Assembly (NCBI GenBank): GCA_963667325.2 | Contig: CAXXKY010000006.1 | Location: 49,666 to 113,665, forward strand | Origin: Dehalococcoidia bacterium | Lineage (GTDB): Bacteria > Chloroflexota > Dehalococcoidia > Lucifugimonadales > UBA3495 | Length of the DNA stretch: 64,000 nucleotides | Reading direction: 5' to 3' | In this document: positions 1 to 64,000 of the stretch, piece by piece | Position numbering within the stretch: the first letter of the stretch is position 1 | How the letters are laid out: the number at the start of each line of letters is the position of its first letter | The notes under the pieces: generated by a model | What the model saw: the letters and a program-made list of their open reading frames with translations, nothing else | What the model was told of the DNA's origin: nothing | The model's database searches: none | Program-made: the position numbers and the translations under genes

Positions 1-707
1 GCCATGTCGGCCAGGGGGAAGTCGGTGCCGAAGCAGACCTTCTCCGCGCCGTGGCGGCTGACGATGCCCGCCAGCGTCTCGCTGCCCAGCTCCTTCAGCG
101 CCGGCGGCCAGGTGGTGTCGATCAGCACGTTCTCGCGCCCGATGAGCTCCCGCTCCGCCTCGTCCAGCATGTAGAAGCCGCCAAGGTGCAGAGCGATTAG
201 CTTGAGCTTGGGGAACTGCCGGACGACGTTCATGATCCGCGCCGGGTCGGCCCACACCGTGTCGCCCGGCTGGGTGTGCGCCCAGCGTCCCGAGTGGATT
301 TCGACGACCATGTCGTCGCCCATCTCCTCGTAGAAGGTGAACATGCGCGGGTCGTCGGGATAGTAGCTGTTGACCATCGGGTGCAGCTTGAACCCCTTGA
401 TGCCCGCCTCCCGCATCCGGCGCACCTCATCCGCCTTGTCCTCCAGGTCGGGGTGCATGGCCCCGAAGGGCACCAGCATGTCGTCCTGGATGCTGATGAG
501 CCAGTCGTTGGCGCCCTGCAGGTGGTCCAACCGCTCCACGACGCCCAGCACCACCGACTTGTCGACGCCGGAGGAGCGCATGTGCTCCTTGATCCCGTCG
601 ACAGTGTTGATGCCCACCGCCGGGTAGCCGAAGGTGTTGGTCATGTTCTCCAGCACCGCCGGGGCGATACGGTCGGGCCAGATGTGGGTGTGGACGTCGA
701 TGCGCAT
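1..707 (-). CDS. Amidohydrolase-family metal-dependent hydrolase (TIM barrel); 3-prime end runs off the window
   Basis: Absent from the ORF track because it has no stop inside the window. Manual minus-strand translation from ATG at 707-705 gives MRIDVHTHIWPDRIAPAVLENM...GFKLHPMV...VVEIHSG...IALHLGG...VCFGTDFPLADM. This shows the H-x-H metal motif and later His/Asp positions typical of amidohydrolase_2 enzymes. Open for about 235 codons. Confidence 0.7.
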   Translation of the reverse strand, partial: MRIDVHTHIWPDRIAPAVLENMTNTFGYPAVGINTVDGIKEHMRSSGVDKSVVLGVVERLDHLQGANDWLISIQDDMLVPFGAMHPDLEDKADEVRRMREAGIKGFKLHPMVNSYYPDDPRMFTFYEEMGDDMVVEIHSGRWAHTQPGDTVWADPARIMNVVRQFPKLKLIALHLGGFYMLDEAERELIGRENVLIDTTWPPALKELGSETLAGIVSRHGAEKVCFGTDFPLADM

Positions 708-720
708 GGACGCTACCTCG

Positions 721-839
721 CTGCAATGGGTTGGACCGCCGGGGATACCATTCTCTCCCACCGCAAATTGTGTTGGACCGCCGGGGATGCCGTTCTATCC
801 CGCTGCAATAGGCTGGACCGCCGGAATGACGCTCTAGCC
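721..839. repeat. Three tandem copies of a ~41-bp unit (core TTGGACCGCCGGGGATRCCRTTCTMTCCC)
   Basis: Direct reading: copies at about 721-761, 762-802 and 803-839 (third copy degenerate). They lie between the stop of the LLM gene and the start of the amidohydrolase gene. Confidence 0.8.
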
Positions 840-1676
840 TAGCACTGACTCCGCCAGCCGCTCCATGGCTGCTATGGCCTCGTCACCGGGAACGCCGCCG
901 AGGCCCGCGATGGCCATATCGGCGCCGGCGTCCTCCATCTGACGGATGGTATCCTTGTCACCCACGCCATAAACGCAGATCTGAATGCTCTTCGGGTCGC
1001 GTTCCGACGACTCTGCCAGCTCGTCCAGCGTGGCCCGTGCGGCCTCGACTTCCTGGGGTGTGACTCGCACCGGCATCCAGCCGTCGCCGTAGGCCACCAC
1101 GCGGCGGAAGACGTTCCTGGCGTTGCCGCCCAGGAACACGGGAGGGTGCGGCTTCTGCGCCGGCTTGGGGAACACCTTGATGGCCGGAAAGTCGTAGTAG
1201 CGCCCGTGATGCTCGGCTTCGTCCTTGGTCCACAGCTCCTTCATCACCTCGATGGACTCCCGGGTCTGCGTCCAGCGGTGGTCGAAGTCGCCGCCCATTA
1301 TCTCGGTCTCTTCCCGGAGCCAGCCCGCGCCGATTCCGAAGATGAACCGCCCGCCCGAGTGATGGTCAAGGGCGGCAATCTGCTTGGCCTGAACCAGCGG
1401 GCTGTGCTCGGGAACCAGGCATATCGACGTGCCCAGCCTTATGCGTGTCGTGGTGGCAGAGGCCATGGCCAGGCCTATGAAGGGGTCGCCCATGTCCGCC
1501 ATGAAGGGCGGTATTGAGCCGTCGGGCGTTCCGCCATACTTTGAAGTCGTTTGAACCGGGATGACAGGATGCTCAGGCAGCCAGAAGGAGTCGAAGCCAA
1601 CTTCCTCAGCCTTCCTCGCCAGATCCGACACGTTCGTTGAGTTGCTGTTGAAAACGGTGCTCACGCCAACCTTCAT
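834..1676 (-). CDS. LLM-class F420/flavin-dependent oxidoreductase (luciferase-like)
   Basis: 280-aa ORF. VGFDSFWLPEHP, GTSICLVPEHSPL, GGRFIFGIGAGW and PHPPVFLGG are typical luciferase-like monooxygenase family segments. Confidence 0.8.
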   Translation of the reverse strand: MKVGVSTVFNSNSTNVSDLARKAEEVGFDSFWLPEHPVIPVQTTSKYGGTPDGSIPPFMADMGDPFIGLAMASATTTRIRLGTSICLVPEHSPLVQAKQIAALDHHSGGRFIFGIGAGWLREETEIMGGDFDHRWTQTRESIEVMKELWTKDEAEHHGRYYDFPAIKVFPKPAQKPHPPVFLGGNARNVFRRVVAYGDGWMPVRVTPQEVEAARATLDELAESSERDPKSIQICVYGVGDKDTIRQMEDAGADMAIAGLGGVPGDEAIAAMERLAESVLG

Positions 1677-1816
1677 AGCCGTCCTCCACCTTCAGTTGCT
1701 GATTGGTGCCGTTGGCCGTGATAGTATCATAAGTACAGGGTGGAAGGCGGGAGAGGGTAATGTTCCTCTCAATCCTGAGTCGTGTATCGCAGGAGACTGT
1801 GCAGGTCCGTTTTGAC

Positions 1817-2419
1817 ATGAGTCCGATAGAAGCAATAATTTCGGTCTTTCGAAACTTCATCAATTTCAGCGGAAGGGCCGGCAGACCGGAGTTCTGGTGG
1901 TTCACGCTGTTTGCCGTTGTTTCCACGGCGCTGTTGATATTCGTACCGTTCATCGGCTGGATTTATGTCCTGATCCTGCTCCTTCCCAACCTCGCGGTAA
2001 CGGTGAGACGCCTGCACGACAGGGACCAGTCCGGCTGGTGGGCAATAGCGTCGTTTTTTCCGGTCGTCAACTGGATCCTGCTGATCTATCTCGCTTTTCC
2101 GGGCACCCCGGGGCCCAACAGCCACGGCCCGGAACCCTGGCAGCAGTGGGGTTCGCCGGACCAGGAACCCTCTCAGGCTCCTCAGCGACCGCTGTACCAG
2201 CCAACTACTCCACCCTCCGGCAGCGGTACTGAACCGGAGACCAACGCTGCTCCTCCGGGCCACGGTGGCGCCCTTCCGCCGACCGTGTCTCCTCCTGCAG
2301 ACTGGGGCGCAACCCCGGGGGATCTCCCGGCAGCAGAATCGCGCAGGTTCTGCACCCAGTGTGGAATGCAGTTGCAGGATGACGCCCGCTTCTGCGCTCA
2401 TTGCGGCACAGCCGCGTGA
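1817..2419 (+). CDS. DUF805-family membrane protein with Pro/Gln/Ser-rich linker and C-terminal zinc-ribbon
   Basis: ORF 1760-2419; start trimmed to ATG 1817 by alignment with the two paralogues. Contains FSGRAGRPEFWWF and VTVRRLHDRDQSGWW (DUF805 signature). C-terminus is FCTQCGMQLQDDARFCAHCG (CxxC-N10-CxxC). Confidence 0.75.
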   Translation: MSPIEAIISVFRNFINFSGRAGRPEFWWFTLFAVVSTALLIFVPFIGWIYVLILLLPNLAVTVRRLHDRDQSGWWAIASFFPVVNWILLIYLAFPGTPGPNSHGPEPWQQWGSPDQEPSQAPQRPLYQPTTPPSGSGTEPETNAAPPGHGGALPPTVSPPADWGATPGDLPAAESRRFCTQCGMQLQDDARFCAHCGTAA

Positions 2420-2464
2420 TTACTCTTAAGTCTTTTTGATATTCACTGGAAAAGGTCAATTGCC

Positions 2465-3001
2465 GTGAGCTTCACAGATTCGATCAAGATCTGCCTGCAA
2501 AAGTACATAGACTTCAACGGACGGGCGGCCCGGCCGGAATACTGGTGGTTCGTACTGCTTACCATCGTTCTGGGGTTCATCCCAGTCATCGGCTGGCTTA
2601 TAAGACTAGTCCTTCTTCTGCCCTCCCTTTCGGTACAGGTCCGGCGTCTGCACGACATGAACCGCTCTGCCTGGTGGCTGCTGCTATTGCTGCCGGTGCC
2701 ACCCATCATCATTATTGGCGGGCCAGTGCTGCTGGTAATGTCCGCGTTTCGCGGAACGCCGGGTCCCAATCGCTACGGCCCCGATCCCCAGCAACCGCAG
2801 CCGGGTATAGGGGGCGCCAGCTACTATCAGGATCCAGGCTATCCCCAATCTTCACCCTCATACGAAAGCTACAGCGATTCACCGTATGACACCCCCTCGA
2901 TGGATTCGGAGGCGAGCGGACGGCAGTTCTGCACCCAGTGCGGCATGCAATTGGAGCAGGGAGCCCGGTTCTGCACTGTCTGCGGAGCAACTGTGGAGTA
3001 G
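2465..3001 (+). CDS. DUF805-family membrane protein with low-complexity linker and C-terminal zinc-ribbon (paralogue 2)
   Basis: 178-aa ORF with FNGRAARPEYWWF, VQVRRLHDMNRSAWW and FCTQCGMQLEQGARFCTVCG. Confidence 0.75.
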   Translation: MSFTDSIKICLQKYIDFNGRAARPEYWWFVLLTIVLGFIPVIGWLIRLVLLLPSLSVQVRRLHDMNRSAWWLLLLLPVPPIIIIGGPVLLVMSAFRGTPGPNRYGPDPQQPQPGIGGASYYQDPGYPQSSPSYESYSDSPYDTPSMDSEASGRQFCTQCGMQLEQGARFCTVCGATVE

Positions 3002-3037
3002 CCCCACTTGTCTTCCAGCGGTAGCGGGCGAGCGGCG

Positions 3038-3478
3038 ATGAATCCAATCCGTGCGATCATTTCCGGCTTTCGCAATTACGCCAACTTCGAAGGCAGGGCC
3101 AGTAGGTCGGAATACTGGTGGTTTTACGGGTTCTTTGTGTCCCTGCTGATCGGGATATTCGTGGTCAGCATCGTCTGGCAAGCTGCACTATTCACCCTGT
3201 GGGGCATTTACTTCGCCGGTATGCTGCTCCCCCTTATGGCCGTAACCGTACGCAGGCTGCATGACGTTGACCGCCCAGGCACTTGGGCAATCCTGGGCAT
3301 CATTCCTTTCGCCGGCCTGCGCCTGACCAGGATTCTGGTGCGGCCCGGCACTGCGGGTCCAAACCAGTACGGGCCAGATCCGCTGCGGCCCTCCCCGGAA
3401 CCCCGCTGCCCGAAATGCGGCTGGCTGTGGTGGCCCGAGGCCCAGTTCTGTGCCGACTGCGGGGCCTCCTCCCGCTAG
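3038..3478 (+). CDS. DUF805-family membrane protein with C-terminal zinc-ribbon (paralogue 3, short linker)
   Basis: ORF 3008-3478; ATG 3038 aligns with the paralogue N-termini (MNPIRAIISGFRNYANFEGRASRSEYWWF). Also has VTVRRLHDVDRPGTW and CPKCGWLWWPEAQFCADCG. Confidence 0.7.
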   Translation: MNPIRAIISGFRNYANFEGRASRSEYWWFYGFFVSLLIGIFVVSIVWQAALFTLWGIYFAGMLLPLMAVTVRRLHDVDRPGTWAILGIIPFAGLRLTRILVRPGTAGPNQYGPDPLRPSPEPRCPKCGWLWWPEAQFCADCGASSR

Positions 3479-3564
3479 CCTGGGCCGGGGCATGATTTCC
3501 CAACACGGGTGGCAAGCCCCTATAATCACATCCGAAAAATTCATCCCCAAGAAGAGGTACCGTC

Positions 3565-4197
3565 TTGAAAGTCGATCCCAATACCTTCGAGAACTTCTAC
3601 CGCGTCCTGACAGGCGTGGTGGTGCCGCGCCCCATCGCCTTCGTCTCCACCCGGTCCACCGATGGGCAGTACAACCTCGCGCCTTACTCCTTCTTCAACG
3701 CGGTCTGCCCCGACCCGCCCACGGTGGTCTTCGGCTCCGCGCGCCGCGTCGATCACAAGGGCAAGGACACCCTCCGCAACGTGGAAGAGACCGGTGAATT
3801 CGTGGTCAACATCGTGGTGGACGACATCGCCGCTGCAATGAACAGCACCTCCGCCGAATTCCCCGAGGACGTGGACGAATTCGAGATTGCCGGCCTGACG
3901 CCTGTGGCCTCCGAAATAGTGAAGGCTCCACGAGTGGCCGAGTCGCCGGTCAACATGGAGTGCCGTCTGAACCAGGTGATCAACCTGGGCGATGAACAGA
4001 CCGGCCACGGCCTGGTCATCGGCACCATCGTGATGATGCACGTCCGCGACGACATCATCGACGGTCACCGCATCAACCACCACCTGATGAAGCCCACGGG
4101 CCGCCTGGCCGGCAGCATGTACTGCCACACCGCCGACACCTTCGACCTGGTGCGCCCGGTCTACGATCCCGCGCAGTCGATGGCGGCCAACCGCTAG
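3565..4197 (+). CDS. Flavin reductase-like FMN-binding protein
   Basis: 210-aa ORF (TTG start). FYRVLTGVVVPRPIAFVSTRSTDGQYNLAPYSFFNAV is the classic flavin reductase domain N-terminus. Confidence 0.8.
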   Translation: MKVDPNTFENFYRVLTGVVVPRPIAFVSTRSTDGQYNLAPYSFFNAVCPDPPTVVFGSARRVDHKGKDTLRNVEETGEFVVNIVVDDIAAAMNSTSAEFPEDVDEFEIAGLTPVASEIVKAPRVAESPVNMECRLNQVINLGDEQTGHGLVIGTIVMMHVRDDIIDGHRINHHLMKPTGRLAGSMYCHTADTFDLVRPVYDPAQSMAANR

Positions 4198-4270
4198 GCC
4201 AATCCGCCGCCTCTCCACGAGGGCAAAGCGGAGTTTCGCCCGCGTATCGCTCCCGTTCTGTTCAATGAAA

Positions 4271-4297
4271 GAAGGGCAGGTCTCAGACCTGCCCTTC
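4271..4297. terminator. Perfect 11-bp stem hairpin between convergent genes (bidirectional terminator candidate)
   Basis: GAAGGGCAGGT-ctcag-ACCTGCCCTTC. The minus-strand tail is TTTCATT; the plus-strand tail is weakly T-rich. Confidence 0.5.
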
Positions 4298-4342
4298 GCT
4301 TGCTTGCCGGTTGCCTGCTCTTTGCAGAGAGGCCGCGCTTCC

Positions 4343-5404
4343 CTAGACCAACACCGGAGCGTCGTTCTTCTGGTAGACCTGGAAGCGATGGCGGGTGGTG
4401 TCGGCGATTACGACACGGCCGCTGTCGTCGACCTTCACAGCCACGGGAGCCCAGAGGACCTTCTCGGGGGTGAAGTCGCGGACGCCGTTGCGCTGGCGGA
4501 TCATATCCGGGTTGGACTCGATCTTCTGCTCGCCGAGCTTGGACAATGCTGCGTCGCCGGTGAACTCGGTGATGAACCGGCCCTCGGGGGTCAGCACCTG
4601 CACCCGGTTGTTCAGCCAGTCGGCCACGTAGACGTCGCCGTCCTTGTCCACGGACACGCCGGTCGGGCGGTTGAAGAGGCCCACCGGCTGGCTCACCAGG
4701 CGGATGCCGCCATGCTCGCGGGCGATGGAAGCGTCGCCGCCGGTGCCCGGCTGTCCGAAGCTGGCCAGCCACTGGCCGTCGTTGGTGAAGGACTGGACGC
4801 GGTCGTTACGCCAGTCGGCAATGAAAATGTTGCCTTCCCTATCCAGGCCGATGCCCCAGGGAGTGTTGAACTCTCCGGGCCCAGTGCCTGCGCTGCCGAA
4901 CTGGGAGACGTACTTGCCGTCCAGGGTGAACTTCTGCACCCGATTGTTGCGGCTGTCCACCACGATCAGCACGTCGTCGTGAATGGCCAGGCCAGCAGGG
5001 CGGTCCAACTCGCCATCGCCGGAGCCATGGGTGCCCCAGTGGCTGACGTAGTTGCCGTCCTTGTCGAAGACGGTGATGCGGTGCAGATATTCGTCGGACA
5101 CGTAAACGTTGGTGTCCTTGTCCAAGGCGATGGACATGGGCCAAATGAACTGGCCGGGGCCCTCGCCATAGCCGCCGAACTCGGTCACGTAGTGCTCGGT
5201 GCCGTCTTCATCCAGCACGAACAGGTTGATGCGGGTGCCGTCGGCACGGGACTCGTAGGAACGGTTCACGACGTAGATAGAGTTGTCGGGACCGAAAGCG
5301 AAATCCATGGGATTCCGGAACCCGGTGCCCTGGAACTCGGACCGACCGGCGACCCACTTGTACGTGAACGTCCGGTCATTGATGCCGAGAAATACACTTG
5401 CCAC
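4343..5404 (-). CDS. NHL-repeat beta-propeller protein
   Basis: 353-aa ORF with GTG start and AAGGAGG 7 nt upstream. Repeated units of the form DGxxYVxDxxNxRVQxFxxDGxxxxxFG occur at least 4 times. Confidence 0.75.
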   Translation of the reverse strand: MASVFLGINDRTFTYKWVAGRSEFQGTGFRNPMDFAFGPDNSIYVVNRSYESRADGTRINLFVLDEDGTEHYVTEFGGYGEGPGQFIWPMSIALDKDTNVYVSDEYLHRITVFDKDGNYVSHWGTHGSGDGELDRPAGLAIHDDVLIVVDSRNNRVQKFTLDGKYVSQFGSAGTGPGEFNTPWGIGLDREGNIFIADWRNDRVQSFTNDGQWLASFGQPGTGGDASIAREHGGIRLVSQPVGLFNRPTGVSVDKDGDVYVADWLNNRVQVLTPEGRFITEFTGDAALSKLGEQKIESNPDMIRQRNGVRDFTPEKVLWAPVAVKVDDSGRVVIADTTRHRFQVYQKNDAPVLV

Positions 5405-5471
5405 GGCTTGCCTCCTTGTTGTTTCGGTTGCGGGGCGTCAACCCCGCGACGGACAGCAAATACCCGGTGCT

Positions 5472-5690
5472 TTAGATGTCGGTGGCTACGCGGGTAATCA
5501 CCTGCTGCGCGAGGGAACTGATCGCGTTGACCAGCCATTCCATCAGGGAGGCGATGACGCCCCTGACGGCGTCCACTGCGCCGGTTACCACTGACCTGAT
5601 GGCGGACACCACAGCTCTGATAATGCCCAGAACGAACTGGATGATGCCGCCGCCTTCTTCAGCCTGGGTATCGTTGATCTCTTCTGCCAT
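5472..5690 (-). CDS. Small hypothetical protein (72 aa), acidic N-terminus followed by long amphipathic/hydrophobic helix
   Basis: The ORF is co-oriented between the DUF1501 and NHL genes. Sequence is MAEEINDTQAEEGGGIIQFVLGIIRAVVSAIRSVVTGAVDAVRGVIASLMEWLVNAISSLAQQVITRVATDI. RBS is weak; no recognisable family. Confidence 0.35.
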   Translation of the reverse strand: MAEEINDTQAEEGGGIIQFVLGIIRAVVSAIRSVVTGAVDAVRGVIASLMEWLVNAISSLAQQVITRVATDI

Positions 5691-5793
5691 ATTCGGAACT
5701 CTCTTTTTTATCCGGCCGGAACGCAGACGCTAATGCCGCGTCCCGGCGCATCTACCGTTAATCCGTCGGGGCCTCTCGGGCCCGACCGACGGC

Positions 5794-6930
5794 CTAGATG
5801 AAGTCGTGCTTCTCCCAGGCGCTGCCGATGATGGGCTTGGAGTCGACGCCCATCCAGTTCTCCAGAAGGGTGGCGTAGGTGGAGCGGAAGTCGTTGTTGT
5901 GCAGCAGGTTGCCGCCGTCTTCCAGGTCGCCGGGCTCCAGGGACGGGTACTCGCCGTACAGGCCGCCCTTGACGTTCTCGCCGATGACGAAGGCCACGCC
6001 GCCGGTGCCGTGGTCGGTGCCGGAGCCGTTGTCCATGGCGCGGCGGCCGAACTCGGAGTAGAGCAGCGTTACGACGTTGTCGCCAATGTCATGGTGGCGC
6101 AGGTCAGCCATGAAGGAGTCAACGTTGCGAGCAACGTCGTTCAGCAGGTTGGACTGACCGACTGCCTGGTTGGCGTGGGTGTCGAAGATGTTGTAGGGGG
6201 CCGTGGTGAAGAACACGCGGGTGCCCAGGTTGGCGTTGTGCACCTGCACCATGTCGCGCATGTATCCGCCGATGTTGCCCAGCAGGTACTCTTCCTCGCC
6301 GCGATACATGCCCGGGGCGGTGCCCAGGATGTCGGCGCCCATCATGGCTTCAACACCGGTGCTGCGGATGAAGTCTTCCACCGCGCCGCGTCCGATGGCC
6401 GGGCCGTACATCCGGCCGAAGAGGTCGAGCGCCTCGTTACGCTGTTCCTCGCGCTCCAGCTCGGTCAGCAGGCCGTAGCTGTTCAGGTCGCCGACGGAGG
6501 CAACAGGAACGCCCTCCATGGCCAGCGCGCGGGGCAGGCCGCGGCCGAAGTTCACGCCGGTCAGCACGTTTTCCTTGTTGGGGTCGAGTTCCTTGACCAG
6601 GCGGCCCAGCCAGCCTTCCACGCCCAGCTCAACGGGCTCACAGGTGGCCCAGATATCCATGGAGCGGAAGTGCGAGAGGCTGCCGTTGGGGTAGCCGATG
6701 CCCTGGATGATGGCCAGCTTGCCCTCGTCCCAGTATTTCTTGAGAGGAGCCATGGACGGGTGCAGGCCCAGGGTGTCGTTCAGGGGGACGATCATCTCTT
6801 CGGGGATGCCCAGGGTCGGGCGGTAGTCCCTGTAGCGCGGGTTGCTGTAGGGGATCACCGTGTTCATTCCGTCGTTACCGCCGGAGAGGGAAACTACAGC
6901 CAGGACCGGATCCTTGCTGGTGGATACCAT
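5794..6930 (-). CDS. DUF1501-family (sulfatase-like) protein
   Basis: 378-aa ORF with GGAGGA RBS. SLSGGNDGMNTVIPY, GIGYPNGSLSHFRSMDIW and GTDHGTGG match DUF1501 hallmarks. Confidence 0.85.
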   Translation of the reverse strand: MVSTSKDPVLAVVSLSGGNDGMNTVIPYSNPRYRDYRPTLGIPEEMIVPLNDTLGLHPSMAPLKKYWDEGKLAIIQGIGYPNGSLSHFRSMDIWATCEPVELGVEGWLGRLVKELDPNKENVLTGVNFGRGLPRALAMEGVPVASVGDLNSYGLLTELEREEQRNEALDLFGRMYGPAIGRGAVEDFIRSTGVEAMMGADILGTAPGMYRGEEEYLLGNIGGYMRDMVQVHNANLGTRVFFTTAPYNIFDTHANQAVGQSNLLNDVARNVDSFMADLRHHDIGDNVVTLLYSEFGRRAMDNGSGTDHGTGGVAFVIGENVKGGLYGEYPSLEPGDLEDGGNLLHNNDFRSTYATLLENWMGVDSKPIIGSAWEKHDFI

Positions 6931-7030
6931 CGCTAATCCTCCGTTTTGATTGTCTGTGTTGTTGGATTTGGCGGGCTGAGGGAGTGAATCAATTATCTCG
7001 CGATTCGCTCCCCCTCCCTGCTTCGGCGGC

Positions 7031-8470
7031 CTAGCCGAACTGGAATTCCGAGGTGGTGGCGATCATCTGGAAGGTCTCGCCAACACGGCGGGCGAAGTCG
7101 GTCTTCTCGCCTTCGGATCCGTGCCGGAGCTCGCCACCCTGGGCAACGTGTCCAACCAGCTCGGTGCGAGTCTCGTCGGAAATGGTCAGCGGACCGACCA
7201 GGTCCAGGCAGCCATCAACCAGCTGCTCGGCGGTCAGGGTCTCGCCCTGATCCATCAGGCGGTTGACCATTGACTGCACTCCGGGCAGGGTGGTGTCGCC
7301 GAGGATCTTCGAGGCGAAGTTGATGCGGTCGATCAGCGAGCCGCTGTTGATCCACTCGCGGCCCATGTGCCAGCCCTCGACCGTGGGCGGGTTCAGCAGG
7401 TCCATGCCCATGTACTTCGGCTCCATGGCGACGAAGAACAGGCCGGGCTTGGGCTCGGTGTGGTCCTGCGCCATGCGCATGGTGCCGATGACCACGTCGG
7501 CGGGGCTCTTCACCTTCGCGTAGCGGACCGCTTCGCTCTTGAAGAAGTCGCTGGTGAACAGCACCCGCAGCATCGCCTCGATCTCGTAGCCGGAGTCGAA
7601 GTAAGCCTTCTCCAGCTGCTTGATAGCGTCCATGTCGCGGGGTTCCGCCAAGCGCCAGGACGGGACCGGGGGCTCGTCGGCGACAAAGAAGTCATACAGC
7701 TTGCGGGCCACGAACCTGGCGGCGCCGGGCTGCTTGCAGATGATCTCCACGATATCGTCGCCGTTCCAGTTGCCCGTCTCGCCCAGGAAGGTCTTTTCGC
7801 TGTAGTCGTGGTCCGCCGGGTCGAAGCGGAACTCGAAGGGGGTGCGGCCGTAGGGGAACACCGGGATCGTCGGGGCCAGGTTCCAGCCGGTGAAGGCGCG
7901 GGCACAGGCCTTGACGTCATCCTCGGTGTAGTTGAACTCGTTGTCCATGCCGACGCCCAGGGAGAACAGCTCCAGCAGCTCACGGCCGTAGTTCTCGTTG
8001 ACCGCCGTCTTGTGGCTCTCGATGTTGTCCAGATAGTACAGCATCGCTGGGTCGGTGGACAGCCAGAGCAGCAGCTCCTTGAAGTTGCCCATGCCCCTGT
8101 CGCGGAAGGTGTCGTACTGCATGGAGGTGGTGCGGGCGTTGTCCACCTTGTTGTCGCCAGCGCAGAGGATGGTGTGCCAGAACAGCGCCATCTTCTCCTT
8201 GAGCTGGTGCTTGTTGTTGATCATCCGGTAGACGATCTCGGTCTGACCTGTCTCGATGGCTGCCTTGTCGAAATACGACGGGTAGGCCCGATACATCAGG
8301 TCTTCTTCGATTCCAGGATCGTCGGTGGGATTCAGCAACTCCTCAACGACGGCGTCATAGCCCTGGTGCGCTCTGGCCTCGATCTCATCGCGGCTGGCCC
8401 CGAATCCGGCCCGGCGCAACAGGTGTGCCATCAAGGCAATTTCTTCCTGGGATACTGCGTGATGCGACAT
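7031..8470 (-). CDS. DUF1800-family protein
   Basis: 479-aa ORF. HLLRRAGFGAS near the N-terminus and its position upstream of DUF1501 give the standard DUF1800/DUF1501 pair. Confidence 0.85.
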   Translation of the reverse strand: MSHHAVSQEEIALMAHLLRRAGFGASRDEIEARAHQGYDAVVEELLNPTDDPGIEEDLMYRAYPSYFDKAAIETGQTEIVYRMINNKHQLKEKMALFWHTILCAGDNKVDNARTTSMQYDTFRDRGMGNFKELLLWLSTDPAMLYYLDNIESHKTAVNENYGRELLELFSLGVGMDNEFNYTEDDVKACARAFTGWNLAPTIPVFPYGRTPFEFRFDPADHDYSEKTFLGETGNWNGDDIVEIICKQPGAARFVARKLYDFFVADEPPVPSWRLAEPRDMDAIKQLEKAYFDSGYEIEAMLRVLFTSDFFKSEAVRYAKVKSPADVVIGTMRMAQDHTEPKPGLFFVAMEPKYMGMDLLNPPTVEGWHMGREWINSGSLIDRINFASKILGDTTLPGVQSMVNRLMDQGETLTAEQLVDGCLDLVGPLTISDETRTELVGHVAQGGELRHGSEGEKTDFARRVGETFQMIATTSEFQFG

Positions 8471-8617
8471 CCATTCCTCCTTTTTCGACTTTGCTCTAGT
8501 CTTTTTCCTTCGCGGCTGTTCTAATCCCTATCTGTCGTTATTCCCTCCGGGAAACTCCATATATGTAAATACCAGACAAGCTAACCCGCGGGGTTGCTTG
8601 CCCCTTTTCGACCTATC

Positions 8618-8647
8618 CATTTAAGCCGCCGGGCTATGCGATGTCAA
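8618..8647 (-). promoter_or_regulatory. Candidate sigma70-type promoter for the DUF1800 operon
   Basis: Minus strand reads TTGACA-18 nt-TAAATG, about 150 nt upstream of the DUF1800 start. Confidence 0.35.
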
Positions 8648-8760
8648 TACTGATTCAAGAATAATAATGGAGTGTGGATAGCATTACGAAAATCGATTTT
8701 GCGCTCGGTTTGCCCTTGTCATCACCTCTGTCTGCGTCCGGGAAGCAAGGGCAGGAGTCG

Positions 8761-9816
8761 CTAAATCTGGCGCAGCCGTGGGTCCAACTTATCGCGCAGC
8801 CAGTCGCCGAACAGGTTAACCGCGAGCACGGTCAGAGCCATGGCTATTCCGGGGAACAGGGCCGTCCACCAAGCTGTCTGCAGCAGCCCGCGCCCCTCGG
8901 CTATCATCAGGCCCCACGCCGGTTGTGGCGGCGGCACACCAACGCCGAGGAAGCTCAGCGAACCTTCCAATAGTATCACATAGCCCACCTGCAACGTGGA
9001 GATCACCAGCAGCGACGGCACGATGTTGGGCAGTATGTGTTTAAGGCTGATCCGCAGCCCCGAGCTGCCCGCCACAACCGAGCGGGCCACGAAGTCCTGC
9101 TCCTTAAGCGCAAGTGCCTCCCCGCGCACCTGGCGGGCAAATCGGGGCCACAACAGCAATCCTATGATAATGATGATGTTCTGCAACGAAGGCTGGGAGA
9201 TGGCCGCAACCACCACGGCGATGAGAATAAGCGGCATCGACAGAACGATGTCGGTCATCCGCATCAGGATGGCATCGGCCAGCCCGCCCCGGAATCCGGC
9301 AATCAACCCGATGGTGGTTCCGATGCTCCCCGCCACCAGGATCGCAACTATGGAAACTATCAAGGAGGGCCGGGTCCCGTGGATCACGCGGGTAAGCACG
9401 TCGCGGCCCTGAATGTCGGTGCCGAGAATGTACTTCCACGAGCCTCCGGGCCGCAGTGTCTCCAGCTCCGCGCCCGCCACCAGTTCACCGCCCCCGGCGA
9501 CCCGGGCCCTTCCGGAGTCGATGTCCCGGCCGGCCTCGGCGATATTGATCTGGGTCAGGAAATCGGTGGCCCGTCCGTCCACCACGGTCTTGGTCTCAAC
9601 CACGCTCTCCCCAACCCACACCGGTGGGAGCAGGCTGTCACGCAACTCTCCTCGGGTCGGCGAATGGGGCGCGATTACGTCGGCGAAGATGGCGGTGACC
9701 AACAACAGCACCAGAATGGCCACTGGGATCAGCGGCAACTGGCGCAGTCCGGCCAGAGCTAGCACCGCCCAGCTTGCGGGGCCTCGTTCCGGTCCTTCCA
9801 GTACTACTACGGCCAC
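8761..9816 (-). CDS. ABC transporter permease (DppC/OppC-type) with extended extracytoplasmic N-terminal loop
   Basis: 351-aa ORF. Contains ILGTDIQGRDVLTRVIHG and a C-terminal NLFGDWLRDKLDPRLRQI typical of peptide/opine-type permeases. Confidence 0.85.
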   Translation of the reverse strand: MAVVVLEGPERGPASWAVLALAGLRQLPLIPVAILVLLLVTAIFADVIAPHSPTRGELRDSLLPPVWVGESVVETKTVVDGRATDFLTQINIAEAGRDIDSGRARVAGGGELVAGAELETLRPGGSWKYILGTDIQGRDVLTRVIHGTRPSLIVSIVAILVAGSIGTTIGLIAGFRGGLADAILMRMTDIVLSMPLILIAVVVAAISQPSLQNIIIIIGLLLWPRFARQVRGEALALKEQDFVARSVVAGSSGLRISLKHILPNIVPSLLVISTLQVGYVILLEGSLSFLGVGVPPPQPAWGLMIAEGRGLLQTAWWTALFPGIAMALTVLAVNLFGDWLRDKLDPRLRQI

Positions 9817-9833
9817 GGATCACTCCTTGCCAG

Positions 9834-10751
9834 TCAGGTCAGCCTTATTCGCGGGTCAAGATATCCGTAGAGAATATCCACCAGCAGGTTGGCCAGTATG
9901 TAGATCGCGCTGAACACCACTACCCCGCCCTGGATCAGTGGGTAGTCCCGGGTCCGCACACCATCCAGAATTAGGCTGCCCAGCCCAGGCCAGGCGAACA
10001 CCGTTTCCGTAACCACCGCCGCGCCGAGAAAAAGGGTGAACAGCACCACCGAGAAGGTGATGACTGGAATGAGGGAGTTCTTCAGCGCGTGCTTCCAGAT
10101 GACCTTGGTCTCGCTCAGTCCCTTGATGCGCGCCAGCTTGATGTACTCTGCGTTCAGCACGTCGAGCATACTGGAGCGGGTCAGGCGCATTATCGCCGCA
10201 GTGGTCAGGTATCCCATGGACAAGGCCGGCAGGATGATGCTTTCAGGGCTTTCTTTACCGCCGGGGGGCAGCACCCCCAGAACCACGGCGAAGATGAGTA
10301 TGAGCAACACCCCCAGCCAGAAGGACGGCATGGACTGGCCCAGCACGGCGAACAGCCGGGCTATGCCGTCCCACCGCGTCCCGCGATTCACCGCCGCATA
10401 GATGCCGATGGGCAGGCCTATGACAATGCTGATGGCCATGGCGGCGAAGCCCAACTGCAGTGTGTTGGGCAGCCGCTGCCAGATCAGTTCCCGCACCGGC
10501 TGGCGGCTGATTACTGATTCACCCAGGTCAAAGACAAACATATCCCGGACGTAGGTAGCCCACTGGACCGCCAAGGGTCGGTCCAGGCCCAGGTCCTTGC
10601 GGATGGCCTCCATCTGCTCTTCGCTGGCGCTAATGTCGGCCAGCAACTGCACCGGATCGCCTGAAAGCCGGGACAGCATAAAGACGATGGTCATTACGAC
10701 CAGCAGACTGACGATGGCCTGAAGGAACCGTAGCGCGATGTAGCGTGTCAT
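9834..10751 (-). CDS. ABC transporter permease (DppB/OppB-type)
   Basis: 305-aa ORF. MTRYIALRFLQAIVSLLVV, LDRPLAVQW, YIKLARIKGLSE and LDPRIR are all typical of this type. Confidence 0.85.
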   Translation of the reverse strand: MTRYIALRFLQAIVSLLVVMTIVFMLSRLSGDPVQLLADISASEEQMEAIRKDLGLDRPLAVQWATYVRDMFVFDLGESVISRQPVRELIWQRLPNTLQLGFAAMAISIVIGLPIGIYAAVNRGTRWDGIARLFAVLGQSMPSFWLGVLLILIFAVVLGVLPPGGKESPESIILPALSMGYLTTAAIMRLTRSSMLDVLNAEYIKLARIKGLSETKVIWKHALKNSLIPVITFSVVLFTLFLGAAVVTETVFAWPGLGSLILDGVRTRDYPLIQGGVVVFSAIYILANLLVDILYGYLDPRIRLT

Positions 10752-10797
10752 GGCGCCGCCCTTCTTCCCTTCTACCTACGGAGGGGTGCAAATTGAG

Positions 10798-10823
10798 GAG
10801 GGCGCAGGTTCTTTCGCGCCCTC
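10798..10823 (-). other. Intercistronic GC hairpin between SBP and permease genes
   Basis: GAGGGCGC-10 nt-GCGCCCTC in the 86-bp SBP-permease spacer. Confidence 0.5.
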
Positions 10824-10837
10824 GAGTATGACTTGAC

Positions 10838-12658
10838 CTACTCGGCCAGCGTCACCGGCTGTCCCGGCGGTGCCCAGTTCAGGTTGACGTATGCCGTGTT
10901 GTGGATGAAACCGTTGCCAGGAGCGGTGGCCCAGGTCTTCACGTTCTCACCTATGCCGTACAGGCCGAACACCTCGGCGATTTCAATGCGCGGCAATTGG
11001 GAATACATGTGCCGCCCCATCTCCTGTAACAAGACCACCCGCTCGTCGAAGTCCGCCGTGGCGCCCAACTCGTCCAGGTAATCGCTGAACGTGCGGTCCT
11101 CATAGGCCAGCATTGCCGTGCCGTCGATATGGGAGTTGAGCCGCAGCAACTGCCACGGTTCCCGCCCCACGAATGGCATGGCGTAGGGCACTGCTACCCC
11201 TGGATATGTGCGCTCCCGGAAATCAGTGGCGAACACCGCCCGGTCCAAGGGCCGGCGGGTTATCCGGCATCCCAGGTTGGCTTCCCACTGGGTCGCCACA
11301 GCTTCACCCACCGCGGGAAGGAAAGCGCGTCCCGGCCACGGCACCAGGTTGATGGTGAACTCCCAGCACCCCTCGTGTCCCGCCTCAGCCAGCAGCCTGC
11401 GTGCCTCGTCAGGGTCGTACCCAATGGGCGCGAACTCATCCAGCGTCCATGGCTCGCCAGAGAAATAGAAAGGCAGGGACACGTTGGCTTGCCCCAGTCC
11501 GCCCAGTGCCACATCCACCACCGTCTCCTTGTCTACGGCGAGGGCCAGCGCCTTGCGCACCATGTAAGCCTTGTCCTTGTCCTCCTGGGCCCAGGGCACT
11601 GTCGGGTCGTAGGTATCCTTGGTATCCCACTGTCCGCCCAGGGTGATGCCCACTGTGGCGAAGCCCGGCACGGTCTTGATCTGCACGTTGCCGGCCCTCA
11701 GCTCGTTGGCGAAATCTACGCCAATGTCAATAATGTCCACCGTTCCTGCCCGTATCTGGGCCACGCGGGTGGAATTCTCCACCGTCTTGAGGAAGCTCAT
11801 GTTGGCGAAGGCCGGGGTAAGTTTCCAGTGCCCCTGCACCGCCTCGAAATCCATCCGGACCCCACGGTCATGATTGATCAGCTTGTAGGGGCCGGATGCG
11901 ATGGGTTCTACGTCGGCGACCTCGTCTCCGACCCGCTCGTTGTAGTCTTTGGGGTAGATGTACTGGACTCCTGGGATGCCTGAATTCAGGTCGCCGCCGA
12001 AGAGGATTTCCGGTTCATTGAAGTTGACAATGATGGTCTGGGGGTCGGGAGTCTCATAGCCTTCGATCTTGCGGAATACGCCGGCCCGTGAGTTGGCGGT
12101 GTCATCGGCGCCAAACTGCTCAAACGAGAACTGCACATCGGCAGAGGTCACTGGGCCTTCTCCGTTGTGCCACTGCGGGCCTTCGCGCAGCCGGAACTCC
12201 CAGACGAGACCGCCGTCCCGGACTTCCCACGATTCTGCCAACTCTCCGATATTGTCCCCTGTCTCCGGATTCCGAGTTAGCAGGTTTTCCAGGATGGAGT
12301 GGAAGGCGGTATCCTCCGCACCAGCGGATGCGCCAGCCAGCCATCGCTCATTGCCGAAGGTCGCCATCGCCACCCGCAACTCTCCGGTGGGCGTGTGCGT
12401 TGCAGCCGACGGTGGCGCCGGTGCAGCGGTCGCCTGGGGGACGGCCGTCGCCGCTGGTGCAGCCGTGGCCGCTGGCGCAGCCGTGGCTGCAGGTGCTGCC
12501 GTGGCCGCAGGTGCCGTCGTGGCTGCGGGGGCCGTGGTTGCAGCAGGAGCCGACGTGGCGGCCGGAGCCGCTTCGTCATCCCCTCCACATGCAGCGACAA
12601 GAGCCAACGCCAATGCAAGAATTACCGGAATTATCACCCTGACGTTTATGAACCTCAC
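10838..12658 (-). CDS. ABC transporter substrate-binding lipoprotein, family 5 (peptide/nickel/opine type)
   Basis: 606-aa ORF. It has a signal plus lipobox (LVAACGG), then the (APAATx)n linker, then a family-5 SBP body (ELAESWEV..., GPYKL...). Confidence 0.85.
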   Translation of the reverse strand: MRFINVRVIIPVILALALALVAACGGDDEAAPAATSAPAATTAPAATTAPAATAAPAATAAPAATAAPAATAVPQATAAPAPPSAATHTPTGELRVAMATFGNERWLAGASAGAEDTAFHSILENLLTRNPETGDNIGELAESWEVRDGGLVWEFRLREGPQWHNGEGPVTSADVQFSFEQFGADDTANSRAGVFRKIEGYETPDPQTIIVNFNEPEILFGGDLNSGIPGVQYIYPKDYNERVGDEVADVEPIASGPYKLINHDRGVRMDFEAVQGHWKLTPAFANMSFLKTVENSTRVAQIRAGTVDIIDIGVDFANELRAGNVQIKTVPGFATVGITLGGQWDTKDTYDPTVPWAQEDKDKAYMVRKALALAVDKETVVDVALGGLGQANVSLPFYFSGEPWTLDEFAPIGYDPDEARRLLAEAGHEGCWEFTINLVPWPGRAFLPAVGEAVATQWEANLGCRITRRPLDRAVFATDFRERTYPGVAVPYAMPFVGREPWQLLRLNSHIDGTAMLAYEDRTFSDYLDELGATADFDERVVLLQEMGRHMYSQLPRIEIAEVFGLYGIGENVKTWATAPGNGFIHNTAYVNLNWAPPGQPVTLAE

Positions 12659-12822
12659 TGCTGGACCTCCACAATCGGATTATCCAAGAGTCCTATCCGG
12701 CTTCCAGAAATTTACGATATTCGTAACTTTCTTGGGCTATTTGCCAGTGAATCAGATCTATTTGTGTACAATTTGTCGACCTGTTAGCAATAAATCTCCT
12801 ATCTGCTCGCAAGTTGGACGGG

Positions 12823-12851
12823 ATATTAGCATCGGGTATATGGACTGTCAA
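12823..12851 (-). promoter_or_regulatory. Candidate sigma70-type promoter for importer module 1
   Basis: Minus strand reads TTGACA-17 nt-TAATAT, about 165 nt upstream of the SBP start. Confidence 0.45.
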
Positions 12852-12884
12852 CGCTAATCATCAGGGAAATATGGTCATAAAATT

Positions 12885-12907
12885 AGGGCAGGGCCATTGC
12901 CTGCCCT
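12885..12907 (-). terminator. Hairpin terminator candidate downstream of importer module 2
   Basis: AGGGCAGG-gccattg-CCTGCCCT. The minus-strand tail is AATTTTAT. Confidence 0.45.
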
Positions 12908-12948
12908 TTATGTTGAGGCTTGTGAGCAGGGAAGTTTCTTACGTTTTT

Positions 12949-13030
12949 GGAACCCGCCATCCGTTTGAGAACCCTACATTTGGGAAGCCGCCATCTAATT
13001 AGTAACCCTACATTTGGGAACCCTTTATCG
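12949..13030. repeat. 34-bp tandem repeat, about 2.4 copies
   Basis: The two full copies are GGAACCCGCCATCCGTTTGAGAACCCTACATTTG and GGAAGCCGCCATCTAATTAGTAACCCTACATTTG. They are followed by a partial third copy (GGAACCCTTTATC...). Confidence 0.75.
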
Positions 13031-13099
13031 GAATGGTCAGGGCTGGAACCGCATCAGACTGCGCACTCGCCGTGTCCCTTGGCTGAACTCCCCGGGCGC

Positions 13100-14140
13100 C
13101 TAAATCTGACGGAGGCGAGGGTCCAGCTTATCCCGAAGCCAGTCACCAAAGAGATTGAGGGACATCACGGTGAGTAGAATTGCGGCTCCCGGAACGGTCG
13201 CTATCCACCAGGCGTCGGTAAGCCTGTCCCGTCCGTCGGCCACCATCGATCCCCAGGCCGGCTCCGGGGGAGGTATACCTGCCCCCAAGAAGCTCAGGGT
13301 GGCCTCAACCAGGATCACTATCCCGACCTGCAGGGTGGCTACCACGATGAGGGTGTTGGTGGTGCCTGGGAAGAGATGCTTGAACAGAATACGCCAGGTT
13401 GAAGCTCCCGCCACTCTCGCCAGAGCCACGTAGTCCATCGTCTTGAGTTGCAGCACTTCGCCGCGCACCATGCGGGCAAATCGAGGCCAGATCCAGAGCG
13501 CCAGCACAATCACAATTATTTCCAGGGACTGCCCCACCGCCACCACCAGTACCAGCGCCACCAGGATCAGGGGCAGGGACAGAATAATGTCCACAAGGCG
13601 CATCAGAATCTCGTCCACCCATCCCCCGTACCAGCCTGCCACCAACCCCAGGGTTACCCCCAGTACGCCGCCGACGCCAAGGGTAACCAGCGAGACGATC
13701 AGCGAAATGCGGGCGCCGAAAATCACCCGGCTCAGCAGGTCCCGGCCCAAGTGGTCCGTACCCAGCAGAAATTCGGTGCTGCCGCCCGCACGGAAAATCA
13801 CTTCGATTGTATCGCCCACCTGCACGTTGGGGTCGATTTCCTGCGCCTCTTCCAGCGGTATCTGCACATGGCGCTTTCCGGTCGCCGGCTCGTCTACCAC
13901 CAGCTTGTCCACGGTGGTGGGAGCACCCCAGAAGGGCGGCAGGTTCCGGTCGGAGAGGTCCCCATTTTCGGGATCATGGGGCGCAATCCAGTTCGCCGCT
14001 ATGCCGGTGATTACTACCAGCAGTATCAGCAACACCGAGATTATGGGCAACCGCCGCCACCTCTGGTGGATTCCAGATATCCAGCCCCTCACCACACGCG
14101 GCGCTGCTGCGATCTGTCCGGCTGTTTCTATTGCTGCCAT
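13100..14140 (-). CDS. ABC transporter permease (DppC/OppC-type), paralogue of 8761-9816
   Basis: 346-aa ORF with LLGTDHLGRDLLSRVIFG and an identical C-terminal NLFGDWLRDKLDPRLRQI. Confidence 0.85.
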   Translation of the reverse strand: MAAIETAGQIAAAPRVVRGWISGIHQRWRRLPIISVLLILLVVITGIAANWIAPHDPENGDLSDRNLPPFWGAPTTVDKLVVDEPATGKRHVQIPLEEAQEIDPNVQVGDTIEVIFRAGGSTEFLLGTDHLGRDLLSRVIFGARISLIVSLVTLGVGGVLGVTLGLVAGWYGGWVDEILMRLVDIILSLPLILVALVLVVAVGQSLEIIVIVLALWIWPRFARMVRGEVLQLKTMDYVALARVAGASTWRILFKHLFPGTTNTLIVVATLQVGIVILVEATLSFLGAGIPPPEPAWGSMVADGRDRLTDAWWIATVPGAAILLTVMSLNLFGDWLRDKLDPRLRQI

Positions 14141-14226
14141 GATCTGGTGTGCCCCTTGCGCCCTTGATCCCGCCGTACGGAATCACCGCTTACTTGGATA
14201 ATCGCGAGACCCTGTCTGCCCGCCAT

Positions 14227-15150
14227 TCAGGAATATCGAATCCTCGGGTCTATGTAGGCGTAGAGAACATCCACCATGAAGGCCGCCCCCACGTACAGCA
14301 ATGTGTAGGTTATTACCACGCCCTGGAGCACCGGGTAGTCCGATGCCAGCATGGCCGTCACCGCCAGCCTCCCTAGTCCGGGCCAAGCGAAAACCACCTC
14401 GGTGGTCAGTGAGCCCGCCACCAGGCTGCCCATGGTTACCCCCGCAAAGGTCAGCGGGGGAATCAGCGCATTCCGCAGCGAGTGCTTCCAGATGATTGCC
14501 TTCGATGAGACGCCCTTGGCCCTCGCCAGCTTGATGTACTCCGAGTCCAGCACATCCAGCATGGCCGACCGCACCAGCCTCATGTTCGCCGCGACGAAGA
14601 ACCAGCCCAAGGTGACCGCCGGCAGAATGATGCCCTTCCAGTCCTCGTTTCCCGATGGAGGCACCCAGCCCAGTCTCACCGCGAAGAAGAAGATCATCAT
14701 TATCCCGATCCAGAAGGGAGGAGCCGATTGGCCGATCAGCGCAACCACCTTCCCGATGTTGTCCAGGATACCCCCCCGGTTGACCGAAGAAAGGATCCCC
14801 AGCGGAATCCCCACAATCAGTGAAAAGGCGAATGCGGCTGCCCCCAGCTGGAAGGTGGCCACCAAGCGCTCCCAGATAATGTCCGCCGCCTCGCGGTTTT
14901 CCTTGATGGACTTGCCGAAGTTCCCCGTCAGCATGTCCCTCAGGAAAATCCCGTATTGCTCGTAGTAGGGCTTGTTCAGCCCCAGCTTCTCCCCCAGCTC
15001 CTCCCATTGGTCCACGTCCCCGGTGGACAGCTCGCTAAGCATCAGCGTCCGGGGATCCCCCGAAGCCCTGGCCATTATGAAAATGATCAGCGATACGGCC
15101 AGCAGGGTGATGAAGGTGATTATGACCCGTCTAACGAGAAACCTTTGCAT
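14227..15150 (-). CDS. ABC transporter permease (DppB/OppB-type), paralogue of 9834-10751
   Basis: 307-aa ORF with MQRFLVRRVIITFITLLAV, YIKLARAKGVSS and IDPRIR. Confidence 0.85.
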   Translation of the reverse strand: MQRFLVRRVIITFITLLAVSLIIFIMARASGDPRTLMLSELSTGDVDQWEELGEKLGLNKPYYEQYGIFLRDMLTGNFGKSIKENREAADIIWERLVATFQLGAAAFAFSLIVGIPLGILSSVNRGGILDNIGKVVALIGQSAPPFWIGIMMIFFFAVRLGWVPPSGNEDWKGIILPAVTLGWFFVAANMRLVRSAMLDVLDSEYIKLARAKGVSSKAIIWKHSLRNALIPPLTFAGVTMGSLVAGSLTTEVVFAWPGLGRLAVTAMLASDYPVLQGVVITYTLLYVGAAFMVDVLYAYIDPRIRYS

Positions 15151-15295
15151 AGCGGAGCGCCTGATTGCCTGTATGGGGAGGATTTTGCTTCCGGGATTCC
15201 GCCCACCCCCGCGGGGGTGCGGACATCGAAGTCAACGCCGAAGTCAGGGCTGGAATAAGTGCCGGAGTCAGCTCCGCACAGCACCCCTTTATCGA

Positions 15296-15323
15296 GATAC
15301 CCTCCCCGGGCGGGGAGGGTATC
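15296..15323 (-). other. Intercistronic perfect 12-bp GC hairpin between SBP and permease genes
   Basis: GATACCCTCCCC-gggc-GGGGAGGGTATC. A second 16-nt palindrome, CACCCCCGCGGGGGTG, lies about 80 nt further on. Confidence 0.55.
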
Positions 15324-15335
15324 TCTGGGTCCGGC

Positions 15336-17195
15336 CTACTTGCGGTGCGGTGCGAACTCCAGTGCGCTCAGCCGACGGGGATCCCCTGTCTCCAGGTGCT
15401 CCTCCCAGCTGTCGATCTTCGGTCCCAGCGGGTAAATGTTGTTCACCGAATACAGCCCGATGTCGAAGGAGTTGTCCCAGATCCAGTGGGCCATCTCCAA
15501 TTGCAGGGCCCAACGGTCATCCGAGTCGAAGGTCACGTTGGCCTCATTCAACAACTTGGTCAGGAAAGGATGGTCGTTCCCGGCGCTCCAGCTGCCCTCG
15601 GGGTCGTACATGAACCCGTACAGCACCAGTGGCTCCACCAAGGGCTGCGCCGCGTGGCAGGTGATGCCGGTGTTGGTGCGGGCGAACTGTCCCTCTGACA
15701 ACGTGTTGAATGGTATCCGCTGCAGGCGGGCATTGATGCCGACGTCCTGCAACATATCGGCCACCGCCTCGCATGCCTCCACCTCGGCGGGAGCGCCGCG
15801 AATGGACGGTGTCAACTCCACCTCAAACCCGTCGGGGTACCCAGCCTCGATTAATAGCTGTTTGGCCCGCTCTGGGTTGTATTCCCACACCCAGCTTGGG
15901 TCGGCCCGGTGGTCAAAGGACGCCCAGCCCCACATGGACAGCGGCCTACCCTCACCCCTGAGTAGTTCAGTTACCAGCTTCTCCCGGTCTATGGCCAACC
16001 CAATGGCCTGGCGTACCTTCCGAGCTCGTTCCCATTCCTCGGTCGATGTGTCGTCGGTGGGTGAAATGTAGGGAGCCTCTGGGTCCCAGCCCTCCCTTTC
16101 CTTGTCCGTCCCCACATACTCGTGCCACATCCCGTAGATGCCCAGGTGCGACTCCGAGCTTCCCGCCTGGCTCATGAACCTCGTCTCCGGAATCTCGGCC
16201 AGCGTTGGAATCGAGTCCGGCGCCGCGGCGAAGAGGTCTATCTGCCCGGTCTGGAAGTTGGCGATCCGCGTCGCCTCCTCCGGGATTACCCGGAAGTACA
16301 TCTCAGCGAATTCGGGGGTCTTGCGCCAGTGGTCGGCCACAGCCTCAAAGTGCCAGAAATCGTCGGTAGCGTTGTCCGCCATGCTCCAGGGGCCGGTTCC
16401 GGCTGCCCTGACGTTGGCCTCGTCACCTCCTAGCTCATCCACCTGGTCCTTGCTGATGACCCAAGTGCCGGAAGCTGCCGGGCCGTTAATCCAAGTCAGC
16501 ATGTCCCAGCCCGGATCGCCCGTGTTCACCTCTATGGTGTAGTCGTCCAACGCCTTCACGTAGCCCTTTTCGTTCTGCCACAGCCGCCGGATTTGCGCCA
16601 CTCCGGCGGAGATTGAACCCTCGGCGGCGAATTCATTGGTCGACCAGATGACGTCGTCGGCGGTCATCTCGCCCCAGTCGTAGTGGAAGAGCACGCCCTC
16701 TTCCAGCTTGAATGTCCAAGTGAGCTGGTCGTCATCCACGCTCCAGCTCTCAACCAGCTTTGGCCAGTACTCTCCTTTGGAGTCCCGCCCGAACAGCCCC
16801 TCGAAGGCCGCCAACTGTACCACACCGTACTGGGGCCAGCTGGTCTTGCTGGGGTGCCCGGTATAGGGTCCAATCTCTTTGAACCCTATGTTGAGACTTC
16901 CCTCCGGCCCCGTCCCCTCAGCGGCCCGTGGCGGCCTGGTGGCTGCGGGAGCGGCGATAGGGGTTGCTGTTGGCGTCTCCTGGGCCGCCCCTTGCTGCGC
17001 AGCGGTCGGCGCCGCAGTGGGAGCCGGCGCAGTCGTGGCGGCCGGTGCTGCCGTTGCCGCAGGAGCTGTCGTTGCTTCAGCACTTTCCCCCGGAGCCGCA
17101 GCGTCATCAGAACCGCACGCCACTCCCAGAACGAGCAATGAAGCAATCAGGATCAGGGCATACAGGCAGAGTTTAGACCGCAGTGCTGCAAACAT
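15336..17195 (-). CDS. ABC transporter substrate-binding lipoprotein, family 5
   Basis: ORF 15336-17339 trimmed to ATG 17195, which has a GGAGGAG RBS. It then reads MFAALRSKLCLYALILIASLLVLGVACGS (signal + lipobox), an Ala/Pro/Thr linker and a family-5 SBP body. Confidence 0.85.
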   Translation of the reverse strand: MFAALRSKLCLYALILIASLLVLGVACGSDDAAAPGESAEATTAPAATAAPAATTAPAPTAAPTAAQQGAAQETPTATPIAAPAATRPPRAAEGTGPEGSLNIGFKEIGPYTGHPSKTSWPQYGVVQLAAFEGLFGRDSKGEYWPKLVESWSVDDDQLTWTFKLEEGVLFHYDWGEMTADDVIWSTNEFAAEGSISAGVAQIRRLWQNEKGYVKALDDYTIEVNTGDPGWDMLTWINGPAASGTWVISKDQVDELGGDEANVRAAGTGPWSMADNATDDFWHFEAVADHWRKTPEFAEMYFRVIPEEATRIANFQTGQIDLFAAAPDSIPTLAEIPETRFMSQAGSSESHLGIYGMWHEYVGTDKEREGWDPEAPYISPTDDTSTEEWERARKVRQAIGLAIDREKLVTELLRGEGRPLSMWGWASFDHRADPSWVWEYNPERAKQLLIEAGYPDGFEVELTPSIRGAPAEVEACEAVADMLQDVGINARLQRIPFNTLSEGQFARTNTGITCHAAQPLVEPLVLYGFMYDPEGSWSAGNDHPFLTKLLNEANVTFDSDDRWALQLEMAHWIWDNSFDIGLYSVNNIYPLGPKIDSWEEHLETGDPRRLSALEFAPHRK

Positions 17196-17310
17196 AGCTC
17201 CTCCGCAGTGTTGTCTGTGCAATGGCCTACAAGGGTCGTCCTGAGCCAGGGGGATGGCACATATTCGATTGAAAAGGGAAGAGAAGCAGAGAGTGTATGA
17301 AATTCGGGCT

Positions 17311-17339
17311 AGATTACCAATGTTGCGAATTAATGTCAA
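17311..17339 (-). promoter_or_regulatory. Candidate sigma70-type promoter for importer module 2
   Basis: Minus strand reads TTGACA-17 nt-TAATCT in an AT-rich spacer. Confidence 0.45.
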
Positions 17340-17397
17340 TAGAAGGTCATGAGTTTCGAAATTATCAATATTTTTCGTAAATTTAGATATAATTCAT

Positions 17398-17417
17398 ATT
17401 GTGATTCGTATCACAAT
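17398..17417. promoter_or_regulatory. Perfect CRP/FNR-type palindrome ATTGTGA-N6-TCACAAT
   Basis: Direct reading gives TGTGA (17400-17404), ttcgta, then TCACA (17411-17415), extended to 7-bp arms. Confidence 0.4.
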
Positions 17418-17617
17418 TCCAAGCCTCCCACAGCTCTCCCTCCCCTCCGGCTCGGCATCGTGTTCAGGACGTTCCAAATGCAAAAAACGGGGGCAAGCTC
17501 GCAGCTTACCCCCGTTAGACCCCAAACCGGCTCGCGGTCCTGATTCAGGTCTGCTTGATCTGATCTTCCTGCTTATCGCCAGGATTAGGCGGATTTCGCC
17601 GCCCAAACGGTCCCAGG

Positions 17618-18466
17618 CTACTGGCCCGGTCGCACCGCCTGCGCCCCAAGCTGCGGCCAGGCGGCGGGCGCTCCCGCTCGTTCGATGCGCTCTTCCAGCG
17701 GCAGCGATTCGTCCCAGTAGTAACCGATGAAGCGTTGCCCGCTGACACCGTCGGATGCCTCCGACGCCAGCCACACAACCGGCGCACGCATCACGTCGGG
17801 CTGGATCATGCGCTCTCGGCTGTGCGCCGCGTCGTCGGGAATCAGGTTCGTGTTCGACATCCCTCCAGGCACCAGCACGTTGACGGTCACACCTGTTCCT
17901 TCCAGCTCGCGTGAAGCCATCGCGATGAACGCCTCGTGGGCCGCCTTCGACGGACCGTAAGGTGTGCCGCCGGGGTTGTACATCGTGTTCATGCTGGTGG
18001 TGACGCCGATAATGCGTCCCCAGCCCTGCGCGAGGAAGTGAGGCACCACGGCCCGCGTCATGTAGAACGGCCCTCCGGCGTTCACCGCCATCACCCGTTC
18101 CCACTCGGCGGCTGAGACTTCCCAGAAATTGTTGCGGGCTTCTCCGCCCAGCAGCATATTGCGAGGCGCGATGCCGGCGTTGTTGACCAGGATGTGGAGG
18201 CCGCCCATCTCGGCGATGGTGCGAGCAACAGCCTCATCCGCTTCCTGCGCCGAGGTGACGTCCACCACCTGCGTCATCACGCAGTCATCACCGCCGATTT
18301 CCCTCAGGTCGTTGGACGACTGCCCCAGCCAGTCGGGGTTGACGTCCATCATCGAAACCCGAGCCCCGGCCCTTACCAGCGCCTCGGTCATGGCCCGTCC
18401 CAGCCCCATCGGGCTGGCCGCGCCGGTGACAATCGCCACCTTGCCGTCAAGCGTCCGTTCCTGCAT
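17618..18466 (-). CDS. SDR-family oxidoreductase
   Basis: 282-aa ORF with GKVAIVTGAASPMGLG (TGxxxGxG), NNAG, and YGPSK (YxxxK). Confidence 0.85.
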   Translation of the reverse strand: MQERTLDGKVAIVTGAASPMGLGRAMTEALVRAGARVSMMDVNPDWLGQSSNDLREIGGDDCVMTQVVDVTSAQEADEAVARTIAEMGGLHILVNNAGIAPRNMLLGGEARNNFWEVSAAEWERVMAVNAGGPFYMTRAVVPHFLAQGWGRIIGVTTSMNTMYNPGGTPYGPSKAAHEAFIAMASRELEGTGVTVNVLVPGGMSNTNLIPDDAAHSRERMIQPDVMRAPVVWLASEASDGVSGQRFIGYYWDESLPLEERIERAGAPAAWPQLGAQAVRPGQ

Positions 18467-18475
18467 CGCTCGCTC

Positions 18476-19228
18476 CTACTGCGCCGTGGCGCCGCCGTCG
18501 ATGACCAGCTCCGCTCCCGTCACAAACGACGACTCGTCCGACGCCAGGTACAGAACCCCGTAGGCCACCTCGATCGGATGAGCTGTCCGGCCCAGCGGAC
18601 TGCGTTCGTCTGCTTCGCGCTGCAGGTCCGGGTTGTTCAGCCGGTCGCCGGCCATCGGTGTGTCGATGGGGCCGGGGTGCACCGAGTTCACCCGAATGTT
18701 CTCGCCGGCGTATTGGATGGCCGCGGACTTGGTGAAGATGCGGACCGCCCCCTTCGACGCGTTGTACACCGGCTGGATGTAGCTCTGCCCCACCATTCCC
18801 GACATCGACGATATGTTGATGATGGAGCCGCCGCCAGCCTTTCGCATCTCGGGAATCGCCGATTTGGTGCCGAGGAACACCCCCTTGGCGTTCACGTCCA
18901 TCACCCGGTCCCACTCGGCGACCGTGGTGTCCTCCAGCACGCCGCGGGCGACCACGCCGGCGTTGTTGACCACAATGTCCAGCTTGCCGAACCGCGATAC
19001 CGCCGTCTCCACCGCAGCGGCCCACGAATCCTCACTGGTCACGTCCAGTCGGACGAACACGCATTCGCCGCCGGCCTCCGTGACCTCTGCCTCAACCTGT
19101 CGTCCTTCGTCCTCCAGCACATCGCCGATGACGACCTTGGCGCCCTCCCGGGCGAACAGGCGGGCTTCCTCGGCGCCCATGCCGCGCGCTCCGCCGCTGA
19201 TGATGGCAACCTTTCCTTCCAGCCGCAT
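18476..19228 (-). CDS. SDR-family oxidoreductase (3-oxoacyl-ACP reductase / hydroxysteroid dehydrogenase-like)
   Basis: 250-aa ORF with GKVAIISGGARGMG, NNAGV and YNASKGAV. Confidence 0.85.
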   Translation of the reverse strand: MRLEGKVAIISGGARGMGAEEARLFAREGAKVVIGDVLEDEGRQVEAEVTEAGGECVFVRLDVTSEDSWAAAVETAVSRFGKLDIVVNNAGVVARGVLEDTTVAEWDRVMDVNAKGVFLGTKSAIPEMRKAGGGSIINISSMSGMVGQSYIQPVYNASKGAVRIFTKSAAIQYAGENIRVNSVHPGPIDTPMAGDRLNNPDLQREADERSPLGRTAHPIEVAYGVLYLASDESSFVTGAELVIDGGATAQ

Positions 19229-19368
19229 ATCAACCCTCCGTTTCGTATCTGGCGCCCGCTATTATAAGTCAAAACCCCCGCCAACACTGACAGTTCCTCA
19301 TTGACTGATTGACATAATCTAGATTAGCTTTTGTGTGCCCCGCACTTGTTTCTAGGCAGTCGTGAATT

Positions 19369-20319
19369 TTGCTTCAGTCGCAGTCACAGACCGAAGAACT
19401 GGATATTGCTGGCCCGGAGCCAGCGCTTCCGGGTCTGATTACGCAAGAGAGTTCCTTCTATGGCGCTCCGCTGCCGATCGACAACGAACGACTCTGTCAG
19501 TGCAGGCCCAGCCACCTCAATTGCATGACCGCCAAGGACTGGATAAAGAGCCAGCTCGGCGTGTGGCAGTTTAATTACGAACGCCGCGACGTGCGCGACA
19601 AGAAAGCGCATCCGGCAACCTTCCCAATCTCTCTCGCCCGCCGCGTCATCGACCTGTTCACTCACGAGGGCGAGCTAGTGCTGGACCCCTTCGTCGGCAG
19701 CGGCACCACCCTGGTCGCGGCGCAGGACGCCAACCGCAACGCCGTCGGCTTTGACCTGCAGGAAAGCTACGTACAGCTCGCCGCACATCGTCTTCAGCCG
19801 ACCGGAGCCACCGCGCAGGCGGCCGTGCATGACGACGCCCGGTCCATACCCCTCTACCTTGCGCCGGAATCAGTCGCCCTGATATTGACGTCGCCTCCCT
19901 ACGCCAACCTGCTCAACCGCAAGCGCAAGAACAAGTCCCGCCGCGACAGGAAAAACGAACAGCTAGGGGAGGTCGAGCAGTACTCACAGGACGCGCGGGA
20001 CCTGGGCACTATGCCTCTGGAGGAGTACTCGAAATCGCTCGCCGATATCTACGCCGGTCTGCTGCCGTTAATGCGCCCAGGCGGCCACTGCGTGGTCAAC
20101 GTCCCCGATATGTGGTGGGAGAACGAGCGGATCACCATCCACCTGTCTGTGATCGAGGCGTTACGTAGCGTCGGCTACGAGTTCCGCAATACCATCATCT
20201 GGGACCGAACCAACATAGTGAACCGTGTCGGCATCTTCGGCTGGCCCAGCAACTACATAACAATGGGCACAACCTTCGAGTACATACTCGACTTCAGGCG
20301 TCGGCTGGAAGACGGGTGA
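19369..20319 (+). CDS. Site-specific DNA methyltransferase (N6_N4 family, SPPY motif suggests N4-cytosine); start uncertain (TTG 19369 or ATG 19525)
   Basis: Contains HPATFPISLARRVIDLFTHEGELVLDPFVGSGTT (AdoMet motif I region), LILTSPPYANLL (motif IV at 19891-19902) and IIWDRTN. No restriction endonuclease gene is adjacent. Confidence 0.75.
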   Translation: MLQSQSQTEELDIAGPEPALPGLITQESSFYGAPLPIDNERLCQCRPSHLNCMTAKDWIKSQLGVWQFNYERRDVRDKKAHPATFPISLARRVIDLFTHEGELVLDPFVGSGTTLVAAQDANRNAVGFDLQESYVQLAAHRLQPTGATAQAAVHDDARSIPLYLAPESVALILTSPPYANLLNRKRKNKSRRDRKNEQLGEVEQYSQDARDLGTMPLEEYSKSLADIYAGLLPLMRPGGHCVVNVPDMWWENERITIHLSVIEALRSVGYEFRNTIIWDRTNIVNRVGIFGWPSNYITMGTTFEYILDFRRRLEDG

Positions 20320-20345
20320 CAGCAAGCAAACCCGGCTGAAAGAGT

Positions 20346-20420
20346 TGGTCGGGGCGGGCAGATTTGAACTGCCGACCTCCTGGTCCCAAACCAGGCGCCC
20401 TGCCGCTGGGCCACGCCCCG
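20346..20420 (-). tRNA. tRNA-Pro (anticodon TGG), CCA encoded
   Basis: The minus strand folds manually into a cloverleaf. Arms are acceptor CGGGGCG/CGCCCCG, anticodon arm CCTGG-TTTGGGA-CCAGG and T arm GGCAG-TTCAAAT-CTGCC, followed by ACCA. Confidence 0.9.
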
Positions 20421-20460
20421 ATGCAAATTGTAGAGAGAAGGTAATGAGGAGTGTCTGCGG

Positions 20461-20535
20461 TGGTACCCCCGGAGAGGATCGAACTCTCGTCTCCGGCTCC
20501 GGAGGCCGGCACTCTATCCGCTGAGCTACAGGGGC
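20461..20535 (-). tRNA. tRNA-Arg (anticodon CCG), CCA encoded
   Basis: Manual fold gives acceptor GCCCCTG/CGGGGGT (two G-U pairs) and D region TAGCTCAGCGGATAGAG. Anticodon arm is CCGGC-CTCCGGA-GCCGG and T arm is GAGAG-TTCGATC-CTCTC, followed by ACCA. Confidence 0.9.
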
Positions 20536-20547
20536 ACTCTGCCATAA

Positions 20548-20577
20548 ATCATAGCACGGTCTTTCGCCGCCCAACAA
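20548..20577 (-). promoter_or_regulatory. Candidate promoter for the tRNA-Arg/tRNA-Pro pair
   Basis: Minus strand reads TTGTTG-18 nt-TATGAT, ending about 12 nt before the tRNA-Arg 5-prime end. Confidence 0.4.
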
Positions 20578-20688
20578 CAGCCCGTTCCATTCTGGACATC
20601 CGCCGGGGGCGGGGCTAGACTTAGGGCGGTTTCGCTCGCCAGAAGAAGAATTCAAAGCCGAAACAACCGCAGCACCTGAGGTGCCGTT

Positions 20689-21744
20689 ATGCCCGTCTTT
20701 TCGCCCGAATACCTCGAGAAAGTGGCCTACCACATTTACCGCGCCAAGGGCACGCCGGACGCCGAGGCGCAGACAGTTGCTACTCACCTGGTAAAGGCCA
20801 ACCTCTGCGGCCACGACTCCCACGGCGTCATCCAGATTCCCACGTATGCCGAGCGCATCGACGTCGGCCATATCGTCCCTGGCGCGCCCTTCGTGGTGGA
20901 GCGCGAAGCGCCCTGCACCGCCGTCATCAACGGCAACTGGGGCTTTGGCTTCGTCGTCACTGAGCGCGCCATGCGCATGGCCATCGACAAGGCCCGCACC
21001 CACGGCGTGGCTGCCATCACCGTCCACAGCCAGAGCCACATCGGGCGCCTAGGCGACTACCCGACCATGGCCGCCGCCGAGGGCATGATCGGCATGATCA
21101 CTGCCGACTCCGGGGCCGCCCCCAAGCACGTCGCTCCCTTCGGCGGGCGAGCCCGCAAGCTGGGCACCAACCCCATCTGCATCGGAATGCCCAGCGACCT
21201 CGACGGCCCGGTGCTGATGGACATGGCCTCCAGCACCGTCGCGCTGGGCAAGATCGCCCTCGCCCGCAACCGCCGCGAATCCATTCCGCAGGGTTGGATA
21301 GTCGACCGCGACGGCAACCAGACCACCGACCCCAACGACTACTTCTCCGGCGGCGCAATCCTGCCCGTCGGCGTCGACCAGGGCCATAAGGGCTATGCCC
21401 TGTCCTTCATGGTGGAGGTCTTCTCGGGCTTGCTTACCGGTCTCGGCTTCGGCATCGACCCGGAGGGCCGTCACAACGACGGCTGCTTCATCGCTGCCTT
21501 CAACCTCGAGCACTTCCGCCCCCTGGATGAGTTCAAGAAGGATATGGGCGAGTTTGTGGAGTTCATCAAGGACTCGCCGCCAGCTGCCGGCTTCAGCGAG
21601 GTACTGTACCCCGGTGAAATCGAGCACCGCACTGAGCAGCGCCGTCGGAAGGAAGGCGTCTTCGTCGAAGACGACACCTGGGAGCAGATAAGCGGCCTGA
21701 TGAAGACCCTCGAAGTCGAAAACCTCGTCGGCGACCCCTCGTAG
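20689..21744 (+). CDS. Ldh_2-family oxidoreductase (malate/L-lactate/ureidoglycolate dehydrogenase type 2)
   Basis: 351-aa ORF. LVKANLCGHDSHGVIQIPTY and HIGRLGDY are typical Ldh_2 segments. Confidence 0.8.
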   Translation: MPVFSPEYLEKVAYHIYRAKGTPDAEAQTVATHLVKANLCGHDSHGVIQIPTYAERIDVGHIVPGAPFVVEREAPCTAVINGNWGFGFVVTERAMRMAIDKARTHGVAAITVHSQSHIGRLGDYPTMAAAEGMIGMITADSGAAPKHVAPFGGRARKLGTNPICIGMPSDLDGPVLMDMASSTVALGKIALARNRRESIPQGWIVDRDGNQTTDPNDYFSGGAILPVGVDQGHKGYALSFMVEVFSGLLTGLGFGIDPEGRHNDGCFIAAFNLEHFRPLDEFKKDMGEFVEFIKDSPPAAGFSEVLYPGEIEHRTEQRRRKEGVFVEDDTWEQISGLMKTLEVENLVGDPS

Positions 21745-21796
21745 AAGCACAGGCCCAACTGCAAAGGCATCAATCGGCATCGACACGGAGGGCAAC

Positions 21797-22426
21797 GTGA
21801 GTTCTCAAAGCAACTTCGGTGAAAGGGTTAAGGAAGCCTACCTCGAGTCCGCCGAGTTCTTCGCCAAGCTGGTCGACGGCGTGGACATCGACGCCTGGGA
21901 GAACCACGCCCTCGGCCAGTGGACCCTCCGGGATTTGGCCGGCCACACCTACCGCTCCATCAACACCGTCGTCGGCTACTCCGAGAAGGCCGCACCCCAA
22001 GTCGACGTCGAGTCCACCACCCAGTGGATCGTCAACGTCCGACAGAACATGGACCCCGACCGCGTCGCCGAGATGGGCCGGTCCGCTGGCCTCGAAATCA
22101 TGGACAACCCGCAGATGATGGTGCGCGGCTTCCTAAACATGGCAAAGGAGAGGGTTAACGAGCTGGATGACGACTTCATCCTCGCCACGCCCCAGGGCGG
22201 AATGCGCCTGATCGACTACCTCCAGCTCCGCACCATGGAGCTTGTCATTCACGGCAGCGACTTCGCCCGCGCCCTCGGCGTTGAGGCAACGCCCCCCGCC
22301 AACGGAACGCAGATAGCCCTGCAGGTGCTTACCGGCGTGGCTGTCGCGGAAGGACGTGGCCCCGACCTCGCCAACGCCCTGACCGGCCGCGCCGCCCTCC
22401 CCATCGGCTACAACCTGCTCATCTGA
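21797..22426 (+). CDS. DinB/maleylpyruvate-isomerase-N-terminal-like (mycothiol-dependent enzyme family) protein
   Basis: 209-aa ORF (GTG start). The WTLRDLAGHTYRSINTV pattern is characteristic of the TIGR03083-type family. Confidence 0.6.
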   Translation: MSSQSNFGERVKEAYLESAEFFAKLVDGVDIDAWENHALGQWTLRDLAGHTYRSINTVVGYSEKAAPQVDVESTTQWIVNVRQNMDPDRVAEMGRSAGLEIMDNPQMMVRGFLNMAKERVNELDDDFILATPQGGMRLIDYLQLRTMELVIHGSDFARALGVEATPPANGTQIALQVLTGVAVAEGRGPDLANALTGRAALPIGYNLLI

Positions 22427-22539
22427 CAAACGTGGGACCCCGACGATGCCCTCTTCCAATCTGGCGATAAAAGCCCCTCTCCTTGGGGGAGAAGGTTAGG
22501 ACGGGGGCCTCCCTAGCCTGCCCAACGAACCGCATCTTC

Positions 22540-23328
22540 ATGACGACATCCGCCTACCGCAACGCAGGAATCTTCCTGCTCCTCACCGCCCTGGCGACCG
22601 CGATCTCCGTCCCTGCACGCCTTGCTGCGGACGCCGATGCCACCCCGCTAACGGACCTACTCGCCGAATTTCAGAGACTTGGCGAAGCGGAAATTGCCCA
22701 GTTTGAGGCGACGGAAAAGCTGGCAGCCATCGGCTCGGCCAGCTTCGCCTATGGATTGGGCGGCGTCGCAAGGCTGGTGGGCGGACTGACTCTGCTGGCT
22801 GCGGCCATCCCCCTGTGGCGGGCGATGCGAACGCACCACCCAGCCTTCATGGTAGGGGCCGCATTGTTCCTGGCAGCATCCGGAGTCGCCTCTGCAGTAT
22901 CGGGAGCCGCCGCAGTGTCCCTGGCAGTAACCGCCCCGGAACCGCAGGCAGCCACTTCACTCACCGCCGGGTGGGCCTCGTCCACTGATGTTGCCAATGC
23001 CCTGAAGTCCATGGCATCCGCGACGGCGGCAGAAGAGGCAGTGTTCTATATTCGCTGGCTCACCGGCACGATTGGCTTCACCCTTGCCGGACTGGGCCTC
23101 GTCGCGCTGGCCCCGGTGCATTGGAGGATGGGTGGCGTCCTGCGCTGCGCCGCCGTAGTCGAAGCCGTGCTAGGCATAGCGATGCTCTTCATCTGGGTCG
23201 ACGCTGCTACCGTCGTCCACCGCATCTCCGGCATCGCCTTCCTGATCTGGCTGATCGTGGTTGGTCTGTGGCTCGTCGTTCCTCTCTTCAGTAAGCCGGA
23301 CCCGGCTGCGCCATCGACTAGTTACTGA
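22540..23328 (+). CDS. Hypothetical multi-pass membrane protein
   Basis: ORF 22483-23328 trimmed to ATG 22540 (MTTSAYRNAGIFLLLTALATA...). It has several hydrophobic spans and no confident family assignment. Confidence 0.55.
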   Translation: MTTSAYRNAGIFLLLTALATAISVPARLAADADATPLTDLLAEFQRLGEAEIAQFEATEKLAAIGSASFAYGLGGVARLVGGLTLLAAAIPLWRAMRTHHPAFMVGAALFLAASGVASAVSGAAAVSLAVTAPEPQAATSLTAGWASSTDVANALKSMASATAAEEAVFYIRWLTGTIGFTLAGLGLVALAPVHWRMGGVLRCAAVVEAVLGIAMLFIWVDAATVVHRISGIAFLIWLIVVGLWLVVPLFSKPDPAAPSTSY

Positions 23329-23372
23329 GGCTGCACCACACAAAGATCAAGCGCCATGAACACCTCGGCAGG

Positions 23373-23645
23373 TCACTCGCTTGTCTCTTCTTCTGCATCG
23401 TCCCATTCATCGTCTTCCAGTTCGTTCCGGTACATCCAGGCAAGGACGATCCCCACGATGGTCAAGGGAAATCCGACACCGAGGATAACGCCAGCCACAT
23501 TGGTCCCAATGCTGACGGTCAGCAGACCTGCTGTCGAATCAATACTCTCATCCCTGATCACATAGCCAATCAGCAGGGAAATGACTACACCGATTGCGAG
23601 GGAGATTATCCCGCCTAGAATTAAGGTTTGCGCCACTCTCTGCAT
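23373..23645 (-). CDS. Small membrane protein (2-3 TM) with acidic C-terminal tail
   Basis: 90-aa ORF, MQRVAQTLILGGIISLAIGVVISLLIG...ELEDDEWDDAEEETSE. Confidence 0.5.
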   Translation of the reverse strand: MQRVAQTLILGGIISLAIGVVISLLIGYVIRDESIDSTAGLLTVSIGTNVAGVILGVGFPLTIVGIVLAWMYRNELEDDEWDDAEEETSE

Positions 23646-23671
23646 TCCCGTCCCTCGCCGCCTGGATTAGC

Positions 23672-24397
23672 TCAGCCTGCTTCTGTCGCCTGCTTCTGCA
23701 GCTTCTTCAGCAGCGGAATCTGCCGAATCTTCTGCGGCGTCAGGTCGTCCCAGTAGATGCCCGAAGGCCGCGGCATTTCGCCGTCGCAGGCGATGGCCTC
23801 CTCCGGTGTCACCACGTAGTCGAGGAACACGTCGTGCCGCGTGTACGGCAGCTCCTCGTTCAGCAGCTGCATCGTATGCACCGTGCTGACGACCGGCGTG
23901 TCCGGCGCAACCACTCCGGCGGCGATGGCCAGCCCGTACTCGAGGTCGGCGAACCCACCACCCTTGCCTATTCGAGTGCCCATGCGGTTCACGGCCACAG
24001 ACCCCGATATGACCAGGTCCACCGGCCGCATCTCTTCCACGTACACCGGCCGTCCCCAGCGGAACGCGCCCGAGATGGTGGACGCCTCGGCGGGCGAGGC
24101 CCCCATCGTGGCCGGATCCAGCTCAACGAAGCACTGCTCCTGCTTGAGGCGCGGCACCGCCATATACAGCGTCTTGCCCTGCTCCAGCGCCAACTGTCGC
24201 AGCGGTCTCTGGGCCTTGTCGGGGTTGCCCTTGATTACCCGCGCGTTCTGCCACGCGGCCAGATCACCAACCCGTTCAGCAGCCGCCTCACACCCGCGGA
24301 AGTGAGGAATCTTGTCGTGTAGTTTCCGGGTATGCGCCGCCTTCGCCTCCTCCATGGCCGTCCATACCGCTTCTCGCACCTCGTCCTTGCTCCGCAT
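23672..24397 (-). CDS. 5-formyltetrahydrofolate cyclo-ligase family protein
   Basis: ORF 23672-24427 trimmed to ATG 24397. DLVISGSVAVNRMGTRIGKGGGFADLEYG matches the 5-FCL family G-x-R-x-G-x-G-G-G-x-x-D core. Confidence 0.65.
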   Translation of the reverse strand: MRSKDEVREAVWTAMEEAKAAHTRKLHDKIPHFRGCEAAAERVGDLAAWQNARVIKGNPDKAQRPLRQLALEQGKTLYMAVPRLKQEQCFVELDPATMGASPAEASTISGAFRWGRPVYVEEMRPVDLVISGSVAVNRMGTRIGKGGGFADLEYGLAIAAGVVAPDTPVVSTVHTMQLLNEELPYTRHDVFLDYVVTPEEAIACDGEMPRPSGIYWDDLTPQKIRQIPLLKKLQKQATEAG

Positions 24398-24587
24398 CGT
24401 GCCGTCTCTCCACAAGACCCGCAACAAACCGGCAGGGCCCGGTTGGCATTTGCATCAATACTGTGACGGGAAAGAGTTTCCTTTAACCAGCCCGAAGAAA
24501 GCAAGAGGCGTTCCTGCGTTTGCCGCCGCATTCCGTTGTGCTAGACTAACGCCGCCCGCACCATTCTGATTGCTGGGGAGCCTGAAA

Positions 24588-26345
24588 ATGGCGAGTACAG
24601 AGCAGTACCGCGTAATCCGCGAGCGCAACGTAATGGTGCCCATGCGCGACGGCGTGCGCCTTGCCACCGATGTCTACCGGCCTGACACTCCGGGTCGCTT
24701 CCCGGCCCTCGTTACCCGCGGCCCGTACGGAAAGGACGGATACGCCGACAACCAGGAACACTCCATCTGGTTCTTCCCCCAGCGCGGATACGTCGTCGTC
24801 AGCCAGGACTGCCGCGCCCGCTTCGATTCCGAGGGCGACAACTACGATCCCCTCTTCCAGGAAGGGCAGGACGGCTACGACACCGTCGAATGGGCCGCCC
24901 GCCAGCCGTGGTGCAACGGACGTGTCGCCACCACCGGCCAGTCCTACCTCGGGGCGACGCAGTACACCTTGGCTGCCGGGCCGCGTCCGCCGCATCTCGC
25001 CTGCATGGCCCCGGTGTCCGCCTCCGCCGACTTCCACCAGAGCTGGGTCTACCACACCGGCGGCGCCATGGAGTGGGGCTGGATGGTGCCCTACGCCATC
25101 CACAAAGGGCGCAATACCCTCGTCCGCGCCGGCCGCGAGGACCTGCTGGCCCAAATGGACGAGTACGTCCTTCCACCCGACAATTTTGCCCAGCCACTGA
25201 CCGACGCCTGGTTCCGCCACCTGCCCCTGCGCGACTGGATTGACCGGCTCAAGGAGGCCGCTCCCTACTTCCACGAGTATTTCGACGAGGAAAAGGACGG
25301 CCCCTACTGGTCCGGCATCAACCTGTTGCGGCAGGCCCACAAAATCTCTCTGCCGATGTTCCATGTCAGTTCCTGGTACGACATCTTTCTCGAGGGCGCG
25401 CTGAACGGATACCAGGCCCTCCGCGATCGGGCCGCCACCGCCGAGGCCCGCCGCAGCCAGCGGCTGCTGGTCGGTCCGTGGGCCCACATCCGTCCCTACA
25501 CCGCGCCCACCTCCGGCGAGACCGGCGACATCGACTTCGGCCCCGAGGCCCGCATCGAGTTGCACGAGCACCTGCTGCGCTGGTTCGACTACTGGCTCAA
25601 GGACATCGAGTCCGGCCTGATGGACGAGCCGCCGGTTAGCATCTTCGTCATGGGCGAGAACCGCTGGAGAGCAGAGGACGACTGGCCGCTGGCTCGTACT
25701 CACTACGTCAAGTGGTACATGCACTCCGGCGGCTCCGCCAACTCCCTAGAAGGCGACGGCACGCTGTCCACCTTCCCTCCTGCCGAGGAGCCCTACGACG
25801 TCTACACCTACGACCCGGCTGACCCAGTTCCCACCCGTGGCGGCAGTACACTTATCATCCCCCAGGGCGTGGCCGATCAGCGCGAGGTCGAGTCCCGCGA
25901 CGACGTGCTGGTCTACACCTCCGACCCGCTGGAACGCGACACGGAGCTGACCGGCCCCATCGCCGTCACCCTCTACGCCGCCAGCACCGCCGTCGACACC
26001 GACTTCACCGCCAAGCTGCTCGACGTCCGGCCCGATGGCTACGCCCACAATCTTCAGGACGGCATTGTACGCGCCCGCTTCCGCACCTCGGTTGCCGAGC
26101 CCTCCCTCATCCGGCCGGGGCGAATCTACAAGTACGAGATCGACCTGTGGTCCACCAGCCATGTGCTGTTCGCCGGCCACAGGCTTCGGCTGGAAATCTC
26201 CAGCAGCAACTTCCCCCGGTTCGATCGCAACCCCAACACTGGCGCACCCATCGGCGTCGACGCCACGCTGGAGACGGCCTTGCAGACGGTCGTGCACACC
26301 GCCGACTATCCGTCCCACGTCACGCTGCCGGTTATCCCACGCTAG
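24588..26345 (+). CDS. CocE/NonD-family hydrolase (X-Pro dipeptidyl-peptidase S15-like)
   Basis: ORF trimmed to ATG 24588. VPMRDGVRLATDVYRP, GQSYLG (nucleophile elbow) and a C-terminal beta-sandwich with SSNFPRFDRNPNTG. Confidence 0.85.
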   Translation: MASTEQYRVIRERNVMVPMRDGVRLATDVYRPDTPGRFPALVTRGPYGKDGYADNQEHSIWFFPQRGYVVVSQDCRARFDSEGDNYDPLFQEGQDGYDTVEWAARQPWCNGRVATTGQSYLGATQYTLAAGPRPPHLACMAPVSASADFHQSWVYHTGGAMEWGWMVPYAIHKGRNTLVRAGREDLLAQMDEYVLPPDNFAQPLTDAWFRHLPLRDWIDRLKEAAPYFHEYFDEEKDGPYWSGINLLRQAHKISLPMFHVSSWYDIFLEGALNGYQALRDRAATAEARRSQRLLVGPWAHIRPYTAPTSGETGDIDFGPEARIELHEHLLRWFDYWLKDIESGLMDEPPVSIFVMGENRWRAEDDWPLARTHYVKWYMHSGGSANSLEGDGTLSTFPPAEEPYDVYTYDPADPVPTRGGSTLIIPQGVADQREVESRDDVLVYTSDPLERDTELTGPIAVTLYAASTAVDTDFTAKLLDVRPDGYAHNLQDGIVRARFRTSVAEPSLIRPGRIYKYEIDLWSTSHVLFAGHRLRLEISSSNFPRFDRNPNTGAPIGVDATLETALQTVVHTADYPSHVTLPVIPR

Positions 26346-26384
26346 ATAACACACGCAGGAATTAAAGAAACTCGGAAGGACACC

Positions 26385-26849
26385 ATGAGTACATCCCGAC
26401 AGGTATTTTCCCCGGCCCAGCGCGAGCTCCTCAATGCAGTGCTGGACCGTATAATCCCGCCGCAGGACAACCGGCCCGGAGCCGGCTCCCTGGGCATCGG
26501 CGACTTCGTGGAGGGAGTGGCCGTGGGCGAACCGGGCCTCACTCGCATATTCGTGCAGGGACTGGGCGCCATCGAGATTGCCGCCTCCGAACAGGGCCCG
26601 GGCGGCTTCGCTTCCCTGTCCAGCGAGCAGAAGGACGCGGTGCTGCGGTCCGTTGAGGCCACTTACGCCAATTTCTTCGAACAACTGGTCTTACAGGTAT
26701 ATAATGGATACTACACCAACTTGACAGTGTTCGAATCAATCGGATACACTCTGCCTTCTGTTCCTGAACCGGGAGCCAAACTCGACCTGTTGGACGAGAC
26801 TTTGTTAGAGGCGCAGCGCCAGCGTCCCCCCTTCTGGACCCAGGTCTAG
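26385..26849 (+). CDS. Gluconate 2-dehydrogenase subunit 3-like protein
   Basis: 154-aa ORF. FSPAQRELLNAVLDRIIPPQDNRPGAGSLGIGDFVE resembles the family N-terminus. No Tat leader and no adjacent GMC flavoprotein. Confidence 0.55.
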   Translation: MSTSRQVFSPAQRELLNAVLDRIIPPQDNRPGAGSLGIGDFVEGVAVGEPGLTRIFVQGLGAIEIAASEQGPGGFASLSSEQKDAVLRSVEATYANFFEQLVLQVYNGYYTNLTVFESIGYTLPSVPEPGAKLDLLDETLLEAQRQRPPFWTQV

Positions 26850-26897
26850 CGACCTTTAGCGGGCGGGCATCCGGCGTTGGTGTCGGGGAGGTAAGCC

Positions 26898-27614
26898 ATG
26901 ACCTCAAACACTCGCCGCGAAGAATTTGACCTGAAGTTGGCTGCCTTGGAAGGCGAAGTAGAGGCGCTTGCCCAGTTCGTCAGCGAGTCCGTCATGCGAT
27001 CGGTCGATGCGCTGAAGAACCGCGATCTAGCCGCATCCCGGCAGGTCATCGACTACGATGACTACATCGACGACAAGCAGTCCGAGATCGAGGACCGCTG
27101 CATCCACCTGATCGCCACCCAGCAACCCGTGGCCCGCGACCTGCGCGCCATCATCGTCCTGTTGCACATCGCCGTTGAACTGGAGCGCATGGGCGACTAC
27201 GCCGAGGGTATCGGCAAGATCAGCCTTCGCATGGGCAACGAGCCGACCCTGAAGCCCTTGATCGACATCCCCCGCATGGCTGAAAAGGCCACCGACATGC
27301 TGCGGGACAGCATCGACGCGCTGCTAAACCGCGATACCGCGAAGGCACAGGCGGTACTCGATGCTGATGACGAGGTGGACGACCTGTACGACCAGGTCTA
27401 CCATGAACTCTTGCTCTTCATGATCGAGGATCCGCACGTCATCCAGCGAGCAACCTACCTGCTGTGGGTGGCCCACGATATCGAACGCATCGCGGACCGC
27501 GCAACCAACATTGCCGAACAGGTGATTTTCCTGGTCGACGGTCGTGATATCGACGTTCGCCCCGTCCCCCTGCGTCGGCTGCACCGCGAACGGCTGGAAG
27601 CCTACGCCAGATAG
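26898..27614 (+). CDS. phoU: Phosphate signalling complex protein PhoU
   Basis: 238-aa ORF with two PhoU repeats (ARDLRAIIVLLHIAVELERMGDYA and ATYLLWVAHDIERIADRATNIAE). Confidence 0.9.
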   Translation: MTSNTRREEFDLKLAALEGEVEALAQFVSESVMRSVDALKNRDLAASRQVIDYDDYIDDKQSEIEDRCIHLIATQQPVARDLRAIIVLLHIAVELERMGDYAEGIGKISLRMGNEPTLKPLIDIPRMAEKATDMLRDSIDALLNRDTAKAQAVLDADDEVDDLYDQVYHELLLFMIEDPHVIQRATYLLWVAHDIERIADRATNIAEQVIFLVDGRDIDVRPVPLRRLHRERLEAYAR

Positions 27615-27636
27615 TAGACTCCCATCGGCCTCTTGA

Positions 27637-27671
27637 CCCGGCGCTTGGTACGAGCGCCGGGTTTTTCTTTT
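27637..27671 (+). terminator. Rho-independent terminator after phoU
   Basis: CCCGGCGCT-tggtacg-AGCGCCGGG followed by TTTTTCTTTT. Confidence 0.85.
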
Positions 27672-27760
27672 GCGACCTGGCCCTGGTAGTGACATTCGAC
27701 CATTGACCCATCCAGTTATGTCTTTTAGAATAAGAACAGATGTTTTATAGAGGTTGACGC

Positions 27761-28744
27761 ATGGCGGGTGCTCAAGTTACCGAAATTCACTGCAAGACAC
27801 TTCTCAACCGGCTGGATATTCCTTCGTTCCCTTTTCGCTGGACGCTTAATCCGTACCGCGGATGTCGCCACGCGTGCCGGTACTGCTACGCCAGGCCCAC
27901 CCACGAATTTTGGGGCATGGACGCCGGCCGAGATTTCGAGCAGCGGGTCTTCGCCAAGGTCAATTCCCCGCAGGTGCTTCGCAAGGAACTGAAGCGCCCC
28001 AGCTGGCGGGGAGAATCCATCGCCATCGGCACAGCCTCGGATCCATACGAACCGGCCGATGCTGAATACAAGCTCACTCGCGGCGTGCTCCAGGTACTCG
28101 TGGATTTCGGAAACCCTTGTAGCATCACCACCAAGGGAGTGCTGGTACGCCGCGACGTCGACCTGCTGCGGCGGCTGAGCGAGGTGGCCGAGGTCAGCGT
28201 CAACTTCAGCGTTGGAACCATCGACGATGAAATCTGGCAGCAGACCGAGCCGGGCGCTCCCCGCCCTCAGTCTCGGCTGGAGGCCATGCAGTACCTGGTG
28301 GAGAACGGCATAAACGCTGGCGTGATGATGGCTCCGTTGCTCCCCGGCATCAGCGATCACGAGGAAAACATCGCTGCCGTAGCTGAGGCCGCCCACGCTC
28401 ATGGCGCGAAGTTTCTTGGCGCAAACGTCCTTTTCCTCAAGCCTGGCTCCAAGGAATGGTTCATGCCCATGCTGCGAGAGACATATCCGCACCTGGAGCA
28501 AGGCTACGCCAAGCTTTACCGCAGGACCTACGCCCCGGAGGAGTACACGAGGAACGTCCTGTCCATCGTGGACCGTGAGCGCCGTCGCTGGGACCTCCAC
28601 CGCCGGGAACGCGATCCGGCCCCGAGACCGGTGCGCGGCCAGCTCGAACTCAGTCCGACGCAGGCCCCGCCCGCCCGCCGTCGCAAGCCGGCACCCGCTT
28701 CCGCACCGGTGATGGGACAGTTGGAGCTAGCTCTGACGGCCTAA
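27761..28744 (+). CDS. Radical SAM protein (SplB/Rv2578c-like, COG1533 type)
   Basis: 327-aa ORF. NPYRGCRHACRYCYA provides the CxxxCxxC cluster motif in the typical context. Confidence 0.8.
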   Translation: MAGAQVTEIHCKTLLNRLDIPSFPFRWTLNPYRGCRHACRYCYARPTHEFWGMDAGRDFEQRVFAKVNSPQVLRKELKRPSWRGESIAIGTASDPYEPADAEYKLTRGVLQVLVDFGNPCSITTKGVLVRRDVDLLRRLSEVAEVSVNFSVGTIDDEIWQQTEPGAPRPQSRLEAMQYLVENGINAGVMMAPLLPGISDHEENIAAVAEAAHAHGAKFLGANVLFLKPGSKEWFMPMLRETYPHLEQGYAKLYRRTYAPEEYTRNVLSIVDRERRRWDLHRRERDPAPRPVRGQLELSPTQAPPARRRKPAPASAPVMGQLELALTA

Positions 28745-28783
28745 TCCTCGGTCGACCCGCTGGTATCTGTGGAACAAACCGGA

Positions 28784-28828
28784 GCCCGTTTGTCTGATGT
28801 TGTAGTACGGACAAACGGGCTTTATATT
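28784..28828 (+). terminator. Hairpin terminator candidate after the radical SAM gene
   Basis: GCCCGTTTGTC-15 nt-GACAAACGGGC followed by TTTATATT. Confidence 0.6.
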
Positions 28829-28891
28829 GGTGCCGATTGGGGGTAACGCTTCAGCGCACAGCAATGCGATGTCAGAAAAGGGCGTCTCGGC

Positions 28892-30295
28892 CTACCGGGA
28901 ATATCTGTATCCATCCCCCGTCCTGTCGCAGTTAAGCCTGCGGCTCAGGTGCAGCCCCTCCAGCACAAATTCTGCGGCGGCGGCAACTGCCTCGGGTCTC
29001 TGGTCGCCCTCCGTCAGCTTCAGCACCGGCCCCTGCAATCCGTCGATGGAAGAGACCAACTCAGGGTATTCACTGGATGGACGGTCGCTGCCAGTCTGGG
29101 CAATCTGGCCCAAATCAAAGGCCATGATCACATCCTCCAAGTCTTCGAGGCTGAAGTACGTCCCGAAAATCCTCAACAGCGCACGGCGCGTCAGTTCGTC
29201 CGTGACCCTCGACTCCCGCCCGTCTTCGAATGTCTCCAATTCGATTTTGCCAGCAAAAGAGGCCACGATGTAGGAAAGATCGCTGACACGGGGACAGGCC
29301 CATTCCTCGCCGTTGATTATGCTGCGACGCACCGCGTTGGACAGGGCTGTCTCGAAGTTGGCGATCGACACCCGGACACTGACGCCGGAACGCTGGTTGA
29401 TCTCGCTGCTCTGCCTGGCCTGTGCCGTAATTTCGGCCAGAATACGCTTCATGTATTCAGGGACAATCAGTTTCTCCTCGTCCGGGAAGCGATTGCGCTC
29501 CTGTTCCATGATGGCGATTTCGTCTCTGGGATCCCTCGGATAATGCGTGTGGATCTGGGAACCGTACCGGTCCTTCAGCGGAGTCACTATTCGGCCTCGG
29601 TTTGTGTAGTCCTCCGGGTTCGCCGTGGATACGACGTACACGTCCAGCGGCAGACGAATGCGGTAGCCCTTGATCTGAACGTCCCGCTCTTCCATCAGGT
29701 TGAAGAGGCCCACCTGGATGCGTTCGGCCAGGTCCGGGAGTTCATTGATGCAGAAAATGCCCCTGTTGGTGCGGGGGACCAGGCCGTAGTGGATAACCAG
29801 TTCGTCGGACAGATAGTGCCCTTCCGCAACCTTGATTGGGTCAATCTCTCCAATCAGATCTGCGATGGAAATGTCCGGCGTCGCCAGCTTTTCCGAGTAC
29901 CGCTCCTCCCTGGGCAGCCATTCGATGGGGGTGTAATCTCCCTCTTCGGCCACACGATTGCGGCAGGACTGGCAGATCGGATGATAGGGATTATCGTTGA
30001 TTTCGCAACCCGCAATCTTCGGAATGTATTCGTCCAGCAGGTTGACCATTCCACGAATCAGGCGGGACTTGGCTTGACCTCGCTCGCCCAGCAGGATAAC
30101 GTCCTGTCCGGCAAGAATCGCGTTCTCGAGCTGCGGGATAACCGATTCCTCAAACCCGATGATACCGGGAAACACGATTTCCTCAGATCGAATCCGGGAA
30201 ATAAGGTTATTGCGTATCTCTTCACGGACTGGGCGAACCTCGTAGCCGCTGCTACGCAGGTCGTCTATGGTTCGCAGAGCGCTGTAATCGATCAT
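28892..30295 (-). CDS. AAA+ ATPase, Mg-chelatase ChlI/BchI-like
   Basis: ORF 28892-30541 trimmed to ATG 30295 (MIDYSALRT...). Contains LLGERGQAKS (Walker A), IFCINELPDL (Walker B) and the ChlI-like segment VVSTANPEDYTNRGRIVTPLKDR. Confidence 0.75.
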   Translation of the reverse strand: MIDYSALRTIDDLRSSGYEVRPVREEIRNNLISRIRSEEIVFPGIIGFEESVIPQLENAILAGQDVILLGERGQAKSRLIRGMVNLLDEYIPKIAGCEINDNPYHPICQSCRNRVAEEGDYTPIEWLPREERYSEKLATPDISIADLIGEIDPIKVAEGHYLSDELVIHYGLVPRTNRGIFCINELPDLAERIQVGLFNLMEERDVQIKGYRIRLPLDVYVVSTANPEDYTNRGRIVTPLKDRYGSQIHTHYPRDPRDEIAIMEQERNRFPDEEKLIVPEYMKRILAEITAQARQSSEINQRSGVSVRVSIANFETALSNAVRRSIINGEEWACPRVSDLSYIVASFAGKIELETFEDGRESRVTDELTRRALLRIFGTYFSLEDLEDVIMAFDLGQIAQTGSDRPSSEYPELVSSIDGLQGPVLKLTEGDQRPEAVAAAAEFVLEGLHLSRRLNCDRTGDGYRYSR

Positions 30296-30437
30296 TTGGA
30301 ATGGCTCCAACACCGTTTGCAAAGGATCTGGCCCTGGTTCGCGGCCTCGGACATTGGCCCCCAACCGCGAAGTTTGTACAAACTTAACACAACTTCCCCT
30401 ATAATTGAACGCAGCGGCGATCAGCGGAGGCTGCGCA

Positions 30438-30809
30438 ATGTTTAGTCGTCTGGCGATTCCTCTCCTTCTTTTCCTGGTGCCCCGCTTTCTGCCACACATA
30501 CTGAGGTTCGCTCGGCTGGTGTGGCGGTTGTCCTTTGACAAGCGGGTACCGATTCTTTTGCGTGCCTTGTTGCCTGTAGCAATAATCTACGCTGTGTCGC
30601 CCTTCGATCTCGTGCCTGACCGGCTCCCGATTCTTGGCAGGTTCGATGACCTGATCTTCATCGCACTGTCCCTGTTGCTCCTGGTGAAACTGTCTCCCAA
30701 GGAAGCAGTGGACGAGCACAACGGTGTTGCGCCCCCGTCCAACCGCCCTGAGGAAAAGGACCCCAAAAACGTTGTGGACGGCTCCGGTCGCATAATCGAC
30801 GACGAATAG
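30438..30809 (+). CDS. DUF1232 (YkvA-like) membrane protein
   Basis: ORF trimmed to ATG 30438, with GGAGG 8 nt upstream. IIYAVSPFDLVPDRLPILGRFDDL is the DUF1232 signature. Confidence 0.75.
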   Translation: MFSRLAIPLLLFLVPRFLPHILRFARLVWRLSFDKRVPILLRALLPVAIIYAVSPFDLVPDRLPILGRFDDLIFIALSLLLLVKLSPKEAVDEHNGVAPPSNRPEEKDPKNVVDGSGRIIDDE

Positions 30810-30920
30810 ATTCGCTTCCGTCCTCCTTCCGATCGTTCTGCACGGAGGAACACCATCGCCTCAATCGAACAGCCATCTGCCCTGCGGGATTCCGGGAGCA
30901 GGGTGGTTCCTCTTCCTGGC

Positions 30921-32099
30921 ATGGGACTGTACATCCACGTACCTTTCTGCAAGACCAAATGCCCCTACTGCGACTTCAATACCTACCAGGGCATCGAGTC
31001 GCAAATGGAGAGCTACCTCCAGGCGGTGACCGGCGAGATTCGGCTTTGGGGTAGCGCCTTGGGGCGCCCGCGCGTACGTACAATATTCTTCGGCGGGGGC
31101 ACTCCGTCATATCTGCCAGAGGGCGACATCGCAGAAATAATGCAGGTGGCCGGTGACGCTTTCCGCATCGATCCTGAAGCTGAAGTTACCCTCGAAGCCA
31201 ATCCCGGCGACCTCGACTCGAATGCGTGCCAGGGCCTGCTTCGTCAGGGCGTCAACCGCCTCAGCATTGGCGTGCAGAGCCTCGACAACGGTTTGCTCCG
31301 GCTTCTGGGGCGCAGGCATTCGGCCGACGGGGCAGTAGAGGCATTCCAGACAGCACGGAACGCCGGCTTTACCAACGTGAATCTCGACCTCATGTACGGC
31401 CTTCCTGACCAGACACTCGACCAGTGGAGCGACACGATTGAGCGGCTGGCTGCGCTTTCTCCGGAACACATCTCCCTCTATGCATTGACCCTTGAAGAAG
31501 GGACGCCCATGCGAGTGTGGGCGGACCAGGGCAAGATACCCGAACCCGACCCTGATCTCGCGGCTGACATGTATGCCAAGGCAAGGACCGTGCTGGAGGC
31601 TTCCGGCTATCACCACTACGAGATTTCAAACTGGTCTCAGCAGGGCCTGGAGTCGCAGCACAATCTGATTTACTGGCGCAATGAACCATACCTCGGCGTC
31701 GGACCCGGGGCCCATTCCCGCCTTGGGGAGTACCGATTCTGGACGGTCCTTTCACCCCGCGACTACGCAGGGCGAGCGGCTTCGTGGCAGGAGGCGCCGA
31801 CCCCGGCCTGGCAGGCTTTCGGCGAGTCAGAATTGAGCGAAGCCCGCACCGTGGACGGCTGGGAACACATAGACGAGGCTACCCGCTGCGCCGAGACCAT
31901 GTTCCTCGGACTGCGCCTGCTGGATGGACTGTCCCTGCCGCTGGCCTCCGCCGCCGTTGGCCAGGACCTCGAATCCCGCTACAGGACCGAGATAGATGAA
32001 CTTCTGGCCCTGGGACTCCTTCGGAGAGACGGGGAAACCATCCGACTCGCTGAGTCCGCATACCTGATCGCCAATCAGGTATTCACTCGGTTCCTGTAA
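30921..32099 (+). CDS. hemW: Radical SAM heme chaperone HemW (coproporphyrinogen III oxidase-like)
   Basis: ORF trimmed to MGLYIHVPFCKTKCPYCDFNTY. Also has GGGTPS, the HemN-like body and a C-terminal HemN_C region. Confidence 0.85.
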   Translation: MGLYIHVPFCKTKCPYCDFNTYQGIESQMESYLQAVTGEIRLWGSALGRPRVRTIFFGGGTPSYLPEGDIAEIMQVAGDAFRIDPEAEVTLEANPGDLDSNACQGLLRQGVNRLSIGVQSLDNGLLRLLGRRHSADGAVEAFQTARNAGFTNVNLDLMYGLPDQTLDQWSDTIERLAALSPEHISLYALTLEEGTPMRVWADQGKIPEPDPDLAADMYAKARTVLEASGYHHYEISNWSQQGLESQHNLIYWRNEPYLGVGPGAHSRLGEYRFWTVLSPRDYAGRAASWQEAPTPAWQAFGESELSEARTVDGWEHIDEATRCAETMFLGLRLLDGLSLPLASAAVGQDLESRYRTEIDELLALGLLRRDGETIRLAESAYLIANQVFTRFL

Positions 32100-32277
32100 C
32101 AGCCTGTGGCAGCGTGGTATTCTAAAATCCACCCTGATATGTCAATGCCCGGTCCGTCTTACGAACTGGGCCCCTGACTCTGAGGGACCAGTAGGCTAGA
32201 ATACCAGGCTCCAATGGCTCTCCAGAAGTCCAGCCTCCCGTTTACGTTCATTTCATTGCGATATAGAGAGAACACTG

Positions 32278-34143
32278 ATGTACGTAATTGGCACTGCCGG
32301 CCACGTTGACCATGGCAAGTCCACGCTGGTGAAGGCGTTGACCGACATTGATCCCGATCGTCTGCCCGAAGAGAAGGAGCGGGAGATGACCGTCGATCTG
32401 GGCTTCGCGTGGATGACGCTGCCCAGCGGTCGCGAGGTCAGCATTGTCGACGTGCCGGGCCACGAACGCTTCATCAAGAACATGCTGGCCGGCGTGGGCG
32501 GCATTGACCTGGCTCTCCTCATCGTCGCGGCAGACGAGAGCGTGATGCAGCAGACGCGGGAGCACCTGGCGATCCTCGACATCCTTCAGGTAACGCGCGG
32601 AATGGTCGTCGTAACCAAGACCGACCTCGTGGACGAAGAACTGGTCGAGCTGGTGAAGGCCGAAGTCGAAGATGTTCTCACCGGAACATCTTTCGAGGGC
32701 TGTCCCATGGTGGGTGTTTCCGCTTACACCGGCGACGGCATGGACGAACTGCGCGGCATGATCGACAGCATACTCGATGACACGGAAGCTCGCCGAGATC
32801 TGGGCCGTCCGCGTCTCCCCATTGACCGCTGCTTCACCATATCCGGCTTCGGGACGGTTGTTACCGGCACCCTGATAGACGGATCGCTGGCCGTGGGACA
32901 GGAGATAGAATTTGCTGGTTCACAGCAGCGCGCCAGGATACGGGGGCTGCAGAGCCACAAGACCCGCGTGACCAGCGCCGAGCCGGGTGTCCGGCTCGCC
33001 GTGAACCTCTCCGGCATCTCCCGCGACGACATTCAGCGCGGCGAAATTCTCACTTCCCCCGGATGGTTGCGCCCGGCCAACCGGCTCGACGCCCGCATGC
33101 GGATGGTCAACGACGCACCCCATTCCCTGAAGCACAACGAGGGCGTCACCTTCCACCTGTTCACCGGCGAGTCTCCTGCTCGGGCCCGCCTCCTGGACGC
33201 AGAGCAACTCGCGCCTGGCGTCGAGGGATGGGTCCAGATACTGTTGTCTGATGCGCTTCCTGTAGTTAAGGGTGACTATTTCGTCATCCGTTCCGCCGAC
33301 AGCACTCTCGGAGGCGGGCAGGTTGTGGACCCCAACCCTCGCCGCCGACACCGCCGCTTCGACCCTGGCGTTGCCGAACGCCTGATGCTGCTGGATGAAG
33401 GCGCCAGCGAGGACGTGATCGTCAGCGTTGCCGAGCAATGGGGCCCCTGCGGCCTCACGGAGCTGTCGCGACGCGCCAATCTGCCGCGAGAGGAAGCTCT
33501 GGAACGCGCTGTTGCCTTGGCGGAAGAAGGCGACCTTGTCGCCCTGGGAGACCTGGCATCCGACGGCGATGCTGTCGTTTATTCCTCGCTCGGATGGGGC
33601 ACCCTCAAGGGCAGGCTGGCCACCGCTCTGCGCTCCCACCACGACCAGTACCCCCTGCGCAAAGGAGCGCCGGCCCAGGAAATTCGCAGCCGTCTCGGGC
33701 TTTCCCAGCCCGTCTATCTTCGTGCTTTGGTCCTGCTGACCAGCGAAGGGTTCGTTGTCGAGGATGGCCAGACCGTGCGACTGCCGGGCCATGAGGTGAC
33801 ATTCAGCTCGAAGGTCGAGCAGCAGGTTGCCCGTTTCCTGCAGGCCCTGGAGCGGGAACCCTACTCGCCTCCCACCGACAACCAGCCGGACCCGGAAGTG
33901 CTGGGAGCGCTGGTGGACCAGGGCAAGGTGGTGCGCGTCGGCGACTCAGTGGTCTTCGCCGCCGATGCCTACCGCGAAATGACCGACCGCGTCGTTGCCC
34001 ACCTGCGCGAACATGGGACCATCACCGTGGCCGAGGCCCGGACCCTCTTTGACACCAGCCGCAAGTATATTCTGCCCCTGCTGGAACGCATGGACCAGGA
34101 GCAGATAACCCGCCGTTCCGGCGACGAGCGCGTCCTGAGGTAG
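32278..34143 (+). CDS. selB: Selenocysteine-specific translation elongation factor SelB
   Basis: 621-aa ORF. It has [21 protein letters not shown] and TKTD G-motifs, plus a long C-terminal winged-helix extension typical of SelB length and architecture. Confidence 0.85.
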
Positions 34144-34225
34144 GTTCAGCAGCCAGCTCACATCCCCGCGACCGGTCTCCCAATCGTGATGAGCAGCAGC
34201 CTAGACGCAAGCAGCCTGCTCTCAT

Positions 34226-35491
34226 TCACTCGCCGAGGTACCTCAGGAATTCCTCATAGGTGCCAAACTGGGACACCGTCCGCAGGAAATCCCCCAGTGT
34301 GTCGCTCCTTTCCCTCAGATCTCTCAATTGACCTTCGATCGGACTGACAGAAGCGGCGCTGGTGGCGTAGGAACCGTAGAAGGCGAAGTACGCCTGGTTG
34401 ATCTTGCGGATGCGGTATCCTCGTTCCAGCAATTCCTGCCGTCGCTCTTCCATGTAGCTTTCGGCATCCGCGACCTGCCCCTGCTCCAGCAGGTCCTCCG
34501 TGTGCTGTCTTGTCTCCCGCATATGGGCGCTGAAGTCAAAGACGTTCGGGTCCCGCTCGGACGGAGGCGCGGGTGGTTTCCGGTCATAATTGATGCCTGT
34601 CATCGCTTCATAGACCCGGTCTCCGATCTCCCATCCGCCCAGGGTTGCCGCCGTTTCGTTCAGGGTGGTCATGTCAGGACTATCCCAGAAAGCTTGTCCA
34701 AGGGGATGGAAAAAGAACCAGTTGTGCAGCCATTCGTGCGCGACAGTAATTGCCGCGTGGTGCATGTTGCTCGATGATGACACGACGCTGGGGAATGTCC
34801 CAACGCCACCGGTGTTCACGACAATGGCCGACAGGTCCCGTTCTTCCAGCGTCTTGTGTTCCAGCAGTTCCCGCTCGTCTGGGCGGATGCCGTGACGCAG
34901 CAGGGTATTCTCCTGCCGGAATATACGGTCCCTTGGTGAGGTGACGAGCAGGGCTGGGGAGTGCCCGAATACGGTATCGACCGGCGGCAGGATTGCTCCG
35001 ATACGGGACGAGAAGCCTTCCTCCACCAGCACCGAGCTGACTTCTCTCTCGACAGTCTGTTCCACAATCGGACGGAGAATGTTCTGGCGTTCGTGAATGT
35101 CCGCCAGTCTAATACTGATTTCTCGGGCTTCGGGAGACGATTCGCCGACGGTCAGCAGATCATTTTCCAGCCGGCGTTCTTCCTCGCCGATCCGAAAGAA
35201 CTCCTCCACCAGCGCAATGCGTTCGGGGCGTGGTTGTGGCGAGTTCCATGGCAGGAGATTGACCAGCTCGTGGTACCACTTGTCAAAGACGTTTCCTGCT
35301 TCCCATGCCAGCAGGTTGAAGCGATAGGAGGCTACGGCCACTTCTGTGTCCGTCGGACGGTAATCCCGCCCGCACCAGAGTAGAAGTGCTGCCAAGGCCA
35401 CCACAAACAACCCCTGCGTGGACGCACGGAAAAGTAATCGAAGACCAGTGGCGATCGTCGCGGCGTATTCCGGCCGGCCAGTAATGCTCAT
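34226..35491 (-). CDS. Hypothetical membrane-anchored protein with HExxH motif (putative metallopeptidase)
   Basis: 421-aa ORF with an N-terminal TM (GLFVVALAALLLW). It has a single VAHEWLHNW (HExxH) motif. No further family assignment is possible by eye. Confidence 0.5.
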   Translation of the reverse strand: MSITGRPEYAATIATGLRLLFRASTQGLFVVALAALLLWCGRDYRPTDTEVAVASYRFNLLAWEAGNVFDKWYHELVNLLPWNSPQPRPERIALVEEFFRIGEEERRLENDLLTVGESSPEAREISIRLADIHERQNILRPIVEQTVEREVSSVLVEEGFSSRIGAILPPVDTVFGHSPALLVTSPRDRIFRQENTLLRHGIRPDERELLEHKTLEERDLSAIVVNTGGVGTFPSVVSSSSNMHHAAITVAHEWLHNWFFFHPLGQAFWDSPDMTTLNETAATLGGWEIGDRVYEAMTGINYDRKPPAPPSERDPNVFDFSAHMRETRQHTEDLLEQGQVADAESYMEERRQELLERGYRIRKINQAYFAFYGSYATSAASVSPIEGQLRDLRERSDTLGDFLRTVSQFGTYEEFLRYLGE

Positions 35492-35606
35492 ACCCGACCC
35501 TTAGCTGCCTGCCTGATCTCTTTCCGGAGGCAGCTACCGTTTCTACGACCGTCACCAAATTCCCGATGCAGTTTTTTTCCGCGACTAAGTCGGCAGCCCG
35601 AGGAAA

Positions 35607-36773
35607 TTAAGCCAGCACGCGATAGCGGTAGCTGGACTCCATCAGGTCGCCCTCTTCGAAACGGCTGAACCTGAGAGGCGAAACATCTATAGTCGACGAA
35701 GTCCCTTCCGCTACCATCTCCGCTATGCTGAGCCCGATCATCGGCGATAGCTTGAATCCATGCCCGCTGAATCCAACGGCGCAATACAGGCCATCCACCC
35801 CCGGCGCCTGGTCCAGTATCGGATGCCAGTCGGGAGTGGTCGTGAACAATCCGGCCCACCCACCGCGGAAATAGGCATCGGACATCGCCGGAATACGGCG
35901 CGCCAGCTTTTCCTTGGCGGCGGACATGTCATCCAGTCCGGAAAGCTGGTTGTATGTCTCAACGTCGGCTTCTTCGTCGTCGCCAAATCCCATCAGCGTC
36001 ATGCGAGGCCCATCGGGTCTGAAGGAGAAGGACTGCGCGATGTCTCCGACTGCCGGATGCAGAGGCAATTTGTCCACTGGCCTAGCCAGGGACGCCACCT
36101 GGTGGCGCACCGTCACCAGCGGAACGTCCACTCCCACTCTGGCCAGTTCCGCCTTCGACCACGGCCCTGCGGCCATCACCACTGCCGGGGTCTCGATGCG
36201 TCCTTGGGGAGTGTTGACTGCCCGCACCCGTCCTTCGGAAACGTCGATCCCGGAAGACTGCACCCCGAGGTTTATCTCGGCGCCCATGCCTATGGCAGCG
36301 TTGGCGTATGACGATGTCACCAGGTATGGGTCGGCGTAACCGGACTGCGGCTCCCAGCCCATGGCCTCGTCCTCCGACACCGACACCATTGGGGCTATGT
36401 CGAGCAGGTCTTCAGCCGTCACCACCATGGTGTCAATGCCCAGACCCAGCTGCATAGCGCAGTTGTGCTGCAAGCCCGGACGGTCGTCCTCCTTTACCAC
36501 CACCAGGTAACCCGTCTCGGTAAAGCCTGAGGGTCCGCCCACGATCTCTTCAAAGTTGGAAAATACCTTGAGGCTCTCCCAGGCCATCGTGGCAGTTACC
36601 GGATTGGAGTAGTGCATGCGGCAGATCGACTGGCTGCGGCCGGTGGATCCCCCGTTGAGGATATCCTTTTCCAGCAACACCGTATTGGTGATCCCCAGTT
36701 TTGCCAGGTTGAAAAGAATACTGCAGCCCATCACGCCGCCGCCGATGACCACAACGTCCGCCGTTGCCCGCAT
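35607..36773 (-). CDS. FAD-dependent oxidoreductase (DAO family; sarcosine/glycine oxidase-like)
   Basis: ORF trimmed to ATG 36773 with GGAGGAGG RBS. DVVVIGGGVMGCS is a dinucleotide-binding motif, followed by a DAO-like body. Confidence 0.8.
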   Translation of the reverse strand: MRATADVVVIGGGVMGCSILFNLAKLGITNTVLLEKDILNGGSTGRSQSICRMHYSNPVTATMAWESLKVFSNFEEIVGGPSGFTETGYLVVVKEDDRPGLQHNCAMQLGLGIDTMVVTAEDLLDIAPMVSVSEDEAMGWEPQSGYADPYLVTSSYANAAIGMGAEINLGVQSSGIDVSEGRVRAVNTPQGRIETPAVVMAAGPWSKAELARVGVDVPLVTVRHQVASLARPVDKLPLHPAVGDIAQSFSFRPDGPRMTLMGFGDDEEADVETYNQLSGLDDMSAAKEKLARRIPAMSDAYFRGGWAGLFTTTPDWHPILDQAPGVDGLYCAVGFSGHGFKLSPMIGLSIAEMVAEGTSSTIDVSPLRFSRFEEGDLMESSYRYRVLA

Positions 36774-36866
36774 GGTAACGCCTCCTCCGGATGCTGCGCA
36801 TAAACTTACCCCCACACTCTGACGTTGGCAAGAGCGGCGTTGCTTCGAATCCGTTTAAAATACCCA

Positions 36867-36895
36867 TTGACACTTAAATTACTAAGGAGTAAATT
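36867..36895 (+). promoter_or_regulatory. Candidate sigma70-type promoter upstream of the sulfite reductase leader
   Basis: TTGACA (36867-36872)-17 nt-TAAATT (36890-36895). Confidence 0.45.
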
Positions 36896-36901
36896 GGCCA
36901 C

Positions 36902-37042
36902 GTGAATAGTAATCGGTCCGTAGCATTCGCTTGTTGTACCTGTCCGCCCACATAGGTGGGGATAGCCTGCTGCGTTAGCCGATCAGCGCAAATAGACTGC
37001 AATGCCCGCCGAGGAATATGTAACCGGCGGGCTTTTTCTTTT
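36902..37042 (+). promoter_or_regulatory. Candidate cis-regulatory leader (attenuator or riboswitch-like) ending in an intrinsic terminator
   Basis: About 140 nt lie between the promoter and the terminator. Segments CCGCCCAC (36944-36951), GGTGGGG (36955-36961), GCCCGCCG (37004-37011) and CGGCGGGC (37025-37032) allow 1:2, 2:3 or 3:4 pairing. Confidence 0.4.
37004..37042 (+). terminator. Rho-independent terminator 37 nt upstream of the sulfite reductase start
   Basis: GCCCGCCG-13 nt-CGGCGGGC followed by TTTTTCTTTT. Confidence 0.8.
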
Positions 37043-37078
37043 GTCAAATTTTAAGCATCTATAGTCGGGGAGGAGATT

Positions 37079-38920
37079 TTGAGTAGCCAGACCTCTAGCC
37101 AGCAGCGCACCCTGGAAGATATCCATCACGACAGCCTGGAACTTTCGCGATCGTCAGAAGCAATAATTCCATTTATGGATGAGGAGGTTGTGCGGCTTGA
37201 GGAGGAATCGGCAGCATTCGACTCCGGCGAGTTGGACAACGCCGTCTTCACACCCTTTCGCCTGAGGCAGGGAGTTTACGGCCAGCGCCAGGCCGACGTG
37301 CAGATGATTCGGGTCAAGATCCCGGGCGGCATCCTGACACCGGAGGCGATGGACGGCCTGGGCGAAGTGTCCGACAAGTTTGCCCCCCTGGGCAAGGGCC
37401 ACATCACCACCCGCGAAAACGTCCAGTTCCATCACATTCCGCTGGCAGAATGCCCCGACGTCCTGCGTCTGCTCGGCGGAGTCGGTCTGAGCACCCGGGA
37501 GGCATGCGGCAACACCGTGCGAAACGTGGTTGGCTCTCCATTCGCCGGCGTCGATCCCGAAGAAGTCTTCGACCCAACTCCCTATCTCGCGGCCTATGTG
37601 CGTTTCGGCGTGCGCCATCCCATCACCCAGGGCTTCCCCCGCAAGTTCAAGTCTGCCTTCACCGGTACCGACGCCCGCGATCATGTATCGGCAGCCATAC
37701 AGGACCTCACCTACGTTTCCCAGGTCCGCGTTGTGGATGGCAAGGAGCAGCGCGGCTTCAAGGTGTTCTGCGGAGGCGGCACCTCCATCATGCCTCGCTT
37801 GGCCAAGCCTCTCTACGAGTTTGTATCCACGGACGACTATCTGCGTGTCGCGCTGGCAATCTGGACCGTGTTCAACAATGCCGACATGCTCCGCAAAAAC
37901 CGCATGATGGCCCGCCTGAAGGTGCTGATTGATCGCATCGGCCTCGACGAGTTCCGCGAAATGGTGGACGCTGAGCTGGAGAAGATTGGTCCCATCGACC
38001 CGGCTCCCTACATGGAGATTGACGACTTGCTACAGGAGACGCCTCCCGTGGCCCCGGCCTCCAATGGCGTCGGCGCTTCCGACGAGTTTCGCAGGTGGCG
38101 GGAAACCAACGTCGAAACCCAGCGGCAGGAGGGGTATTTCTCCGTAATGGTCAAGCCCGAGCGCGGCAACCTCGACGGTTCACAGTTCCGCTCCATCGCC
38201 AATATCATGCGCAGCTACACCGGAGGCCGCGCCCGCGCCACCCAGGAGCAGAACCTCGTCCTGCGCTTCATCCCCGAGGGCTTCCTGCACGACGTTTGGG
38301 AAGAGCTGGACCGCATCGGTCTTGCCGAATCCGACGCTCGTTCCATCACCAATGTGGTGTCCTGTCCCGGCACCGACAGCTGCAAGCTGGGCATCACCTC
38401 CTCCATGGGTCTCGCCAAGGCTTTGAGGGATGAGATGGACAACTGGCAGGGGGAGCTTCTGGACGATCAGGGGGTCAAGGACATTCGCATCAAGATGTCG
38501 GGGTGCCCGAACGGGTGTGGTCTGCACCACATCGCCAACATTGGATTCCATGGCGCTGCACTAAAGGGCCCCGACGGCAACCAGGTGCCGGCCTACGAGC
38601 TGTTCCTCGGCGGCAACTACGGGGACAATCGCGTGGAGGACTCCCGCATCGGGACCCGCATTCCGCGGGTCAAGGTCCCGGCCAAGGCGGCGCCAGATGT
38701 GCTCAAGACGATTGTCACGTACTACAAGAACAACCGCATCGACGAGTCCGAAAAGTTCAACCAGTTCCTGGATCGCGTCGGTCTGGAAGAGATGACCAAC
38801 GTGGCCGTTGCCGCCGAAGAGTCGGCGGCGGAGGCCGCTCCCGGGGGCGACATGTACGTCGACTGGGAACGCACCAACATTTACAAGCTGGAGCGGGGCG
38901 AGGGAGAGTGCGCCGTCTAG
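37079..38920 (+). CDS. sir: Assimilatory sulfite (or nitrite) reductase, ferredoxin-dependent siroheme/4Fe-4S hemoprotein
   Basis: 613-aa ORF with TTG start and GGGGAGGAG RBS. CPGTDSCKLGITSS and SGCPNGCGLHHIANIGFHG are the cluster/siroheme Cys motifs of the NirA/Sir family. Confidence 0.85.
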   Translation: MSSQTSSQQRTLEDIHHDSLELSRSSEAIIPFMDEEVVRLEEESAAFDSGELDNAVFTPFRLRQGVYGQRQADVQMIRVKIPGGILTPEAMDGLGEVSDKFAPLGKGHITTRENVQFHHIPLAECPDVLRLLGGVGLSTREACGNTVRNVVGSPFAGVDPEEVFDPTPYLAAYVRFGVRHPITQGFPRKFKSAFTGTDARDHVSAAIQDLTYVSQVRVVDGKEQRGFKVFCGGGTSIMPRLAKPLYEFVSTDDYLRVALAIWTVFNNADMLRKNRMMARLKVLIDRIGLDEFREMVDAELEKIGPIDPAPYMEIDDLLQETPPVAPASNGVGASDEFRRWRETNVETQRQEGYFSVMVKPERGNLDGSQFRSIANIMRSYTGGRARATQEQNLVLRFIPEGFLHDVWEELDRIGLAESDARSITNVVSCPGTDSCKLGITSSMGLAKALRDEMDNWQGELLDDQGVKDIRIKMSGCPNGCGLHHIANIGFHGAALKGPDGNQVPAYELFLGGNYGDNRVEDSRIGTRIPRVKVPAKAAPDVLKTIVTYYKNNRIDESEKFNQFLDRVGLEEMTNVAVAAEESAAEAAPGGDMYVDWERTNIYKLERGEGECAV

Positions 38921-39149
38921 GCCCACTCTTCTCACTCACCCCAGCCAAGCAACCACAGGGCACGCTGGAGCAGTCCGCCCGTCCTTCGACAAGCTCAAAA
39001 TGAGGGGCGCCAGAGCCGCGAGGGGTGGGTGGGCTGTCCTTCAAGAGGTTCAGGGTGACGGGGCTGGCCTCAGCACTGGGTGGGCGGGCTTGCGCCGCGT
39101 AGAACGAGGGGGTTGTCTGGATGCACATCATTGATCTTGAGGAGGGATT

Positions 39150-39977
39150 TTGCCAGCGTCGCTGAACGGTCACACCATCGCTTACGTCGAGGCTCGCTTC
39201 CAGTCCGAGATGGGTAATCTCATCCGTCGCCACGGGGGCGTCCCCTATGCCGCGCCAGTGCTGCAGGAGATTTTCGCCACCGACACGCCGGAGGTTGCAA
39301 CTCTCATCGACGACATCTGCGGTGGCCGCGTGGACATTGCCGTTCTGCAAACGGGCGTGGGTACGCAGGCCCTGTTCGAAGCCGCCGACGCCCAGGGAAT
39401 GCTGCCGGAGTTGCTCGCGGCTCTAGACGGCATGACCGTGCTGGCACGCAGCCCCAAACCGGCGGCGGTGCTGCGGCGCAACAAGGTCCGCATCGACCTG
39501 ATGCCCCCGGAGCCATTCACCTCAGAGGACATGATCGAGTCTTTCCGCAGTATCGACTTCGACGGTCGGTCCGTGGCTGTGCAGGCCTATGGCGGCCCCA
39601 ACAGCCTGCTGCTGCGGACGATGAGGGAGTGGGGCGCGGACGTTCGGGAGACCTCCCTGTACTCGTGGGGCATCCCTGAGGACGTCTCGCCGGTGGTGGG
39701 CATGATGGACCGCATGGATGCCGGGGAGATCGCCGCGGTGGCCTTCACCAGCCAACCGCAGGTGCCCAACCTGCTGGCCATCGCCGCCGGTGCGGACAGG
39801 GAAGACAAGCTGCGTAAGAGTCTGAACTCGGACGACGTTCTGGTGGCATCTGTCGGGCCCGTCTGCACTCGCCGGCTCCTGCAGAACGATCTCAAGGTCG
39901 ACATCGAACCCGACCATCCCCACATGGGCAACCTCGTCCTGGCCCTTGCCGATCGCCTCGATCCCGGAAAGAGTTAG
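39150..39977 (+). CDS. hemD: Uroporphyrinogen-III synthase (HemD family)
   Basis: 275-aa ORF (TTG start). It has a HEM4-like two-lobe pattern (IAVLQTGVGTQALFEAA..., AVAFTSQPQVPNLL) and sits next to a siroheme enzyme gene. Confidence 0.65.
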   Translation: MPASLNGHTIAYVEARFQSEMGNLIRRHGGVPYAAPVLQEIFATDTPEVATLIDDICGGRVDIAVLQTGVGTQALFEAADAQGMLPELLAALDGMTVLARSPKPAAVLRRNKVRIDLMPPEPFTSEDMIESFRSIDFDGRSVAVQAYGGPNSLLLRTMREWGADVRETSLYSWGIPEDVSPVVGMMDRMDAGEIAAVAFTSQPQVPNLLAIAAGADREDKLRKSLNSDDVLVASVGPVCTRRLLQNDLKVDIEPDHPHMGNLVLALADRLDPGKS

Positions 39978-40083
39978 GACTGAACCGCCCGAGTCGGGCA
40001 AATAGGGGCGCGAAAGACGAAGGCCTGGCGAGTTGCCCGGCCTTTCACTTTACCTTCTTTCGACTGTCTAGGGCGGTGCGGCT

Positions 40084-40130
40084 GGTCGTCCCCCGGATCG
40101 ATGGTCCGTCCCCGCCACAACTTCGGCGCC
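40084..40130. repeat. Diverged copy of the 3-prime end of gene 41380-41763 (direct repeat, left copy)
   Basis: GGTCGTCCCCCGGATCGATGGTCCGTCCCCGCCACAACTTCGGCGCC aligns with GGTCGTCGCCCGGATCGATGGTGCGGCCGCGCCAAACTTTGGGCGGCC. On the minus strand it encodes KLWRGRTIDPGDD versus KVWRGRTIDPGDD. Confidence 0.8.
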
Positions 40131-40308
40131 CTTTTGCCTCCGGTGCGCACGACACCCAGGCTCAGCCGGGATACCTGACCATGTGCATCAAATCATCAAT
40201 GTGACTTAACATGGTCGCCTCGATTCGATTCAATGAAATGTTCCCTCCCCATTCATGTGCCTTCTTACTGGCCCTAATGTGCGCTACGGTCATGATTTTG
40301 CCCTTCAG

Positions 40309-41139
40309 TCACATCAGAAAGGCCATAAAGGTTTCTCGATTGATGGTGCGAGGGCTTCCTACCGGAGTGACATGGGGCGCCGTCTGCCAGAAATCTTGCA
40401 ATCTTGAGATACCGCGAATCTCAGGGTCGCCACGCGTCCACGAATTGGAACCCATCTCCTGTTCGCCGTAGAGATATTGCTGAGTTCCGCTGGGATAGAA
40501 CTTGATTCCAACGAAAGGGGCCTCAGACTTGTCCCAGAACAGCTCTAACCGGTCCATCTCCCTGCGCAGAAATTGCCCGCAGGGTGGCAGCACCAAGGAC
40601 CGAACGGGCACGGGTTCCTCAAGCACGGACAGGGGGTTCTTGTGTCTGGCCTGCAGTTCATACACCGGAACTCCGAGGCGTTCCATCGTCCTCAGCTTAT
40701 GATCGCTCGGTGGCGCTGTATCTACAACCTCGATTATGCAAGACGGCAGTGGGGAATCAGCAGATGGGTAAACCGCGACGTCTGGTATGTATCCCGCAAA
40801 GGGCTGCTCCTGTGCCACATAGCCATTCAGACAGCCGTGCAATATGTCCACGGCCATCACCCCACCATCGCAATCCCCGTGCGACGGCTCGTTGAAAATC
40901 ACAAAAGAATAGGGCGGTCTGGAGTCCAGGCGTTCCATAACTCTCTCGAAAGCCTGTTTCAGTTCAGCGGGCATCGAGTCATCGAGGGAAACGTCTCTAA
41001 ATTCAGACGGCAACAACCTAGCGTATTCGCGTGGCGCTTTGGGCCTCAAAGCAACGGTTAGTTTGTGAGCCATCAGCGCCTTCACACTGAAGTGCGGAAG
41101 ACCCTCAGGATGCGCCGGAGTCCCCATATTATTCGTCAT
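40309..41139 (-). CDS. Hypothetical protein with PD-(D/E)xK nuclease-like core
   Basis: 276-aa ORF in a visibly lower-GC segment. IPDVAVYPSADSPLPSCIIEVVDTAPPSDHKLRTMERLGVPVYEL resembles the D...E-x-x...K pattern of Uma2/restriction-endonuclease-like folds. Confidence 0.45.
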   Translation of the reverse strand: MTNNMGTPAHPEGLPHFSVKALMAHKLTVALRPKAPREYARLLPSEFRDVSLDDSMPAELKQAFERVMERLDSRPPYSFVIFNEPSHGDCDGGVMAVDILHGCLNGYVAQEQPFAGYIPDVAVYPSADSPLPSCIIEVVDTAPPSDHKLRTMERLGVPVYELQARHKNPLSVLEEPVPVRSLVLPPCGQFLRREMDRLELFWDKSEAPFVGIKFYPSGTQQYLYGEQEMGSNSWTRGDPEIRGISRLQDFWQTAPHVTPVGSPRTINRETFMAFLM

Positions 41140-41379
41140 AGTTCCTGCTCCGTAGCCAGTCTAACGGCGGCTACACTTGGGCCTCTATGGCAATACTACA
41201 GGCCGGTTTCACGGCCAACTACATCAGCGAACCCACCAAAGCGTCCACCTAGTCAGCGGGAATGTCGGTTTTGAGGGCGGGGGCAATCGGCAAGCTCAGG
41301 ACAGGCAAAACCCCCTGAGGGAGAGGGGATTGTCGCACACCCGCTTATGTATCGCAGGATGATTATGGTGACGGGCTGA

Positions 41380-41763
41380 TTACGGGTCGTCGCCCGGATC
41401 GATGGTGCGGCCGCGCCAAACTTTGGGCGGCCTCCGTCCTCCTCCGCCGCTCGTCCGGCCACCCGAGCGTGGTGCGCGGTAAAAGACCACGTAGCCCGCC
41501 ACCAGCAGCGCCGCTCCTATGAGCAGGAGGGGCAGGCCGCCGAAAAACAGGCTGACTATCAAGACTATGAAACCTGCCCCCAGCAGGTGCTTGTAGTTGA
41601 AAGTCAAAGAACGGGAAGGCTTCCTTGAATCTCCTCGGGGTTCCCTCCGTTGCGGCTGCCTTTCAGGAGGCTCGGTTCCAGGTCCCGAAGTCATACCCTC
41701 CGTAGGAGTTTCCCCGGCGTTCTTGAGGATTTCTTCGATTTCTTTCTCGTACCGCTGGTTCAT
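41380..41763 (-). CDS. Hypothetical small membrane protein (one or two TM, Gly/Arg-rich tail)
   Basis: 127-aa ORF, MNQRYEKEIEEILKNA...LLGAGFIVLIVSLFFGGLPLLLIGAALLVAGYVVF...RRPPKVWRGRTIDPGDDP. Confidence 0.55.
   Translation of the reverse strand: MNQRYEKEIEEILKNAGETPTEGMTSGPGTEPPERQPQRREPRGDSRKPSRSLTFNYKHLLGAGFIVLIVSLFFGGLPLLLIGAALLVAGYVVFYRAPRSGGRTSGGGGRRPPKVWRGRTIDPGDDP
41385..41432. repeat. Direct repeat, right copy (inside the 3-prime end of gene 41380-41763)
   Basis: See the feature at 40084-40130. About 40 of 47 aligned positions are identical by eye. Confidence 0.8.
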
Positions 41764-41953
41764 TTTCGCTTTCCGTTGGGATGTCTGAGGGTATTCTACC
41801 CTACGGGGTGAAAATAGGGGCGGTTTTCAATCGGCACTATTCCCAATCAGGTGTTGCACTTGAGGAACGACGAGGGTTTGGATTACCGCTCCAGCCTTCG
41901 CGTGGACAGGGTGCACGGATGTCGGGAAGAGGAGGGGACTGCGGGGGAAAGGA

Positions 41954-42739
41954 CTAACCGAAGCGGCCGGTGATGTAGGCCTCGGTGCGCTCGTCGCGCG
42001 GGTTGGTGAAGATGCGGCTGCTCTCATCGTACTCCACCATGAAACCGCCGATGTTGCGTTCGTCGCTCAGCATGAAGGCGGTATTGTGAGACACACGGGC
42101 CGCCTGCTGCATGTTGTGCGTGACGATGATGATGGAGTACTCCTCGGACAGCTCCTGCATCAGTTGCTCGATGGCCAGGGTCGCTATGGGGTCCAGCGCC
42201 GAGCACGGCTCATCCATCAGGATCACGCTCGGCTCCACGGCCAAGGCTCGCGCGATGCATAGTCGCTGCTGCTGTCCACCGGAGAGGGCCAGGGCGCTGC
42301 TGTTCAACCGGTCCTTCACCTCTTCCCACAGCGCCGCCCTCCGCAGCGACCTCTCCACCAATTCGGCCATGTCGCCGCGAAAGCCGTTGATTTTCGGCCC
42401 GAAGGCAACATTTTCATAGATGGACTTGGGGAACGGGTTGGGCCTCTGGAACACCATGCCGATGAGGTATCGAATCTCCGTCGGGTCCACCCCAGACTCG
42501 TAGATGTTACGTCCCTCGAAGATCACCCGCCCGGTCGTCGATGCGGTCGGCACCAGGTCATTCATCCGGTTGAAGCTTCGCAGCAGGGTGCTCTTGCCGC
42601 AGCCGGAGGGGCCGATGATGGCGGTAATCTTGTGGTTGGGGACGTCCATTGTCACTTCGGTAACCGCCGGCTTGCCGCTGTAGTAAACGCAGAGGTCCTC
42701 GGCCCGGATGATGGTTCCTGTTGTCGTTGCGTCGACCAT
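41954..42739 (-). CDS. pstB: Phosphate ABC transporter ATP-binding protein PstB
   Basis: 261-aa ORF with [34 protein letters not shown] and a TGRFG C-terminus. Confidence 0.92.
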
Positions 42740-42773
42740 TCCAGTTCTCCAATCGGTGTCAGGCCTGTTGCTA

Positions 42774-43655
42774 TCAGACCAGTCTGTTTTGGAACTTGTT
42801 TCTCAGGAACACAGCCAGGGCGTTCATCGCCAGCAACAGTACCAGCAGCACAATGATGCCCGCCGCCGCCGCCTCGTGGAACCCCGGCTGCGGACGCGAA
42901 ATCCAGTTGAAGATCTGGATGGGCATCACGGTGAAACCGCTGAGCGGGCTATCGGGCACAAATGGCACGTAAGTCAGTCCCCCTATGAATATCAGAGGTG
43001 CGGTCTCGCCCATGGCCCGGCTCACTGCCAGGATGACCCCTGTGAGGATACCGGGAAAGGCCTGGGGCAACACCAGGTTACGCACCACCTGCCAGCGTGT
43101 CGCCCCCAGCCCGAATCCGCCCTCGCGCAGGGAGCTGGGCACGGCGCGGATGGCCTCGCTGGAAGCCACGATGACGAGGGGCAGCACCAGCAGCGCCAGG
43201 GTGAATGAGCCCGCCAGGATGACCGGCCCCAAATGCATCACCCGCACGAAGATTTCCAGGCCCAGCAGGCCGTATACGACGGACGGCACACCGGCCAGAT
43301 TGGCGATGTTGATGCGGAGTATCTGCGCAATCCTGCTGCGCTGGGCGTATTCCTCCAGGTACACTGCTGCCGCCACGCCGAGCACGAACGACATGACGCC
43401 TGCAATGCCCACCACGAAGACGCTGCCCACCAGGGCCGGGAGAATCCCTGCCTTCTCGGGGTGACGCGATGGGAAGGATGTGAGGAAGCTCCAGTCGACC
43501 CGGGAGTAACCGTCCAGGCCTATCTTCGAAAGCAGGACCCCCAGCATCGACAGGGAAACAAGCACCGCTGCCAGGCACAGTGCGTAGAAGATTCTGCCCC
43601 TGGTGTCCCGCTCCCGCTTCCGCCGGGCGAACTCCGCTTGGGTTATCAGCGCCAC
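42774..43655 (-). CDS. pstA: Phosphate ABC transporter permease PstA
   Basis: 293-aa ORF between pstC and pstB. Contains the EAA-loop-like segment [15 protein letters not shown]. Confidence 0.85.
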
Positions 43656-44602
43656 TATTCGTACTCCTCACGGAACCGGCGCACCACGTATTGGCTGAGC
43701 AGGTTCATCGCCAGCGTTATCACGAAGAGTAGGAGCGCCACTGCATACAGGGTCCTGTGTTCCAGGGTGCCGTGGGGAGCGTCGCCGAGGCCCACCTGCA
43801 CCATGTAGGCAGTCATGGTCTCGACGGCGACGAAGGGGTTGAAGGTAAAGTTGGGGATCTGACCAGCGGCGACGGTGACGATCATCGTCTCACCGATGGC
43901 GCGGGAGATGGCGAGAATGAACGCCGACACGATGCCCGAGAGCGCCGCGGGAACCACCACCCTTGTGGACACCTCCAGCTTGGTGGCGCCCAGCCCGTAG
44001 GCCGCCTCCCGCAGCGAGCGCGGTACTGCCCTCATGGCATCCTCAGAAAGGCTCGACACCATCGGCAGGATCATTATCCCCATCACGATCGCAGCGCTCA
44101 TCGCGTTGAAGACCATGATGTCATGCGAGATGGCCTGCAGGATTGGAGTGACAAACAGCAGGGCGAAGTAGCCGTACACCACCGTGGGGATTCCCGCCAG
44201 CACCTCGAGGACCGGTTTCACCACCTTGCGCACATTGTCCGGCGCGTACTCGCTGAGAAAGATGGCGCTCAGCAGTCCCAGGGGCAGCGCAACCACCATG
44301 GACAGGATGGCGATCATCAGCGTGGCGCTGACCAGGGCCAGGACGCCGAAGTGCTTGGAGGCGAACAGGGGAGTCCACCGCGTGCCGGTGATGAACTCGA
44401 TAAAGGAGACTTCGCCGAAAAACGGGAGGGCATTGAATACGAGGATGGCCACGATGCCCACAGTCGTGAGGACCGACATCATGGTGCACAGGACCATGAT
44501 GACCGTGATGATCCGCTCTGGCAGGACCTTGCGCCAGCCTGCCCTCAGCGCCCTCCCGCTTTGAGTACCGGCAAATCCACTCAAGGACTGGCCACTAGCC
44601 AC
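43655..44602 (-). CDS. pstC: Phosphate ABC transporter permease PstC
   Basis: 315-aa ORF with GTG start and GGAGGGGG RBS. Contains [15 protein letters not shown]. It overlaps the pstA start by 1 nt. Confidence 0.85.
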
Positions 44603-44645
44603 TGGTGAGCCCCCTCCGGCCTACAGCTGCCCTGGCTCAAGCAAG

Positions 44646-44667
44646 GAAAAACCGCCGGAAGGCGGTC
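44646..44667 (-). terminator. Short intrinsic-terminator-like hairpin about 45 nt upstream of pstC
   Basis: Minus strand reads ACCGCC-ttcc-GGCGGT followed by TTTTTCC. Confidence 0.5.
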
Positions 44668-44678
44668 GTGAAAGTGGC

Positions 44679-44717
44679 AAAAAAAATCGCTCCCCGGAAC
44701 TACAAATCCGGCGAGCG
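44679..44717 (-). terminator. Strong intrinsic-terminator-like hairpin in the pstC upstream region
   Basis: Minus strand reads CGCTCGCCGG-10 nt-CCGGGGAGCG (one mismatch) followed by ATTTTTTTTG. Confidence 0.6.
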
Positions 44718-44911
44718 GCATCGCGAAATACTTGGCTTTTTCCATACCGTGGAAAATTATATCCATAGCTTTGCCGTCACCGCAAGGGGTGAATCTGCAT
44801 TGGAGGCAAATTCTCCGTCACGACACTTCCACCCATGCCACTGGCGTCCGGGGGGAACACCCGGAACGCCCGCACGGCTGTATACTATTTGCTAGTCCTT
44901 GAATCAATTGC

Positions 44912-45970
44912 ATGGAGTCCCCATTGAGCGAGGAGTTGTTGTTAAGCGTCGTCGACCAGTCGCCGGTGAGGTCCGGGGAAACGGCAGGCGACGCCCTGCG
45001 TGAGACCATCGAGCTGGCGGCGGCCGTGGAGGAGATGGGCTACCATCGCTACTGGCTGGCCGAACACCACAGCCTGCCCAACTTCGCCGGCACCAGCCCC
45101 GAGGTGCTCATCGGCCACGTCGCGGCCCGCACCAGGAAGATCCGTGTCGGCAGCGGCGGGGTGATGCTGTCGCATTACAGCGCCTTCAAGGTGGCCGAAA
45201 ACTTCCGGATGCTGGAATCGCTGCATCCGGGCCGCATCGACCTCGGCATCGGGCGCGCGCCGGGCAGCGATCAGATCACGGCCGCGGCGCTGTCCTTTCC
45301 CAACCATCCCAGGGAAATTCGCCACTTCCCCAGGCAGGTGGTCGACCTGCTGGGTTACCTGAGGGGCGATATGGAGGACGGACATATCTTCTCGCAGATA
45401 CAGGCCGGCCCCGACCACGAACCCGTCACCGCGCCCGAGGTATGGCTCCTCGGCTCACGCTATGAGAGCGCATACATGGCGGCGCAGCTCGGGCTGCCCT
45501 TCGCCTACGCCCATTTCTTCGGCATCGCGGTGGAAGAAGGACCGGCAATCGCCGCCAACTACCGCGAAAACTTCAAGCCATCCCAGTTCCTTTCCGAGCC
45601 GAAGGTGAACGTCGGCGTACACGTTATCTGCGCTGAGACTGAGGAGGAGTCGCAGAGGCTGGCGGGCCCCCGCAACCTGGCGCGCCTGCAGAACATCACC
45701 GGCCGCGCCAAGGGCATTCCGACCGTGGAAGAGGCAATGTCCTACCAGTACACGACGGACGAACACCGGTTCGTGCAGCAGTACGCGCAGGTGTGCGTAG
45801 ACGGAGACCCGCAGCAGGTGAAGCAGGGGCTGGACGAAATCGCCGAGCTATATCAGACCAACGACCTGAGCATCGTGACGATTTGCCACGACTACGCGGA
45901 CCGCCGCCGCAGCTACGAGTTGGTCGCCGAGGTCTGCGGCTACACAGGCGAAACGTCGGGACCGGAGTAG
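44912..45970 (+). CDS. LLM-class flavin-dependent oxidoreductase (luciferase family, YhbW-like)
   Basis: 352-aa ORF with YHRYWLAEHHSLPNFAGTSPEVLIGHVAARTRKIRVGSGGVMLSHYS and RIDLGIGRAPG. Confidence 0.85.
   Translation: MESPLSEELLLSVVDQSPVRSGETAGDALRETIELAAAVEEMGYHRYWLAEHHSLPNFAGTSPEVLIGHVAARTRKIRVGSGGVMLSHYSAFKVAENFRMLESLHPGRIDLGIGRAPGSDQITAAALSFPNHPREIRHFPRQVVDLLGYLRGDMEDGHIFSQIQAGPDHEPVTAPEVWLLGSRYESAYMAAQLGLPFAYAHFFGIAVEEGPAIAANYRENFKPSQFLSEPKVNVGVHVICAETEEESQRLAGPRNLARLQNITGRAKGIPTVEEAMSYQYTTDEHRFVQQYAQVCVDGDPQQVKQGLDEIAELYQTNDLSIVTICHDYADRRRSYELVAEVCGYTGETSGPE
45889..45970. repeat. 82-bp direct repeat, left copy (3-prime end of LLM gene 44912-45970)
   Basis: CGACTACGCGGACCGCCGCCGCAGCTACGAGTTGGTCGCCGAGGTCTGCGGCTACACAGGCGAAACGTCGGGACCGGAGTAG. 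About 75 of 82 positions match the copy at 47753-47834. Confidence 0.85.
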
Positions 45971-46104
45971 GACTGGACCCTATGGTGACAGCGCGGGATT
46001 CCGCTGTTTCAGCCGAGGGTCTGGATTCCACGCACTCCCTCGTCCGTTCCTTGTCGGTGTAACCCGCCGTAGGGCAAGGCCGGAGGTTGCAGTGGCGGCG
46101 CGGG

Positions 46105-47634
46105 TTACTCGTGGACGAGCGGGGTCTCACGAATGGAGATGGAATTTAGCCAGGATTCTACGATTGGTCCCCTGAGCTTGGCCAACAACAGGCGGCCCTC
46201 CGCGTTTATGCTGGCACTCTCTATGAAATCGGACCAGGGTTCGCCAGTGTAGAGGCTGCCCTCCTCGATTCTACGGTGAAGAATGTCCACATTCTCCGCG
46301 GCGTAAGCGGACTCAGAATGAGCAAGCACGAGACCTAAGTAGCGCCCCGTCTCGTCCAAACCAGAACCCATGGCATAGGCGTCGTAGGGCCGGAGGGGCT
46401 GTGGTGCGCCCAACGCCGATGCAAGCTCCGCCCTTTCATCCTCGCTGGCATCGGGTCCCAGCCGAAACTCCACCAAGTCATCGACGGAGATGGTATCGGC
46501 ACTTAGAAGTGCGGAATATGTCCGTACTTGCGCCAGTCCCTGGGCAAGGAGCACAAATTCCTCTGCATCCGCGAGAGACCCGGCCGCGTTAGAGTGGGCG
46601 TCGATGAGCGCCTCCATCCCCGGTGTTGTGGAGGTGCGAAATACAAAGTTGTTTAAGACGGCCAGATGTCCTCCCCTCCCCAGTCGGTCGAAGACGGGAG
46701 GCGAAAACCCGGGTGCAACTCCAACCTGATTGTCCCCTCCCCAGCTGTAGAATGGCACGCCATTGCGGTCCTGTATTTTGGGCGGCGGGCAGTCACCGCA
46801 CAAACCCAGGGCGGCCTCGGTTGCCCCAGGGTCGAAGCTGCCTCTGGCAACATCCAGATGACCAAAGCCTTCCGGCGACCGAGTCCAAATGGTCTGCTCC
46901 ACGTTTCGCAGGTCGAGGGCCAGATATTCGTGGGCATTCATCGCGAATTCGCCGTACTGGCCCAAAGGGCCCAGAAAGGACTCCGTGCCGAACGTATTGC
47001 CCCGGCCAACGGTCTCGTAGAAGCCAGCGAAATGGCTGGCTCTCTCTTGAAGAAGGTTTTTGACTGCATCATCATCTTCTTCAGGCCCGGGAAGCAGCCC
47101 TTTGAACAAGTCTCTGAGCAGCGCGTAATCATCCAAAAAGATACCACTGCGGATTTCAGGTGAATCCGGTATCACAGAAAGCAACTGCAAGTATGGGGAT
47201 GATTGATCCGGAGGGTCATCTAAGACTTCCTCATTTGCAGACACGTCGGGGGTGGGACTGGCCTCGGCCCCAGACACAACCGGGGTGGGAGTGGCCTCGG
47301 CCCCAGACACGACCGGGGTGGGAGTGGCCCCGGTCCTAGACACAACCGGGGCGGGAGTGGCCCCGGCCCCAGACACAACCGGGGTGGGAGTGGCCCCGGC
47401 CTCAGACACGACCGGGGTGGGAGTGGCCCCGGCCTCAGACACGACCGGGGTGGGAGTGGCCCCGGCCTCAGACACGACCGGGGTGGGAGTGGCCCCGGCC
47501 TCAGACACGACCGGGGTGGGAGTGGCCTCAGCCTCAGACGCGGTGGGGGTGGGGGAGTCCGCATTCTGGCACGCCGCTACGCTCGAAAGAGCCAAGACCA
47601 GTAGCACTACCAGGAAACTCCAAGCCAGCCTCAT
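46105..47634 (-). CDS. Hypothetical lipoprotein with (ATPTPVVSEAG)n tandem-repeat linker
   Basis: 509-aa ORF. It has a signal plus lipobox (LALSSVAAC), about 9 repeats of 11 aa, and then a roughly 340-aa domain with no recognisable family. Confidence 0.7.
   Translation of the reverse strand: MRLAWSFLVVLLVLALSSVAACQNADSPTPTASEAEATPTPVVSEAGATPTPVVSEAGATPTPVVSEAGATPTPVVSEAGATPTPVVSGAGATPAPVVSRTGATPTPVVSGAEATPTPVVSGAEASPTPDVSANEEVLDDPPDQSSPYLQLLSVIPDSPEIRSGIFLDDYALLRDLFKGLLPGPEEDDDAVKNLLQERASHFAGFYETVGRGNTFGTESFLGPLGQYGEFAMNAHEYLALDLRNVEQTIWTRSPEGFGHLDVARGSFDPGATEAALGLCGDCPPPKIQDRNGVPFYSWGGDNQVGVAPGFSPPVFDRLGRGGHLAVLNNFVFRTSTTPGMEALIDAHSNAAGSLADAEEFVLLAQGLAQVRTYSALLSADTISVDDLVEFRLGPDASEDERAELASALGAPQPLRPYDAYAMGSGLDETGRYLGLVLAHSESAYAAENVDILHRRIEEGSLYTGEPWSDFIESASINAEGRLLLAKLRGPIVESWLNSISIRETPLVHE
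47249..47545. repeat. 33-bp tandem repeat, 9 units; units at 47381-47512 are four identical copies
   Basis: The unit is GGGGTGGGAGTGGCCCCGGCCTCAGACACGACC, counted directly. It is coding (minus strand) for ATPTPVVSEAG. Confidence 0.9.
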
Positions 47635-47752
47635 TACATCTCCTTTCTGGTCGAAGGGACGTCAAGATGATCTGGTCGAAGGGCCGTCAAGTAAACGTCG
47701 TTCCACAATCGGGTTTGCCGTCCATCGAATGGTGGAGGCAAGAAATCACCCG

Positions 47753-47834
47753 CGACTACATCGACCGCCGTCGCAGCTACGAGTTGGTCGCCGAGGTCTG
47801 CGGCTACACAGTCGAAACTTCGAGACCGGAGTAG
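47753..47834. repeat. 82-bp direct repeat, right copy (orphan relic of an LLM 3-prime end, including TAG)
   Basis: It encodes ...RDYIDRRRSYELVAEVCGYTVETSRPE*, versus ...HDYADRRRSYELVAEVCGYTGETSGPE* in the intact gene. No upstream ORF is attached. Confidence 0.85.
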
Positions 47835-47867
47835 TCTCGGCCACCGGGCTTTAGGACCCCTCCGACT

Positions 47868-48860
47868 CTACGGCGCCATCACGGTGATGGTGTGGCGGTG
47901 CGACTCCTTGTTGTCGCCGATGGCGAAGGGGGCGACCACCGGCAGCTGCAGGCCGGCGGCGCGGCGGCGTTCCAGAGCGGCGCGGCATTCCTCGGGCGTT
48001 CCGACCACAGCAAGCTGGTCCTGCATTTCTTGCGTGATCGCCTCGGACGCCCGGGCGACGTCCCCGACGGCGAGGGCCTCGGCGGCTTCGGTCATCTCGT
48101 CGCCGAACCCGGTCTCCACGAAGAAGTTGCGGTAGAAGGTGTTGCTGGCGTAGCGCGCCACCTGGCCACGGAGCGAATCCCTGACCGCCTCCTCGTCGCC
48201 GCCGGCCGCCACACGGACGTAGCCGGCGATGTCAATCTCGGACGGGTCCCGCCCCGCCTTCTCTGCGCCGTACTTGACGTGCTCCACCGCCTCCCTGATG
48301 AAGCTCTCGGCGGTCCAGTTCATCAGGACGCCGTCGGCCATCTCTCCAGCAAGCTGCAGCATCTGGGGGCCCAGTGCGGCGATATAGATTGGCACCCGCT
48401 CACGTGGAGCCGCTCCGCCCAGCGAGGCCGACGCGATGTTGAAGTGCCGACCTTCCGTAGCCACCGTCTCCCCCGACAGCAGACCCTTGACGATGCTGAT
48501 GGTCTCCCGCAGCCGGGCCATGGGCTGCCGGAAGGGCACGCCATCGCGCCCTTCGACCGTGGGGCGATGACCCACGCCCAGTCCCAGGATGAAGCGGTCG
48601 CCCGATACCGCGGCCATGCCCGCTGCGCCCATGGCTGTGTTCGTCGCGGTGCGGGCGTAGATGGGCAGTATGCCAGTGCCGAGGCGCACCCGTTCCGTCT
48701 TCATCGCGATGGTCGCAAGCGCGGTCAGAGAGTCCCGGCCGCCGCCTTCGGGCACCCACACCGTCTCGTACCCCAGGTCTTCAGCGAGCTTCCCGAGCTC
48801 CTGGAAGTCCTGTGGTGTGAGGGACGGATCGTTTTCGAAACGAACTCCATAGCGTGCCAT
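47868..48860 (-). CDS. LLM-class F420-dependent oxidoreductase
   Basis: 330-aa ORF with LGYETVWVPEGGGRDSLT, RLGTGILPIYARTA and RFILGLGVGH. Confidence 0.85.
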   Translation of the reverse strand: MARYGVRFENDPSLTPQDFQELGKLAEDLGYETVWVPEGGGRDSLTALATIAMKTERVRLGTGILPIYARTATNTAMGAAGMAAVSGDRFILGLGVGHRPTVEGRDGVPFRQPMARLRETISIVKGLLSGETVATEGRHFNIASASLGGAAPRERVPIYIAALGPQMLQLAGEMADGVLMNWTAESFIREAVEHVKYGAEKAGRDPSEIDIAGYVRVAAGGDEEAVRDSLRGQVARYASNTFYRNFFVETGFGDEMTEAAEALAVGDVARASEAITQEMQDQLAVVGTPEECRAALERRRAAGLQLPVVAPFAIGDNKESHRHTITVMAP

Positions 48861-48906
48861 GTCTGTTCAAACCTCAAGGACGAAATAGTGCATCAAACCC
48901 ATTGCC

Positions 48907-49614
48907 CTAGACTCCGAGCTGCGAGGCAAGGTCTCGAAAATCTTTGGCAACGATGTCGAAAGACGGATCAGGCGTCGGGTCGGGCTTGCGGTCCGGTCCG
49001 AACTCCATCGGCCGGGGCACGAATGCGGTCTTCAATCCCTGCGCACCGGCCGCCAGCAGGTCGTTCTGGTGAGCCGCCACCATCATCACCTGTTCCGGCC
49101 TCAGCCCCAGCAGCTCCGCCCCGGTAAGGTACGTCTTTGGGTCGGGCTTGTACGCCTGGGCAAGTTCCGCCCCAAGAATGACGTCCCACGGGAGGCCGGC
49201 ATACTTTGCCATGTTGGTCATCAGTGCCACGTTGCCGTTGGACATCGTGCCGATGATGTACTTTGCCTTGAGGCGAGACAGTCCCGCCGGAGAGTCGGGC
49301 CACGGGTCCAGGTGGTGCCAGGCCAAGTTGAACTCGTCGATGGACTGTTCTGCCACGTCGTTGATGCCGAACTCCCCCAGCAACTCCACCAGCCCCATCC
49401 GGTGCAGCACGTCCAGTTTGGTCCAGGGTAGCTCTCCCGTCCGCACCTTGTTCATGTATGGCTGGTACTTGCCGCGCCAGCCGTCGGCGAATGCCGCCCA
49501 GTCCGCCTCGATCCCGTGGGCTTCGCCAAAGGCTTTGCCGTGTTTCGCAATCGAGCTGCGCCAGTCGACCACCGTGCCAAATACGTCGAAGACCAAAGCC
49601 TTCACATCATCCAT
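48907..49614 (-). CDS. Haloacid dehalogenase type II / HAD-superfamily hydrolase
   Basis: 235-aa ORF with the FDVFGTVVDW (DxxGT-type motif I) and MVAAHQNDLLAAGAQG (motif IV region). Confidence 0.65.
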   Translation of the reverse strand: MDDVKALVFDVFGTVVDWRSSIAKHGKAFGEAHGIEADWAAFADGWRGKYQPYMNKVRTGELPWTKLDVLHRMGLVELLGEFGINDVAEQSIDEFNLAWHHLDPWPDSPAGLSRLKAKYIIGTMSNGNVALMTNMAKYAGLPWDVILGAELAQAYKPDPKTYLTGAELLGLRPEQVMMVAAHQNDLLAAGAQGLKTAFVPRPMEFGPDRKPDPTPDPSFDIVAKDFRDLASQLGV

Positions 49615-49638
49615 GCCATTTCTCCTGTGTGCCTGAAT

Positions 49639-50379
49639 CTAGAACGCCGCTCCAATCCCCACCAGTATCTCGGCGACTTCCCGGGGATGGCTGACCATCG
49701 GATCATGGCCCGAATCGAGATGGTACATTCCCCAGCCAGCCTCGCGAGCGCGGTCTGCCACTGGCTGAAAACCGGCTTCTTCGCCTCCAATGAAACTGCG
49801 GGGAATGTCGCGGGCGGCCGGATTTCCGATACTTACCTTCCCCGCCATCGCAGCGGCGGGCTGAGGTGTGACCTTGGAAAACATCCACTCCCGGTCTGCT
49901 GCTTCCGGAATCCCCCATCGTCGTCCGATTTCCTCCGGCGAGGCTGGCGACGGAAGGTATCCCTCGCCTCGCTCGATGTGGTCCCGGACCCAGGTCGCGA
50001 ACTCCGGTCCGCGCACCGGCGCCAGCTGGTCCGCCATGCTCTCGCCGTTTCCCGGGATCACACCGTTGATGTACACCATGTGGGAGAGCCGCTCCGGACA
50101 GACCTCTGCAACACCCGTTATCACCATTCCGGCGTAGGCGTGACCCACCAGAGTGACGCCTTCCAGACCCTCGTATTCCAGCAACCCAACCACGTCGTCG
50201 ATATGCAGGTCAAGGTTGACTTGCGACGGGTCCAGCAGCTTCGCCAAGTGGGCCCGGTCGCCCAGTCCACTTAGCGTGGGCGTGTAAACCACCGCACCAG
50301 TCCTTCTAAGCAGGGGCGCGACCTTGTTCCAACACCAGCCGCCGTGCCAGGCTCCATGCACCAGTACGAAAGTTGCCAC
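49639..50379 (-). CDS. Alpha/beta-fold hydrolase (esterase-like)
   Basis: 246-aa ORF with FVLVHGAWHGGWCW, LVGHAYAG (nucleophile elbow with Ala in place of Ser?) and SGHDPMVSHP. Confidence 0.7.
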   Translation of the reverse strand: MATFVLVHGAWHGGWCWNKVAPLLRRTGAVVYTPTLSGLGDRAHLAKLLDPSQVNLDLHIDDVVGLLEYEGLEGVTLVGHAYAGMVITGVAEVCPERLSHMVYINGVIPGNGESMADQLAPVRGPEFATWVRDHIERGEGYLPSPASPEEIGRRWGIPEAADREWMFSKVTPQPAAAMAGKVSIGNPAARDIPRSFIGGEEAGFQPVADRAREAGWGMYHLDSGHDPMVSHPREVAEILVGIGAAF

Positions 50380-50487
50380 CCCGGCCCTCCGTTGCTTAAT
50401 GACATTCTCAAAAGCGTTTGCTCTGCGATAGTATAGCGCAACAGGGCCGGAAATCAGGAAGTGAATCGACTAGGGCAGGCGGGTGAT

Positions 50488-51441
50488 ATGAAGCGGGTGA
50501 TAATAGACACCGATCCCGGCATCGACGACGCGGCGGCCATCCTGCTGGCCCTTGCCAGCCCTGAGCTGGAAGTGCTGGCGGTCACGACCATTTTCGGCAA
50601 TGCCTCGGTCGAGACCTGCACAGCAAACGCGCGTCGGGTGCTGACTGCCGCCGGGCGCAGCGACATCCCCGTCCACATGGGCGTTGGCAGACCGCTATTC
50701 CGCCCGGCAAGCGACGGCTGGGCCTCCCATATCCACGGCGGCGATGGACTCGGCGGATCTGCACTGCGGGACTCCGGCCAGACGGGACGTTCGCGGTCGC
50801 CATCCCGACATGCTGCCCTGGCGATCGCCGAGATCGTAACGGCATCTCCGGGCGAGGTCTCCATCCTTGCCCTGGGACGAATGACCAATGTGGCGCTTGC
50901 GCTGTCCCTGGAACCGTCCGTAGCGCACGCCGTAGGGGAAATCGTGGTCATGGGAGGGGCAGTGACCGTTCCCGGCAACGTTTCCGGAGTGGCCACAGCC
51001 AACCTGCACGAGGACCCGGAGGCCGCCTCCATCCTCTATCGCTCCGGTGCGCCAATAGTCCAGGTGGGTCTCGACGTCTGCAACCACGTAACGGTCAATC
51101 CCACGCAGCTCGCGGAAATCGCAGACGCTGGCTCACCGGCGACCAATCTCCTGTCGGAGGCCACCGGTTACCTCCGCGCAGCCTACATACGCACCGGGCG
51201 CATCGGCCCCGACGACGGTGTCCGCTACAACGACATGCCAGCTGTGGGCTATGCCATCGACCCGGGCCTGTTCCAGGAGCGCCCGGCTCTGGTGGAGATA
51301 GAAACCCACAGCGAGCTGACCAAGGGGCAGACGGTGGCAGACTGGAACGCTGCCGAACCCAACGCGAAAATCTGCCTCGAAGTCGACTCCGCGGCCCTCA
51401 CCGCTCTCTTCACCGATCGTCTCTGCACTGGGTTCAAGTAA
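50488..51441 (+). CDS. Nucleoside hydrolase (inosine/uridine-preferring family)
   Basis: ORF trimmed to MKRVIIDTDPGIDDAAAILLAL. DTDPGIDD is the family signature. Confidence 0.88.
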   Translation: MKRVIIDTDPGIDDAAAILLALASPELEVLAVTTIFGNASVETCTANARRVLTAAGRSDIPVHMGVGRPLFRPASDGWASHIHGGDGLGGSALRDSGQTGRSRSPSRHAALAIAEIVTASPGEVSILALGRMTNVALALSLEPSVAHAVGEIVVMGGAVTVPGNVSGVATANLHEDPEAASILYRSGAPIVQVGLDVCNHVTVNPTQLAEIADAGSPATNLLSEATGYLRAAYIRTGRIGPDDGVRYNDMPAVGYAIDPGLFQERPALVEIETHSELTKGQTVADWNAAEPNAKICLEVDSAALTALFTDRLCTGFK

Positions 51442-51474
51442 CGATTGCTCAGAACCACGAAGGACATAACAAAA

Positions 51475-51494
51475 GGGCGCACAATTGTGCGCCC
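51475..51494. terminator. 20-nt perfect palindrome between convergent genes (bidirectional terminator candidate)
   Basis: AAAA-GGGCGCACAATTGTGCGCCC-CCCTTT. The minus-strand tail is TTTTGTTATG. Confidence 0.65.
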
Positions 51495-51531
51495 CCCTTT
51501 AAGTTGCCGTAGTCGGGTGTAGCCTTGATTT

Positions 51532-52005
51532 CTAGCCCAGCGCGGCGGCTGCCTGTTGCACTTCTTCGTAGTCGGGCTCGTTGAGAGGGGATTCACCCAC
51601 CCACTTGTAGCGAATGACGCCCTCGCCGTCGACGATGAATACTGCCCGCTGTGAGGCTACATAGCCTTCCATTCCTGCCAGCCCGGGCAGCGTGATGCCG
51701 TAGGCATTGACCGCCGTGCGGCTGAAATCGCTGAGCAGTGGGAAGTTCAGGTTGTTCTGGTCGGCCCACGCCTTCAGGGCAAAGGGGCCGTCAACGCTGA
51801 TGCCATACACCTGGGCGTTGATGTTGTTGAATGCGTCGGCCCGGTCCCGGAAGCTGCACATTTCAGTGGTGCACACGCCCGTGAATGCGCCGGGAAAAAA
51901 GGCCAGTACCACGGTCTGGCCGCGATGGTCCGATAGGTTGCGAACCTGCCGGTCGAAATCATAGAGCCCGAGTTCCGGGGCCGGCTGTCCAACATCCGCT
52001 GCCAT
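51532..52005 (-). CDS. Peroxiredoxin (AhpC/TSA-Bcp type)
   Basis: ORF trimmed to ATG 52005 with GGGAGG RBS. FFPGAFTGVCTTEMC contains the peroxidatic Cys context. Confidence 0.8.
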   Translation of the reverse strand: MAADVGQPAPELGLYDFDRQVRNLSDHRGQTVVLAFFPGAFTGVCTTEMCSFRDRADAFNNINAQVYGISVDGPFALKAWADQNNLNFPLLSDFSRTAVNAYGITLPGLAGMEGYVASQRAVFIVDGEGVIRYKWVGESPLNEPDYEEVQQAAAALG

Positions 52006-52298
52006 TGTTTTTCCTCCCAAAGCTTTGGTTCCCGTAATCTTAACATACGGCTACTCCTGTCCCGGCCGAGCCAGTACCCTCTCATAGTTCCTGCGATTCC
52101 GTTGGTGCGAGCTGGTCAATCCGCCACTGGATTCTGGAAACCGATCCTTCGACAGCTTCAGGATCAAGGTCTTGGGTTCTAGGTGGACATTGACCATCCC
52201 TGCCGCCCCGCTTATGGCCTGCGAGAGCAACCGCCTCCTGTGCTACAATCGCCCAGTTGCCGAAGGGCATTTTTGACAACTCTGGGAAGGCATCACGT

Positions 52299-53891
52299 AT
52301 GTACTTTGACTCTCGACGCAGCACCGTTCTGGCCTCCAACGGCATGGTGGCCACCAGCCAGCCCCTGGCAGCCATGGCAGGATTGCAGGCGCTGATGGAC
52401 GGCGGAAACGCCGTTGATGCCGCCATCACCGCCGCCGCAGCTCTCAATGTGGTCGAACCCAATTCCACCGGCGTCGGTGGGGACTTGTTTGCGCTGGTCT
52501 GGAACGAGAAGGGAAAATCAGTCCGCGCCATCAATGGCAGTGGCCGGGCTCCGGCGGCTTCCAGCATCGAGGAGTTGACCAGCCAGGGTTACCGCGCCAT
52601 GCCCGGGGCCGGGCCCTACTCCGTCGCCGTACCGGGAACGGTCCAAGGTTGGGAAACGCTGCGGGCCGAGTGCGGCTCCATGCCGCTCTCCCGTCTGCTG
52701 GAGCCTGCCATACGCTATGCAGAGGAAGGCTTCCCTGTCTCCGAGGTCATCGCCTGGCAGTGGGAGAACAACCTCGCCAAGCTGCTCTCCTACCCATCCG
52801 GCGAGGAGATGCTGCTGAACGGCGAGCCGCCCAAGAAAGGCGACCTGATGAAGCTGCCCACCTTGGCATTCACCCTGCGCGCCATCGCCGACGAGGGGTG
52901 TGACGCCTTCTATCACGGGCCCATCGCGCAGAAGATGGCATCATTCGTGCAGGAGCACGGCGGCTGGCTGACCACCGAAGACCTCGCCGCCCACACGACC
53001 GAATGGGACGAACCGATCGCCACCGACTACCGGGGTGTCACCTGCTGGGAGTGCCCGCCCAACGGCCAGGGCATAGCCGCTCTCGAGGCCCTGAACATCG
53101 CCGAGGGCTTCGACATTGGCGCAATGGGACCCCAGTCCGCCGACGCCTACCACCACCTGATCGAGGCCATGCGCCTCGCCTTCGCCGACGCCTACAAGTA
53201 CGTGGCCGACCCTCGCGTGGTCGACGTCCCCACGGAACAGCTGGTCTCCAAGAGTTATGCGGCCGAGAGACGAACGCTTATCAACCGCAGCAAGGCCATG
53301 GTTTCGGTGCCCTACGGCCAGCCCATTTCCGGCGGCAACACCGTTTACGTCAGCGCCGTCGACGGTCAGGGCAACGCCTGCTCCCTGATCAACAGCATCT
53401 TCTCCGACTTCGGCTCCGGCATGGTCGCCCCGGGAACAGGCATCGTGCTGCACAACCGCGCGGGCCTTTTCTCGCTGGACGCCTCTCATCCCAACGCCCT
53501 CGCACCGGGCAAGCGTCCCTACCACACCATCATCCCCGGCCTTGCCACCAAGGACGGTGAGCTGCTCTACTGCTACGGCATGATGGGCGCATTCATGCAG
53601 CCCCAGGGGCACCTGCAGCTCATCAGCAACATGGTCGATCACGGCATGGACCCGCAGCAGGCCATCAACGCCCTCCGCTTCATGGTGGGCAACGACCAGG
53701 CCATGGTGGAAGAAGGCATCAACCCCGATGTGGCCCGTGAACTGCAATCTCGAGGCCACAAGCTCGGACTCATGGCCGGACGCTCCCGGGTATCCATTGG
53801 TGGCGCACAGGTCATCAGCCGCGACCATCAGACCGGCGTGTTGCAGGGCGGCACCGAACCCCGCAAGGACGGCGCAGTAGTGGGCTGGTAG
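52299..53891 (+). CDS. ggt: Gamma-glutamyltransferase family protein (no signal peptide)
   Basis: ORF trimmed to MYFDSRRSTVLASNGMVATSQPLAA. Also has NAVDAAI, GGNTVYVSAVD (autoprocessing Thr context) and GTEPRKDG. Confidence 0.85.
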   Translation: MYFDSRRSTVLASNGMVATSQPLAAMAGLQALMDGGNAVDAAITAAAALNVVEPNSTGVGGDLFALVWNEKGKSVRAINGSGRAPAASSIEELTSQGYRAMPGAGPYSVAVPGTVQGWETLRAECGSMPLSRLLEPAIRYAEEGFPVSEVIAWQWENNLAKLLSYPSGEEMLLNGEPPKKGDLMKLPTLAFTLRAIADEGCDAFYHGPIAQKMASFVQEHGGWLTTEDLAAHTTEWDEPIATDYRGVTCWECPPNGQGIAALEALNIAEGFDIGAMGPQSADAYHHLIEAMRLAFADAYKYVADPRVVDVPTEQLVSKSYAAERRTLINRSKAMVSVPYGQPISGGNTVYVSAVDGQGNACSLINSIFSDFGSGMVAPGTGIVLHNRAGLFSLDASHPNALAPGKRPYHTIIPGLATKDGELLYCYGMMGAFMQPQGHLQLISNMVDHGMDPQQAINALRFMVGNDQAMVEEGINPDVARELQSRGHKLGLMAGRSRVSIGGAQVISRDHQTGVLQGGTEPRKDGAVVGW

Positions 53892-53914
53892 CCCGTAGAC
53901 AGAAGGAGACAGAC

Positions 53915-54883
53915 ATGGCTGAAGCACAGAGCGACCGCAGCTTCTACCGCAACTACTATCGCGAGATTGATGTCCTCCACGGACTCCAGTCCGCTCCCGA
54001 AGAGCGCGACTGGCTGCTGACCACCCCGAAGGGCGACGTTAAGCAGTCCGACATCGTCCTGTATCTCGGCTGCAACGTGATGCGCACCACCCATCTGGTA
54101 CGCACCGTGATGGACGTCTTCAAGCTCCTCGACGTGCCCTTCACCGCCGTCGGTGGCGCGGCCTACTGCTGCGGCATCCAGCACCACCAGCGCGGCGACG
54201 AAGCGTCGGCCAAGTCCGTCGCCGCAACCACTGCCGCCAACTTCCGAAAGTTCGAGCCGGAGCAGGTGGTGATGTGGTGCCCGTCCTGCATCTTCTTCTA
54301 CGACGACATCATGGATATGCGGGAGGACTTCCCCTTCCAGCACGTCACCGAATACCTCGTCCAGAACCTCGGCAAGCTTGACCTGCAGCCCCAGCCCGAG
54401 ACCACCGTATCCCTGCATTACCACGCTGGCCGACCCCAGTCCGACGCCGAAGCCCAGAGCGCCCTGACCCTCCTGCGCGCCCTCCCAGGCGTCAACGTCG
54501 TCGATATTGGCGGCGACGAGCGCTTCGGACGCCACTGCACCCCCGCCGTCCGCCAGCAGATGGGCCCCGAAGCCTGGGACGAAATGAGCAATCAGTGGGT
54601 GCAGAAGGCCATCGACAACGGCGCAGACACCTACGCCACGCTGTACCACGGCTGCCAGCGGCACATGTGCGGCCTCGAGGCCGACTACCCCGTCCGCGTC
54701 GAGCACTACCTCACGCTGGTAGGCCGCGCCCTTGGCATCGAATACGAAGACCAGTACAAGAAGCACACCCTTTCTGGCAACCTCGACGCCATAATGGCTG
54801 AAACCGCCCCCTGCGCCGTAGCCAACAGCATCCCCCTGGAGGAAGCAAAGGAAGTCATCGGAAAGGTGTTCCCGGCGCGATAG
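53915..54883 (+). CDS. CCG-domain (heterodisulfide reductase subunit B-like) Fe-S protein
   Basis: 322-aa ORF with LYLGCNVMRTTH...GGAAYCCGI and WCPSC...TLYHGCQRHMCG, a Cys-rich CCG pattern. Confidence 0.6.
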   Translation: MAEAQSDRSFYRNYYREIDVLHGLQSAPEERDWLLTTPKGDVKQSDIVLYLGCNVMRTTHLVRTVMDVFKLLDVPFTAVGGAAYCCGIQHHQRGDEASAKSVAATTAANFRKFEPEQVVMWCPSCIFFYDDIMDMREDFPFQHVTEYLVQNLGKLDLQPQPETTVSLHYHAGRPQSDAEAQSALTLLRALPGVNVVDIGGDERFGRHCTPAVRQQMGPEAWDEMSNQWVQKAIDNGADTYATLYHGCQRHMCGLEADYPVRVEHYLTLVGRALGIEYEDQYKKHTLSGNLDAIMAETAPCAVANSIPLEEAKEVIGKVFPAR

Positions 54884-54888
54884 AGACG

Positions 54889-55371
54889 TCAGAGCGACGT
54901 GAGCGCACCCTCGGGCGACAGCACGTTCAGCCCGTAGCGCGCCTCGATGCCAGAGGAAGCTAGGTCGGCACGAAGGGGCTGGTCTGAGGTTACGAGACTT
55001 GTATCTCTCCCTGTTTCTTCCACCGCTAACCTGACAATGAACTTGTCATCCAGGCTGCCTTGCGGTATGTCTCCCTCTTCAGGAAACGGCGGTGCGGTAT
55101 GGCCCAAGCCCTCGATCTTTCCCTGCACCTGCAACAACTGCCATAGTTGGAGCATCGCGTAGGCGCCCTCTTGGGCGTGATGAAGCCTAGGATTGTTCAG
55201 TTGGTTGTCATATTTGTCCCAGAGGACGTCATCTACTACGAAAGAGTACGGCTCTATATCGGCAATCTTGTCGAATAGCTCTCTGGACACGGGACTGGGC
55301 TGATCGCACTCGTTCAATCCCCTTTGAGCGTATATGACAACGTTCTCGTCGAGGATGTACCTGGTTGTCAT
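54889..55371 (-). CDS. PIN-like domain protein (putative nuclease)
   Basis: 160-aa ORF whose ATG overlaps the upstream stop (ATGA at 55371-55368). YILDENVVIYAQ, VVDDVLW and SLVTSDQPLRADL fit the acidic-residue layout of PIN-like folds. GC is lower than the flanks. Confidence 0.5.
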   Translation of the reverse strand: MTTRYILDENVVIYAQRGLNECDQPSPVSRELFDKIADIEPYSFVVDDVLWDKYDNQLNNPRLHHAQEGAYAMLQLWQLLQVQGKIEGLGHTAPPFPEEGDIPQGSLDDKFIVRLAVEETGRDTSLVTSDQPLRADLASSGIEARYGLNVLSPEGALTSL

Positions 55372-56348
55372 GAGTTCTTTCGAAGTCCGTCAGCATAACG
55401 CCGCATCTCATCTCGGGTGGCCTCGTGGAATCCCGTTAATCCACCCTTCACTTGCCCCCGCTCCGTAACCTCTATTTCCGTGGCGGAGCATTCGCCCTTC
55501 TCGTCCTTCAGGAAAGAGTAAATCGCCAAGTCGTCCGTCGTCAGAGTCCCTTCTGCCACCATAGTCAGCAACCGACCCGCCACGTATTCGCTATGCGTGG
55601 TCATGATGATCTGCTTGTCTTCGGCCTTCGCCATATCCGCCATCACTTCCGCCAAATCCGCCTGCGCCTTCGGATGCAGGTGAATCTCTGGCTCCTCAAT
55701 CAGCACCGTCGCGCCTTTCTCGGCTATAATCAGTTGGTGGAGGAGCTGAATCAAGGAGTTTGTACCAAACCCCTCTCCCAATATATTCACCTCCCTTTCT
55801 TTAATTTTCGATTTCACCTCAACTTTTCGTCCCCGAACTGGATCAGCTATCAGCCCCACGCCGGTCACCTTTACCATCATCTTCGATAATTTATCGGCCT
55901 CCTTGTTCCGATAAACTAGGTTGGTCGCAAGCTGCGCCTCTTGAGCATCGAACCCTTCCCCCAGAGAAAGGTAATCAGCGTCTCGATCCCCTAGATCGTA
56001 ATTTGGCTGAATTAGCCCCCTAACGGCTGGAACAAACCTCAATTCGTCGAATGCCTGTCGTATTTCCTCATTATCTTGCCGCCCGCTGACCTTGACGCTG
56101 AGTGAGAACCCAGAAGATTCTTGCATGAAATTTGGAGCGATTTCGGTCTCCCCAATTAGATCAACGAATTCACCCTGGTAGACGAGGCGATTCCTAGGCT
56201 GTACCAAGGTTTGCTTCCACATGAGCAAGCCCTGCAGCACGCTCGACTTCCCCGTACCGTTAGGGCCGATCAGCACCGTCAGCAGCTTCGGATCAATGCT
56301 GACCTGACGAAAGCACTTGAAGTTCCCCAGCGTGATATTCGTAATCAT
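55368..56348 (-). CDS. ABC-type ATPase of the AAA_21/OLD-like class (defence-associated architecture)
   Basis: 326-aa ORF with NFKCF...LTVLIGPNGTGKSS (Walker A), GEGFGTNSLIQLL (signature-like), TVLIEEPEIHLHP (Walker B) and IMTTHS (H-loop). It has no transmembrane or transporter partner. Confidence 0.75.
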   Translation of the reverse strand: MITNITLGNFKCFRQVSIDPKLLTVLIGPNGTGKSSVLQGLLMWKQTLVQPRNRLVYQGEFVDLIGETEIAPNFMQESSGFSLSVKVSGRQDNEEIRQAFDELRFVPAVRGLIQPNYDLGDRDADYLSLGEGFDAQEAQLATNLVYRNKEADKLSKMMVKVTGVGLIADPVRGRKVEVKSKIKEREVNILGEGFGTNSLIQLLHQLIIAEKGATVLIEEPEIHLHPKAQADLAEVMADMAKAEDKQIIMTTHSEYVAGRLLTMVAEGTLTTDDLAIYSFLKDEKGECSATEIEVTERGQVKGGLTGFHEATRDEMRRYADGLRKNS

Positions 56349-56568
56349 AGCGGCGCCCTCCCACAGTCCATTGTATCAGCCCTGCCTGTGGCCTCCGTTG
56401 CATCAGCCAGCCCCGCAGCGTGATCGCAGCCTTGGGGCCACCGCACCATTTCGCTGACATTCGCCCCTTGCCAGCCCCTGTGGCGCCTCACTAACCTGAT
56501 TCTAGCGGCGGGTGCCAGACACAAACCTCTCTGCCCTTCCTGCAGGTTCGCCTCGATCCCATAATCTC

Positions 56569-56626
56569 GGGATGGCAGGAAATGAGCGGAAATAGGCGGA
56601 AAACAAAAATTTGCCCTCGCGAACCG
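56569..56626. repeat. ~58-bp direct repeat, copy 1 (GGAAAT-rich)
   Basis: GGGATGGCAGGAAATGAGCGGAAATAGGCGGAAAACAAAAATTTGCCCTCGCGAACCG. Confidence 0.75.
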
Positions 56627-56695
56627 TGCAAGTCGGCCCACCAAACCCGCCATCTATATGGATCAACCCAGACCCAGCCACAGGCTCTGAATCGC

Positions 56696-56757
56696 AGGAA
56701 TGACAGGAAATGCGCGGAAATAACAGGAAAATAAATTTTCCCCTGCCAAGCGAGCCG
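56696..56757. repeat. ~60-bp direct repeat, copy 2 (GGAAAT-rich)
   Basis: AGGAATGACAGGAAATGCGCGGAAATAACAGGAAAATAAATTTTCCCCTGCCAAGCGAGCCG. On the minus strand it contains a GGAAAA-ttta-TTTTCC hairpin. Confidence 0.75.
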
Positions 56758-56782
56758 AGAGCGGAGGCTCAACCCCGTGAGA

Positions 56783-56920
56783 TCAGGATGCCATCGCCCC
56801 GTCGGCAAGCACCGGCTCCGTGCGCACCACCGCCCCGTCCGTGAGCACTACCCCGTCGGCGCAATACGCCTCGATGCGCCCCTCGTTGAACTGCTCGGCA
56901 TACAGCCGAGTATAGATCCC
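56783..56920 (-). other. In-frame continuation of the ABC exporter ORF beyond TGA 56921-56923 (45 codons + TGA)
   Basis: Translation is GIYTRLYAEQFNEGRIEAYCADGVVLTDGAVVRTEPVLADGAMAS*. It aligns with the paralogue tail GLYARLYREQYGGGLIEAYCEDGVVYSDGRIVSVGG... Confidence 0.7.
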
Positions 56921-58729
56921 TCAACGCCCCAGCAGTTCCTCGTGTGTCCCGTAATCGTTGATCCGCCCAGCGTTGATAACGAAGATGATGTCCGCCGCCA
57001 GTATCGTCGACAGCCGGTGCGCGATGACCAGCGTCGTCCGACCCTCCACCAGCGGCTTCAGCGCCGACTGCAGCCGCCGTTCGCTACCCATGTCCAGCGC
57101 CGAGGTGGCCTCGTCCAGGATCAGAATGCGAGGCTCGTGCAGCAGCGTCCTGGCAATCGACAGCCGCTGCCTCTCTCCGATGGACAGCCCGAACCCACGT
57201 TCGCCCACCACCGTGGCGTAACCGTCCGGCAACTCCATGATGCGGTCGTGGATGTACGCCGCCTTCGCTGCCGCCACCATCTCCTCTTCCGTCGCATCGG
57301 GCCGGGCGTACCGCAGGTTCTCCTCGATGCTGGTCTGCAACAGGTAGCTCTCCTGCGTGACAAACCCCACCGTCGAGGCCAGATCCGCCAATCGGATGCG
57401 CCGAACGTCGATGCCGTCGATCGACACGGCTCCTTCGGTGGCGTCGTACAGTCGGGGGACCAAAGCCGCGATGGAGGTCTTCCCCGCGCCGCTCGGCCCC
57501 ACGAACGCCGCCAGCTGCCCTGGCTCGATCCGGAACGACACGCCGTCCAGCGTCCACTGACGCGCGTCATCCCCATCGCCGGAAGGCGTATCTCCCCCGT
57601 AACCTCCCTGCCTCCTGACCCGCACCGCGTCGAAAATGACCTCGCCTTCCACAGTTTCCCGGTCAAGAGGCACGGCGTCGGGAGCGTCCGTGATCTCCTG
57701 CTCCAGGTCCAGGTATCCGAAGATGCGCTCGAACAGCGCCACCGACGCTTGCAGGTCCACCGAAACCTGCAGCAGCCGCTCCACAGGCCGGTACAGCTGT
57801 GCCTGCAGAGCTGTGAACGCGATGATAGTACCCGCAGTGGCCGCTCCGGCGCCGCCCGTGTATATCAGGTACCCGGCCAGCAGGTACACCAGTGCCGGCG
57901 ACAGCGTCAGGAAGGCGTTGGCCGCAGTGTAGAAGCTCTGGGCCAGCATCTGCTGCCGCACCGCGAACCGCGAAAGCTCCTCGTTGTGCCGCCGGAAGTG
58001 ATGCAACTCGGCGTGCTGCCTCCCGAACAGCTTCGCCAGCAGTATTCCGGACAGCGACAGTGTCTCCTCCGTCACCGCGGTCACCTGTGCCATGGAAGCC
58101 TGCGTACCGGCCATCAGTTCCCGCCGCTTGCGCCCGACCAACCTGGTCAGCAGGAAGAACACCGGCAGCGCCGCCATCGCCACCACCGTGAACTGCCACG
58201 AGAGCAGCAGCATCGCAACCACGACTGCGATGAGGGCGGCGAAGCTGGCCACAGAATCGGCGAAGGTGTTGGTCACCACCGGCTCGATGCCGTTGATGTC
58301 GTGCGAAACCCGCGACTGCATTTCCCCAGTCCGAGTCCGCGCCAGGAAGTTGACCGACATTCCCAGCAGGTGGTCGTAGACCGCCTCCTGCAGGTCTCCC
58401 GTCACGTCCTGCCCCACCCTGCTCGTAAGGTAGGACTGGGCGATGCTCAGAACCCCGCCGGCCACGGCGATCGCCGCCATCACCCCAGCCAGGACCCACA
58501 GCAGCATCAGGTTCAGCCCGCCTTCCGGTGGGAAGAGAGCGGCGTCGAACACTTCCTTGATCAGGACAGGGTTCGCAACGCCCAGAATGGCGTTGACAAT
58601 GATCAGCAGCCCCACCACGGCAACAGGCAGCCTGTACGGACCAAACAGACCGACAATCCTTCGCGCCACGCCCAGATGGCGGCCACTGTCCAGTTGCCGG
58701 TGATGATGAGGTTGCGGTGATTCCGCCAT
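56921..58729 (-). CDS. ABC exporter, fused permease/ATP-binding subunit (heterodimer partner 2); ends at an internal-looking TGA
   Basis: 602-aa ORF with a six-TM N-half, then GPSGAGKTS, LSIGERQRLSIARTL, ILILDEATSALD and IAHRLST. Confidence 0.85.
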   Translation of the reverse strand: MAESPQPHHHRQLDSGRHLGVARRIVGLFGPYRLPVAVVGLLIIVNAILGVANPVLIKEVFDAALFPPEGGLNLMLLWVLAGVMAAIAVAGGVLSIAQSYLTSRVGQDVTGDLQEAVYDHLLGMSVNFLARTRTGEMQSRVSHDINGIEPVVTNTFADSVASFAALIAVVVAMLLLSWQFTVVAMAALPVFFLLTRLVGRKRRELMAGTQASMAQVTAVTEETLSLSGILLAKLFGRQHAELHHFRRHNEELSRFAVRQQMLAQSFYTAANAFLTLSPALVYLLAGYLIYTGGAGAATAGTIIAFTALQAQLYRPVERLLQVSVDLQASVALFERIFGYLDLEQEITDAPDAVPLDRETVEGEVIFDAVRVRRQGGYGGDTPSGDGDDARQWTLDGVSFRIEPGQLAAFVGPSGAGKTSIAALVPRLYDATEGAVSIDGIDVRRIRLADLASTVGFVTQESYLLQTSIEENLRYARPDATEEEMVAAAKAAYIHDRIMELPDGYATVVGERGFGLSIGERQRLSIARTLLHEPRILILDEATSALDMGSERRLQSALKPLVEGRTTLVIAHRLSTILAADIIFVINAGRINDYGTHEELLGR

Positions 58730-58759
58730 CGTCAGTCCTTTCAGTGCATGGGACTGCTA

Positions 58760-60745
58760 TCAGCGGGACACGCCGGAAGGCGCCGGTTCCCGGCCACCAA
58801 CGGAAACAATACGCCCGTCGCTGTACACCACCCCGTCTTCGCAGTAGGCCTCGATCAGCCCGCCGCCGTACTGCTCCCTGTACAGCCGAGCGTACAGCCC
58901 CTCGTACGACAGCAGCTCATCATGGCTTCCATGCTCCACGATCTTGCCCTTGTCCAGCACGTATATAACGTCGGCCAACAAGATCGTCGACAGCCGGTGC
59001 GCCACCACCATCGTCGTTCGGCCGTGCATCAGCGGCACCAGCGCCGATTGAACGTACCTCTCACTCTCCGTGTCGAGGGACGAGGTCGCCTCGTCCAGAA
59101 TCAGGATTCGAGGCTGATGGAGTATGACCCGTGCGATCGCCAGCCTCTGCCTCTCGCCTCCGGAAAGCCGGAACCCCCGCTCGCCTACTATGGTGTTGTA
59201 GCCCTCCGGCAGTTCCATGATCCGCTCGTGGATGTGAGCTGCCTTGGCCGCCTCCACCAGCTCGAAGCAGGAGGCGTCGGGCTTGGCGTACAGCAAATTC
59301 CTCTCCATGCTGGCGTGGAACAGGTAGCTCTCTTGCGTAACATAGCCGATGCTCTCCGACAGATCCTCAAGCCGTATCTCCCGCACGTCGATGTCGTCTA
59401 TCCGCACTGCGCCTTCCGTTACGTCGTACAGGCGCGGCACCAGGGAGGCGATCGTAGTCTTGCCCGCTCCGCTTGGCCCCACGAATGCCGCCATCTGTCC
59501 CGCTGGAATGTTGAGGCTCACACCGTCCAACGCCCACTCCCGGTCTCCTTCCTGGACGTCTTCTCCTTCGTCTTCAACATCGCCGCCCGAACCGCGACGA
59601 TAGTTCACCCGCACCGAGTCGAAGGTGACCTGTCCCTTCACCCTGTCCGCTGGCAATGGCCGGGCATCGGGCGAGTCAACTATCTCCTGCTTCATATCCA
59701 GATAACCGAAGATGCGCTCGAACATCGCCAGTGACGACTGAAGCTCCACCGAAACCTGCAACAGACGTCCTACCGGGAAGTACAGGCGGTTCTGCAGCAC
59801 GGTGAAGGCGACAACCGTTCCGGCGGTGATAACCGCGGGTCCGCCTCCCGCAATGATGTACCCCGCCAGCAGGTAGATGGCCACCGGGCTTGCCGACAGG
59901 AACGCCATCACCACCGCAAAGAACGCATGGCCGATCATCTGCTGCCTTACCGTCAGGTCCGACAACTCCTGATTGTGCCTGCGGAAGTTCTCCATCTCCG
60001 CATGCTGCCGCCCGAACAGCTTGGCCAGCATGATTCCGGAGACCGATAGCGTTTCCTGGGTAATGACCGTCATTTCGGCCATGGACTTCTGGGTCTGCGA
60101 GGTGATCTCCCTCCTCTTGCGTCCCACCCATTGGGCCAGGAAGAAGTAGATGGGCACCGTGGCCACTGCCACCAGGGTCAACTGCCACGACAGGAACAAC
60201 ATCGCGCCGAGGGTGCTGGCCAGGATGGCGATGTTGGCTATGGTGTCGCTCAGGGTCGTGGTCACCACCTGCTGGATACCGCCGACGTCGTTGGAAACCC
60301 GCGACTGGATTTCGCCCGTGCGCGTGCCGGTGAAGAACCTCAGCGACATCCCTTGCAGGTGTGCGTACACCGAATCCCGCAGGTCTCGCATCACGTACTG
60401 CCCGACCTTGTTGGTCAGGTATGTCTGGACAATGCCCATTGCGGCGTTGGCTGCCGCAATTCCGATCATCACGCCGCCGATGATCCAGAGCAACCTGATA
60501 TTCGGGCCGCTGTCCGACGATATTCCCAGCCCGTCGTCGAACACCACCTGGATGAGCATCGGGTTTACTACACCCACCACCGAAGTCACCAGGATGAGGA
60601 GCACGACCACGGACACCCGGTAGCGGTAGGGAAGGAAGAGCCGCACCACCCGCGGCACCAGGTTCCCCTCGGCATCCGGCACAGGCACAGGCGAGGGCGC
60701 TGCGCCCCCTGCTTCCTGTCCGCTGTGTGAACGTGGATTCGCCAT
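58760..60745 (-). CDS. ABC exporter, fused permease/ATP-binding subunit (heterodimer partner 1)
   Basis: 661-aa ORF with GPSGAGKTT, LSGGERQRLAIARV, ILILDEATSSLD and VAHRLST. It lies 30 nt upstream of its partner. Confidence 0.88.
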   Translation of the reverse strand: MANPRSHSGQEAGGAAPSPVPVPDAEGNLVPRVVRLFLPYRYRVSVVVLLILVTSVVGVVNPMLIQVVFDDGLGISSDSGPNIRLLWIIGGVMIGIAAANAAMGIVQTYLTNKVGQYVMRDLRDSVYAHLQGMSLRFFTGTRTGEIQSRVSNDVGGIQQVVTTTLSDTIANIAILASTLGAMLFLSWQLTLVAVATVPIYFFLAQWVGRKRREITSQTQKSMAEMTVITQETLSVSGIMLAKLFGRQHAEMENFRRHNQELSDLTVRQQMIGHAFFAVVMAFLSASPVAIYLLAGYIIAGGGPAVITAGTVVAFTVLQNRLYFPVGRLLQVSVELQSSLAMFERIFGYLDMKQEIVDSPDARPLPADRVKGQVTFDSVRVNYRRGSGGDVEDEGEDVQEGDREWALDGVSLNIPAGQMAAFVGPSGAGKTTIASLVPRLYDVTEGAVRIDDIDVREIRLEDLSESIGYVTQESYLFHASMERNLLYAKPDASCFELVEAAKAAHIHERIMELPEGYNTIVGERGFRLSGGERQRLAIARVILHQPRILILDEATSSLDTESERYVQSALVPLMHGRTTMVVAHRLSTILLADVIYVLDKGKIVEHGSHDELLSYEGLYARLYREQYGGGLIEAYCEDGVVYSDGRIVSVGGREPAPSGVSR

Positions 60746-60874
60746 CTGAAAGGTTCTGCCTGTCGCTTTGCGTTCGATTCCGGTTTTTCTGACCGTAGCT
60801 CTGGTTGTTTGAGCACCATTCTATATCAATTGCCTACAGGGTTCGTCAGCAAAATATGAGAATTTCATAATCAT

Positions 60875-60888
60875 ACAATCATGATTGT
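60875..60888. promoter_or_regulatory. 14-bp perfect palindrome ACAATCATGATTGT upstream of the ABC exporter operon (operator candidate)
   Basis: Direct reading. It lies in an AT-rich spacer about 130 nt upstream of the start at 60745, next to a minus-strand TATGAT. Confidence 0.35.
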
Positions 60889-60981
60889 CAGTAATCTTGA
60901 ATTTGCTCCCAAACAACGTGCCGAATTCGTCGCATCGGAAGACTATCAGGTTGCGGAAATTCTGACGAATCGCTGCCTTGA

Positions 60982-61016
60982 TGAAACAGAAAGCCCCTCT
61001 CCGCTGAGGGAGAGGG
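60982..61016 (-). terminator. Hairpin terminator candidate after LLM gene 61046-62176
   Basis: Minus strand reads CCCTCTCC-ctcagc-GGAGAGGG followed by GCTTTCTGTTTCA. Confidence 0.5.
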
Positions 61017-61045
61017 ACTCAACGAAGCTTGATTGGGGCTGCTGC

Positions 61046-62176
61046 CTACCAGTCCTTGATGATTGGCAGCACCTCCTTGCCAAACAGCCCGATATTCGAC
61101 ATCGTGGCGTCGTGGGACATCTTGGACTCTTGCCCGTACATGATCAGGTGGTCCATTCCCAGTCGCGTGTGGATGTACTCCAGCTTTTCCAGCACCTGGT
61201 CCGGCGTGCCGCAGACGATGTGGTAGTTCTCCTTCAGTTCCTCGTAGGTCTGGTTCGCCAGCGGCTTGATCGTGCGTCGCGCGGCGATGGACGCGCTGGC
61301 CTGCGACCGGTAGCCCACCGGGTTCATGTACTCCCGAGGCGCCCGCGTCGTGGCTCCCATTCGCCAGACGAAATGCTTGGCCTCCTCGTTGGCCTTCTCC
61401 TCGGTCTCCGCCACGTAGCAGCACAACAGGTAGCCGAAGTTGTCGGGCGTCGTCTCCCGTCCCTCCTCGGCGGCGGCCTCCCGGTACATCCCGAACAGCT
61501 CCTCGGTCACTTCCACATCCGTCAGGAAGGCGACGTACGTGTATCCATGCCGTCCGGCCCACTGCGCCGTCTCCGGGCTGGAGGTGCCGGGCACCCACAC
61601 CGGCGGATGCGGCTTCTGGATCGGCACCATCCACGGGTTGACCGCCCGGTAGTTGTAGTGCTTGCCCTCCCAGCGAAACGGCCCCGGCGTGCTCCAGGTC
61701 TTGATCAGCAGGTCGTGGCACTCCTCGAACCGTTCCCGGTTCTCCACCGGATTCATGTTGGTCGAGACCGTCTCCACGCCGGTGCCCCGGACCATTCCGG
61801 AGATGACCCGCCCGCCGGAGATCACGTCGATCATCGCGATCTCTTCCGCCAGCCGCACCGGGTTCTCATGGATGGGCAGAATGTTCCCCAGCAGCAGTAT
61901 CTTGGCGTTCTGCGTGGTGCGGGCCAGCACTGCCGCCGTCAGGTTGCACGACGCGTTCATGCACGACGGCGTGCTGTGGTGCTCGTTCACCATGATCCCG
62001 TCGTAGCCCAGCTCGTCCACGTACTGGCACTCGTCGAAGTACCGCTTGAAGAGCTGATTGGCCGTCGGCGGATCGAAGTTGCTGTTGGGGAAGGTGAGCC
62101 GTATCGACGGGTACTTGAGGCTCTCCTCATCAGAATACTCGTGATACGGAAACTCGCTGAAGTAGTAGACCTTCAT
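61046..62176 (-). CDS. LLM-class flavin-dependent monooxygenase/oxidoreductase
   Basis: 376-aa ORF with LGYDGIMVNEHHSTP, LGNILPIHENPVRLAEEIAMIDVISGGR and PHPPVWVPG. Confidence 0.85.
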   Translation of the reverse strand: MKVYYFSEFPYHEYSDEESLKYPSIRLTFPNSNFDPPTANQLFKRYFDECQYVDELGYDGIMVNEHHSTPSCMNASCNLTAAVLARTTQNAKILLLGNILPIHENPVRLAEEIAMIDVISGGRVISGMVRGTGVETVSTNMNPVENRERFEECHDLLIKTWSTPGPFRWEGKHYNYRAVNPWMVPIQKPHPPVWVPGTSSPETAQWAGRHGYTYVAFLTDVEVTEELFGMYREAAAEEGRETTPDNFGYLLCCYVAETEEKANEEAKHFVWRMGATTRAPREYMNPVGYRSQASASIAARRTIKPLANQTYEELKENYHIVCGTPDQVLEKLEYIHTRLGMDHLIMYGQESKMSHDATMSNIGLFGKEVLPIIKDW

Positions 62177-62261
62177 GGGGGTGTGTGCTCCTTTAGGTGT
62201 CGGAGGTTGTCATGGGCGTCCGTCAATCTGCGGACAGGATACCACGGCGGTTAAACCGAGA

Positions 62262-63194
62262 TCATTCGAGCTGAACCAGCACCTCTCCGGGGCTAACGCC
62301 GAAGTGCGCCAAGAGTTTACGGCTATGTCTGATTATGTTGCCAGCATTCCAGTTTACGTTGAGGTAGAGCCCGCCCGAAATCGCTTTGTAGTGGCGGAAT
62401 GCCGCTCCGCTGGGGCCATTGGGAGATGAATTGATAATGCCAAGTCCTACAATTGGACACTTGTCCGCCGTTATTGCGCCATCCTTGGCAAGCACCTCCG
62501 CTGCTTCAATCAAAATCTGCCGCCAGGAGCTGATGTGTAGCGGTTCCCTTCCGGGAAACTTGATTCCCTTGGGAGGGGTCTTGCCCTTTCCTGCTTCAAC
62601 CTTGTCAAGGGAAACCCAAATGCCTTTGCCAGCAGAGTCGTCCTGTATAGCTGACCCCGAAGTGACAACGTTAGTTGAATCGACTGTTAAAGGATTTGCT
62701 GTCACCGGTTGCCCGGATGCAAGGTTGGGCCGCCAGAGCAGAAGGAGCTTGAGGGCGGTTTCGTTCACTGGAGTATCGAGGATGGATACGTTTAATATGC
62801 GCCTATCCTCCAGTTGCCCGCGCTTGAAGACTTCGTATAGTTCCCACTTGTCTCCGTCGGTTAGACCCGCATATTCGACGCCCGATGCATTGGAGTAGTT
62901 GAGCATCTGCATCCGGTGCGATGCCAATTGCTCTCCCAGCTTCTTGGCTTCTATCGTGGCTGCCGGGTTTCCGTCTTCTTGGAGCAAGGCGTAATCGGCT
63001 TTTCGACCGCTAACGTCGAACTCAGGGAGTACAGACGCCGGATCGGATGTGTCCCAACCAAGAGCTTGCAATAACGGGTCAATCAGCGCCATGCGGGTGC
63101 GCGTTTCGTTTTCTCGCAAAGCTGGTCCGTGAGTGGCGATCCGGGTCTTGATCGCTTCGATGGTTCCAACTAACGGCTCTAACAGATCCGCCAT
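62262..63194 (-). CDS. Stand-alone type I restriction enzyme HsdR N-terminal-like (PD-(D/E)xK) domain protein with unknown C-terminal domain
   Basis: 310-aa ORF. NETRTRMALIDPLLQALGWD...GRKADYALL...IEAKKLG...QMLNYSNASGVEYAGLTDGDKWELY matches the HSDR_N-type D...E-x-K layout. GC is lower than the flanks. Confidence 0.55.
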   Translation of the reverse strand: MADLLEPLVGTIEAIKTRIATHGPALRENETRTRMALIDPLLQALGWDTSDPASVLPEFDVSGRKADYALLQEDGNPAATIEAKKLGEQLASHRMQMLNYSNASGVEYAGLTDGDKWELYEVFKRGQLEDRRILNVSILDTPVNETALKLLLLWRPNLASGQPVTANPLTVDSTNVVTSGSAIQDDSAGKGIWVSLDKVEAGKGKTPPKGIKFPGREPLHISSWRQILIEAAEVLAKDGAITADKCPIVGLGIINSSPNGPSGAAFRHYKAISGGLYLNVNWNAGNIIRHSRKLLAHFGVSPGEVLVQLE

Positions 63195-63210
63195 TCAGGC
63201 CTCCATATCA

Positions 63211-63645
63211 CTACGCCGCCAGATCCTCTACAACCAAGCGACACCCTACGGCGTTCAGCGCTTTATTGAGGTGTCCCATTGGAGTGAGGCTATCGACGTC
63301 CAGCAGTTTGTTGGCCGCGGGTCCGCTGATGCCCAAACGTCCGGCCAGTTCCTCTCTGGTGATCTCCAGCCGCCGCATTGTTGAGTACAGGGCCAGCTTG
63401 ATAGCGACCATCGGAGGCACGATTATCAGCTCTTGGCCACTGTCCGCCGAGCTGGGTATTGGGAGGTCTTCGTCGCAATTCATGTACGCTCCCAACGCGG
63501 CAACCAAGCAATCCTCAGCCAAAAAGAGGGCGTCTTGATAGATGTCGCCTCCGGTATTGGCACCATATACGTCCGGAAAAATTACTGTGAACCCTTCTCC
63601 ATGATCTTCGCTTCCGATGATTTCGCAAGGCCAAGCACATTGCAT
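63211..63645 (-). CDS. hicB: HicB-family antitoxin (N-terminal HicB fold + C-terminal HTH)
   Basis: 144-aa ORF with FTVIFPDVYGANTGGDIYQDALFLAEDCLVAAL, then the HTH-like LEITREELAGRLGISGPAANKLL. It lies 3 nt downstream of hicA. Confidence 0.7.
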   Translation of the reverse strand: MQCAWPCEIIGSEDHGEGFTVIFPDVYGANTGGDIYQDALFLAEDCLVAALGAYMNCDEDLPIPSSADSGQELIIVPPMVAIKLALYSTMRRLEITREELAGRLGISGPAANKLLDVDSLTPMGHLNKALNAVGCRLVVEDLAA

Positions 63646-63648
63646 AGT

Positions 63649-63855
63649 TCAGAAATCCCTCCAGGCTATCCCCAAGTCCCGCAACATACTGTACAGTGTT
63701 TCTGGCTTAATCTCGCCGTGCTGCACCTGCGTTTCGCGATCTTCCACATAGACCGTCCCGTCGCTTCCCTTACCCTTGGCGGGATCGAAATAGAACTCCA
63801 AACCATCCCGCCTCGCGTACCGCCGTGCCCGCCGTACAAATACACGTCCGTTCAT
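63649..63855 (-). CDS. hicA: HicA-family toxin-like protein (conserved His replaced by Asp)
   Basis: The 68-aa ORF contains GKGSDGTVYVEDRETQVQHGEIKPETLYSMLRDLGI. This resembles the GKGSHxxLY...E-I-x-x-G-x-L...LGI class of HicA proteins. Confidence 0.6.
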   Translation of the reverse strand: MNGRVFVRRARRYARRDGLEFYFDPAKGKGSDGTVYVEDRETQVQHGEIKPETLYSMLRDLGIAWRDF

Positions 63856-63901
63856 CCCCTGCCAGCTTCACCGCCACCCGCGACCGCCAACCAGACCCCT
63901 C

Positions 63902-64000
63902 CTACTCCTCCAGCGTCGTGATGTCACCCGGGTCCAGGCCCAGCTCCTGCGCCTTCAGCAGCCGCCGCATGATCTTCCCCGACCGCGTCTTCGGCAGTGT
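63902..64000 (-). CDS. C-terminal end of an AMP-forming acyl/acetyl-CoA synthetase (5-prime part outside the window)
   Basis: Manual minus-strand translation gives [44 protein letters not shown] is the conserved A10 motif of acetyl-CoA synthetase-like enzymes. Confidence 0.7.

Follow-up and report, generated by a model that had tools for sequence, protein, structure and literature searches.

The locus studied here raises the question whether two overlapping genes of low GC content form an anti-phage defence system and, if so, whether that system is of a new kind. Both had been suggested by an initial annotation of the window, i.e., of the whole stretch of 64,000 nucleotides that was analysed. 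The layout of the gene pair is as follows.

55368..56348, minus strand: ABC-type ATPase of 326 aa (from the ORF list)
54889..55371, minus strand: stand-alone PIN-fold protein of 160 aa, a predicted Mg2+-dependent RNase effector (from the ORF list)
55368..55371, minus strand: ATGA stop/start overlap, i.e., the TGA of the ATPase gene overlaps the ATG of the 160-aa gene
56349..56920, minus strand: upstream non-coding gap of 572 bp, the presumed promoter/regulatory region

In the window sequence, the ATPase gene is located upstream of the PIN gene and both share 4 nt. The ATGA at 55371-55368, already described in the initial annotation, is confirmed and is read from the sequence as translational coupling of the two genes. 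The junction is kept in most of 59 related loci and is also found in two distant family members (L061 and L067). With regard to base composition, the pair shows a GC content of 0.53 compared to 0.63 for its flanks (a drop of about 0.10), which is also reflected in the respective GC3 values (0.62-0.66 vs. 0.80-0.85). The low-GC islet that had been noted earlier is thus real as far as the composition is concerned, but it does not provide evidence of a recent arrival. That is, the GC of the pair is below that of the flanks in all 59 loci, so that low GC belongs to the module as such and is no sign of its recent arrival in the genome.

Upstream of the 572-bp gap lies an ABC exporter; in L151, the closest relative, the corresponding gap spans no more than 245 bp. 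A conserved ORF, sought here as a possible remnant of NsnA (the sensor of the Menshen system), was not found in the gap. A 102-aa ORF (56345..56653, minus strand), which shows an ATGA overlap with the ATPase start, is considered spurious; it forms no cluster across the genome loci. The gap also contains a 39-nt direct repeat (copies at 56569-56607 and 56697-56735, 82% identical) that has no further copy in the window or in 150 loci, i.e., it is window-specific. Neither a sigma-70-like promoter nor a terminator nor an Rfam match was found around the pair.

The ATPase shows the following elements.

56244..56267, minus strand: Walker A (P-loop) GPNGTGKS, residues 28-35, with G28, N30, G31, G33 and K34 invariant (alignments A3 and A4)
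56031..56210, minus strand: Insert-1, residues 47-106, a hypervariable segment of the family that is a stub in the window
55758..55775, minus strand: ABC signature variant EGFGTN, residues 192-197, in which GxG replaces SGG, with E192, G193, G195 and N197 invariant
55686..55709, minus strand: Walker B TVLIEEPE, residues 214-221, followed by a conserved HLHP, with E218, E219, P220 and E221 invariant
55590..55598, minus strand: H-loop THS, residues 251-253, with T251, H252 and S253 invariant
55371..55538, minus strand: C-terminal beta-hairpin and terminal helix, residues 271-326, the putative PIN docking site

All motif strings listed earlier for the 326-aa ATPase are present at the places given for them, i.e., GPNGTGKS as well as GEGFGTNSL (residues 191-199), LIEEPEIHLHP (216-226, with H223, L224, H225 and P226 invariant as well) and TTHS (250-253). 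The key residues of all ABC catalytic motifs are invariant among 33 family members, and both R110 and the pattern E-G-x-G-x-N are invariant across the family alignment. Pfam matches are AAA_15 (1e-30) and AAA_21 (9e-24). Among the PADLOC models, NsnB, i.e., the ATPase of Menshen, matches residues 1-317 with E 2.4e-47 (model positions 1-341 of 345) and thus aligns almost to its end and through the C-terminal tail of the ATPase. When PADLOC models are ranked for the 33 family members, NsnB is at the top in 33/33 cases (best E 8e-53), followed for all of them by HEC-03B (best E 1.5e-39) and by AriA in third place; in PADLOC's naming, HEC-03B is the ATPase and HEC-03A the PIN protein of the HEC-03 system. 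The AF2 model (pLDDT 86.9) predicts the terminal helix at residues 312-325, and its top Foldseek matches are PtuA, retron Eco8, SMC, Rad50 and OLD. Here, PtuA of Septu and retron systems represents the closest solved folds (E about 1e-12, TM 0.5-0.6). The earlier assignment to the OLD/AAA_15/AAA_21-class ABC ATPases of defence type is therefore backed by Pfam, PADLOC and Foldseek. A Pfam DUF3696 match is reported neither for the window ATPase nor among 120 homologues listed; the relatives closest to it on plasmids belong to the DUF3696 ATPases, two of which were inspected and are bona fide HEC-03 ATPases.

The ATPase family varies most strikingly in Insert-1, which shows a mean pairwise identity of 0.19 and large indels in the family alignment. 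Relatives of about 415-425 aa carry about 100 extra residues in this segment. The window ATPase is a minimal form without most of Insert-1, and such forms of 321-328 aa are common, i.e., they are found in eight genome loci and make up most of the closest database matches.

For the 160-aa protein, single-sequence searches resulted in no match in Pfam, PADLOC, NCBIfam, PHROGs or PDB sequences, such that a comparison of folds and family profiles was needed; an exact look-up also revealed no identical sequence on record. The AF2 model (pLDDT 94.1, pTM 0.89) yields PIN domains only as top Foldseek matches, namely HARP (7og5), PAE2754 (1v8p), Mtb VapC (7vwo) and SSO1118, with E about 1e-3 and TM about 0.5. 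A comparison of the family profile with PDB chains results in PIN/NYN matches (1o4w with E 0.006, ZC3H12C with E 0.03), and weak PIN_9, PIN_3 or PIN matches occur in only 4/53 members of the wider family. The acidic positions are listed below, where A1 denotes the alignment of the Dehalococcoidia PIN subfamily and A2 that of the wider PIN family.

55342..55350, minus strand: PIN motif 1, D8-E9-N10 (ILDEN) at the end of strand beta-1, invariant in A1
55231..55233, minus strand: D47 (VVDD), the canonical second acidic PIN position, invariant in A1
55045..55050, minus strand: PIN motif 3, D108-D109 (GSxDD) at a helix N-terminus, invariant in A1
54982..54984, minus strand: PIN motif 4, D130 (LVT[ST]D), invariant in A1 and A2

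The PIN-like strings pointed out earlier for this ORF are all present (YILDEN at residues 5-10, VVDD at 45-48, LVTSDQP at 126-132). In the wider family, D8 and E9 as well as D109 are at least 90% conserved. The position of D47 varies there (S/N/T/D), i.e., its acidic residue is subfamily-specific. Motif 1 pairs with 'VVDTNV' in 1o4w, a PIN protein (the HMMER stretch concerned is below threshold), motif 3 with 'DDRFIV' of the ZC3H12C/Regnase-type PIN and 'GDPSLI' of 1o4w, and D130 with 'SND' and 'TND' of ZC3H12C and 1o4w, respectively. The protein is predicted to have the Rossmann-like alpha/beta/alpha fold of the PIN-like clan, in which 3-4 conserved acidic residues follow strands beta-1 to beta-4, and D8, D108/D109 and D130 are invariant. 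AF2, Foldseek and the alignment of the family profile to PIN/NYN motifs thus all agree with the proposed PIN-like partner, now as a protein of PIN fold whose acidic site is intact. Judged from sequence and model, the protein is most likely a catalytically intact PIN nuclease, predicted to act as an RNase effector.

A fourth conserved element of this protein, GSxDD (residues 105-109), had been overlooked in the initial annotation; it corresponds to the third catalytic position.

At 90% identity, the PIN family falls into at least 161 clusters, and at 50% it has 305 representatives. In a search of 1.84 billion representative proteins, the members listed are all small and single-domain, and no longer, NsnC-like relative is among the matches listed. 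Pattern scans of IMG/VR and tblastn searches against phage and plasmid records gave no match to the family.

Both genes are found together throughout. The ATPase gene lies directly upstream of the PIN gene in all 59 testable related loci, which are all from Dehalococcoidia/Chloroflexota MAGs, and two distant members (PIN identities of 32% and 25%) are also paired with an AAA_15/AAA_21 ATPase via a 4-nt overlap. With adjacency in 59/59 loci and an ATGA that is mostly kept, the pairing is not due to chance. The co-occurrence on which the initial annotation had made its reading depend is therefore observed, in the 59 loci as well as in the two distant members. No third conserved gene was found near the pair when the flanking ORFs were clustered across the genome loci. 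Nearby defence genes had also been proposed as a signal; in essentially all loci examined, the pair is located between housekeeping genes and outside defence islands. In the window's clade, it occupies a fixed chromosomal junction between such genes and no defence island. The pair is accessory, since this junction is empty or holds other cargo in some relatives. One homologous pair belongs to a prophage-like element that also carries an integrase, HNH, a methyltransferase and transposases.

We also compared the divergence of the pair with that of its surroundings. Where pairs occupy the same site, identity is 91-93% in the flanks compared to 62% for the ATPase and 55% for the PIN protein. The dS of the pair exceeds that of the flanks at a dN/dS of 0.05-0.23, where saturation and the lower GC3 of the pair partly confound the contrast in dS. 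Both genes are thus under purifying selection, while gene-wide positive selection is rejected by the same dN/dS range. Taken together, a higher dS at such dN/dS values implies that the genes are functional and have a history different from that of the flanks. The divergences of ATPase and PIN protein co-vary (rho 0.53), and the divergence of the pair is uncorrelated with that of host genes. Within the ATPase, residues 271-326 track the PIN divergence best (Spearman 0.74 and 0.69); the correlation is weaker for the ATPase core (0.54) and lowest for Insert-1 (rho 0.27). An example is locus L042, whose ATPase body is the most similar one (69%) and yet carries a different tail type, and whose PIN protein is only 47% identical. 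By sequence and analogy, the ATPase tail (residues 271-326) may thus represent the docking site for the PIN protein. In summary, the gene pair is conserved and shows hallmarks of conflict systems (adjacency, excess divergence, empty junctions, discordant dS), as had been anticipated.

Our preferred reading is that the pair forms a self-contained two-gene conflict module (anti-phage, abortive-infection-type) that is related to Menshen and shows an HEC-03-like architecture, to which we assign a probability of about 0.62. HEC-03 (Hma-embedded candidate 03; Payne et al., bioRxiv 10.1101/2024.01.29.577857) combines an ABC ATPase with a VapC-like PIN protein, confers phage protection on E. coli only if both genes are present and shows apparent toxicity on induction. 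Menshen consists of NsnA-NsnB-NsnC (Millman et al. 2022 as cited by Li et al. NAR 2025, PMC12065111), where NsnA provides ParB-DUF262 and ParBDB domains and NsnC an N-terminal PIN-like domain (inPIN) followed by a C-terminal nuclease/toxin domain (PMC12065111). The inPIN domains, grouped into 35 families, are reported to be hypervariable and to be without catalytic residues, and in AF3 models the PIN-like domain of NsnC is held by the C-terminal DUF3696 tail of NsnB (PMC12065111).

For the window pair, the NsnB/HEC-03B-class ATPase would be both sensor and regulator and the PIN protein the effector. The ATPase would oligomerise by the usual ABC head-to-head interface, and its C-terminal hairpin and helix would keep the PIN protein inactive. 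A phage-derived cue would alter ATP binding or hydrolysis, upon which the PIN nuclease would be released or activated, cut RNA in a metal-dependent manner and thereby bring the infected cell to growth arrest. The hypervariable Insert-1 is the probable reader of the cue in most relatives; since this segment is nearly absent in the window ATPase, cue sensing there would have to use another surface. Neither a ParB/DUF262 sensor (NsnA) nor a separate C-terminal toxin domain would take part, i.e., the PIN protein itself would be the effector. Here, we infer the nuclease activity of the PIN protein, its specificity for RNA vs. DNA, the complex formation and the trigger. Against the defence reading count the missing defence island, a PIN protein that is unseen by the HEC-03A and NsnC models and only weakly similar to HEC-03 PINs by profile, an ATPase without a Pfam DUF3696 match, an acidic D47 in the subfamily only, and the Insert-1 stub.

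A toxin-antitoxin or addiction module is the strongest alternative, although we consider it unlikely. It would combine a VapC-like toxin with an unusually large ATP-dependent antitoxin or chaperone and would persist by post-segregational or selfish stabilisation, without a dedicated anti-phage role. VapC toxins are among the nearest structures to the PIN fold, and an overlap of 4 nt between an upstream neutraliser gene and its toxin gene, as found here, is typical of type II toxin-antitoxin operons. Furthermore, one distant pair directly adjoins a HicB-like antitoxin gene, the chromosomal sites lie between housekeeping genes and outside defence islands, and Pfam describes AAA_21 as 'putative AbiEii toxin, Type IV TA system'. 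On the other hand, the ATPase motifs are invariant and the hypervariable Insert-1 resembles a sensor surface and not a simple neutraliser. In addition, HEC-03, i.e., the closest characterised architecture, has been shown to defend against phages, for which both genes are required. Since toxin-antitoxin function and abortive infection are not mutually exclusive, this alternative overlaps with the conflict-module reading and differs from it mainly in the dominant selective benefit.

It is improbable that the genes form a housekeeping or stress-related RNA-processing pair, in which an ATP-dependent regulator controls a PIN RNase whose substrates are rRNA, tRNA or mRNA of the host and which might be functionally tied to the adjacent ABC exporter operon. 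PIN domains also serve in RNA maturation, the HARP RNase P is among the fold matches, and in about 25 loci two ABC exporter genes share the orientation of the pair, which occupies a fixed chromosomal site in one clade. But the exporter linkage is confined to that clade, while more than 15 other genomic contexts of the pair exist, and the junction is empty in relatives that retain the exporter. For both reasons, we reject a functional link to the exporter, from which the window pair is also separated by the 572-bp gap. Furthermore, the pair has diverged much further than the adjacent genes and its history is discordant with theirs, its GC is persistently atypical, and the homologous pair within the prophage-like element does not fit a housekeeping role either.

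A decayed Menshen system, i.e., a non-functional remnant from which NsnA and the toxin domain at the C-terminus of NsnC have disappeared, would agree with NsnB being the best full-length HMM match of the ATPase, with the PIN-like fold that the downstream protein shares with the N-terminal domain of NsnC and with the sporadic domain loss noted for Menshen (PMC12065111), but it is very improbable and largely refuted by the single-domain PIN family (with no longer, NsnC-like member listed), by the invariant ATPase motifs and by the purifying selection on both genes, along with PIN aspartates that are invariant in contrast to the inPIN domains and with NsnA/DUF262 genes missing from related loci and distant members.

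If the pair is a conflict module as preferred here, a further-reaching scenario can be drawn, which we regard as speculative and, taken jointly, rather doubtful. The inactive PIN adaptor in NsnC would have its catalytically active, stand-alone equivalent in the 160-aa family, which might also represent the ancestral state of the adaptor. That is, ATPases of the NsnB/HEC-03B class would have first gated an active PIN RNase directly, and Menshen would have later gained its ParB-DUF262 sensor and fused toxin domains such that the PIN decayed to a docking module. The Dehalococcoidia pairs would then represent a distinct, unnamed defence family, whose specificity would change by cassette-like swaps of Insert-1 (sensor) and of tail plus PIN protein (effector) at a fixed junction. 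If the conflict-module reading itself is confirmed, the pair would form a third branch of NsnB-class ATPase systems beside Menshen and HEC-03, with the PIN protein itself as effector, and provide a natural minimal model (326 + 160 aa, without an extra sensor protein) of an ABC ATPase gating a nuclease. The origin of Menshen's puzzling 'inactive PIN' domain would be explained, and a defence-like, rapidly exchanged module would be documented in marine and subsurface uncultivated Dehalococcoidia/Chloroflexota. No defence model tested recognises the PIN partner; PADLOC-type tools would report only an orphan NsnB here, and thus no complete Menshen system would be called.

Finally, we compared the pair with known systems. 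With VapBC it shares a small protein with a VapC-like PIN fold and conserved acidic residues, whose gene overlaps the upstream gene. In contrast to VapBC, the upstream partner is a 326-aa ABC ATPase instead of a small DNA-binding VapB antitoxin, and unlike VapC the 160-aa protein shows no Pfam PIN match at the sequence level.

As in Septu or retron-associated PtuAB and in PARIS (AriAB), a soluble OLD-class ABC ATPase is combined with a small nuclease effector. The pair agrees with the class of Septu, PARIS and Gabija in that the gene of a soluble ATPase, whose Walker A, Walker B, signature and H-loop are all complete, adjoins that of a PIN-fold nuclease partner. In PtuAB and AriAB, the ATPase forms a dimer or oligomer that binds the nuclease and gates it (summarised in PMC12065111). 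The effectors differ, i.e., HNH (PtuB) and Toprim/DUF4435 (AriB) compared to PIN here, and matches of the Septu and PARIS ATPase models to the window protein are limited to conserved nucleotide-binding segments.

The HEC-03 layout (an ATPase-PIN operon with overlap and no DUF262 sensor) is found in the window and in 59/59 loci. It consists of two genes, i.e., an ABC ATPase followed by a small PIN protein (about 170 aa in HEC-03), and is also seen in two bona fide HEC-03 plasmid loci (L153, L154) with overlapping genes and no DUF262 sensor gene. One HEC-03 PIN is collinear with the 160-aa family profile over 127 columns (hhalign E 5e-4), while the hhalign probabilities against the two HEC-03 PINs are only 31% and 6%. 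The ATPase shows no full-length HEC-03B match; residues 175-307 align to model positions 302-433 of 458 with 106 bits, in contrast to true HEC-03B members that reach 367-445 bits over their full length, and it is shorter (326 aa vs. about 460-470 aa in HEC-03). The HEC-03A model matches neither the window PIN protein at E <= 1 nor 53 diverse family members at E <= 0.01, while true HEC-03A members score E 2e-24. Furthermore, both plasmid loci hold a downstream gene for an 'RNA ligase family protein' that is missing at the window pair.

With regard to Menshen, the window ATPase is of NsnB type; an upstream NsnA and an NsnC-type partner are missing. NsnB deviates from the ABC norm by SGG -> GxG, by Arg for the Q-loop Gln and by a Walker B EN (PMC12065111), of which the window ATPase shares GxG and R110 but has EE in its Walker B. 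As for NsnC, a PIN-fold domain is encoded immediately downstream of the ATPase gene, and like the inPIN domains this partner is hypervariable. Unlike NsnC, it has a single domain and no C-terminal effector domain, and its family keeps the catalytic aspartates that are absent from inPIN domains by their published description. PADLOC's NsnC model matches neither the window PIN protein nor 53 diverse family members, and no NsnA (DUF262) gene was found in any related locus, including the Pfam-annotated neighbours of L061-L067 and L151.

The suggestion that the PIN partner marks an unnamed kind of system is therefore pre-empted, since pairs of ATPase and PIN protein exist in defence with HEC-03 and NsnB has a PIN-like partner domain in NsnC. 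No new principle is involved, given that ABC-ATPase + PIN defence has been experimentally demonstrated for HEC-03, and the pair looks like a divergent relative of HEC-03 and Menshen rather than a new kind of system.

Two ORFs, which the initial annotation had presented as a coupled ABC-type ATPase and PIN-like protein in a low-GC islet, were recovered by ORF calling:

55368..56348, minus strand: ATPase ORF, 326 aa
54889..55371, minus strand: small downstream ORF, 160 aa

All motif strings quoted for both products were found, and so was the ATGA at 55371-55368 in which the ATPase stop and the start of the 160-aa ORF overlap, i.e., the two genes are translationally coupled. The GC drop is likewise present (0.49-0.57 over 54750-56750 vs. 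0.63-0.66 to both sides), and GC3 is 0.62-0.66 for the pair compared to 0.80-0.85 for the four adjacent genes. Since the pair is lower in GC than its flanks in 59/59 loci (0.537 vs. 0.617), low GC is intrinsic to the module.

The gap 5' of the ATPase gene is unusually long (572 bp). It holds a 39-nt direct repeat (56569-56607 and 56697-56735, 82% identical, 128 nt apart) with the core CAGGAAATGNGCGGAAATA, for which no further copy was found in the rest of the window or in 150 loci; a regulatory site and an insertion scar are possible explanations. A 102-aa ORF (56345-56653, minus strand) overlaps with its end the ATPase start codon via ATGA. It is Arg-rich and forms no cluster across the related genome loci, such that it is probably spurious and only mimics a third coupled gene.

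The genes are conserved as a pair, as had been proposed. A scan of 185,579 species genomes gave 60 loci, all from Dehalococcoidia/Chloroflexota MAGs, and the close PIN subfamily was found only in genomes of this group. The ATPase gene lies immediately 5' of the PIN gene in 59/59 testable loci (L012 was left out, as a contig end cuts the locus), most of which keep the ATGA junction. Distant members with 32% and 25% PIN identity show the same order, i.e., a ~422-aa AAA_15/AAA_21 ATPase precedes the PIN gene with a 4-nt overlap. Housekeeping genes surround the pair in more than 15 different contexts, and no conserved third gene was found across the related genome loci. At L067:5926-6573, a HicB-like antitoxin gene and an ORF of 68 aa directly precede one distant pair (25% PIN identity). 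The latter may be the HicA partner, in which case two toxin-type modules adjoin.

With regard to the ATPase, the HMM check agrees with the annotated class: Pfam reports AAA_15 (1e-30) and AAA_21 (9e-24). Among the PADLOC models, NsnB (the Menshen ATPase) ranks first, matched over full length (residues 1-317 vs. model 1-341/345, E 2.4e-47) and followed by AriA, HEC-03B (the HEC-03 ATPase model) and PDC-M55A. NsnB is also the best model for 33/33 diverse family members (best E 8e-53), with HEC-03B (1.5e-39) and then AriA (1.9e-37) as runners-up. The ABC catalytic motif set is complete, i.e., Walker A GxNGxGK, R110 at the Q-loop position, the signature E-G-x-G-x-N, Walker B EEPE and the H-loop THS are invariant in the family alignment. 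Variability is centred on residues 47-106 (Insert-1, mean identity 0.19), where the longer relatives (about 415-425 aa) have some 100 additional residues. The window ATPase represents the minimal 326-aa form, which is common (321-328 aa in eight genome loci and most of the closest database matches listed). For its AF2 model (pLDDT 86.9, pTM 0.88), the nearest Foldseek matches are PtuA ATPases (Septu, retron), followed by retron Eco8, SMC/Rad50 heads and OLD.

As a single sequence, the 160-aa protein found no match in Pfam, PADLOC, NCBIfam, PHROGs or PDB sequences, and its family is undescribed in the four family libraries among these. At 90% identity, the family comprises at least 161 clusters, almost all of them 154-160 aa long. 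A profile search of 1.84 billion representative proteins yielded 305 members. The best 150 of these are all small and single-domain (full-length members of about 145-185 aa; shorter entries reflect partial profile coverage), and no longer NsnC-like protein is among them. Eight of 53 distant members in the wider family alignment (e.g., P0268-P0388) weakly match the PADLOC candidate model PDC-M11A (best E 2.7e-5), and the wider family may therefore overlap a predicted defence candidate.

The annotated PIN-like nature holds in the structural models. The AF2 model (pLDDT 94.1, pTM 0.89) predicts a PIN fold, and its top Foldseek matches are all PIN domains (HARP RNase P, PAE2754, a M. tuberculosis TA-complex chain and SSO1118; E about 1e-3, TM about 0.5). 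The family profile shows weak but consistent PIN/NYN matches in PDB: 1o4w (E 0.006), ZC3H12C (E 0.03), HARP and KHNYN. Here, the DD and LVT[TS]D motifs of the family align on 'DDRFIV...SND' of ZC3H12C and 'GD...TND' of 1o4w, which contain the metal-binding aspartates of those nucleases. In the close family, D8-E9-N10, D47, G105-S106, D108-D109 and D130 show no variation. Even in members that share only 21-51% identity with the window protein, conservation of D8, E9, D109, T128 and D130 is 90% or more. Model, profile matches and aspartate conservation together support the PIN fold, and the active site appears to be intact.

At the population level, the pair behaves as an accessory, exchange-prone unit. 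About 25 loci share the window context: upstream of the pair are genes for two ABC exporters and an LLM-type oxidoreductase, downstream of it a CCG/HdrB-like gene, GGT and peroxiredoxin (Prx). Among 18 of these loci, median pairwise identity is 91-93% for LLM, HdrB-like, GGT and Prx, but the ATPase reaches only 62% and the PIN protein 55%. ATPase and PIN divergence correlate with each other (rho 0.53), but neither does with HdrB-like divergence (rho about 0). NG86 dS is about 0.5-0.9 for these flanks and 1.0-4.9 or saturated for the pair; the dN/dS of 0.05-0.23 implies purifying selection on both genes. The alleles of the pair thus appear to predate the divergence of the host genomes, which suggests allelic exchange at a fixed site, both to be read with the dS saturation and lower GC3 of the pair in mind. 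The HdrB-like/exporter junction varies in a related marine clade that shares this gene order (metagenome loci L071-L105, anchored on the HdrB-like gene). L077, L080 and L081 have an empty junction of 73-78 bp, and L097 has the pair. The cargo elsewhere is an LLM paralogue, a CoA-transferase-like gene, a fumarate reductase/fumarase cluster (L082), or a GIY-YIG gene, either without or together with a large serine recombinase (L076). A 54%-identical pair is located inside a prophage-like or integrative element (L064:1-16492, L065) with a tyrosine integrase, a phage zinc-binding protein, HNH endonucleases, many small ORFs, DUF5677, an N6/N4 methyltransferase-HNH fusion and transposases.

Some further observations concern the surroundings. 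The tandem ABC exporters upstream of the pair (56921-60745, minus strand) diverge faster between syntenic genomes than the other flanking genes, with a median amino acid identity of 77-79% vs. 91-93%. At L151:7618-9726, on the TARA metagenome contig with the closest relative of the window pair, genes for an ACT-domain protein, a pyridoxal-dependent decarboxylase and a PaREP1-like protein lie between PIN and CCG/HdrB-like; the junction 3' of the pair is thus also variable. A BLAST-linked ORF cluster has three window members (61046-62176, 47868-48860 and 44912-45970); the product of the first is orthologous to an apparent luciferase-like (LLM-class) flavin oxidoreductase, and related loci repeatedly contain similar genes. 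The closest contigs stem from TARA marine samples. This fits an origin from SAR202-type marine Dehalococcoidia.

PIN divergence co-varies best with the C-terminal 56 residues of the ATPase (rho 0.69-0.74) and least with Insert-1 (0.27). In L042, the ATPase body is the most window-like one (69%), while the tail is of another type and the PIN protein is only 47% identical. Both observations fit a putative interaction unit of tail and PIN whose exchange would be independent of that of the sensor insert. By analogy to PARIS, Septu, the Menshen AF3 models and HEC-03, an ATPase oligomer would sequester the PIN nuclease via this tail; a phage cue would alter the ATPase cycle, and the PIN protein, once released or activated, would cleave RNA and thereby cause abortive infection.

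Menshen consists of NsnA (ParB-DUF262 and ParBDB), NsnB (ABC ATPase and DUF3696) and NsnC (inactive PIN and C-terminal nuclease) (PMC12065111). Li et al. describe that NsnB deviates by Arg for Gln and GxG for SGG (PMC12065111), and the window ATPase family has the same substitutions. NsnB is, however, the only Menshen component that the pair matches. DUF262/NsnA was not seen among the neighbours of the related genome loci, the distant members or L151; the 160-aa protein, unlike NsnC, has no effector domain; and its PIN site is apparently intact, while Menshen inPIN domains are reported without catalytic residues (PMC12065111). For these reasons the pair is not a Menshen system; it is related to Menshen, yet not a detectable member. 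Since the published survey was anchored on NsnA (PMC12065111), NsnA-less pairs would have escaped its collection.

HEC-03 combines an ABC ATPase and a VapC-like PIN protein in two genes, both needed to protect E. coli (10.1101/2024.01.29.577857). A tblastn search of plasmids with the window ATPase returned mostly 'DUF3696 domain-containing proteins'. The two loci inspected, on Aeromonas caviae and Rhodococcus aetherivorans plasmids (L153, L154), both lack NsnA and are bona fide HEC-03. The ATPases reach E 1e-110 to 1e-134 against HEC-03B, and the gene that overlaps encodes a PIN protein of ~170 aa with E 2e-24 against the PIN model HEC-03A. As these ATPases also match NsnB at about 199 bits, the NsnB and HEC-03B families appear to be close relatives. 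Directly 3' of both HEC-03 pairs, on two unrelated plasmids, is an 'RNA ligase family protein' gene (L153:5585-6286, L154:5567-6166) with no PADLOC match; it may be a conserved third HEC-03 component or an RNA-repair/immunity partner of the PIN RNase. The window ATPase, in contrast, matches HEC-03B only partially (106 bits), its PIN partner has no match to HEC-03A, and hhalign of the PIN family against the two HEC-03 PINs gives probabilities of 31% (127 collinear columns) and 6%. The pair would thus resemble HEC-03 in its working, yet is not a detectable HEC-03 member. The annotated module of ATPase and nuclease, defence-like in character, is real, but its PIN partner has a precedent in HEC-03; what is new here is a PIN family undescribed in the libraries searched, coupled to a minimal NsnB-class ATPase. 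Its main value is that of a minimal model of a nuclease gated by an ATPase, and it is a possible evolutionary link to the inactive PIN domain of Menshen.

Follow-up and report, generated by a model that had tools for sequence, protein, structure and literature searches.

A probable selenocysteine codon near the C-terminal end of an ABC exporter subunit in Dehalococcoidia

Selenoproteins are nearly always oxidoreductases that carry selenocysteine (Sec) at the catalytic centre. In bacterial genes whose intragenic SECIS element is read by SelB, for which fdhF of Escherichia coli provides the paradigm, a conserved UGA with Cys homologues at the same alignment column is combined with a stable stem-loop just 3' of the UGA, a small loop at the apex that includes a G, and the presence of selA, selB, selC and selD. 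Criteria by which new bacterial selenoprotein families can be recognised have been laid down by Zhang et al. (2005, PMC1088965). Transport proteins are represented in the 2026 selenoprotein catalogue by no more than a few carriers of metals or sulfur and by the importer subunits of the SAO system. In the latter, the ABC-transport selenoproteins are SaoP (permease), SaoB and SaoX (substrate-binding), whereas SaoA, which binds ATP, never belongs to the selenoproteins, "and that is expected" (Haft and Gwadz, bioRxiv 10.1101/2022.07.06.499078, J Bacteriol 2023).

On the exporter side, the closest described systems are heterodimeric. CydDC, an ABCB-type exporter of cysteine and glutathione, is connected with thiol redox, and in TmrAB and TM287/288 two adjacent paralogous half-transporters are paired, one of which bears a degenerate signature motif. 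The C-terminal "zipper" helices of TmrAB touch each other below the nucleotide-binding domains (NBDs).

The gene described here was found in a 64,000-nt stretch of the genome of a Dehalococcoidia bacterium (hereafter the window, which denotes this whole stretch), and the relevant features are collected in Table 1. As the original prediction had it, a minus-strand open reading frame (56921..58729) stops at ...HEELLGR-TGA, the same frame remains open beyond this codon for 45 codons (GIYTRLYAEQFNEGRIEAYCADGVV...) up to a second TGA, and the encoded tail can be aligned with that of the upstream paralogue (...SYEGLYARLYREQYGGGLIEAYCEDGVV...); the presence of selB within the window was likewise borne out. 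Public gene calls end the protein at 602 residues (P0010 is an example), 46 short. Elsewhere in the genome TGA serves as an ordinary stop, terminating 584 of 1,743 long genes, the ABC gene itself among them once its 45 additional codons are counted, and the code is therefore not reassigned.

Table 1. Features of the proposed selenoprotein locus and of selB, in window coordinates.
Feature	Coordinates	Strand	Basis or remark
selB, selenocysteine-specific elongation factor	32278..34143	+	TIGR00475, 336 bits (cut-off 242)
Full-length gene of the proposed Sec ABC half-transporter (TMD + NBD, 648 residues, U603)	56783..58729	-	True stop TGA 56783-56785
45 post-UGA codons (last NBD helix and family-specific C-terminal tail)	56786..56920	-	dN/dS, AlphaFold2
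Cys623 codon TGC, sole cysteine of the protein, proposed partner of Sec603	56861..56863	-	TGC in 18/18 orthologues
SECIS-like hairpin, stem CUCGGC/GCCGAG, loop UGUAU	56894..56910	-	Fold prediction; 10 nt past the UGA
In-frame UGA, proposed Sec codon (residue 603)	56921..56923	-	TGA in orthologues, TGC in sister lineages
Arg602 codon CGT, placing U immediately 5' of the UGA	56924..56926	-	CGT in 18/18 orthologues
Paralogue upstream (661 aa), separated by 30 nt from the proposed Sec gene	58760..60745	-	Glu at the Sec position

The full-length product fuses an N-terminal ABC_membrane domain (PF00664, 139 bits) to a C-terminal ABC_tran domain (PF00005, 100 bits), as is typical of an ABCB-type half-transporter of the type IV fold, and retains the ATPase motifs GPSGAGKT, ILILDEAT and AHRLST together with a degenerate signature motif, LSIGE in place of LSGGE. 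Foldseek returned TmrAB and TM287/288 as the best structural matches (E ~1e-39, TM-score 0.72-0.80, 33-35% identity), followed by Sav1866 and MsbA. The arrangement of adjacent paralogous half-transporters, one with a degenerate signature, is common to TmrAB, TM287/288 and the present locus; the upstream paralogue adjoins the UGA-bearing gene in all Sec-bearing genomes listed, and the two presumably form a heterodimeric exporter. Unlike TmrAB and TM287/288, the exporter carries a C-terminal tail that has no sequence counterpart in solved structures, none of which matches it beyond "...EQ", and that contains Cys as well as the proposed Sec. The likeness to CydDC, expressed in the heterodimeric ABCB-type architecture and in weak matches to TIGR02857 and TIGR02868 (224-237 bits), is limited by scores far below the cut-offs of 435 and 329 bits (237 vs 435 for CydD), by the lack of a cydAB context and by the two subunits here being recent paralogues (61% identity). 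None of the named NCBIfam exporter equivalogs passes its cut-off, the best being TIGR02203 (MsbA; 401 bits vs 602), and none of the SAO families (NF040733, NF040727, NF040735) is found among the best 25 of 183 NCBIfam matches. Across Dehalococcoidia and Actinomycetota, the exporter is not accompanied by any constant neighbour, so that the genomic context gives no substrate; a luciferase-like monooxygenase gene upstream and a gamma-glutamyltranspeptidase gene downstream are syntenic among close relatives only.

At the position of the in-frame stop, TGA is present in all 18 aligned orthologues and additionally in G002, G011 and G322, and every orthologue examined has TGA at this same codon, which extends the observation to more than 20 other assemblies within one Dehalococcoidia genus, many of them closed chromosomes. 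Protein identity to these orthologues ranges from 68 to 92% and nucleotide identity from 75 to 94% (18 compared); the context CGT-TGA-GG is unvarying among them, and the reading frame reaches a similar end point in all those examined. The preceding CGT accounts for 10% of the Arg codons of the genome, yet is fixed at Arg602. Furthermore, the U that it contributes is found 5' of eight of the ten Sec-UGAs in the genome (the ABC gene counted), compared with 16% of ordinary TGA stops.

Beyond the genus, the orthologue alignment proposed in the original prediction shows TGC (Cys) at this codon in the two sister lineages of the Sec clade, L061 and L066, and also in L095, whereas the wider family mostly has Gly. 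Cys is present as well in five database proteins (P0002, P0003, P0005, P0009 and P0011) with the pattern ...LL[ST]RCGLY..., and the residues seen at the column in relatives comprise G, N, D, R, K, S, Q, H and E, with Lys in ABCB1; the earlier remark that ABC exporters normally have no redox residue at this site was correct. The tree is ladder-shaped, leading from Gly paralogues through two successive Cys branches to one Sec clade, and supports the Sec sequences as one group (87/82) and the Sec and Cys sequences together (100/99). Three more distant genomes recorded with one TGA in an order-wide scan (G262, G284 and G414) were discarded, their terminal stops having been read through by the aligner.

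The codons that follow the TGA are under purifying selection. In codons 604-632, dN/dS is 0.11, compared with 0.14 in the rest of the gene, at a dS of ~0.45 across lineages, which argues that the tail is translated. These codons encode the last NBD helix, G-x-Y-x-x-L-Y-x-x-Q, which every relative and the solved ABC exporters retain, and continue into a tail of the pattern E-Q-F-x-x-G-x-[IV]-E-A-x-C-x-D-G-V-V.... AlphaFold2 predicts, with moderate confidence in this region (pLDDT 55-69), a helix at 605-617, a returning strand at 619-623 and a further strand at 626-629. Residue 603 would thereby stand at the start of the last NBD helix, 20 residues ahead of Cys623, which in most Sec subunits is the only cysteine in addition to Sec.

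On the RNA level, the 6-bp, 5-nt-loop hairpin that had been noticed downstream of the UGA forms the core of the predicted fold, with the G of its loop GU at nucleotide 21 from the U of the UGA. All six pairs can form in 15 of 17 TGA genes and five of six in the remaining two; in the same register, Cys homologues form one or two of the six pairs, most Gly homologues at most four, and the upstream paralogue three, in agreement with the earlier observation that the paralogue has no equivalent hairpin. Judged from the sequences compared, the predicted hairpin is specific to TGA-bearing genes and strictly co-occurs with the TGA. The codons ACT, CGG, CTG, GCC and GAG are fixed within it, and ACT, which makes up 12% of the Thr codons in the genome, is fixed in 17 of 18 orthologues; the putative element is held in place by the rare codons CGT and ACT. 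Given the codon usage of the genome, all these codons would be expected to coincide with a prior probability of ~5e-4.

Other measures of RNA constraint are less pronounced. The stem is unvarying save for three single mismatches (L045, L055 and G322, with G011 in addition), with no double changes seen, and its invariance accordingly provides no compensatory changes. Over its entire length, the 61-nt segment shows no exceptional folding (z = -0.81), and synonymous-site entropy in 11-codon windows places the hairpin region only 15th to 18th lowest of 442 sliding windows. Some of the stem codons are, in addition, preferred ones. In view of this weak entropy signal and of the preferred stem codons, the RNA argument rests on the rare CGT and ACT codons and on the coupling of the hairpin to the TGA. 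When the hairpin class is defined as a stem of at least 6 bp with at most one G-U pair and a 5-nt N-G-U-N-N loop, 9-14 nt past a TGA, it follows 83 of 120,357 TGA triplets genome-wide (0.07%), or 21 if perfect Watson-Crick pairing is demanded, both the class and this background rate having been defined after the data were seen. Rfam at gathering thresholds identified two tRNAs only in the 64-kb window.

The genome itself provides a reference against which this hairpin can be compared. Its Sec machinery is complete, comprising selA (541 bits), selB, selD (374 bits, the gene itself containing a TGA) and tRNA-Sec (annotated as tRNA-SeC at C3:279253-279349). Nine genes of recognised selenoprotein families (SelD, PrdB/GrdB-like, AhpC/TSA, two UGSC, AhpD-like, OsmC-like, BtuF-like and DUF3179) have an in-frame TGA followed by a similar hairpin. 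Their stems measure 6-8 bp, the loop reads N-G-U-N-N in seven of nine (the exceptions being AGGUU in the BtuF-like gene and a 4-nt CGUG in the OsmC-like gene), and the distance of the GU from the U of the UGA is 21-25 nt in eight of nine and 31 nt in SelD. The hairpin of the ABC exporter gene belongs to the same class. A Sec-type formate dehydrogenase had been sought as the SECIS reference, but neither of the two molybdopterin proteins has an in-frame stop; selD and eight other families took its place.

Taken together, the pairing of Sec with Cys in the sister lineages, the TGA-bound hairpin, its match to the SECIS elements of the genome and the full machinery argue that residue 603 is very probably a genuine selenocysteine. 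Selenocysteine insertion, which the original prediction had regarded as unusual, is thereby the option that we favour, and its preference for a recent nonsense mutation or a sequencing error as the most conservative explanation is not upheld. A mutation, assembly error or sequencing error confined to this genome would account for a bare in-frame stop and nothing more; it is refuted by the identical-codon TGA in more than 20 other, independently assembled genomes, and taken with the constraint on the downstream codons it retains practically no probability. A different reading accepts the TGA as a real stop, with a functional 602-residue form and the 45 codons as a relic, no longer translated, of the ancestral C-terminus, in line with the public gene calls and with the use of TGA as a normal stop in a third of the genes of the genome. 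The supposed relic is, however, constrained as strongly as the gene body across lineages that have diverged considerably at synonymous sites, it retains an open frame to a similar end point in every orthologue examined, and its loss would leave the 602-residue product without the conserved last NBD helix, all of which makes this reading highly improbable.

Translation of the tail without Sec deserves separate consideration, as leaky or programmed UGA readthrough by a near-cognate tRNA (Trp, Cys or Arg), aided by the hairpin and yielding isoforms of 602 and 648 residues, would also account for the conserved TGA and for selection on the tail, at a site whose relatives tolerate at least nine different residues. 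It would leave unexplained why sister lineages carry specifically Cys, why the stem, loop size, GU, spacing and preceding U of the hairpin are those of the known SECIS elements of the genome, and why all this should occur in an organism that encodes the entire Sec machinery and no fewer than nine further Sec genes; we therefore consider it very unlikely. Programmed readthrough as raised in the original prediction has nothing specific in its favour and is not supported.

Under the selenocysteine reading, the locus shares with fdhF-type genes the conserved UGA, the Cys homologues, the position and form of the stem-loop and the set of sel genes, and, as far as sequence can tell, it appears to display every sequence-based feature used by Zhang et al. 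(2005) and related literature. It differs from them in that the host protein is not an oxidoreductase and in that the site is Gly, rather than a catalytic Cys, in the wider family, from which it follows that Cys, and then Sec, would have been newly acquired after gene duplication; this succession appears to have taken place within a single clade, of genus rank, among marine or sponge-type Dehalococcoidia. If decoding proceeds as is established for bacteria, SelB loaded with Sec-tRNA(Sec) would bind the 17-nt hairpin 10 nt downstream and, competing with release factor 2, bring Sec to the ribosome, giving a 648-residue ABCB-type half-transporter with U603. Under selenium shortage, ribosomes terminating at the UGA would be expected to release a truncated product of 602 residues, without the last helix and without the tail.

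What Sec might contribute to the exporter can be addressed only tentatively. The invariance of Cys623, the frequent replacement of the partner's cysteine by Phe and the predicted succession of a helix and a returning strand suggest that U603 and C623 might either act as a redox pair by forming a selenylsulfide or provide a site with two ligands, and that the state of the tail might influence NBD dimerisation or ATPase activity in dependence on cytoplasmic redox or metal status. As a specific proposal, a selenylsulfide or soft-metal pair in a tail docked under the NBD dimer, by which oxidants or metals switch the exporter, is conceivable but in our estimate rather unlikely. Residue 603 is distant from any known ABC ATPase catalytic site and is Gly in most relatives, and we know of no established chemistry that requires Sec at this site. 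An intersubunit bond between Sec603 and the tail Cys of the partner subunit was also considered and set aside, as 7 of the 17 partners have Phe in place of that Cys.

Compared with the SAO system, the present gene would likewise place Sec in an ABC transporter component and is likewise of the kind routinely cut at the UGA by annotation pipelines. SAO selenoproteins are, in contrast, importer subunits in which Sec is turned towards the substrate, at the gate or in the binding pocket, whereas the Sec proposed here would be cytoplasmic, at the C-terminal end of the NBD of a fused exporter. It would represent a selenoprotein family absent from the selenoprotein catalogues compared, with Sec kept by selection on the ATPase side and at an ancestrally Gly position, which points to a regulatory or sensing rather than a catalytic use of selenium. 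To our knowledge, no selenium-based switch on the ATPase engine of an ABC transporter has been described. The route from Gly through Cys to Sec after gene duplication is visible in the tree, and the three forms offer a clean natural series in which the contribution of Sec could be tested. Moreover, selenoproteome counts for Sec-rich Dehalococcoidia probably miss this gene if they are based on calls cut 46 residues short.

If the Sec603-Cys623 switch were real, selenium supply would also select between the full-length and the tail-less protein. Cys-bearing tails of the form E-C-x-C-E-D-G occur in a wider family in Dehalococcoidia and Actinomycetota, and on the same supposition this tail family would constitute an unrecognised regulatory module of ABC exporters.

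The interrupted frame is as originally predicted: the exporter gene stops at TGA 56921-56923, the same frame runs on for 45 further open codons (GIYTRLYAEQFNEGRIEAYCADGVV...) to a second TGA, and these codons align with the tail of the upstream paralogue, the presumed heterodimer partner. The 6-bp stem and 5-nt loop after the first TGA and the presence of selB in the window were likewise recovered, and the protein is a half-transporter by Pfam (ABC_membrane plus ABC_tran). Taken with the comparisons below, the first TGA is very probably a selenocysteine (Sec) codon, U603.

Features of the exporter region and its surroundings (window positions)
Feature	Position	Strand	Remarks
Exporter ORF before in-frame stop	56921..58729	-	602 codons, ends ...HEELLGR-TGA
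Terminal stop of extended frame	56783-56785	-	TGA
Hairpin CUCGGC-UGUAU-GCCGAG	56894-56910	-	core of predicted fold; begins 10 nt past TGA
Degenerate signature motif	57173-57187	-	residues 515-519 of Sec subunit
Paralogue (partner)	58760..60745	-	30 nt upstream of Sec gene; 61% identical
selB	32278..34143		
Luciferase-like monooxygenase	61046-62176	-	300 nt upstream of exporter pair, same strand
Gamma-glutamyltranspeptidase	52257-53891	+	~3 kb downstream of exporter pair, opposite strand
AAA_15/AAA_21 ATPase and small-protein pair	54889-56348	-	shortly downstream of exporter
102-codon ORF	56345-56653	-	between exporter and ATPase gene

A nonsense mutation or sequencing error, originally offered alongside readthrough and Sec insertion, is rejected on the evidence of the relatives. 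In a six-frame search, orthologues from 15 further genomes of the window's genus each contained exactly one in-frame TGA, and the re-oriented loci place it at the identical codon (...LL[GDE]R-TGA-G[IV]Y[TA]RLYAEQ...); the sole stop-free orthologue carries Cys there (HELLSRCGLYAKLYAEQ). The orthologue comparison proposed with the prediction was extended with a second set of loci, retrieved independently from GTDB representatives. At this codon the set has TGA, the form of the window's genus, at 17 loci, TGC (Cys) at 3 and Gly at 44, the remaining loci being scattered among N, D, R, K, S, Q and H. The retrieved loci come from MAGs recorded under Dehalococcoidia, Chloroflexota or SAR202, and many of these are closed chromosomes; the protein database adds further Cys forms (P0002, P0003, P0005, P0009 and P0011) and, as P0010, a gene call cut off at 602 residues. 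Such recurrence of an identical codon indicates that the TGA is not an error. Selection downstream of it, also originally proposed as a check, proved purifying: across the 18 Sec-type genes (75-94% nucleotide identity), dN/dS is 0.11 at codons 604-632 vs 0.14 over the transmembrane and ATPase regions, which argues against an untranslated relic behind a real stop and indicates that the tail is translated.

Judged by pair counts, which split sharply by residue type, the hairpin goes with the TGA. Counted in the window hairpin's own register, all six pairs form in 15 of the 17 TGA genes and five in the other 2, compared with 1-2 in the three Cys genes, mostly four or fewer in the Gly genes, and three in the window's own paralogue, for which the lack of an equivalent hairpin had been correctly predicted. 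The stem codons (ACT-CGG-CTG-TAY-GCC-GAG) include ACT, which makes up 12% of the genome's Thr codons yet is retained in 17/18 orthologues, and the Arg codon directly 5' of the TGA is CGT in 18/18, CGT being 10% of Arg codons. No compensatory double changes or covariation were seen in the stem among Sec-type orthologues because it scarcely varies, and the region ranks low but not lowest in an entropy scan; on these two points the RNA argument is weakest.

The genome encodes tRNA-SeC, selA and selD, the last with an in-frame TGA of its own. A genome scan for in-frame TGA codons flanked by coding signal on either side and followed by a hairpin bearing G within the first two loop positions, in which loop length, GU and spacing came out of the matches rather than being preset, recovered genes that by Pfam and NCBIfam belong to known selenoprotein families: PrdB/GrdB-like, AhpC/TSA (UxxC), two UGSC proteins, AhpD-like (CxxU), OsmC-like, BtuF-like (CxxU) and DUF3179. 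Besides the exporter and counting SelD, the genome thus holds at least 9 selenoprotein genes, on contigs C3, C2, C5 and C7, outside the window. Their hairpins have stems of 6-8 bp, a loop N-G-U-N-N in 7/9 (the exceptions being BtuF-like, AGGUU, and OsmC-like, CGUG, of 4 nt) and a loop G 21-25 nt from the U of UGA in 8/9 (31 nt in SelD); the exporter hairpin, with loop UGUAU and its G at nt 21, fits this set. Hairpins of its class (stem of at least 6 bp, at most one G-U, 5-nt loop N-G-U-N-N, 9-14 nt past TGA), a class defined after seeing the hits, follow 83 of 120,357 TGA triplets genome-wide, or 21 if pairing is perfect. In addition, U directly precedes 8 of 10 Sec-UGAs, the exporter's included, compared with 16% of the TGA codons used as ordinary stops. 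This bias explains the frozen CGT codon, and the lineage may prefer such a context when decoding Sec. The exporter stem is contained in the BtuF-like SECIS stem (UCUCGGC/GCCGAGG), and the BtuF-like periplasmic-binding selenoprotein gene adjoins the OsmC-like gene (C7:322140-323777).

In trees, the Sec genes form a single group inside Cys forms, which themselves lie among Gly-type paralogues, in the order Gly paralogues, Cys loci L061 and L066, Sec genomes G011 and G002, and the core Sec clade; one Gly-to-Cys and one Cys-to-Sec step suffice to explain this topology. The two paralogues are adjacent in genomes with a Sec or Cys gene, and single-copy relatives have Gly. In an even sample of the window's order, 76 of 401 genomes carry the tail-bearing family, and the Sec form is limited to the window's genus. 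Three other rows with one TGA in that sample were rejected as Sec genes, the TGA being the terminal stop.

Among the best 25 of 183 NCBIfam matches listed, no named exporter model exceeds its own cut-off for the exporter, and the best structural matches of the AlphaFold2 model (mean pLDDT 74) are TmrAB and TM287/288, both heterodimeric exporters. The Sec subunit has a degenerate form of the ABC signature LSGGE, which the partner and the remaining family members keep: 17/18 orthologues have LSIGE and one has LSNGE. Such a pairing suggests a heterodimer whose two ATP sites are unequal, one being non-canonical, as in TmrAB and TM287/288. Sec falls at the junction leading into the final helix of the nucleotide-binding domain, a position occupied by Lys in ABCB1. 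The tail after '...EQ', modelled as two short strands following that helix, has no counterpart in any solved structure and no Pfam model. The whole family has it, and its cysteines vary (E-C-x-C-E-D-G, E-A-x-C-x-D-G, Q-W-x-C-P-D-G or none). The consensus of this C-terminal extension, from the last ~35 residues of each match at loci L062-L124, is ...EQ[FY]xxGx[IV]E[CA]xCxDG[VI]V..DGx[IV]..., its cysteine pattern following clade (CxC, AxC, WxC or none); it occurs in ABC exporters of Dehalococcoidia, one Poribacteria MAG and Actinomycetota (Paractinoplanes, Streptosporangiaceae), which the wider exporter family also reaches (e.g., Paractinoplanes globisporus).

Cys623 is invariant and the sole cysteine in most Sec subunits, the tail Cys of the partner is replaced by Phe in 7/17 Sec-type loci (L050, L051, L053, L054, L057, L058 and L059), and the predicted 13-residue helix, leading into a 5-residue strand that runs back, could place residue 623 close to residue 603. 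An intramolecular selenylsulfide or ligand pair between U603 and C623 is therefore the preferred reading; it might sense redox state or soft metals and act on the ATPase dimer. In 13/17 Sec-type loci the partner has gained a Cys in its helical subdomain (PDASC...).

Four sources (the 2026 review table of selenoprotein families in prokaryotes, the Haft and Gwadz preprint, the BSepDB paper and the deep-Sep paper) name as transport-related selenoproteins SaoB, SaoX, SaoP, MerT-like proteins, P-type ATPases, YeeE/YedE and SO_0444, and the related Dehalococcoidia UBA1141 and isolate 10f4566d have 46-49 selenoproteins (BSepDB paper). Since a fused ABC exporter or ABC ATPase domain is absent from these four sources, the exporter is put forward as a new selenoprotein family with a well-understood kind of recoding; Haft and Tolstoy 2025 or the BSepDB data tables may already list it.

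Neighbours across the exporter loci give no hint of the substrate. Synteny of the monooxygenase and gamma-glutamyltranspeptidase extends to most Sec loci and to a few other Dehalococcoidia, and not across the wider family; the ATPase pair holds the same position in 14-16 of 17 Sec-type loci, and the 102-codon ORF matches no Pfam family, nor any NCBIfam family among the matches listed. TGA is otherwise a normal stop in this genome, ending 584 of 1,743 long genes, the exporter gene among them; among long well-scoring ORFs it stands between TAG (849) and TAA (310). TAG as the commonest stop is unusual at 60% G+C; a Sec-rich organism may be avoiding TGA as a stop.
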